Of a stretch of 64,000 bases of DNA, positions 1 through 64,000 are shown piece by piece (the stretch's first letter is position 1; every line of letters starts with the position of its first letter). Source of the DNA: Podarcis erhardii. Its lineage: Eukaryota. The DNA lies in assembly GCA_964252035.1 (NCBI GenBank), contig OZ176212.1. One strand, written 5' to 3'. Both the position numbers and the translations under genes were made by a program. The notes under the pieces are model-generated. The model was not told the origin of the DNA. It was given only the letters and a program-made list of their open reading frames with translations, and searched no databases.

Positions 1-114
1 GCGGCTTAGTCATGCTGGCCACATGACCTGGAAGCTGTACGCTGGCTCCCTCGGCTAGTAAAGCAAGATAAGCGCCGCCACCCCAGTCATCCGCATCTGG
101 ATCTAATGGTCAGG
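1..114 (+). mobile_element. Sauria SINE, 3' part
   Basis: Matches the 3' half of the full-length copies in this window. Confidence 0.75.
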
Positions 115-1566
115 TATGTACCGGGTGAGTCTTTTAAAAGAGGCCCCGTGGAACATGTGTACTCTGTATCCACAGGGTCTCTTTTAAAGGACTCGCCCTG
201 TATTTTTGTGGTTTTATGCTGTAAACCACCCTGTGATCCTTGGATGAAGGGAGGTATAAAAATCAAACCAATAAACAAAAACTGAAACCCTCTGAGGGGC
301 ACATGCCAGTGGTGGCCATGGCCAAAGCAAAACGGGTATGGCTGCATTACCTCCATCCCACCCCATCCTCTCTCTTGCCAGAGCAGTTATACACATACAG
401 ATTTTGTTATTAGGCAGCTGGGGCTGATGCGAATACTAGTTCAAAATGTCTGGAGGGCACCCAGTTAGGGAAGGCCATTGCCTTTTGGCCTAGTAGCTTT
501 TGAGATCCCACATGCATATTTCCAGCTAAAGTCAGAAACAGAATGCTGGTCTAGAGAGTTCTTTGGTGCATCTAGACTACAGTTGCATGGACACCGTACA
601 TTTTTAAAAGTACACACATACCCCCAGAATCCTGGGAACTGTCGCTTACTATAATTCACAGCACCCTTAACAAACTTGCTGGGTTTGTTTTGGGTGGGGA
701 AAATGTGCTTTAAATGTATGGCTGTGTACTAGACATTCTACGTGGGTGTAATCCTGCCCATTTTGGGGTGCCCCCGCCCCCTTCTGTTTCAGCCTGCCCA
801 CCTCTGGCATGCAGACCTTGAAAGAGTAGCCATGAGGGAAGGAGGCCCTTGGGGTGAATCGTGTCCCTGCCACCTTCAGATCTAGAGCCAGAGATACTGT
901 ACATGGGAGACTTTTTCAACCATTAATTTTATGAGCTGATCACCAACTTTCAGCCTGGCCTACGTCATAGAGTTATGAAAGAGGTGGTGAGAAGAGAACC
1001 AAATCTTTTGCCCCGAGTTTGTCCTTGAAGGAAGGGCAGGAGAAAACGGTACTTTAGATTAGAATAATGTTCTGACCTAGAACAACTCTGGTTTTTTAAT
1101 TTTTTTGGGTAACCTTTAAACCTGGCTCTCCTCCTTTTGCAAACCAGCATCTCCACCTTTGGCTTTGCTAAATTAAGGGCTTGCAAGACAGTGTTCCTCA
1201 ACATTTTTGAGGACGAGCCAGTTCTCATGCACAGACTTGTTTTCATGCAGAAGAGATTTTGGCTTCCCAAATTCCATGAACGGAGCAGGGGAGGATTCAG
1301 CAACATAGGCACAGCCTCAAATAGTGTGGTCCAGTTTGCACCTGTGATCTACGGCAGGAATGGGGAACCTTTGGTCTCCCACTTGTTCCTGAACTACAGC
1401 TCCCATCAGCCCTAGCAGGCATGGCCAATGGTCAGGGATGGTGGAAATTGCAGTTTAGTAACATCTGGAGGGCCAAAGGTTTCTTGCACCTGATGTAGGG
1501 CTATACGCTTTAATACATCTAATTTATAGCATTAGTTACAGGTTAAAATGTGTCCTTCCACTAAAC

Positions 1567-1702
1567 TGGTGTTTCTCAAACTTGGATCTCTAGCTGTTTT
1601 GGGATCACAGTTCCCATCATCCCTTCCCACTGGTCTTGCTAGCTAGGGATGATGGGAGTTGTAGTCCAAAAACAGATGGAGACCCAAGTTTGGGAAGCGC
1701 TG
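1567..1702. mobile_element. About 135-bp palindromic MITE (CCCATCATCCC...GGGATGATGGG)
   Basis: Near whole-length inverted repeat; related degenerate copies near 400-465, 1364-1490, 37027-37085 and 37630-37735. Confidence 0.65.
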
Positions 1703-3056
1703 CACTAAGCTGTGGAACAGGCGGCAAATGCTTTGGGGTAGGGCTAGTCTACTCATGGTCTCTGGGCCCAGCCTGACTCCCATGTCTCCAGCTCAGAAGG
1801 AAAGGAGAAGGAGATGAGCTGATGCATTAGGGACAAGGCGGCAATTTGGAAGAGAGCGTGTGTGTACATACTTCCAGTGAGTCCTTAGCTCTCGTCTAAA
1901 AAGTGACCCATCACCAAAACTAGTTGCTAACCAAGGCCTGAGAGCAGGGATAGGCAACTACTACATGCCTATGAGTTGTATCCAGCATCAAAATAGTTCT
2001 AGCCAACCCATGCAATGGGTGGGGAGTGATGTGACCTGCTAACATTTAAGCAACATGTTGTAACGTTTTTGCTTGCAACGAGGAAAAGGCATATAACCGT
2101 CCGTCCTTATTTCTCAGGGCAACTCCCAACTCTCTGGACTTAGTCTTGTCTTTGGTTATTTACTATCTCTAGTTTCACCTCCTCAAATGCTTGAGTCAGC
2201 TGTGTTCTTGTTCTTCAGCAAATTTAGGGAATGTGTGGCCCTGCAGATCTTCTTTGACTCCCGCTGCCAACAGTACCAGGGTCAGGGATGCTGGGAGTTA
2301 TATTTTGCCAGTATCTGCAAGGTTCTTTAGCTAGGTCTGTAGACACTAAAGCCCCTGAGGGTCAAACTTGGTGTGATGTTCCTTGCACAGTGCTCTTGCT
2401 TCTTCTCCATATGTCAAATGTTGGCGGGTACGAAGATTATTTATAAAAGATTTTTTTCAGGAAGTAGAGAGCCCCCAGTATAAGCTTCTCTTTGTGGTTT
2501 TGCATGTGATGCCTGAGCATGTGACTCATAGAATCAGAGAACTGTAGAGTTGCAAGGGACACCGAGGACCATCTAGTACAACCCCCTACAACCTCCATCC
2601 AATTTGAAAGCATACCAGACCCTGCTTAGCTTTGCAAATGTGCTGGCTGTTTTATTGCTGTACCACTGTTCTGTACTTCATGATTTCATAATTTTACAAT
2701 TTTGTGATGATTTTGTTGAACGTCATCTTATTATTTTTTTTAGTGAGTTGGAGGGTTACAAATATTCTTATAAAATAAAAATATGTGATCTGTAACTGTG
2801 AGGTCCTTTCTGCTAAATTGGGGGAGAGGGAATAGCTTTATAATGGGGTCAGCTTGGGAAACTAGACTAAAATATTTCTCCCTGTTGTTCTGGCTGACTT
2901 TCATGGGGCAGCTTTCAAGTACGGTATCTGTCTGATACCTGCAGTATGAAGCCCATTCTGCTATCTCATTCCCCCTTACTTTGGCACACATTGTACATGC
3001 AGGCAGCTTGGCCTCTGTAACGGGGGACAATGAACAGCACTTTATGGAGAAGTGTA

Positions 3057-3297
3057 CAGTGGTACCTTGGGTTAAGTACTTAATTCGTTCCGGAGGTCTG
3101 TACTTAACCTGAAACTGTTCTGAACCTGAAGCACCACTTTAGCTAATGGGCCTCCTGCTGCCGCCGCGCCGCCGGAGCCCGATTTCTGTTCTTATCCTGA
3201 AGCAAAGTTCTTAACCTGAAGCACTATTTCTGGGTTAGCGGAGTCTGTAACCTGAAGCGTATGTAACCTGAAGCGTATGTAACCCGAGGTACCACTG
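3057..3297. mobile_element. Tc1/mariner-pogo-type MITE, family A (TIR CAGTGGTACCTCGGGTTA, TA target)
   Basis: TIRs at both ends, TA flanks, about 240 bp. Confidence 0.85.
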
Positions 3298-3544
3298 TAC
3301 TTACTTTTCTCTGTCCTGTATCTTTGTCACTTTCCACTTAAAATCAACATCCGTGCATCTATTAAATTTTGGTCTTTTCATCACACAGCTGCATTTTGAA
3401 GTTGTTTTTTTAAAAAAGCTATTTCTATTCCTTATCTATTCCCCAGTAAAGATTAAGTGAAAATGTTAAAGATGCCCTTTTCTCCTGGCTAAAGGTAGCA
3501 GATGGTGTTTATTTGGTAAATGTCAAGTCATCCAATGGGAGCCA

Positions 3545-3830
3545 TGAGCTAGAGGTTTATAAAATTAGGTATGGAGTATAGAGAAAGTGGATAGAGGGAA
3601 GTCCCGGCCCCCCCAGCCCCCAGTCTCAAAATTCTAAGGTAAAACTCTGGGTCACCAAATGAAATTGATGGGCAGGTCATTCAGGGCAGGCAAAATAAAA
3701 ATTTACTTCATAGGACATCGGTTAATTTATGTTCACTGCCGCAAGATGTGACAATAGCCTTAGGCAATTTTTAAAATGGGATTAGATAACTTTACAGAGA
3801 GTAGTCTTAACCAATGGCTATCAGCCATGA
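3545..3830 (+). mobile_element. CR1 LINE 3' fragment, degenerate
   Basis: AGAGGTTTATAAAATT...AGAGAAAGTGGATAGAG...GGATTAGATAA...ATGGCTATCAGCCATG pattern. Confidence 0.55.
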
Positions 3831-6800
3831 CTGTCTTATTTTTTAATCTTTGTACAGTACTTAGAAAATTCTAGACACTTTATACCGTAAGTGATAAATT
3901 AAAAAAAAAATGATGGTGATGGCAAATTGGATCCTCTGGATTCAGAAGCAGTGCTGTATACCACTGAAGATGTTGCTGTCCTAGCAGAGACTTCCTGGAG
4001 GAAATTGGTTGAGTAATTAAGGGAAGCAAGATATGGAACTAGATGGATCAATTTGTTGGATCCAGTAAAGGCTCTTCTTGTGCAATACGTTTTTCTGCCA
4101 ATGTGAAGGATCCTGCCTTTTTATCAGGTTCCAGTTCAGGTGGACAGAAGTAATTTGTAATGATTATGGCTACAAACAGCAAGCAAGTCCTGTGATGTTT
4201 CTAGTGAGGGCCAAAATACTGAGTTTTATGTAAATTCTGATGGGAAGCTGGTGCTGAATGAGACATTGCTATTTGGTTCCAATCCCAGAAGCTCAACTCT
4301 GAATTTCAAAGGATGCAATGCAACACCCCCACCCCCTGTGCAAACTCAGCCAAATGAGCAAAATTGCATGAAGGTTATTGATTTGTGTTATTTATTTTGC
4401 ATACTGTTTTTTAAAAAATGTGTGTAATATACCGATACCGCACAGGCTGCCCTGTACAATGTGTCATATTTCCTGTTTCTGATTCTATCTGTTCTTTTAA
4501 TCTGAAAAACAAACTAGTGATAGAAAGGGGTGGGGAGGGGATGTTTTGACTGACTAGTCTTTGCTACACCAGTTTAAGACTCAATATATAAAATTGGGGC
4601 TACTCGGTTTTTTCTTCCCTCTCCCCCGCCCTGCAATATTGATTGATGTGAAATGTAATGAAAATGCAGGAATTATTCTCTCCAGGTACTTCAAGGTGGA
4701 GCTTAATATTGTAAATGGGTTGTTCAGATGTTGCAGGAAAGGTATTGGGAACAGGGTTTCTTTTTTCCTTAATTTTTTTTTTTACTGTACTTGGATTCTT
4801 CCCAGAAAGAGTAAATCTGAATTAGATGGGAAAGGGGGAAATATGGCTGCCATTTTTATGCCAACAGTGTCATGTGGATACGGTAAAATAAAATGCATTT
4901 ATTATGAACGTCTGACAATGGAAGCCCCCCCCCCCGCAAGCGTTCCCTGCTTTCCCCCAGGCTGCAACAATAAATTAACCTACTAGTAAATTTCATGTAG
5001 GCAGGAGGATTGTGCAGAAAGTGTCTCCATTTCTTTGTTCCTTCTAGCTCTTTCCTCCCAGCAATAATAAATTGCTTCCTTCCCAGGCTCCTGCCTTGTT
5101 CTGTAAATATGGCTTAATAGGATTGCTTTTCGATCCCTGGAGAGGTGGGGTGAGGATGGTCCGGCCATGAGCTAAGAGGGTGGTTCCCTCCTTCTCTCCG
5201 ATGAATCATTCAGAAGTCATTTCCGAGAGAGCTGCTAATGGATTGAGAAACAGGAGAGAGAGGGGGAAAAACCCCTTTATGACCAGAAGTCTAGCTTGGG
5301 CTTAGGGAGCCACTACACTAGGGACAGATGTCTGCACCAGTCTGCACAGGGGTGAGCCTGAAGTAGATTGTGGTAGACCGCTGGCCAATTTCTGCTGAAC
5401 CACAGAGTGTCTGTTGGTTATTGGGGATTTCTGCAAAGAATGCCAGATGGGTGTACTTTGGTCTGACCTTGTTGGGGCAGGTCAATATATTTCTAGGCAA
5501 GACAACAGGATCTCTTAACCCAGATAAGTTGTGCCTGAACTCTGAAGAGATCTTGAGATTTGTAAAGGCTGTTTGCTTTGTATGCTTATTTTCATTTTCG
5601 TTTTCCTCACTGACTTTTTATTCCTTTGCACATTTAAAACACACGGGTGGAGCAGGGAGAATTATCATTAAGGAAGTAGGCAATGCAAGACTGCTGTCAG
5701 CCCAACCTTAAATTAGGAGTAAGAAATAAAACCACCAGGAGGGTAAAGAGATAAGCATTGTGTACTAAATGAATACAATGCGTGTCTGGTTTGCCGGAGG
5801 GCAAAAGTAAACATTACACAAAGATGCAGGTAAGATTTCCCCTATTTAACCAGAACAGTTACTTCTGGAGAAGCAGCTAGGATTGAAAATGTGGAAAGGC
5901 TTAACCCTTTCCCAAACTTCCTCGAACTGCCCCCAGGTGCTTTTTCAAAAAAACGAGAAACTGACCACATTTTTGAACTTTGCAAAATGGTTTCTTAGAA
6001 GCCATTTGGACCACCCTCCCACAATTGGCTTTTCCTGCTTAAAAACACCAATAGGAGTTCAATGTTACAAACATCTCTGCGTAATCTCTACTCTGACTTC
6101 TTAAAAATGTCTTGTTGGTTCTGCTTCAAGCTGGAACCATCTACTCCAGGGTAAAATGAACAGTTGTGAATTATGAATCAGTTCCCACACTACAACCCAA
6201 ACTCCTTGACAATGGTGTCTAGCCACCTGCAGTTTTTATAAGTGTTTGTAGTAATATATGCAGAGACACTTTTTTAGTAAATCTATTGATTAAATGTTAC
6301 ACCCATGGCCCCCAGTCCTGATCTACAGGTACAAGGGGGCATTTAAAAATGTGGTGCACACCCTTGTAGTCAGATTGGGACAGCCCCCTCTGACATTCAG
6401 CCCCCTCATTCTGCTGCATGGGCAGGCCAGGTCCGAATGTTGAGTCGTTCCTCATGGAGTGCATGTTCCTGTACGTAGCAGCAGCCCTCTGTAAGCTTCT
6501 AACTTCACACACTGGCAGGGAAATTAAGTGCCAAGAGATCAAACGTGATATGTCATGCCAGTGCTGTGACCAGATGCACAAAATCCAGGCCCAGAAGGGT
6601 ATGTTCTGCAACTCACGATCCCTGACACCATGCTGGTGCCTGGGGCTGGAGCCACAGCGCTGGAGTAGCTGGAAGAAGTATCTACTTTGATAGCCAGGCA
6701 AAGGCAGAAAGGAAAACCAGTGGGAAGCTGGACTATCTCCAGTGTGGAAAATTGCCACCTTTGGAAAATTGCCACCTAGAGGCCCACTTCCTCTTCAGTG

Positions 6801-6944
6801 AGCATCCTTCCTGATGCTGGGTGCCTCGGAAACCGCCATTTAAAATGGGCAACAAGCACCAGATGTAGGTTGTGTACTCTCTACACTTCAAAAGGACATT
6901 CAAAACACATTTTCAGCCCTCCCTGAAGGATTCTGGGCTGTGTA

Positions 6945-7170
6945 CAGTGGTACCTTGGGTTACAGAGACTTCAGGTTACAGACTCCGCTAACCCAGAAAT
7001 AGTACCTCGGGTTAAGAACTTTGCTTCAGGATGAGAACAGAAATTGTGTGGTGGCGGCGCGGCAGCAGGGGGAGGCCCCATTAGCTAAAGTGGTACCTCA
7101 GGTTAAGAGCGGTTTCAGGTTAAGAATGGACCTCCGGAACGAATTAAGTTCTTAATCCGAGGTACCACTT
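6945..7170. mobile_element. MITE family A (reverse orientation)
   Basis: Same TIR and body; right terminus slightly degenerate. Confidence 0.8.
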
Positions 7171-8354
7171 TAGTTTGTTAAGGGTTGCTGTAATTTGTGT
7201 GGGATAAACTGCTGTGCCCAGAATTCTCCTGAGGATAACAAGGGGCTTTGAATGTTGTTTGAATGTATTCCCACACTGGGGCATTGTGGGAAATTTTAAA
7301 GGTGGCCTGTCATATTCACATACTGTCCAGCATTCCTCTGATGAAAATCGGGATGTGCGTTTTTTGATGTCGCACTTGTGGGAGCCAGCTGAATCAGCTC
7401 ATCCTCCTTCCTGAGCTTGGTGGTGGCAGTGCAGGGAAGGGATCAGATCAGATCAGAAGCTGGGGTGGCTTCTGTAATTCTGGGAATGTCTCTGAAGGGC
7501 ATGTTCTCAACCATCCAGTATGGTGGGGCTGGGAGAGGCGTTGATACTGGTGGCCCCTGCTTGAGTTTTGGGGTCACTGCAGCTCCTGGGCCTCCCTTTT
7601 AGTATTTATTTGAAGCCTAGTCAATCCAAGGGCTTCATACCGCTAATTAGACACTGTTTCCTTCACTACCTCAAGGGAATTGTGGCCTGAACTCGCAATC
7701 ACTGGACCAAGTTCCTGCCCCAGGTTATAAGATTCTGGATTGAATCCTTCACACATGGCCGGAGGAGGGGCTCTGATCAGGATTGGGAACCTAAGTATGG
7801 AAATAGGGGATTTAAACCCTTTACCCTTGCTGTGTTCCTGATCCAGATTGGGCCCTGGTGTCTGCAATTTGCCTTTGGAACAAAATTTCCCATTCACATC
7901 AATGACTGGGATTTGGCTAGATCAACAAGAGAAAAGGAAAGGTCTTCTATGAAAAAAAACAAACCTTAAGACCTAGAGAAAAATATTGATGGGTAAGCAT
8001 AATCTTGAAAGTTGCTGTTCCAGAACATGATGGATGATGCCTACTTTTTAATACAATTGTTTGTTTGGTTTTTTTATATAAATAAAAGTTTAGGAGAATT
8101 GCATCAAATAAACAATACGTTGTACACAATCTTGGCTTCAATACATCACAGCACTCTTAAACGCCCTGCTATTATTTCTCATATGTTCTTATATATTACA
8201 TTGCAACTTGTTATATTAAGCCCTTGCTTCTGTTCTGCAAAAGGATGGAACTTCCTCATTGATATGTTGAGGTCCTTGCCCCCCAAAATCTGTTATCCAG
8301 CTGAAATGATATGACATCACTACAATATATATTAAAAAGAATACTCCCCCAGTA

Positions 8355-8405
8355 TAGGGTTGCCAATCTTTCACAAAGTGAAAATCCGGGCATATGGCAA
8401 CTGTA
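8355..8405. mobile_element. Minimal 51-bp hAT derivative (TAGGGTTGCCA ends)
   Basis: Imperfect TIRs flanked by direct repeat CCCAGTA. Confidence 0.5.
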
Positions 8406-9364
8406 CCCAGTACATACTTACTATCCAGCCAACATCTTGAAACTTGTGGCAGTAGCACCATCTGGTGGATACTGTAGTATCTTGTAAACTGCAACTTTGA
8501 ATTTTTGCCAACAAGTCAGAAGGCAAAGTTAGTTCCCCCTCATTGTCGTCCAAACTCCCCACAAACAAATCAGATGTTCAATACTCAATGAAGGCTGAGT
8601 ACAGTCTAAGCTTTGTGTAAGTTCTGGCAAGCAAATTGGTATGAATGCTAAAAGAACAGTTTGTCTGGAGGAGCCTGCTGTAATTATTTTGGGGTGGGGG
8701 TGGGGAGTGGGATTGTGCCTGCTAACTACATATTCAGTATGTTTGCAAGCCAAGCTGCGTGGACGTTCATTTGCTGGTGGTTTGAAACAAGATCTCTGCA
8801 AATTCAGATTTGGGTTTCCAGGGTATATATGAGCCCTGTATGCAGACATCTGCATACCTACATGTAAACTCATTTTAATCTGCTGCTAGAAGTGTGGCTA
8901 GTGGGTGCATCAGGGGGGGTAGTGGGGTAGCTGTAATTCCAGTCAGGCATTCACTGAATGGTGGTGTGTTTGTGTATACATTGTTTCTCAAAACCTTGGT
9001 GCTCAAACAACTTGGAACCCAAACACTGCAAACCTGGTAGTAAGTGTTCTGGTTTGCAACCTTTTTTGGAAGCTGGGCATGCTCCATTTTGAGTGTTACG
9101 CTTCCGTTTTGAGTGTTACACTGAGGTCTGTCTCTTTTTGCTATTTATTTTGCGGCTCTTTTTTGTTTTGTTTTTGTGATTGTGTGGAACCCAGTTCAGC
9201 TACTGACTCATTAATTGTGTGACTAGTACATTGTTTATTGCTTTAATTTTATGGCTCAATGGTCTTGTTAGAGAGTAAAATTCATGTTAAATTGCTGTTT
9301 TAGGGGTTGTTTTTAAAAGTCTGGAATGGATCAATCCATTTTGCATTACTTTCTAGGGGAAAGC

Positions 9365-9443
9365 GCGCCTTGGTTTTGGAACGCTTCGGTTTTGGAACGG
9401 ACTTCCGGAATGGATTAAAGTTTGAGAACCAAGGCACCACTGT
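9365..9443. mobile_element. Fragment of a related TA-target MITE (one end only)
   Basis: Ends GAGAACCAAGGCACCACTG-TA with internal GGTTTTGGAACG repeats. Confidence 0.55.
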
Positions 9444-9721
9444 ATGTGTGGATGTGGAAGCCATTTGCATGGGCCTTGTGTTTGGCAAGAGAAATCTCTC
9501 CTATGCCACATCCTTAGGCCTAGTTTATTGATGCAGCAGAATGAGATGGAAGAAGGCTGTTAGACTTATTGGACTGTATTACTTCAGAGAGACCCATTTA
9601 TGAACTATTATTACTATTATTTATTTATCTATAACTTATGATCTTTTCTAACCACCGTATAGAGAATAAAAGACAGTCCTTGCCCACAGGCTCAGTATCT
9701 AAAAGGCTGGATTACAAGAGG

Positions 9722-9943
9722 GGGACGTGGGTGGTGCTGTGGGTTAAACCACAGAGCCTAGGATTTGCTGATCAGCAGGTCGGTGGTTCAATTCCCTGCG
9801 ACGGGGTAAGCTCCCGCTGCTCGGTCCCTGCTCCTGCCAAAGCACGTCAAAGTGCAAGTAAATAAATAGGTACCACTCCGGCGGGAAGGTAAACAGTGTT
9901 TCCGTGCGCTGCTCTGGTTTGGTCAGGGGTCCCTTTACCTTTT
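9722..9943 (+). mobile_element. Sauria SINE, internally deleted
   Basis: tRNA-like head GGGACGTGGGTGGTGCTGTGGGTTAAACC, ACCTTT tail, 10-bp TSD TTACAAGAGG. Confidence 0.85.
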
Positions 9944-10501
9944 TTACAAGAGGAAGGCAGGGAACAATTATGATAAACAAATTCAAGCCCCAATTCTTGA
10001 AGTTGCGTAACTGGTCAGCATTATTATCTGACCTAGACAGGTGGACCTCCCTGCTTTTAAGGGCACCAGTCCTCACTGACCTGATGCCCTCCGGGTGATT
10101 GGCAAAGCTGTTGGCACCACGTTGACAAAGGATGAAACATGCATACAACCTAGCAGCCCTTAGTCCACTGGTCAGTGGCCAAGGGCAGAGTCTGTTCCCT
10201 TCAGCTCTGCAGTCTCGGGACAGCTAGTACCTTAGTTTATTGCACAATCACATTAAGGAGAGGAGTCAATTTAACTCTGCAGGTCACCTACAATGTCAGA
10301 ATTCCACTCTCTCATCACTCCCTTTAATAGCAAACACAAGTGGTAAGTGCTATCGACAGAAATGAAGCTTTAAAATGGGGCTGCTGAGAAATAAGTTAGG
10401 GAGGTATCAGCACATTAAATGGAGTCATGAGGACTGTGTTGGTGCAAGGGCGAAAAGTAGGTATATAGAAAGGATAATTCCCTGGATGCCAAATCCAAGT
10501 A

Positions 10502-10727
10502 CAGTGGTACCTCGGGTTAAGTACTTAATTCGTTCCGGAGGTCCATACTTAACCTGAAACTGTTCTTAACCTGAAGCACCACTTTAGCTAATGGGGCCTC
10601 CTGCTGCTGCCGCACTGACAGAGCACGATTTCTGTTCTTATCCTGAAGCAAAGTTCTTAACCTGAAGCACTATTTTTAGATTAGTGGAGTGTGTAACCTG
10701 AAGCGTATGTAACCCAAGGTACCACTG
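10502..10727. mobile_element. MITE family A
   Basis: TIRs and TA flanks. Confidence 0.85.
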
Positions 10728-11045
10728 TACTCTGTGTGTCACTTGTACATGACTTGCCTATTGAGCGACTTGATTTGCTTGTGGGGAGATTGGCTATGTA
10801 TTGAACATGCACTCTGATTTGTTCGCAGGTTGGTTCTCCAATTCTGTTGCAAGCAATTATTATGCCACACTTTCCATGGCATCATCTTGACGCTTTCCTT
10901 GTTGCAAAAACGTCCAGTTTTGAGGGGACGTGGGGTTTTTTTTTTTGTACCAGAGCTCCAAATAACGTTTAATTGCACAACCTGAATTTGCTGGTGATTG
11001 AATCCCACCTGAAAATAGTAACAGTTTGGAAGAGCTTTAAGTGTA

Positions 11046-11271
11046 CAGTGGTACCTTGGGTTAAGTACTTAATTCGTTCCGGAGGTCCGTTCTTAACCTG
11101 AAACTGTTCTTAACCTGAAGCACCACTTTAGCTAATGGGGCCTCCTGCTGCCACTGCGCTGCCGGAGCACGATTTCTGTTCTCATCCTGAAGCAAAGTCC
11201 TTAACCTGAAGCACAATTTCTGGGTTAGCGGAGTCTGTAACCTGAAGCGTATGTAACCTGAGGTACCACTG
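11046..11271. mobile_element. MITE family A
   Basis: TIRs and TA flanks. Confidence 0.85.
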
Positions 11272-13005
11272 TATTTAGCGAGGGCAAATGGAATGGCATT
11301 GCCTGCCGGAAGACAGAATTGCTAGTGGGAACCTGAAATAAGAGCACTCCTATTCAAAAGTGAGTATATATTCTAATTTTGTCCTACTTGTCCTGTATAC
11401 CAATAGCAAACTCCTTTTCCTTATACAGCCAAAACAGCACCACCCATGCACAAGAGAGAAGCATTGGTAGGCTTGAGGAAACTGCAAGGTTTGCTGGAGA
11501 TTTTTAGTTTTAAAAATCCCTAAGCAGAGGAAACCCTCAAAACAGCCTGGAGGGAATTGCATATGCTCAGTAACTATGGAATGCTGGGTGGCTGTTGAGA
11601 GGGAAAAAATTAAGCAGTGGAGGGGAATGGAGTGGCAGATCATGGAAGAAGGCATGCCTGGAACACCAAACAGGTGCACTCCATACCGCAACATTTTGTT
11701 GCAGTTTCCCACCACCTTTCCTGCCCTGAATCTGCCACTTAAATCCCTGCAACTTAAATTTCCACTGCACATTTAAACCAGTTTCAGGCTCCTGAACTCA
11801 ATCCAATGTACAAAGATGTACACAGAGGCTATAAGGGATCTTAAAGCAAAGACTTCTCAGCACTCACAAACTAGTTCCCAGGGTTTTTGTGGGGGAAACC
11901 CAATACAAGTGACGCTTCCTTATTTAGCCTTTGTATTTGCCTTTGGTGACCAAGCAAGTGCTATTTACAAAAGCAGTTTTCCATTTGTATTACAAACACA
12001 AGGAAAGGCAAAGAGCACTTTTAATGCTATGCGTGAAAGTCATCTCCATAACTGACTGAATCTGCTTCCAGGCTAAGCTGTGTGTCCTCTGTGTTTATGT
12101 GTAACTGGAATTCCCGGTAGTTTTTCTTACTGACTCTGCAAGGACGCTCTCTCACCACTGAGTGCTGTGGGCTCTTCTGATCAGACAACCTAGGAACATA
12201 CCTGCTGCCAAACTGGAGGATAGCAGTTTTTCCAGGAATCCCTCACTAGAGGCCAGCCTGTACCTTTTAGGAAAACTATGGACAGGGAACTGTGTTCTCT
12301 GCTCTTGGGCAAGACCCTACCTCTTTTCTACCCACTCCTCCCTGCCATTGACTTCACACTCTGTTCTTTTGCTCATGGCTTGCAAATCATTAATAGGTCC
12401 AAGGACGGGACAGATAGGACAACTCTCGGAAGGTTCAGAATCAGCCATCATACGACAATTCAGCAAGAGCTAGGAGCAGCAATGGAGGAAAACCCCGACT
12501 CGGTTCGAATTTAAAGCCTAAACTATCACTTTTGCACTTTCTGAAGCAATATGAGAACTGAATCTCAGCCGTCCTTTGAAATTTTTGGCTTATCTGCATT
12601 TTGTGATGCAGTTCTCTAACCAACCAGTGTTTACAACAATGCATATGGAAGGCGAAAGTGTGCATTAAAAAGAAAATAGTATTAAAAATGCCTTATATCA
12701 GGAGACAATATGTATGCTAGTCAAAATTACATACAAAACTGTGTTTAGTAGGATAAATATGTGCTATAATACTAGAAAAAATTCATGTGGGTTTTCAAAG
12801 AAATTGCAGAAATAGGGAGAACTGAATTCCAGATGAGAAAGAGGACCGAAACCGACAGAACTTTCCATCCTTAGCTAGGAGCAGACTCTTCTTCACCATG
12901 TAGAATCTTCTGCCTGCTGTCAACACTCATCAGTGCTATTGAGATTAGAAGGCCCTGCCATTAAACAATGGGCCTCACTCACTGCCCCAAATACCTTACT
13001 TAGTA

Positions 13006-13247
13006 CAGTGGTACCTCGGGTTAAGTATTTAATTCGTTCCGGAGGTCCGTTCTTAACCTGAAACTGTTCTTAACCTGAAGCACCACTTTAGCTAATGGGA
13101 CCTCCCGCTGCCGCTGTGCCGCCGGAGCACAATTTCTGTTCTCATCCTGAAGCAAAGTTCTTAACCTGAGGTAATATTTCTGGGTTAGCGGAATCTGTAA
13201 CCTGAAGTGTATGTAAGCTGAAGTGTATGCAACCCGAGGTACCACTG
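13006..13247. mobile_element. MITE family A
   Basis: TIRs and TA flanks. Confidence 0.85.
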
Positions 13248-14086
13248 TATTCTGTTGATGGGGAAAGTGTCAACAACGGAATGCTCACAAGCTACATCCT
13301 AAATGTTCCAAATGCTGTGGGGAAAAGAGTCAGGGTGGAAAGGGTAGCTAATTGGACTCTAGGAAGGCTGAGGTGAAAGAAGCCTCAGCTGAAATCTATT
13401 GCTGTTAAATGAGACAGGAAGTGACCTAACAATGCAAATCACCTGCCTTGTGATAGGAATTCTTAGGATGTTATGTAACAGGGAATTGTCCTCCACTAAA
13501 ACTTCCTTTTTGTGAAGCTATATCCCAAGTAGGGATGGGGGAGAGGTTTGTTTAAGTTTGCATTTAAAGGTGGAACTACCTAATTTGCAGTTTCCAAAAA
13601 CAATACTCTGCACTTCTGCAGATTTACAGTGCAATTCTCCAGCCAAGTAAACCGAGTAATTGTTACAAAAATGCATCTACTAGGGTAAAGTATGCATAGA
13701 AACTCATATATTAGTGAAAGAATACTATATAGAAATGCTTTCTGTCTGGGAAAATTGCTTTGTGAAAGAGGTATATTTGGCAAAATTGCTTAGAAAAATG
13801 TATATATTAGGGTAATGTCACACTAAAATGTAGATGATTTTTCAAAAGGTCTTTAAAAATAAATTTCATTCTGACATGTGGAGGACTAAATTTAATGCTA
13901 GAAAAATGAGAAACTAAGAGGAATAGAAACTGACAGATTCAGCCCTTCTGAAATTCAGATTTTGGGCTGGGAGAACATGTTGCTCTAGGTCAGTTTAGCT
14001 AGCAAGTGACCTAGGTTTTGTTTGGGCATTTCTCTCCCCCTGCGTTGTGTGGCTCCACTTATTGGCTTAAACCATCTCTGCTCTGC

Positions 14087-14867
14087 AGGTAAAGGTAAAG
14101 GTAAAGGGACCCCTGACCATTAGGTCCAGTCATGACCGACTCTGGGGTTGCGGCGCTCATCTTGCTTTATTGGCCGAGGGAGCCAGCATACATCTTCCGG
14201 GTCATGTGGCCAGCATGACTAAGCCGCTTCTGGCGAACCAGAGCAGCGCACAGAAACGCCGCTTACCTTCCCGCCGGAGTGGTACCTATTTATCTACTTG
14301 CACTTTGACGTGCTTTCGAACTGCCAGGTTGGTATGAGCAGGGACCGAGCAACGGGAGCTCATCCCATCGCAGGGATTCGAACCGCCGACCTTTTGATTG
14401 GCAAGTCCTAGGCTCTGTGGTTTAACCCACAGTGTCACCATAGGCGCCGACTCCATGGGGCCTGAGGGGGCCCGAGCCCCCTCAAAAATTTTAAGAAAAT
14501 TATTAGTTATATTATGCTTTGTAAAATCACAAAATTATGTTGGTATTTTTTATTTTCCTTGTTTGACGATAGTTACCTTTTAAAATACATTCAGTAATGA
14601 GTTAAAACAAAGCCACTCCCGATCTAGAGAGGGGGTGGGGTTGCGGGCTCTCGACCCATCAACAATCTCGCGGGGCTGGCGTTAGCCCCGCGAGAGGCCC
14701 TCACAGGTTCACTTAAGGTCGGGGCAGCCCGGGGCTCGCCCCTTTCGTTCCCCCAGCAGCAGCGGTTTGGAGGTCTTGGGCCCCCCCAATATTTTTTATA
14801 AGTCGGTATGGGCCCCCGCCCCCCCAATATTTTTTATAAGTCGGCGCCCCTGAGTGTCACCCGTGTC
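14087..14867 (-). mobile_element. Sauria SINE interrupted near its 5' end by a hAT MITE
   Basis: (AAAGGT)n tail at left; head sequence resumes at 14853-14867 after the insertion. Confidence 0.85.
14439..14852. mobile_element. Non-autonomous hAT MITE
   Basis: TIR CATAGGCGCCGACT / AGTCGGCGCCCCTG (12 of 14 match), perfect 8-bp TSD AGTGTCAC. Confidence 0.85.
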
Positions 14868-15653
14868 TGCAATTTTCCTGTTCCTTCTCTTGTCTGGACT
14901 GGACTGCCATTGACTATGGTTGGCAAGAGGAACAAAGAGAAGGTGGGTTTTGCTTTGCAACCAGATCTTCGTAGCATCCTTCTGTTTTGCTTCTGTTAAC
15001 ATGTCATCCAGGAATATAGTTCATGCAACCATTCTGCAGGGAGTTCAAGAGATGTATCTGGAAAAATAAATGGCACAGTTCCTTCTTCCTTAAGCCTAGA
15101 CAGTTGCAGCAGGAGTAGGTCCAGAAATGAAAGGGACACTGCTGAAAATGGCTGTCCCCTTGAGAGGAGCTTCAATTCCCCATCCCACACCCTCCAACAT
15201 TTCATAGCTGAAAATAAGGACATACTTGTGCCCCCCCTTCCTGGTTATTGCTTGTCCAGTCCCAGCCCCTCCATTATTTCACATGCTTACAGGCTCTTTG
15301 CCTGCAGTATGCTGCATTCGTTTATTCTGAAATTGCCCAGTGGGTGCTCCTACAAACCATAAGAGTAACTGATGGTGCTTTACAGAAAACATAATTGTCC
15401 TAGAATATCTTGTCAACTCAGCAGTGGAAGCAGCGGGCTATGCTCTTGCTTTGTGTTCATGCCTAAGGCTTGATGCCATAGTGTTTGTGCATGTGCCTTC
15501 GGTGTTGTGGAGCAGCGGTTGCCAACGTAGTGCTCTGCCACCAAGTTTTGCACTACAACCCTTATCAGTCCCAGCTGAAGATCAATGATCAGGGATGATG
15601 GGATTTGTAGGCCAGAGCATCTGGCAGGACAGTGTGCACCCATTCCCCACTTA

Positions 15654-15901
15654 GAGATGATGGCTGCCCTGGCAGCTTTCATTCTGGAGGAATAAGATCT
15701 GGAGGGTGGGGGGTTTTGTTGATAGTACAGGAGAAAGAGGTACCTCTCTGTCCTCATCGGCTGTGGTCCTAACTCTGGAGATGATGGCTGCCCTGGCAGC
15801 TTTCATTCTGGAGGAATAAGATCTGGAGGGTGGGGGTTTTTGTTGATAGTACAGGAGAAAGAGGTACCTCTCTGTCCTCATCGGCTGTGGTCCTAACTCT
15901 G
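15654..15901. repeat. Direct tandem duplication, 2 x 124 bp
   Basis: 15654-15777 and 15778-15901 differ at one position as far as I can see (G6T4 versus G5T5 run). Confidence 0.9.
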
Positions 15902-16729
15902 GTTGTTTCTTCTACACCTTGGCTTCCTTCGTTCCTTCCAACAGGTACATGAAATGCAAACACATATTTCACATATTTCTGGATTGACCCTGAAACACTG
16001 AATATTTGCAATGCCAGCAACTCAACTCACACAGTGATGCACTTAGGTAATTTTTAGACTCTGGACTTTTATGGGGGTGCTCATCTTTTGATGGCAATGG
16101 GTATTACTTGGTTTGCTTAATAATGTAAGGTAGCAATGCTGCATTTTTTTGAAGGGGTCTGTTTATTCTGATTGTTGGGTTCCTGGATTCCGCCCCCCCT
16201 CCCCCAAGTCCTGCCATGAATACCACACAGCTCACACTCCATTAACATTTTAACAAGGCATCTCATTTAAAAGCAAAAATTAGGGACAAGAAAAGAGGCT
16301 TGGCTATATTTACCAGAGTCTAGATAATAGGGGCTGTCCCTGGCAGTTGGAGCATATAGCATCCTAGTTACTCACTAGGTCACTCACCCTTTTCAGGTGG
16401 CTTCCAGGAACTTGGAGGGATGTGGAGGCTGTGTTTTTGCTTTTATCTCAGTGGCAACCATTACTTATACTTGGCCTGTGGTTTGGCAGGCAAGAGAGAG
16501 AGAGAGATCATTTTGTCGTCAATAGTGACCTTCACCTCTTTTTCCTACACACATGGTCACACATTGCATACAAAAATTGTCGGATTATTTTTTTTTCTGG
16601 AATAAATGCTTGTGTACATGACCTTTGCTAGCAGCTGGCAGCTATACTTTGCATATCCAAAAACTGAAGGTTTTTATTTTATTTTAGAAAAGCGATGATT
16701 AACACAAAGGGCAATCCTGTGCTCAGCCA

Positions 16730-16790
16730 TTTTGTTCACCTTTTGCCTCGTTTTATCTTTTGTTCACCTTTTGCCTCGTTTTATCTTTTG
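16730..16790. repeat. Tandem duplication, 2 x about 28 bp
   Basis: TTTGTTCACCTTTTGCCTCGTTTTATCT twice. Confidence 0.85.
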
Positions 16791-17253
16791 CAGTTTGTAA
16801 ATCTTCCGTTTATATGCTTCTCTCCTCTGTTTTGTTTTTGTTTTAAACCACGTCCAGACTGTCAGTATTTTGAGAGAGCAATTCATGTGCATACCAGGGA
16901 AGTTTGGTTTGCTCAAGTGGATCAAAGTCATTCTAGCATATCAAATGCACTTTTGAAAAAGAAACCAACTTTTTGCAGCTAGGAAAGTGACAGGGAAATG
17001 TCTTGAAAAATGTGAGATGGGAATTAATGGGAAGACAAATGCAAACCCCATAAGCAAATTGGAATGACTGCTCAGTGTCATATAACCTCCCCATAACCAA
17101 ATCAGAACAAATGCTCCATAAAGACTGGATATAATCTAAGTGCCCCATAAGCTTTGGGCAGCCTGTTGATTGAGCATTCATTTTTATTTGTTTGCAGGGA
17201 CAGGGAGGATTAGTAGACAGTGGCTATTTAATTCATTCTGAATTCATTCTGAA

Positions 17254-18077
17254 CAGTGGCGTAGCGTGGGGGGTGCAAGGGGTGCCAGCCGCACCGGGCG
17301 CAACATTTTTGGGGGCGCACTCGGAGCTCTCTGCCCCTACCTGGTCCTGGCTCACTCTCTCTCTCACAGTGCTGGCTGTGCGAATCTGATCCGAGCTGCC
17401 GGGTCGCCGCCCACTGTGGAGGGGGAGGGTGCCAGGCGTGCATTGCGGAGCGGAGAGAGAGCGAGGGAGGGACTATCTGGGGGAGGGAAAATGCAGCGGC
17501 CGCCCAGCGCAGAGCTGAGCGCAGGAGAGAACTACATCCGACCAGCCCAGTTTTGGAGGGAAGGTGTTAGTTGCGGCGGAGCCCTGGCGCCCCGGGAGGC
17601 TGGCCGGGCCGGTAATGGGGCTGGCCGGTGGCGCCGCTGCCATCCTGCGGACAAAAGGGCTGCCGCCCCCGGCCGAGCCCCCCCCCCCCCGCGAAACCAG
17701 GAGCAGCTCTCTGGTGCTCGAGGGCTTCGCAGGCCCTTCATCTCCCCTCCATTGGCGCCTCAGCCCCCAGCCCTGCCTGCGCGGCTCCTGCGTCTGGGGG
17801 CGCGCTCGCGCGGATGGGGTGCCGCTCCCCGCTTGCAAATGGTGCCCGTAAAGTCACATCAGAGACGCCCCCGGGACCCAGTTGCTGCCTTCTTCCCCGC
17901 CATGTGATTAAGCCTCGCACTACTTTGTGGCAGTGGTGTAGCGTGGGGGGTGCAGGGGGGGCCGGCCGCACCGGCCGCAACATCTGGGGGTTAGGGTTAG
18001 GGGGCGCAAATCCACGGGTTAGGGGGCGCAAATTACTTGCCTTGCCCCGGGTGCTGACAACCCACGCTACGCCACTG
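17254..18077. mobile_element. Composite GC-rich non-autonomous hAT element (824 bp)
   Basis: Perfect 17-bp TIR CAGTGGCGTAGCGTGGG, perfect 8-bp TSD ATTCTGAA; internal second copy of the left end at 17931. Confidence 0.88.
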
Positions 18078-20194
18078 ATTCTGAATTGTTTGCAAGTGAG
18101 GTTAGATGACATTGCATCAAAGCAAGTGTTATCCCTCACTTTCCGGTGCATTTTCCCATCACTTTCCTCATTGCAAAGAACTCTGACCTTTGGGGGAAGA
18201 AGGTTTGCTCTGCAAGACCTCCAAATCAACTATAATTGTGCAACCTGCAATTGCAGGGATGTGATTGCATCCTTCCCCAAAATGATGAGAGTCTGGAAGC
18301 ACCAATTCACCCAAGCAAATCAGGATGAATGCTTAACAAATAGGTTGACTGGATGAGCCCTAAGTTTTCTTTGTCTGGTTTGTGAGCAATAATGAACATA
18401 TTTGAAGATGGTGATTATTGAAATGTTCCTTCATATTTAGTCCCAATGGCTTTATTCTGTGGTTATGCATGATTTTCTCAGTCAAACAGTTCTGATGTCT
18501 TTTCAAGTCTGTAATAGTAACTTTGATAACCAGTGACATGGGTTTGAAACTAGAGCCACTGTAGCTCAAAGTGCACTGGGTAGGACTCACTGAAAGGCAT
18601 CATACTCAATACTAAATTTCCTGGTTTTCTGTTGCTTTTGGGTTTGTATAGTCTTTAGATTTGCTGCCTCCCTTTTCTACACGTTAAGTAGTGAGGTGAA
18701 ATCCAGTTCCCACCCAACATCTTGTCACCTCTTTGTTAATCTAAGGGGTTGAGTTGACCTCACTTGCAGATCTTTGTGGGAACTTTAAGGCCCTCCTCAG
18801 AGACTCACCCCACCACCCACCCCAGGCCCCATGTTCCTTATATTTCTCTCAATTTAGGCGCTGGTGTCGCACCCCAACCCCTGTCACCATTGCTAAGGCT
18901 CCAGGGGGAAATAGGCCTGTTGTCTAGCAACAAGCCAGGAAGGGGTTGGGGAGCACTTTGTGACAGAAAGGGGACTGCTAAATGTTTCCCGTCTCTATTT
19001 GTAAAGGAGCTTAAAAATGGAGGCACAAGACATATGGTTTTCCCTTCCACATTTTCATCAGGCTGAAATATGCTTGGCCCCAGTCAGTCTAAATCTCGGC
19101 CTAGCCTCTCTCCCCTTGAACTGGCAAAATGGTTGGCCAAAAAGCATAGAGTGGAGAGAAGAAGGTACATGTGAATGGTAGCCAGTAACCTCAAATTGCT
19201 GCATCCCTGTCAAGTAGTGCTCCTTTGTCTTTTAAGAGCTACATGAAATGCAGAAATTCAACAGAAGTAGACCTTCCCAGTGTCCATATTTTCCAGGGAT
19301 GTCCCTCATTTAGATAAGACATCCCAGTTTCTGATTTGATCCCAGAATGTCCAACTTTTCCTTAGGGTGTCCCTATTTTTACTGGAGAAATGTTGGAAGG
19401 TAGGGAGTTATCCGGCCCCCAAGCCATCTGAAGACAATCCTGTATAGCAAAGTTTTTTTAAAAATTTTTTAATGTTTAATTATCTTTTTATATATGTTGG
19501 AAGCTGCCCAGAGTGGCTGGGGTAATGCAGGAAGATGTATGGGGGTATAAATAGTAAAATTATGGAATGGGACACCCCTGTTTTCACTGGAGAAGTGTTG
19601 GAGGGTATGCAGATGCAGCCAGAGCCCTCAGTTCAGGGGGCCCTCAAGACAGTGCTACTTGTAGGCCTTGCCCTAGTTAGAGTGGTATGGGCTACATTTG
19701 TAGTCCTGTTAGAATGGTAAAATCTGAATTTGTTGTGGATTCCCTGCATTCCGAATTGGCACAAGCTCTTCTTGGTGTCCTTCTACCTGCTGATAGCAGA
19801 CTGCAAGCTATTGTAATTAGAAACTGACTTAGAGCAGACATGTCAGTGCTGGGAAAGCAAGGTATGATCAGAAATGCCTACCTGCTGTGTTGATCGCAGT
19901 GGGTCTCAGGTCATGACATTCACCTGGGTCCCATTTAATGACACCCCAGGTTATCAAAACATGGCGGACAGCCACTTTGGATGGGAGCCGAGGTTTGCTT
20001 ACATTAAAGAGTTTCAGTGCCACCCACCCAAGTGATGGGGATTTCCCTAATTTCATCTGTGGAAAAACCCTGCTAGAAAGAGTGACAACTCTAAAACCAT
20101 CTGCAGCAGCATGACCAGTGCACCTCAGAGGTCTGTTTTGTTTCTCTCTGTTGCATGGTGAGCACAAGTTCACACTGTTGTATAACAAGTGCCG

Positions 20195-20200
20195 TTTATT
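20195..20200 (-). terminator. Candidate polyadenylation signal (AATAAA) of the APOH-like gene
   Basis: First AATAAA I found on the minus strand after the stop (an ATTAAA variant occurs near 20635). Followed by CA and a GT-rich stretch; implies a 3' UTR of about 1.4 kb. Confidence 0.45.
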
Positions 20201-20733
20201 ATGTACAAATCAATTTACACGAGTATTCAGTAGCATCAGCTGTAAACCTCATTCCAGGCTTGTTTTTCAGTTGCCTTATGTTTCCATTCTCTTCATACAC
20301 AGCCCCATGTCACAAGGCCTCGGGGCCTGGGATGAATGTTGCACCTGCCCATTGTTACGATTGGCTCCAGCCTGCTTCCTGTAGCACCACCAATCTGAGG
20401 CTATGTTCAGTTTTTTTGCCTGTTGCACAGCTCAGTTCTGTGGATGAGTTGTAAGAAAGAAGGCTGCAGTTCTACATCAGCTTCCCTGGGAGTAAGCTCC
20501 GTTCAGCTCAATGGGACATACTTCTGATGAGATGTGTAGGACTGCATTGTAAGCCTCCCTCATCAAGTTAATTTATGTTTACTCCAAGTAAGAATGCATA
20601 AGATTGCAACTTTAAACTCTTTTCCTTACCCCTTTTTAATTTACTTGAATACAATCCCTTTCGTGGTGGAGGAATATTTTCTAAGCATACAGAAAGCTGG
20701 TGTAGCATAATTCGTAAGATATGAACTGCAATA

Positions 20734-20974
20734 CAGTGGTACCTCGGGTTAAGTACTTAATTCGTTCTGGAGGTCTGTTCTTAACCTGAAACTGTTCTTA
20801 ACCTGAAGACCACTTTAGCTAATGGGGCCTCCTGCTGCTGCCGCGCTGCCAGAGCACGATTTCTGTTCTCATCCTGAAGCAAAGTTCTTAACCCGAGGTA
20901 CTATTTCTGGATTAGTGGAGTCTGTAACTTGAAGCGTATGTAACCTGAAGCGTATGTAACTCGAGGTACCACTG
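20734..20974. mobile_element. MITE family A (in putative APOH-like 3' UTR)
   Basis: TIRs and TA flanks. Confidence 0.85.
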
Positions 20975-21579
20975 TATAAGATCAGAAGTCCTTGGTACAG
21001 ATTAACTTCCTTGAGCCACATATACTCTCTGGGTAACCTTAGCCATTCACTGTTTACTCAGACTCAGCCCTCCCCTCGTATATAATGGATAATTCAAATC
21101 TCACCTTCCAGGGCTATGGGTAGAATCACTGCAAATAATTTATGTGAAGTGTACTGAATGCTTGACACACTATATAAAAACTACTGCATGAAGCTGCCTT
21201 CATGTTTAAAAAGCCCTCCAGTGGTATCATGTTGGCACTGATTTGTCAATCCAGCCATACAGCTTGATGAATGGAGAAAAACAAGGGGTACATAGGAAAT
21301 TGACTTGCATGTTTTTATGACCTGAAAGGGATCTCTTGCTCATCTGGGGAGCAACAAAGATAGAAAATAAATAGAGTACAATAAAATAGCTAGCTGTTGG
21401 CCATCAGTATACTTAAATTCCCAGGCCCGATCTCTGTTTCAAATGTGGCTGGTTTCCTATTTGCTTGTGTTGATTGCCTCTTTTCCATCTGTCTTTTCTG
21501 CACTTCCAAGAGGCCTGCTGAGCCAGAACAAGAAGAGAAGGAATCATCTCATTGGGGAATGTATGGGTTGAAGGTGTGC

Positions 21580-21644
21580 TCAACAAGCAGGTATTTCAGA
21601 TACAACTCTTTTGGGAAACAGGTGGTACTGCAGATAGGTAGGCT
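21580..21644 (-). CDS. APOH-like exon 8, C-terminal tail EPTYLQYHLFPKRVVSEIPAC*
   Basis: Acceptor CTTTCTTCTTACAG. The terminal Cys supplies the sixth domain V cysteine, as in beta2GPI. Stop TGA at 21582-21580. Confidence 0.88.
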
Positions 21645-22815
21645 CTGTAAGAAGAAAGAGAAGGGAATCAGTAAAGCTGTTTGCAATGAGGGTTGGAATT
21701 TAATGAAAATGGACCCTCTTGACTATGTATGGTGTCCCCCATCCCTCAAACAGGGGGTGGTCAAATCCTCTGTGAAGCTAGCAGAATATCTAAAATAGGA
21801 ATACTAAGATTTTATGCTATGCATTTCCCAATCCCATCTCAAGCTCTTTGATCAGAAACGAACGGTTCTATAATTGCGGTTAATTACTCAAGTGTACTTC
21901 GGTTCCTTTGCGTGCTGATTGCACAATTTTGGTGTTAGAGGGATGAATTTTTTTTTATATACTTGTCAGACTTCAAGTTCGTTTTAATGAGGAACTGAAC
22001 TTCTCCACAATGAAATCTGGAAGTGGAGCCCCAAATCGAGGACAGTGCCTGGAATATGGCACATACCGCGCCAGTCATGAGCTCAATGTTCTGAGATATA
22101 TTGCAAGAGAGACTAGCTTGTGGAGACCTGCCTCCCAAGAGCATAAAGCAATAATATTCGTAACAGTTCCAGTCTCCTGCCCCCAGTCTACCAAAACTTA
22201 ACACCCAATGTTGTTTTGTGCAGGGTTGTTTTCTGTCTCACCATCGTAGCAGTCGGGCATCTTCAACACACCATCGAAACACTGGCTGTCGGCCGTAAAA
22301 CTGCAGGTCTTGTTCTCACTACGGCAGAAAAATGTGACAATTTCTCCATGATGAACCAGACCATCAGGGATCTCATAGACCCAGAGCTTACGCCCTTGGT
22401 AGATCATCCGGCTTCTCTTGGCAGTGATGGGACAGCGGGCTGGTAAGGGTAAGAAACAAAGCCTGTTAAGTATGGTTGACAGACCCATTGGCTTTTCACC
22501 ATCTGGAACCTCAAAGACAATGGGGATGCTGGTATGGAATATAATGGCTGGGTTGATAAAGTAATTGTGAGTATGTAAAAAGCAGTGGGGATTAGGAGGA
22601 AAGTACCTCTGCAGTAGGGTAGTTGGGACCAGTTTCCATTCTCCAGGCAAACCACTCGATTAGAGCCATCTAAGAGGAAGTCCTTGTTACACAAGTAATA
22701 GATGACAGTTCCCACGGGGTATTCAGACTGGTGCACAGCAACCAGGGTTGCTTCAGCAATATTGGGGGGTCGGGAACAGGTCACAGCTAGGGAGAGAAAA
22801 AGAAAAGTATTCTAA

Positions 22816-22867
<52 letters not shown>

Positions 22868-25800
22868 GGATGGAAAGGATGTACAGATAGAGAACTCATG
22901 GATGGGTGTTTATTTGGATTTATGAACAGAGAAATAAATATGGAGTGAAGTATAGAAGGATGACGGATGCTTTATTGGGTAGGTCAGCATATGTATGTGT
23001 GAATGGATGAATATATCAGCCTATTGGTTGGTAAAGGCAGAAGTTGCTTGGCCTTTGACTCAGAACTTATAATGTACTTCCAGGTGGAGTTTTTTTCTGG
23101 TTTATTTGAGGTATATGTGGTAAAATGTGTGGATCTGTGTTACCAAGGAATAGAACACTACTGAAGACTAATCAAGCGGCCAGAAAGAAGCTCGGTCCTC
23201 TACCCCAATAATCTTGACTACTTACGGTGGCAGGTTGGGGCTGCATGTGACCATTCCTCATTCTCTTGGCATAAAAGAGAACTGGGTCCCTCTAGGCGAT
23301 ATCTGTGAGGTAGGAAGAAGAAGAAATCAGAAGGAAGTATTCAGTAGCTTTCCGCTTGAGGCCAGATATGAGATAGTATTTATTAGATTTATATTTTGAG
23401 GCAGACAATGTTTTTATGCTTTTTAAAAACAGCTGACTGACTTTTTTATTGTTCTACCTCGTTTTATGAAATTGTAACATTATATATATGTTCAGACACT
23501 CTCAGTGGTGTTTTTGCATGAGAATGGTATGATAAAGGTAAAGGTAAAGGACCCCTGACAGTTAAGTCCAGTCGTGAATGACTCTGGGGTTGTGGTGCTC
23601 ATCTCGCTTTACTGGCTGAGGGAGCCGACGTTTGTCCACAGACAGTTTTTCTGGGTCATGTGGCCAGCATGACTAAGCTGCTTCTGGCGAAACCAAAGCA
23701 GCGCATGAAAATGCTGTTTACCTTCCCCCTGGAGCAGTGCCTATTTATCTACTTGCACTTAGACGTGCTTTCGAACTGCTAGGTTGGCAGGAGCTGGGAC
23801 CAAGCAATGGGAGCTCACCCCGTTGCAGGGATTCAAACCGCTGAACTTCCAATCGGCAAGCCCTAGGCTCAGTGGTTTAGACCACAGCGCCACAAATAAA
23901 ATAAAATGGGATGTGTATGCTGATCAGCGGGTTGGAGTAAGTGATGGAGTTGAGGATAGTTTTATTTACATCATTTCTAACACGCTCTTTAGCCCAGAAA
24001 GACTCTTTGAGCCACTTAGAACAAATCAGTTCTAAGACAGTCCCTGCCCTCAGGCTCACAACCTGAACAACTGACTTACCCATAGTCACACCAGTAGTGC
24101 ACTTCCCTTCCTGTGTTGTAAGGGCCCCCTTCATGGGATCCATTTTCGATCTCTGGTGGAGATTTGCAGTGGGATGGTGGGTTACGAGCATCTGATAAAG
24201 AAGAGGAAGGGGAAGAAAGAAAATGCTTGATAAGTCTGTATCCTTGGTGCATTAGACCAATTGTTGGGTTTTGTTTGTCATCTGGTGGAGGCACTGTAGT
24301 GGTGGAGGGTTATCAGTGGCTGTTCTAGATTGAATAAGAGGTGCTTGAGAGCCTGGTCCCTCCTGGTATTGATGACAATGGTAGGAAATGGTTGATTACC
24401 TTCACAGGGTAAAGTGAAGCTCCACTTCGCGTCTCCTTGGCAGCGACTTACTGCCACTTCCTGCCCATCAGCCATTATAAATCCAGGCTTGCATGTCACC
24501 TCCATTAAGTCCCCAAACAGAGTGGATTCCTGGACCAGTTGTGTCTCAGCATTGTCAATTGTCACCGGCCATGCACACCTCAAGCCTTGGAAGAATACAG
24601 AAAGAAAGATGGTGGCTGATGAGAACCCTGAATTTTGTGGGAAAGAGTTGAGCCTGGATTCTCAGGGTCTAGTGAGCCATGTTGGAAGAAGAACTCCTGG
24701 GTTCTTGTGAGGAAACGGAAGGTCTAATGGACAGAAAGAGATGAAAACCAGGAGTTCTGATCTTTTGGGAACTGGCAATCAGGAATATTGAATTTTCTTA
24801 AATGGGGCAAAGGAGGGGTTAAGGAATCTGGAGACCAGGACTCCTCTGGAAAAGGAATAAATGGAAGGCTAGATGCTAGAGCAGGGCTGGGAATACTAGA
24901 AAACAGTTCTTCCCACCTAATGGGATGGTGAGTGTGGGCTAGGTGGTGTTTTGGAGTTATGGGAGCCGGAAGAGGAATGAAACCTGTTTCATAAGGAAAA
25001 ATGAGAGGCTATGACCTAGCATCTTGGGATCATTGCAAGTGGAATGTGATTGGAGATGTGCAGGGAGGAGAGAAGGATCTGGGAATGATTATTTATTAAA
25101 TTTATTGATTTTTTTTAAAAAAAACCAAAGTAACTCAAAGCAACTTTCAATATATAAATAAACACATACATATCTTGAAACTGACATAAATCTTAGGTTC
25201 TTAGGTTCTTCTGGAATGGGGGATGAAACCAGATGGCTGAAGTTTGGAGTTTGGGAATCAGAAGTCTCAAGTTCTCTAAACTGGTTTAAAGGATTTTTTT
25301 CTGGTAACGGAGCACTTCTGAAATCTCTATAAAGTGGCTAGGGCAGAGTTAGGTAGGAAGGACTGGGAAGCATGTAAATGCCTGGATTTTCTGTGAATTT
25401 TCCTGTGTATGGACTAGGTAGTCAAGTTTCTACCTGTAGAAATGCAGCTCATTCCACATTCCCCGTCACATTCACACTTCCTGCTTTTAGAGCATCTGCG
25501 GCGCTCACAGTTCTTCTGGCACGTCTGCCCTGTCAGCATTGTAAAATTCTTCTTCCGCAGTGGACATTTGGGGTCAGTCAGATTCCTGACTGCAAATAGA
25601 AGAAAAGATAAGTGGTTACACAGATACGAGGGAATGAGACCGGGGAAAGAGGCAAGTGATATACAATCGTATTTAAGAGCTACGTCTGTGTGTCTGTAAT
25701 GGGGGAGTCGAAGGTGAAAATACCTTCCTTCCCTTCCCTAACACATAGCTGTCAACGTTTCCCTTTTTTTTAGGGGAAATTCCCTTATTCCGAATAGGAT

Positions 25801-28800
25801 TCCTCACAAGAAAAGGGGAAAGTTGACAGCTATGCCCTAACAATAAGCTCCAAGATGCTTTGTTGCCTCAAACAAAAAATTCAAATAGTGTCTCCTCCTC
25901 TTGAGGCGATAGAAAATATCACAGTAAACTAAATAATTGGCAGTTGGCCATCCTTTAACGTTGTTTTGAAATCTCCCATCTGAGTGGGCTGTCTCATGGT
26001 AGGCCTGGTCCTGCTTTTCCCTGTGGTGAATGAGATAATTTCGGCATCGTGGCTCATTTCCTCCTAGCGAGCTTCTCAAATGTCCCTCAGCTGAACCTAA
26101 TTTTTAAGCTGTGCCTCATTACTCTCGCAATGTCTCTGACTCCTGCCGTGTGCTTGTTTGTTTAGGTTTGTGTACAAGCAGGATGTCAGACTGAACCTAA
26201 ATCTGAACTCAAAAAACCACACAGAACCTTCACCCCCCCAACCAAATTGTAACAGAATAAGAATTATTATCTGTTGAATCTGTTGACGGCTATCAACAAC
26301 AATTGGGTTACCTGTTAGAATATGAACCTAGCTTTTTTTAAAAAAAACAACAACACGCCAAATCTTTTGTTTTTATTATTTTTAAAAATTCAAAACCATT
26401 TAAAAACTGCTTATTATTAAACCAATATTTAAGTGATGTACAACAGAACATAACACCCCCCCCCCAAAAAACCCCAGCATGTTGTGCTAACCCCACTGGC
26501 TCCAATCAGAATGAATCACGATGAGCACATAAAAACAAAATAATATCTGGAGATTTTGGGAAAGATATTTGGGGGCTGCTCAGTGAAGAGAAAGGCTGAC
26601 AGCAGGGAATATCCACTGAGGTGGGAGAGAAGTGAGAGACACAGGCTCCCTGATGCCTTTAGGAAGCCTGAGAGCAAGGGCCCTCTCCCTCCTGTGGTTG
26701 CCACCAACTGGTATTCAGAAGCGTACTGCCTCTGACTGGGGAGGCAGAGTGTGGACTTTGTGGCTTGTAGCCACTGAAAGCCTCTACCTCAGCGGACTTG
26801 TCTAATCCTCTTTAAAAAGCATCCAAGATGGCGGCTATCACTGCCTCGTGTGGCGGCAAATTCTGTAGTTTTACTGTGTATGTACTGTGTGAGGAAGTAC
26901 GTTCTTTTGTCTGTCCTGAATCCTCCAAAATTCAGTTTCATTGGATGTCCATGAGCTCTGGCAGAAGGATTCCCCCCCTTCTCTATCCATGTTCTCCATG
27001 CCATGTGTAATTTCATAAACGTCTAGCCTTTTACTCGCCTCTTCTCTAAACCGAAAAGCCCCAAATGCTGCAACATTCCCGCACTGGGGAGTACAGTGGT
27101 ACCTCGGGTTACATACGCTTCAGGTTACATATGCTTCAGGTTACAGACTCCGCTAACCCAGAAATATTACCTCGGGTTAAGAACTTTGCTTCAGGATGAG
27201 AACAGAAATCGTGCTCTGGTGGCACGGCGGCAGCAGGAGGCCCCATTAGCTAAAGTGGTGCTTCAGGTTAAGAACAGTTTCAGGTTAAGAACGGACCTCC
27301 GGAACGAATTAAGTACTTAACCCGAGGTACCACTGTAGTTGTTCCATCCCTTGATTATTTTGGTTGCGCTTTCCTTAACCTCTTCCAACTCAACAATATC
27401 CTTTTTGAGGTAAGGCAACCAGAACTGTACACAGCATTCCAAATAGGATTTACCCATGGATTTGTGTAACCACTTTATAATATTGGCACTTTCAGTTCCT
27501 TTCCTAATGATTCTTAGCAGCAGCAGCAGCAGCAGCAGAGGCTGGCAGCCGGTGCCACCCCTTGGAAGGCAGACACATGGGGGCTGGCTGAAGGCAACTT
27601 GACCTTGGTGGGGCAGTGCCCCATTCACTCTAATGGGCTGTAGTTCCACCGGCTGTAGTTTCCCAGTCCAAGGTAGACGACATGTTCCAGTCAGGGTTGT
27701 ACTCCCTCTAAAACTCTTATTATCACGTCATTCACTTTCCGAAGCAAGTTGGGTCCATCAGTTACCCTGGTTCTCTTACAGATGACAGAATCACTGGTGG
27801 CCTGAACAAAAGTCCCAGAGTTGTGTTCCCTGTCTGCTAGGCTACCGTATTTTTTTAAAAATAGCCATGAGTCTTGACTGTGTACTTGCAGTCTCAAATG
27901 TGGGGCTGAAATTCCACATATGCGAATGTCGAAAGGCTACTTTGTCACTGGTCCTGATTACGGGAAGGGTTACAAATGGACCAGAAAGAAACTTCTTTGG
28001 CATGCTGTTCCCATAGTTTTAAGAGCCTTTTTGCAAGTGCCAGTGAAATCAGCCAGTGGAACTTTCCACAATATGGAGATAATAAACATTATCACCTGCT
28101 AATTCCTGCAAAACTAATTGTGAGCATGACAGCAGTTGGTAGGGTGTTAATGGGAAGTAACACTCATTTGAAGAGATCTTGAGACTTTGGCTTAAATATA
28201 TTCTGTATGGAAGGGCATGAGGGTTAAAAAGAGGGATATTTAGAGCTTTGTATCTTAAGCAAAATGAACATTTCCTTCCTTTCCAAACTTGAATGAGAAA
28301 AGTTGTGATGCTGGCAATGGCCACCAGGTGGAGAAATATATACTTGGCTTGAAAAGCTGCCTTATACAAGAAATGCTGTCTACCTGTTTATGTCCATACA
28401 TGTTGTTGTTGTTTTTTTTAAAAAATATTTATTTTAATGTTTAGACTGCAACACTCGAAGGTGCCATGTGAGTAGCAATACATCCAAAGGTAACACGCCT
28501 AATTATAGCTGACCCAGAAAGGAAAAAACCTCCAAAATCCATAGCTGGGTTTTGGAAAAAACACCCACCCCAAAGATCCACTTTTATTAGGGCCAACCAA
28601 ATTAAAAAATAATGGCAAGCTTTTACATTCTCCAGAGCTCTGCAACAGGCAAAGTGTTTCACAAAACAGGAAGCAAAGGGACAATGGGAAAGTACAAGGA
28701 AAAGTACAAGAATTAGATTGCATGTTGTAGCTCTAACATCAGCTTGTAAACTCAGTTCCCAAATTATATTGCACCGAGGTACAAATTTTAATGGTCCTGT

Positions 28801-29129
28801 AAGCTAACAAAATTAAAATAAAATGCACAGAATATTGAATAATAAATATATAAAAAGATACTATTATTAAACAGCTTACATTTAATAACATGACTTATGC
28901 AGTCCGTCATGAGGATGGTTTATTTGTGCAGGTAACCTAGCTATGTAGCAGTCAGTGTGCTTACCCTGATGATCTGCAAAGTGAGCCTCAGTTGCCTTGC
29001 TTGCTTTGTATAAGCTAAATTGCAATAGTGCTACATCCATTCTGCAGTCACGTTACTTCACATAGCCCTCTAAATTCAAGAACTAACTTGTGGGGGAGGG
29101 ACAGGAAACCTATTTTCTGGGATTGGTAG

Positions 29130-29166
<37 letters not shown>

Positions 29167-32100
29167 TTTCGTAGATTTTCACGGGTACAGGAATGCAGGT
29201 TTTGGTGTCCTCGGGTGTCTTCCCGTGTAAAAGTTGGGGTGTCTAGGCGACGTTTCGACGAGGTCTCACTCGTCATCTTCAGGCTGGTGCTTTCGGCTTC
29301 TTGTTACTGGAACAGAGCAGGATCTCAGTGTTTGAGTTCCTATAAATACTGTAGAGGGGGTGTGGTGTATAGCCTCCAATGTTCTGGGCAGAGAGGAAGT
29401 TCCCAGGCTAGTGTGCCTTTTCTTCTTTTGTTCCTTAATTACTTGAGAGATATCTTGAGTGATTTCTTGAGTGATATCCTGAGTACCACTTAGGTGGGTC
29501 ATTAGGTGTGGATTAGTTGTTAAAGTCTTTGTGTCTTGACCTCTTGAACTTTGTGAAGAGTTTTCCTGAGAAGATGGCTGTACTGTACTTAGTTGTGCTC
29601 TGGCTTGGCTTCGTGTATAGGGGCGAGCTGTGGTTTTGTGGCTTGTGTCAGCCAGATCTGTGTAGCCAGATCTGTATATGCATGCTTTTAATTGCAGGGG
29701 AAATGTGATATCCTTGAAATAGAAGTGTGAGCTTAAAGAAAGATGTCTGGATCTTTCTCAAACCCATTAATCCTCAGCAACACATTAGTAACAACTGTGT
29801 GCATTAAAAAATTTTTTTTTGACAATTTGCACCATGAGTAGATGGATAGATACATTGATTTAATAATAGACAGAGATAAAATTAGGCATAAAAGCTTGAT
29901 ACTTCCCATTTTAGAAATTGTACACTGGATGGAGAGAGAGAGAGAGAGAGAATATGTGTGGGAATAGAGAGAAGAAAAGTGAATGGAAGTTAGGAAAACA
30001 GCAGAAAGAAAGAAGCCCTACCTGGCAATCCTACACAGTAGGCAGAGAATAAGGTATCTGGTTAGCCACTGTGAGGACAGGATGCTGGACTAAATGGGCC
30101 ACTGGCCTGATCCAGCAAGCTCTTTTTAAGTTCTTATGAGTAAGGGGCTCAGACTTCAGTGAGCTAACTAGATTCCTATTGTAGCTCAGCCCAATTCCAG
30201 TCTCTCTCTTTGTATGCTTGGCTTTTGCTTCAGTTTTCTTTCTATAAAAAGTGTTGAAAGTGACTGCGAGGGAAGGGATTCTGGTTATACATCCTCAGTT
30301 TTAAGACTGCAGAGCCTAGAAATCTAAATATATGCAAGTGTCTTTATGAGGGTAGAGCGTGTTAGGTAAATGGAAAACTATTTGGACACAGGACAGGTCT
30401 GAGAAGGTTAAGAGTCCTGGCGTCTTAAAGTATGTGTCAAAAGCCAACAGATAGTTCAGGATATATAAATTCCACAACTCTGTGGCTCTACAGTTCCTTC
30501 TCACAAAGTGGTGCTTTATACTTCGGGCTGCTTGTATTCTGTGATCCTCTCCAAACACAGAATGAGATCAGAAAAATCTGGCACCCTGAGCCTTTAGTGA
30601 AAAACGCTTTAGGGAAAAGTACAAAGGGGTGAGAGAAAATGAACAGATAATAAAGTGTTCATGGGAAGCTGTCTTATACCAAGTCAGACCATGGTTCATC
30701 TAGTTCAACACTGTCTGCACTAACTGGTAGCAAGTCTCCAGGATTTCAGACTGCTTTCTCTTCTAGCATAGATTGAACCTGGGACCGTCTTCCTGCAAAG
30801 CAGCTGCTCTACCACTGAGCTTATGGCCCTTCCAACCTACTCGTCTTTGGGGGCAGGGGAGAGTATATTATTTTCTCCTGTGTCCTGTTTGAGGCACACA
30901 GCTGGTACAGCTGGGGGTTTTCTGCTCCAAGTGGCTGAGCACTACAGTCAGATCCCCAGAATACTCCAGGACCCCCTGCAACATTGCAGCTGATGCCAGG
31001 ATATATCATTTCGCTGATGGGCCTAACAAAAATTGTTGCTTTAACTATGTTTGGCTTGCTTGTGCCCAGCAGCCTGGATTTATATAAGATTGGAGCTCAA
31101 GTTGCAAATGGGCAGAACGCAAATACAGTGGTACCTCGGGTTACATATGCTCCAGGTTACAGAAACTTTAGGTTACAGACTCTGCTAACCCAGAAATAGT
31201 ACCTCAGGTTAAGAACTTTGCTTCAGGATGAGAACAGAAATTGTGCTCCGGTGGCACAGTGGCAGCGGGAGGCCCCATTAGCTAAAGTGGTACCTCAGGT
31301 TAAGAACAGTTTCAGCTTAAGAACGGATCTCCAGAACAAATTAAGTTCTTAACCTGAGATACCACTGTACAATCTTTCCACAGTGTGTAGAGATGGAGCA
31401 CAGCTCTAGGGCCGGTCCAAGACATTTTTCTCCCTGAGGTAGAATAGCAAATGCTGCCTTCCCTTGTCCCTCCCTCAGCAAGTCAAGAGCTTTGAGTTTT
31501 GTCAGTGGCTGGAAGGTGGAGCGGAACTGGCCCAAGACATTTTGCTGCCTCAGAAGGAGCGGCAGATGGCACATAACACACCTGCCCTGCCAAAGTGAAG
31601 GCACATAGTAGTACCCAAGGCTTGCTTTGGCACATGAGGCAGAAAATCTCTCTCACACGCCTCTCCCAGGAAATGAAAAAGAAATCACAATAATCTAAAT
31701 CACTGTTGTTATTTTAAATCACCATTATTTATTAATTTATACAATCCTTAATGAAAGATAAAAGTCTCCCAAGCAGCTTGCCAAATATAAAAACTAATCA
31801 CACAATTCTGTTGCCCTTTCATGATACCCCAAATCATGACTGCCTCACACTTCCTAATGGTAGAGCCGGCCCAGCATTGCTCACTGCTTAACGTGCTGGA
31901 CGTCCCAGGTTAAACCCCTGTCATCTCCAGTTAAAAGGATCAGCTAGGAGCTGATGGGAAAGACCTCTTTCTGCAGAGCTCCTGCCTGTCAGACAACAGA
32001 GGACTAGATGGATAAATAGCCTGACCTAGTATATGGCACCTACCGACGTTCCTAATATAGCAGCTTGTAAGGAATATGAGGAAGGGGAGGTGAAAAGTCA

Positions 32101-32220
32101 GGTAGAGGGACTGAAAGCAGAAAAGGGGTGAAGTGACTGTGGGGACTCACCTCCCACTTGTCCAGAGCCTTGTGAGAACCAGAGAACCGCCAGCAGTGCC
32201 AGGAAAAGGAGCGAGGACAT
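21580..32220 (-). CDS. Beta-2-glycoprotein 1 (APOH)-like secreted protein, 8 coding exons, 347 aa: complement(join(21580..21644,22242..22439,22607..22786,23226..23302,24080..24191,24400..24585,25434..25589,32151..32220))
   Basis: All seven introns are GT..AG with compatible phases (1,1,1,2,1,1,1). Exon lengths 70+156+186+112+77+180+198+65=1044 nt give one open frame ending in TGA. The translation gives signal peptide, 8-Cys module, 3 CCP domains and a beta2GPI domain V ending in Cys. Symbol left blank because this looks like a paralog, not the APOH ortholog. Confidence 0.9.
22242..22439 (-). CDS. APOH-like exon 7, beta2GPI domain V (ARCPITAKRSRMIYQGRKLW...FFCRSENKTCSFTADSQCFDGVLKMPDCYD)
   Basis: Acceptor TTCTTACCCTTACCAG, donor ATG|GTGAGA, 198 nt. 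Aligns by eye with human beta2GPI domain V (YQG, HGD/HGE, FFC, CS..D.QC.DG motifs). Confidence 0.92.
22607..22786 (-). CDS. APOH-like exon 6, CCP domain (PVTCSRPPNIAEATL...VCLENGNWSQLPYCR)
   Basis: Acceptor TTTTTCTCTCCCTAG, donor GAG|GTACTT, 180 nt, phase 1-1. Confidence 0.92.
22829..22862. repeat. (GT)n microsatellite
   Basis: Direct reading. Confidence 0.9.
23226..23302 (-). CDS. APOH-like exon 5, second half of the split CCP domain (GYRLEGPSSLLCQENEEWSHAAPTCH)
   Basis: Acceptor TTCTTCCTACCTCACAG, donor ACC|GTAAGT, 77 nt, phase 2-1. Confidence 0.9.
23534..23893 (-). mobile_element. Sauria SINE (APOH-like intron 4)
   Basis: Near full-length body with (AAAGGT)n tail. Confidence 0.85.
24080..24191 (-). 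CDS. APOH-like exon 4, first half of a split CCP domain (DARNPPSHCKSPPEIENGSHEGGPYNTGREVHYWCDYG)
   Basis: Acceptor CCTCTTCTTTATCAG, donor TGG|GTAAGT, 112 nt, phase 1-2. Confidence 0.9.
24400..24585 (-). CDS. APOH-like exon 3, CCP/sushi domain (GLRCAWPVTIDNAETQ...SRCQGDAKWSFTLPCE)
   Basis: Acceptor CTGTATTCTTCCAAG, donor AAG|GTAATC, 186 nt, phase 1-1, four Cys plus the conserved Trp. Confidence 0.9.
25434..25589 (-). CDS. APOH-like exon 2, WAP/four-disulfide-core-like module (VRNLTDPKCPLRKKNFTMLTGQTCQKNCERRRCSKSRKCECDGECGMSCIST)
   Basis: Acceptor TCTTTTCTTCTATTTGCAG, donor CAG|GTAGAA, 156 nt, phase 1-1, 8 Cys spaced C-x14-C-x3-C-x4-C-x5-C-x-C-x3-C-x3-C. Not present in the supplied ORF track. 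Confidence 0.85.
26650..27515 (-). mobile_element. CR1 LINE 3' fragment, interrupted by a MITE
   Basis: Reverse translation LHKSMGKSYLECCVQFWLPYLKKDIVELEEVKESATKIIKG resembles the CR1 ORF2 C-terminus. Confidence 0.75.
27094..27335. mobile_element. MITE family A (reverse), inserted into a CR1 fragment
   Basis: TIRs and TA flanks; CR1 sequence on both sides. Confidence 0.85.
29133..29164. repeat. (TA)n microsatellite
   Basis: Direct reading; adjoins the Penelope-like remnant. Confidence 0.9.
29165..29690 (-). mobile_element. Penelope-like retroelement 3' end/pseudo-LTR remnant
   Basis: Minus strand reads ...GTATTTATAG...CCTGAAGATGACGAGTGAGACCTCGTCGAAACGTCG..., the hallmark of PLE termini, followed by a (TA)n tract. 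Boundaries approximate. Confidence 0.65.
29242..29290 (-). ncRNA. Minimal type I hammerhead ribozyme motif
   Basis: GCACCAGC-CUGAAGA-U-GACGAG-UGAGAC-CUCGUC-GAAA-CGUC/GCCUAGA: intact catalytic core, perfect 6-bp stem II, palindromic ACGU stem III, weak stem I. Confidence 0.6.
30661..30832 (-). mobile_element. Squam3-like (MIR/Ther1-related) SINE
   Basis: tRNA-like head AAGGGCCATAAGCTCAGTGGTAGAGCAGCTGC and CORE-like body on the reverse strand. Confidence 0.6.
31126..31367. mobile_element. MITE family A (reverse)
   Basis: TIRs and TA flanks. Confidence 0.85.
31850..32055 (+). mobile_element. Squam3-like SINE, degenerate
   Basis: GTCCCAGGTTAAACCCCTGTCATCTCCAG...CTAGATGGA...ATATGGCA body. Confidence 0.5.
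32151..32220 (-). CDS. APOH-like exon 1, signal peptide MSSLLFLALLAVLWFSQGSGQVG
   Basis: ATG at 32220, hydrophobic core, donor GAG|GTGAGT, phase 1. Confidence 0.85.
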
Positions 32221-32492
32221 GATGCGAGGAGGATGCAACCCGCGTCTCTTGATTACACCTAAGTTTTGGGGAGACAGGTTCTTTCCTGCGTTCTCTGGGA
32301 GAGAGGCAACGGTTAGCTGGTCTGAGGAAAGTTTTTGGGAGTGGGTATTAGCGCCTCCTAGATAATGCAGTTTGAGACAAGGGGGCAGAGACACAAGATT
32401 CCTGGGTGCTCTGAGAAAGGAACCAAAATTAATGGGTGCCAGGGTGGCAGCCGAAGCTCCTGGATTTTGTCTTGCAGGCTGATGGGACGGCC

Positions 32493-32572
32493 TTATAAGT
32501 AACTGGGATTTGAGCACCCCTCTGAAATATATGTCCATTTCTCCCACTGTGTGTCCAAAGTTATTCATTAAC
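32493..32572 (-). promoter_or_regulatory. Candidate APOH-like proximal promoter: TATA-like TTATAA (32493-32498), HNF4-like TGTCCAAAGTTAT (32552-32564), HNF1-like GTTATTCATTAAC (32560-32572)
   Basis: HNF1 motif has 1 mismatch to GTTAATNATTAAC. No upstream ATG seen on the minus strand between about 32465 and 32221. Confidence 0.5.
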
Positions 32573-33129
32573 AAGGCCTGGATGGGACCCTGCCAAAGGG
32601 CAACCTGCCTTCCACATTTGTCACAGGGAACTCTGAACTCCAAAGCAAGACAACAGACAGCTGGGGGGGGGGTCAGCATACAGAGAGGAACCCAGGAGTC
32701 CTAAACCTCCACAAATCCCACACCTGCCTAAGCCCTACTCTTCTCCAAAAAGGATCACCCTAACTCTCTCCACTCTGGATTTCTCTGCTCCCCCAGAGAA
32801 TCCAGAAAAGCTGGCTCCCTGTTGTGAGTCTTCTTTAATAGCACCGCTTTATTCTTCCACAATCCCATTTAGGAGGCGATCCTTTTAGTATCTCAGCTTC
32901 TCACCTCTGCTGCTTTCACCAATTTCTTTAGATTTTCCTTACTCTTGCTTAGAAATTCTGGTTTCTTCAGGGAGTGAGAAAGAAATCCGATGGGTGTGTG
33001 CATGTGCCTGGTGTGTGGGCGAGAGAGGGGTGGATACCAAGGCACCTGGTGGGTTTTCTTAGTGGGCAGCACAATGTAGAAAAAGGGTTAGAGGGGAGAG
33101 ATCCCTGGCTGCTTCTGTGGGGGGAGAGA

Positions 33130-62153
<29,024 letters not shown>

Positions 62154-63453
62154 GTAAGACGAGAATGGTGGTGACTGGGGGAAGTGGGGAAGAATAGGAA
62201 TAGGTCAACCTGCTCTCACCTGAAGCAGACTCTTTGTTGACATCTTCATTGGAACTTAGGTGGGAGACAACAATACACAATGCTCCAGTTGTGGATTGCC
62301 TTCAAACCAATGTTTGGCTCCATCTCTTCTCTCTTCTCAATGGCAAACTCCAGTAGCTCTTTTTGCCCAGTCCTGTGATGAACTAGGATGAGAACCCTTC
62401 CTTTCCTCTTATGCTGCTTTCAGTTCTCTCAGTTGTCTCATATTTAAGGGAGCAAACAAGATGTGATGGGGTAGCTAGATCAGAGGCTCTGCTCTTTGGC
62501 CAGGGAAAATCCTGCTCATCCCTTCTATAGCGACTGAGATTTCAACAGCCATTGTGCAAAGCTTATTGCTTTAGCAGACGAGGACTGGAATTGTTGTTAT
62601 TAAATAAAATTAAAACAAAAGCTGAGATGTTCAGGATGTTTGATTCTGCCTTTAAGGGACCAACGACACATGTAAGGCAGCCCCATTGCCCAAGTGATTT
62701 TGAGAGGTTGGGGAGGAGGTACAACTGCATAACGTCATTTCTTCAGCTGAAAAAGTCTCCCACAGTGACTGACAAATCCCACCCTTTACACTTGCATTAT
62801 AAGAGACACAACACAAAAGGAAAAGGGAGTTGGGAGGGAGTAGGGAAAAAGCAAGCCCAGGCACTAATTCTTAGTTACAGGGATCTTGTAGTGAACAGCA
62901 GGAATGGAAAAAATTGGCTGGGAGCCAGAAGTTCCTGGTCTTTCAGCAGAGCTTGATGGAGGGATGCAGTTTGGGCCACCAGTACTACTCGTTTTTTGGC
63001 GGGTACCAGCCATCAGGGATATCTAAATCTACATAATCTACATAATCTAAAAGCAAGCCCTCATTTTTTTAAGCAGAAACTGTCATGCCACAAATTAAAA
63101 AGCTTCTTTTTAAAAATTTTTAATCTTAGCAGATGCAGACGCAAACTCCAGGCATTCTGCTCTGCATACATCTGAAATGGTGTCAGGTGAATTGAGAATG
63201 ATAGACAGGAAAGTAAGCTGTCGTAGACTTCCAGGGGTCTGGAGCCATGATTCAGAGTTCCATGTAGCCTTTTCTGGCTCCCCGTCGCAGGCGGGGAAGG
63301 AATAAATTATGCAAATGCATGCACACTTGCTCAATCTGCATAATTCATGCACCGTTTGCTTGATTCATACAGATCACAGGATTCAGCTTAGTTTGCTTCT
63401 CGGACTGAAAACTGCCTTGGTGCCAAATCTTTGAATGTGCGTTCTTGTGCACA

Positions 63454-63655
63454 GGGAAGGGCAGTAGCTCAGTGGTAAAGCACCTGTTTTGCCTGGAGAA
63501 GTTATCAGGATCAGTCCCCTGGCACAGCCAGTTAGGGTTGGGGGGAATAACCCTCTGTCCGCTAGAGAGCTGTCAGCTGCCAGTCAGTGGAGGAAATACT
63601 AAGCCACATGGACCAATGGTCTGACTCAGTCAAAGGCAGCTCCCTGTGTCCCTCA
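63454..63655 (+). mobile_element. Squam3-like SINE
   Basis: GGGAAGGGCAGTAGCTCAGTGGTAAAGCACCTG head to GGACCAATGGTCTGACTCAG tail. Confidence 0.65.
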
Positions 63656-63691
63656 GTATGCACAGCTCAACACAACCATGTATCTAACTAT

Positions 63692-63722
<31 letters not shown>

Positions 63723-63777
63723 TTTCTCTTCCTTTCTTTATATCTACCTCAAAATAACAATAATGGCTATTGTTATA

Positions 63778-64000
63778 CAGTGGTACCTCGGGTTACATAT
63801 GCTTCAGGTTACATACGCTTCAGGTTACAGACTCCGCTAACCCAGAAATAGGACCTCAGGTTAAGAACTTTGCTTCAGGATGAGAAAAGAAATCGTGCTC
63901 TGGCGGTGCGGTGGCAGCAGGAGGCCCCATTAGCTAAAGTGGTGCTTCAGGTTGAGAACAGTTTCAGGTTAAGAGAGGACCTCTGGAACGAATTAAGTAG
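63778..64000. mobile_element. MITE family A (reverse), truncated by window end
   Basis: Left TIR after TA; same body. Confidence 0.85.

What the first reader, a model, noticed from the sequence alone, without database searches (positions are those of the whole stretch)
21580..32220. Intact beta2GPI paralog with a new domain architecture: WAP-like + 3 CCP + domain V
Seen: an uninterrupted 8-exon, 347-aa ORF. Established: human APOH is signal peptide + 4 CCP + domain V, with coding exons 64/177/97/77/189/180/198/56 nt (recalled; they sum correctly to 345 aa). Here the 77, 180 and 198-nt exons and the phase-2 split CCP are retained, the CCP that follows the split domain in APOH (189-nt exon) has no counterpart, and a symmetric phase 1-1 exon encoding an 8-Cys WAP-like module is added at the N-terminus. 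Inference: an exon-shuffled family member absent from mammals; automated annotation would probably label it only as beta-2-glycoprotein 1-like. WAP domains are typically protease inhibitors or antimicrobials, so this may be a plasma or secreted regulator linking protease inhibition with complement or coagulation.
Basis: partly seen in the sequence, partly recalled or inferred. Interest (0 to 1): 0.8.

Follow-up and report, generated by a model that had tools for sequence, protein, structure and literature searches.

The report
Ancient WAP-bearing paralog of beta2-glycoprotein I
This lizard gene is a real, expressed sister gene of the blood protein beta2-glycoprotein I that carries an extra WAP-type module; it is kept from sharks to reptiles, is missing from mammals and birds, sits in databases only under generic names, and no study of it turned up in my searches.

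Summary
On the minus strand, 32220..21580, lie eight GT-AG exons of 70/156/186/112/77/180/198/65 nt. They encode 347 aa with 26 Cys: a signal-like N-terminus, an 8-Cys module, three CCP/Sushi domains (one split in phase 2) and a Sushi_2 domain V.

Transcript contigs from two lizard species and three studies carry every splice joint, including exon 1-2 and 2-3.

The protein differs by 2 aa from Podarcis muralis "beta-2-glycoprotein 1-like". More than 100 orthologs share the architecture, from sharks to squamates. None was found in mammals or birds.

An ML tree separates this clade from true APOH at 100/100 support, and both clades run from shark to tetrapod. Podarcis also has a true APOH on another chromosome, with exons 64/177/97/77/189/180/198/71.

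The gene lies head-to-head with a classical PKC in lizard and alligator.

The 8-Cys module is a WAP domain by orthology: Pfam WAP hits 34 of 42 orthologous modules. All eleven squamate modules tested, this one included, miss the model; they carry a one-residue deletion and a net charge of +4 to +8.

Function is untested, and whether the WAP module was gained or is ancestral stays open.

The scan holds only first-reader notes from this same window, so this gene has not been followed up before.

The parts
32151..32220 (-). Exon 1 (70 nt, ends in phase 1): start codon and a hydrophobic, signal-peptide-like N-terminus
   Evidence: RNA contigs that end at exon 2's acceptor continue with the letters of 32151 onward (loose end at 25591 in X1 and X5).
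25434..25589 (-). Exon 2 (156 nt, symmetric phase 1-1): 8-Cys WAP-derived module, spacing C-x14-C-x3-C-x4-C-x5-C-x-C-x3-C-x3-C
   Evidence: The joint 24584/5|25433/4 is present in X1, X5 and X6. This copy has no Pfam hit. Pfam WAP hits 34 of 42 orthologous modules. The family profile's best PDB match is elafin, E 0.0096.
24400..24585 (-). Exon 3 (186 nt): first CCP/Sushi domain, in the position of APOH CCP1
   Evidence: Pfam Sushi E 1.3e-07. Joints on both sides are seen in RNA. Domain-profile scores are weak (A2 25.5 bits, A1 17.2 bits).
24080..24191 (-). Exon 4 (112 nt): linker plus the first half of the split CCP
   Evidence: Pfam Sushi, profile positions 1-30. Joints 24191|24400 and 23302|24080 are seen in RNA.
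23226..23302 (-). Exon 5 (77 nt, entered in phase 2): second half of the split CCP, counterpart of APOH CCP2
   Evidence: Pfam Sushi, profile positions 33-56. A 77-nt exon is also found in lizard APOH and in the alligator, gar and seabream orthologs. The best domain-profile match is APOH CCP2, at 41 and 49 bits.
22607..22786 (-). Exon 6 (180 nt): third CCP, counterpart of APOH CCP4
   Evidence: Pfam Sushi E 2.9e-12. The best domain-profile match is APOH CCP4, at 57 and 49 bits. Joints are seen in RNA.
22242..22439 (-). Exon 7 (198 nt): main part of domain V (Sushi_2)
   Evidence: Pfam Sushi_2 E 5.7e-26. This exon was the query that recovered the family.
21580..21644 (-). Exon 8 (65 nt coding): conserved C-terminal tail of domain V ending in Cys, then the stop codon; the 3' UTR continues below 21580
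   Evidence: The joint 21644|22242 is present in X5 and X6, and RNA depth continues to 21300. The tail motif is conserved from shark to lizard.
33731..33898 (+). First coding exon of the head-to-head neighbour, a classical protein kinase C (PRKCG-like), about 1.5 kb from exon 1
   Evidence: The same arrangement is seen in P. muralis and alligator.

Best explanation
This is the Podarcis copy of an old jawed-vertebrate gene. It is a duplicate of APOH (beta2-glycoprotein I) that arose before sharks and bony vertebrates split.

It encodes a secreted, disulfide-rich glycoprotein built as signal peptide, WAP-type module, three CCP domains and a beta2GPI-type domain V. The gene is intact, correctly spliced and highly represented in some lizard transcriptomes.

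Relative to APOH it lacks CCP3 and has the WAP exon in front.

Shown here: the gene model, splicing, expression, orthology, paralogy with APOH, synteny with a classical PKC in sauropsids, and no member found in mammals or birds.

Inferred: it works as a soluble beta2GPI-like protein. Domain V and its very conserved aromatic C-terminal tail would dock it on a surface or ligand. The rigid CCP stalk would present the N-terminal WAP module as the effector, either as an inhibitor of trypsin-like proteases or, in squamates where the module is strongly cationic, as a polyanion- or microbe-binding head.

The lysine cluster that gives mammalian beta2GPI its affinity for anionic phospholipid is not conserved. 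The ligand is therefore probably not the same.
For: - Gene model and domains.
- Splicing: all seven splice joints are seen in transcript contigs of organism A (two studies) and organism B. Exon depth is about 1000-3800 against 15-30 in the non-repeat parts of the introns.
- Transcript variants: the four exonic differences I checked against the window are three synonymous changes and one Leu/Met change.
- Species identity: the protein differs by 2 aa from P. muralis XP_028558112.2.
- Orthologs with the same layout occur in sharks, bichir, sturgeon, gar, teleosts, coelacanth, lungfish, amphibians, turtles, crocodilians and squamates.
- Tree: the WAP-type and APOH-type clades split at 100/100 support.
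- A separate true APOH exists in Podarcis and in many other species.
- Shared exon structure. Domain correspondence.
- Pfam WAP is above its gathering score in turtle, lungfish and teleost orthologs and hits 34 of 42 modules. The family profile's best PDB match is elafin.
- The full-length AF2 model has pLDDT 85.5. Its seven best PDB matches are all human beta2GPI, and the CCP4 plus domain V fragment 4JHS fits at TM 0.84 and 2.7 A.
- Domain V keeps six Cys, including the terminal one. That terminal disulfide controls membrane binding in human beta2GPI (PMC8326733).
Against: - No functional data exist.
- The tissue of the expressing samples is hidden by coded run ids. One RNA-seq run of raw reads (X23) had no reads on the exons.
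- The lizard WAP module fails Pfam WAP even at E 10. Folded alone it gave only pLDDT 64 and no structural match.
- The loop that carries the scissile bond in elafin and SLPI (between Cys2 and Cys3; position recalled, not tested) is only three residues long here. Canonical WAP-type inhibition is therefore doubtful.
- In tetrapods the loop that corresponds to the Lys-rich phospholipid site of beta2GPI carries an N-glycosylation sequon. Domain V net charge is only 0 to +3, against +5 in mammalian APOH.
Confidence: 0.9

Rival explanations
1. It is the lizard's true APOH ortholog with a lineage-specific extra exon.
For: Public annotation gives it APOH-type names, and its best PDB structural matches are beta2GPI.
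Against: It falls in the sister clade at 100/100 support. Podarcis lilfordi, raffonei and muralis each have a separate 348-350 aa APOH on a chromosome of about 125 Mb, against about 54-60 Mb for this gene. That APOH has the classical exon set and a DUF4485 (CEP112-like) neighbour. The WAP exon is present from sharks onward.
Confidence: 0.01
2. The WAP-CCP layout is ancestral, as in invertebrate LEV-9 and Hasp (N-terminal WAP followed by CCPs). On this view APOH is the derived copy that lost the WAP exon and gained CCPs, so the reader's 'added by exon shuffling' has the direction reversed.
For: WAP followed by CCPs exists in LEV-9 and Hasp (PMC9083331). NCBI names two orthologs 'protein lev-9-like'. 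By language-model features, the nearest clusters outside the family to the WAP plus CCP part of the turtle ortholog are arthropod Sushi+WAP proteins, score 0.89 with 189 shared features. The WAP exon is already present in the earliest-branching members, the sharks. It is a symmetric phase 1-1 exon, so loss is as easy as gain.
Against: No outgroup with a Sushi_2 domain was found, so polarity cannot be read from the tree. The Atlas score is below the tool's own 0.9 line and may reflect only shared domain types. No direct alignment with LEV-9 or Hasp was made.
Confidence: 0.25
3. In squamates the N-terminal module is a decaying relic: the gene works, but the WAP part has lost its function.
For: All eleven squamate modules tested fail Pfam WAP, whereas all 34 non-squamate modules in the set pass. 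Squamates have lost one residue and the D-x-D motif between Cys3 and Cys4.
Against: All eight Cys, the C-x-C-D-G-x-C-G-x-S-C core and the C-P-x-R motif are retained in every squamate. The module is always spliced in. Its pLDDT is 71-90 in the full-length model. The shift to net charge +4 to +8 is shared by all five squamates measured, which looks like a change of function rather than drift.
Confidence: 0.1
4. It is an extracellular scaffold at synapses or in the matrix, like LEV-9 and Hasp, and not a plasma protein.
For: The order of WAP then CCPs is the same. The neighbour gene is PKC-gamma-like; that PKC-gamma is a neuronal kinase is general knowledge, not tested here.
Against: Very high transcript depth in whole-sample transcriptomes is more typical of a secretory-organ product, though the tissue is not known. 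Domain V is otherwise known only from the plasma protein beta2GPI. [quoted passage not shown]
Confidence: 0.1

Closest known systems
Beta2-glycoprotein I / apolipoprotein H (APOH)
   Same: It has a C-terminal Sushi_2 domain V with six Cys and a terminal Cys, preceded by CCP domains. It shares the phase-2 split CCP and the 77/180/198-nt exons. It lies head-to-head with a classical PKC gene; that human APOH lies beside PRKCA is recalled, not tested. Its best structural matches are beta2GPI.
   Different: It belongs to a separate clade that is as old as jawed vertebrates. It has three CCPs rather than four, with CCP3 missing. It has an N-terminal WAP module. The Lys-rich loop is replaced, with an N-glycan sequon there in tetrapods, and the C-terminal tail is different and far more conserved. 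No member was found in mammals or birds.
WAP four-disulfide-core proteins (elafin, SLPI, WFDC, snake waprins)
   Same: It has eight Cys in WAP-like order. Orthologs pass Pfam WAP, and the family profile aligns to elafin from Cys3 to Cys8.
   Different: One residue is inserted between the normally adjacent Cys5 and Cys6, giving C-x-C. The Cys2-Cys3 loop has only three residues. The squamate copies fall below the Pfam model. The module is fused to CCPs and a domain V rather than standing alone or in WAP tandems.
LEV-9 (C. elegans) and Hasp (Drosophila)
   Same: They are secreted proteins with one WAP domain together with CCP domains; in Hasp the WAP precedes the CCPs (PMC9083331).
   Different: They have 8 to 17 CCPs, no Sushi_2 domain V, and a synaptic receptor-clustering role. 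Homology beyond shared domain types was not shown here.

Membership tests
Beta2-glycoprotein I family (Sushi_2-bearing CCP proteins) | C-terminal Sushi_2 / domain V with six Cys, including a C-terminal Cys | tested here: met
   Pfam PF09014 hits exon 7 at E 5.7e-26. All 24 orthologs examined have six Cys and a terminal Cys. The model fits 4JHS (CCP4 plus domain V) at TM 0.84 and 2.7 A.
Beta2-glycoprotein I family (Sushi_2-bearing CCP proteins) | Shared gene structure: one CCP split in phase 2 with a 77-nt second half, then 180-nt and 198-nt exons | tested here: met
   Lizard APOH has 64/177/97/77/189/180/198/71. This gene has 70/156/186/112/77/180/198/65. The alligator, gar and seabream orthologs share the same core.
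APOH proper (orthologs of human APOH) | Falls in the APOH clade and lies at the APOH locus | tested here: not met
   It falls in the sister clade at 100/100 support. A separate APOH lies beside a DUF4485 (CEP112-like) gene on another chromosome in Podarcis.
APOH proper (orthologs of human APOH) | Four CCP domains before domain V | tested here: not met
   Three Sushi domains are found. CCP3 has no counterpart by domain profiles, and no further CCP exon is in the window.
APOH proper (orthologs of human APOH) | Lys-rich loop (C-K-N-K-E-K-K-C) and hydrophobic L-A-F-W loop for anionic phospholipid binding; this definition is recalled from the beta2GPI literature | tested here: not met
   The loop here is C-R-S-E-N-K-T-C and contains an N-x-T sequon. 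The tail has a different, clade-specific aromatic motif. Domain V net charge is +1, against +5 in mammals.
WAP four-disulfide core domain (PF00095) | Match to the Pfam model at or above the gathering score | tested here: not met
   The window copy has no hit at E 1 or E 10, and ten other squamate copies have none. Orthologs do match: 22-24 bits against a cut-off of 20.8, and 34 of 42 modules at E 0.01 or better, best 9e-09.
WAP four-disulfide core domain (PF00095) | Eight Cys in the WAP order and spacing, with adjacent Cys5-Cys6 | tested here: inconclusive
   Seven of the eight Cys are invariant in 42 orthologous modules and the fourth is kept in at least 90%. However, Cys5 and Cys6 are separated by one residue in the whole family, and the Cys3-Cys4 spacing is 4 rather than 5 in most squamates.
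WAP four-disulfide core domain (PF00095) | WAP fold and disulfide topology | tested here: inconclusive
   Folded alone, the module reached pLDDT 64, with a C-terminal beta-hairpin but no Foldseek or VIA match. In the full-length model the module has pLDDT 71-90 but could not be searched on its own.
WAP four-disulfide core domain (PF00095) | Protease inhibition or antimicrobial activity | not testable with these tools
   This needs recombinant protein.
LEV-9 / Hasp type WAP-CCP proteins | One WAP domain combined with CCP domains in a secreted protein | tested here: met
   The architecture is shown. The description of LEV-9 and Hasp comes from PMC9083331.
LEV-9 / Hasp type WAP-CCP proteins | Sequence homology beyond shared domain types | not tested
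   There is only an Atlas feature lead of 0.89 to arthropod Sushi+WAP clusters. No LEV-9 or Hasp sequence was at hand for an alignment.

The most novel reading that the evidence does not exclude
The APOH family began as a WAP-CCP protein related to invertebrate LEV-9 and Hasp. On this reading the gene found here keeps the ancestral layout and is a major circulating protease-regulating or microbe-binding protein of non-mammalian vertebrates. Mammalian beta2GPI, whose physiological role is still debated, would then be the derived copy that lost the WAP head.
Probability: 0.2. Interest if true: 0.7.

Novelty: new variant of a known kind. Interest (0 to 1): 0.5.

Why it matters
Beta2-glycoprotein I is abundant in plasma and is the main autoantigen of antiphospholipid syndrome, yet its normal role is still argued about.

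A sister gene of the same age as jawed vertebrates offers a natural comparison. It keeps domain V and its redox-sensitive terminal disulfide, but carries a WAP head instead of the CCP3 and Lys-cluster features. It is retained in fish, amphibians and reptiles and was not found in birds or mammals. This should help show which parts of the family's function are ancestral.

It also gives zebrafish and Xenopus workers a second, unstudied family member to knock out. Generic labels such as 'beta-2-glycoprotein 1-like', 'complement factor H-like' and 'lev-9-like' currently hide one coherent orthologous group that deserves its own name.

Tried and rejected
1. A nearer acceptor for the last exon gave 336 aa.

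2. An open frame in intron 1 at 30824-31096 (minus strand) looked faintly like a degenerate CCP1 exon. It has no Pfam hit at E 10 and no tblastn match to the model's CCPs, so I dropped it.

3. The exon-2 peptide alone found nothing in the PDB by sequence. Foldseek and VIA searches of its stand-alone model were also blank.

4. I tried to assign the PKC neighbour to the gamma subtype with PDB sequences. The result was not discriminating, because the PKC-beta full-length chains score highest simply by covering more of the query. The gamma assignment therefore rests on recalled subtype-specific residues and on a MARVEL-domain gene on the other side of the alligator ortholog; I take that gene to be MYADM-like, from memory of the human PRKCG neighbourhood.

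5. I looked for that MARVEL gene in the window and did not find it.

6. PKC is not within 10 kb of the orthologs in gar and seabream, and the catshark and frog look-ups showed no neighbour. The head-to-head pair is therefore shown only for sauropsids.

7. Four literature searches found no paper on this paralog. The library lacks most subscription journals, so this is not proof that none exists.
Full report
**The observation**

The gene lies on the minus strand. I located the exon ends by their flanking sequence and rebuilt the CDS. There are eight exons:

| Exon | Coordinates | Length (nt) |
|---|---|---|
| 1 | 32151-32220 | 70 |
| 2 | 25434-25589 | 156 |
| 3 | 24400-24585 | 186 |
| 4 | 24080-24191 | 112 |
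| 5 | 23226-23302 | 77 |
| 6 | 22607-22786 | 180 |
| 7 | 22242-22439 | 198 |
| 8 | 21580-21644 | 65 |

Every intron is GT-AG. The CDS is 1044 nt and gives 347 aa with 26 Cys.

My first choice of acceptor for the last exon gave 336 aa.

Pfam finds Sushi on exons 3, 4+5 and 6, and Sushi_2 on exon 7 at E 5.7e-26. It finds nothing on the 8-Cys exon 2. tblastn of the model against all 64 kb found no other CCP exon.

**Expression and splicing**

I laid contigs of three runs and raw reads of a fourth on 21300-27299. Runs X1 and X5 are organism A from two studies, and X6 is organism B. Between them they carry all six joints between exons 2 and 8 at exactly the predicted bases, with CT..AC ends on the plus strand.

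At the acceptor of exon 2, the X1 and X5 contigs run on into letters identical to 32151 onward, which is exon 1.

Exon depth is about 1000-3800. In the non-repeat parts of the introns it is about 15-30.

The runs are labelled only 'RNA? (a guess)', but spliced contigs can only come from RNA. The raw-read run X23 had reads only on intronic repeats, so expression is not universal.

The four exonic differences I checked between these transcripts and the window are three synonymous changes plus Leu98Met.

**What the gene is**

An exhaustive HMMER search of 1.84 billion cluster representatives with exon 7 found 82 clusters. They fall into two groups: one 48-83% identical to the query and one 31-42% identical.

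The first group has the same N-terminal 8-Cys module.

A word-indexed search with the turtle member listed 120 relatives, nearly all called 'beta-2-glycoprotein 1-like'. They come from sharks, bichir, sturgeon, gar, many teleosts, coelacanth, lungfish, frogs, salamanders, caecilians, turtles, crocodilians and squamates.

The window protein differs by 2 aa from P. muralis XP_028558112.2 and by 5 aa from the P. lilfordi and P. raffonei proteins. Other labels for the same cluster are 'protein lev-9-like' and 'complement factor H-like'.

**Paralog, not ortholog**

A search with bird APOH returned true APOH from birds, turtles, crocodilians, many squamates, mammals, coelacanth and teleosts. Its lacertid cluster includes 'Apolipoprotein H [Podarcis lilfordi]' and P. 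muralis and P. raffonei APOH on chromosomes of about 125 Mb. The present gene lies on chromosomes of about 54-60 Mb.

An ML tree of 49 sequences (LG+C20+F+G4) splits the WAP-type and APOH-type groups at 100/100 support. Each side contains sharks, ray-finned fishes, lobe-finned fishes and tetrapods in roughly the species order. The duplication is therefore at least as old as crown jawed vertebrates.

One caveat applies. The alignment includes the non-homologous N-terminal columns, which helps the split. The identity gap in domain V alone points the same way.

**Exon and domain correspondence**

I mapped proteins onto their loci:

| Gene | Exon sizes (nt) |
|---|---|
| Lizard APOH | 64/177/97/77/189/180/198/71 |
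| This gene (window) | 70/156/186/112/77/180/198/65 |
| Alligator ortholog | 73/162/186/109/77/180/198/65 |
| Gar ortholog | same 77/180/198 core, WAP exon of 141 nt |
| Seabream ortholog | 77/183/198 core, WAP exon of 135 nt |

Profiles of each APOH CCP, scored against each CCP of the new clade and the reverse, gave these results:

- The split CCP pairs with APOH CCP2, at 41 and 49 bits.
- The last CCP pairs with CCP4, at 57 and 49 bits.
- The first CCP is divergent (A2 25.5 bits, A1 17.2 bits) and is CCP1 only by position.
- CCP3 has no counterpart.

**The 8-Cys module**

Its pattern is C-x14-C-x3-C-x4-C-x5-C-x-C-x3-C-x3-C.

Across 42 orthologous modules, seven of the eight Cys and the core C-x-C-D-G-x-C-G-x-S-C are invariant or nearly so; the fourth Cys is kept in at least 90%.

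Evidence on WAP identity:

- Pfam WAP scores 22-24 bits against a cut-off of 20.8 in the turtle, lungfish and teleost proteins.
- It hits 34 of the 42 modules and is the only family matched.
- The family profile's best PDB matches are elafin (E 0.0096) and, more weakly, SLPI. The alignment needs one inserted residue between the usually adjacent Cys5 and Cys6.
- The window copy and ten other squamate copies get no Pfam hit.

Squamates have lost one residue and the D-x-D motif between Cys3 and Cys4. Their net charge is +4 to +8, against -3 to +3 elsewhere.

Language-model features of the lizard exon point to WAP clusters, but only at a score of 0.79.

Folded alone, the module reached pLDDT 64 and matched nothing. 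Within the full-length model it reaches pLDDT 71-90.

My reading is that it is a WAP domain by descent that was remodelled in squamates.

**Structure**

The full-length model of the P. muralis protein, built with 48 orthologs, has pLDDT 85.5. Its seven best PDB matches are all human beta2GPI, at E down to 1e-23. The CCP4 plus domain V fragment 4JHS superposes at TM 0.84 and 2.7 A.

**Surroundings**

About 1.5 kb upstream, on the other strand, is the first coding exon of a classical PKC. Further C1-domain exons lie at about 57.5 kb and 59.9 kb.

The same head-to-head pair is annotated in P. muralis and in alligator. In alligator a MARVEL-domain gene follows downstream.

From memory, the subtype-specific residues are those of PKC-gamma, and MYADM is PRKCG's neighbour in human. 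The PDB comparison could not settle the subtype.

In gar and seabream no PKC lies within 10 kb. True APOH in Podarcis lies beside a DUF4485 (CEP112-like) gene.

I confirmed that only in part.

**No member found in mammals or birds**

With the turtle query, alligator is 69% identical and amphibians are 58-59% identical. Bird and mammal orthologs would be expected to rank among these, and none appears.

In the exhaustive search, every unnamed WAP-type fragment is closest to a teleost or frog sequence. Every cluster closest to a mammal or bird is APOH-type.

One caveat applies. The PRKCG region of birds may be poorly assembled (from general knowledge, not tested), so a hidden bird copy is not excluded.

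**How it may work (inferred)**

Domain V keeps its six Cys, including the terminal one. In human beta2GPI, the bond that Cys forms acts as a redox switch for membrane binding (PMC8326733).

The Lys-rich loop is replaced. In most tetrapods it carries an N-x-T or N-x-S sequon. Net charge is low.

By contrast the C-terminal tail, a Glu-Pro-Thr-Trp/Tyr...Phe-Pro...Ser-Glu-Ile motif, is almost unchanged from shark to lizard. That suggests a conserved binding site with a ligand different from cardiolipin.

In the WAP module, an Arg three residues after Cys1 is nearly invariant. A Lys or Arg stands two residues after Cys2 in every module listed. Both are candidates for contact with trypsin-like proteases.

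However, the Cys2-Cys3 loop, which holds the scissile bond in elafin and SLPI (recalled, not tested), is only three residues long. Canonical inhibition is therefore uncertain.

I put the identity of the gene at 0.9. Any particular biochemical role rates well below 0.5.

**Novelty**

The sequence is already predicted in public annotation for this genus and for more than 100 species, and Pfam flags WAP in many of them.

Four full-text searches found no paper that describes the clade, its age, its synteny or its loss in mammals and birds.

WAP followed by CCPs is known from LEV-9 and Hasp. Whether that resemblance reflects common descent is the most interesting open point.

Noticed in passing
window 26493-26546 (-), inside intron 1: An 18-aa match (83% identical) to the alternative first exon of NCBI isoforms X2/X3 of the Podarcis orthologs. 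These isoforms replace the usual signal-peptide exon. RNA contig depth is moderate at 26500-26900, but I did not see a joint to exon 2.
   Followed up: partly
P0196 (P. raffonei isoform X3), corresponding to window exon 3 (24400-24585): An annotated isoform skips the first CCP exon, joining the WAP module directly to the split CCP. The listed RNA joints did not show this skip (52 joints were not shown).
   Followed up: no
window 23500-23900 and 27090-27340 (also 31120-31370): Intronic SINE-like repeats have enormous RNA depth and many loose ends in all four runs, including the raw-read run that has nothing on the exons. These are reads from other copies of the repeat, not from this gene.
   Followed up: no
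window 33731-33898, about 57.5 kb and 59821-59940 (+): These are exons of a classical protein kinase C, PRKCG-like by recalled residues. The gene runs away from the APOH-like gene, and its first intron is more than 23 kb.
   Followed up: partly
P0004, lungfish ortholog (Protopterus annectens): The lungfish ortholog has four CCPs because the split-type CCP is tandemly duplicated. This is a lineage-specific expansion within the WAP-type clade.
   Followed up: no
P0006, Xenopus laevis: This X. laevis family member is 208 aa long, has several Cys of the WAP module replaced and lacks the C-terminal tail. It may be a decaying homeolog or a poor gene model.
   Followed up: no
window 17266-18356: A G+C-rich stretch (GC about 0.51 around 16-18 kb) has long overlapping open frames on both strands. 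It looks like a CpG island or the promoter of an unidentified downstream gene. The MARVEL gene that follows the alligator ortholog is not in the window.
   Followed up: no
window 22818-22866 and 29134-29166: A (GT)n microsatellite lies in intron 5 and an (AT)n microsatellite in intron 1. RNA contigs appear cut at the first one.
   Followed up: no
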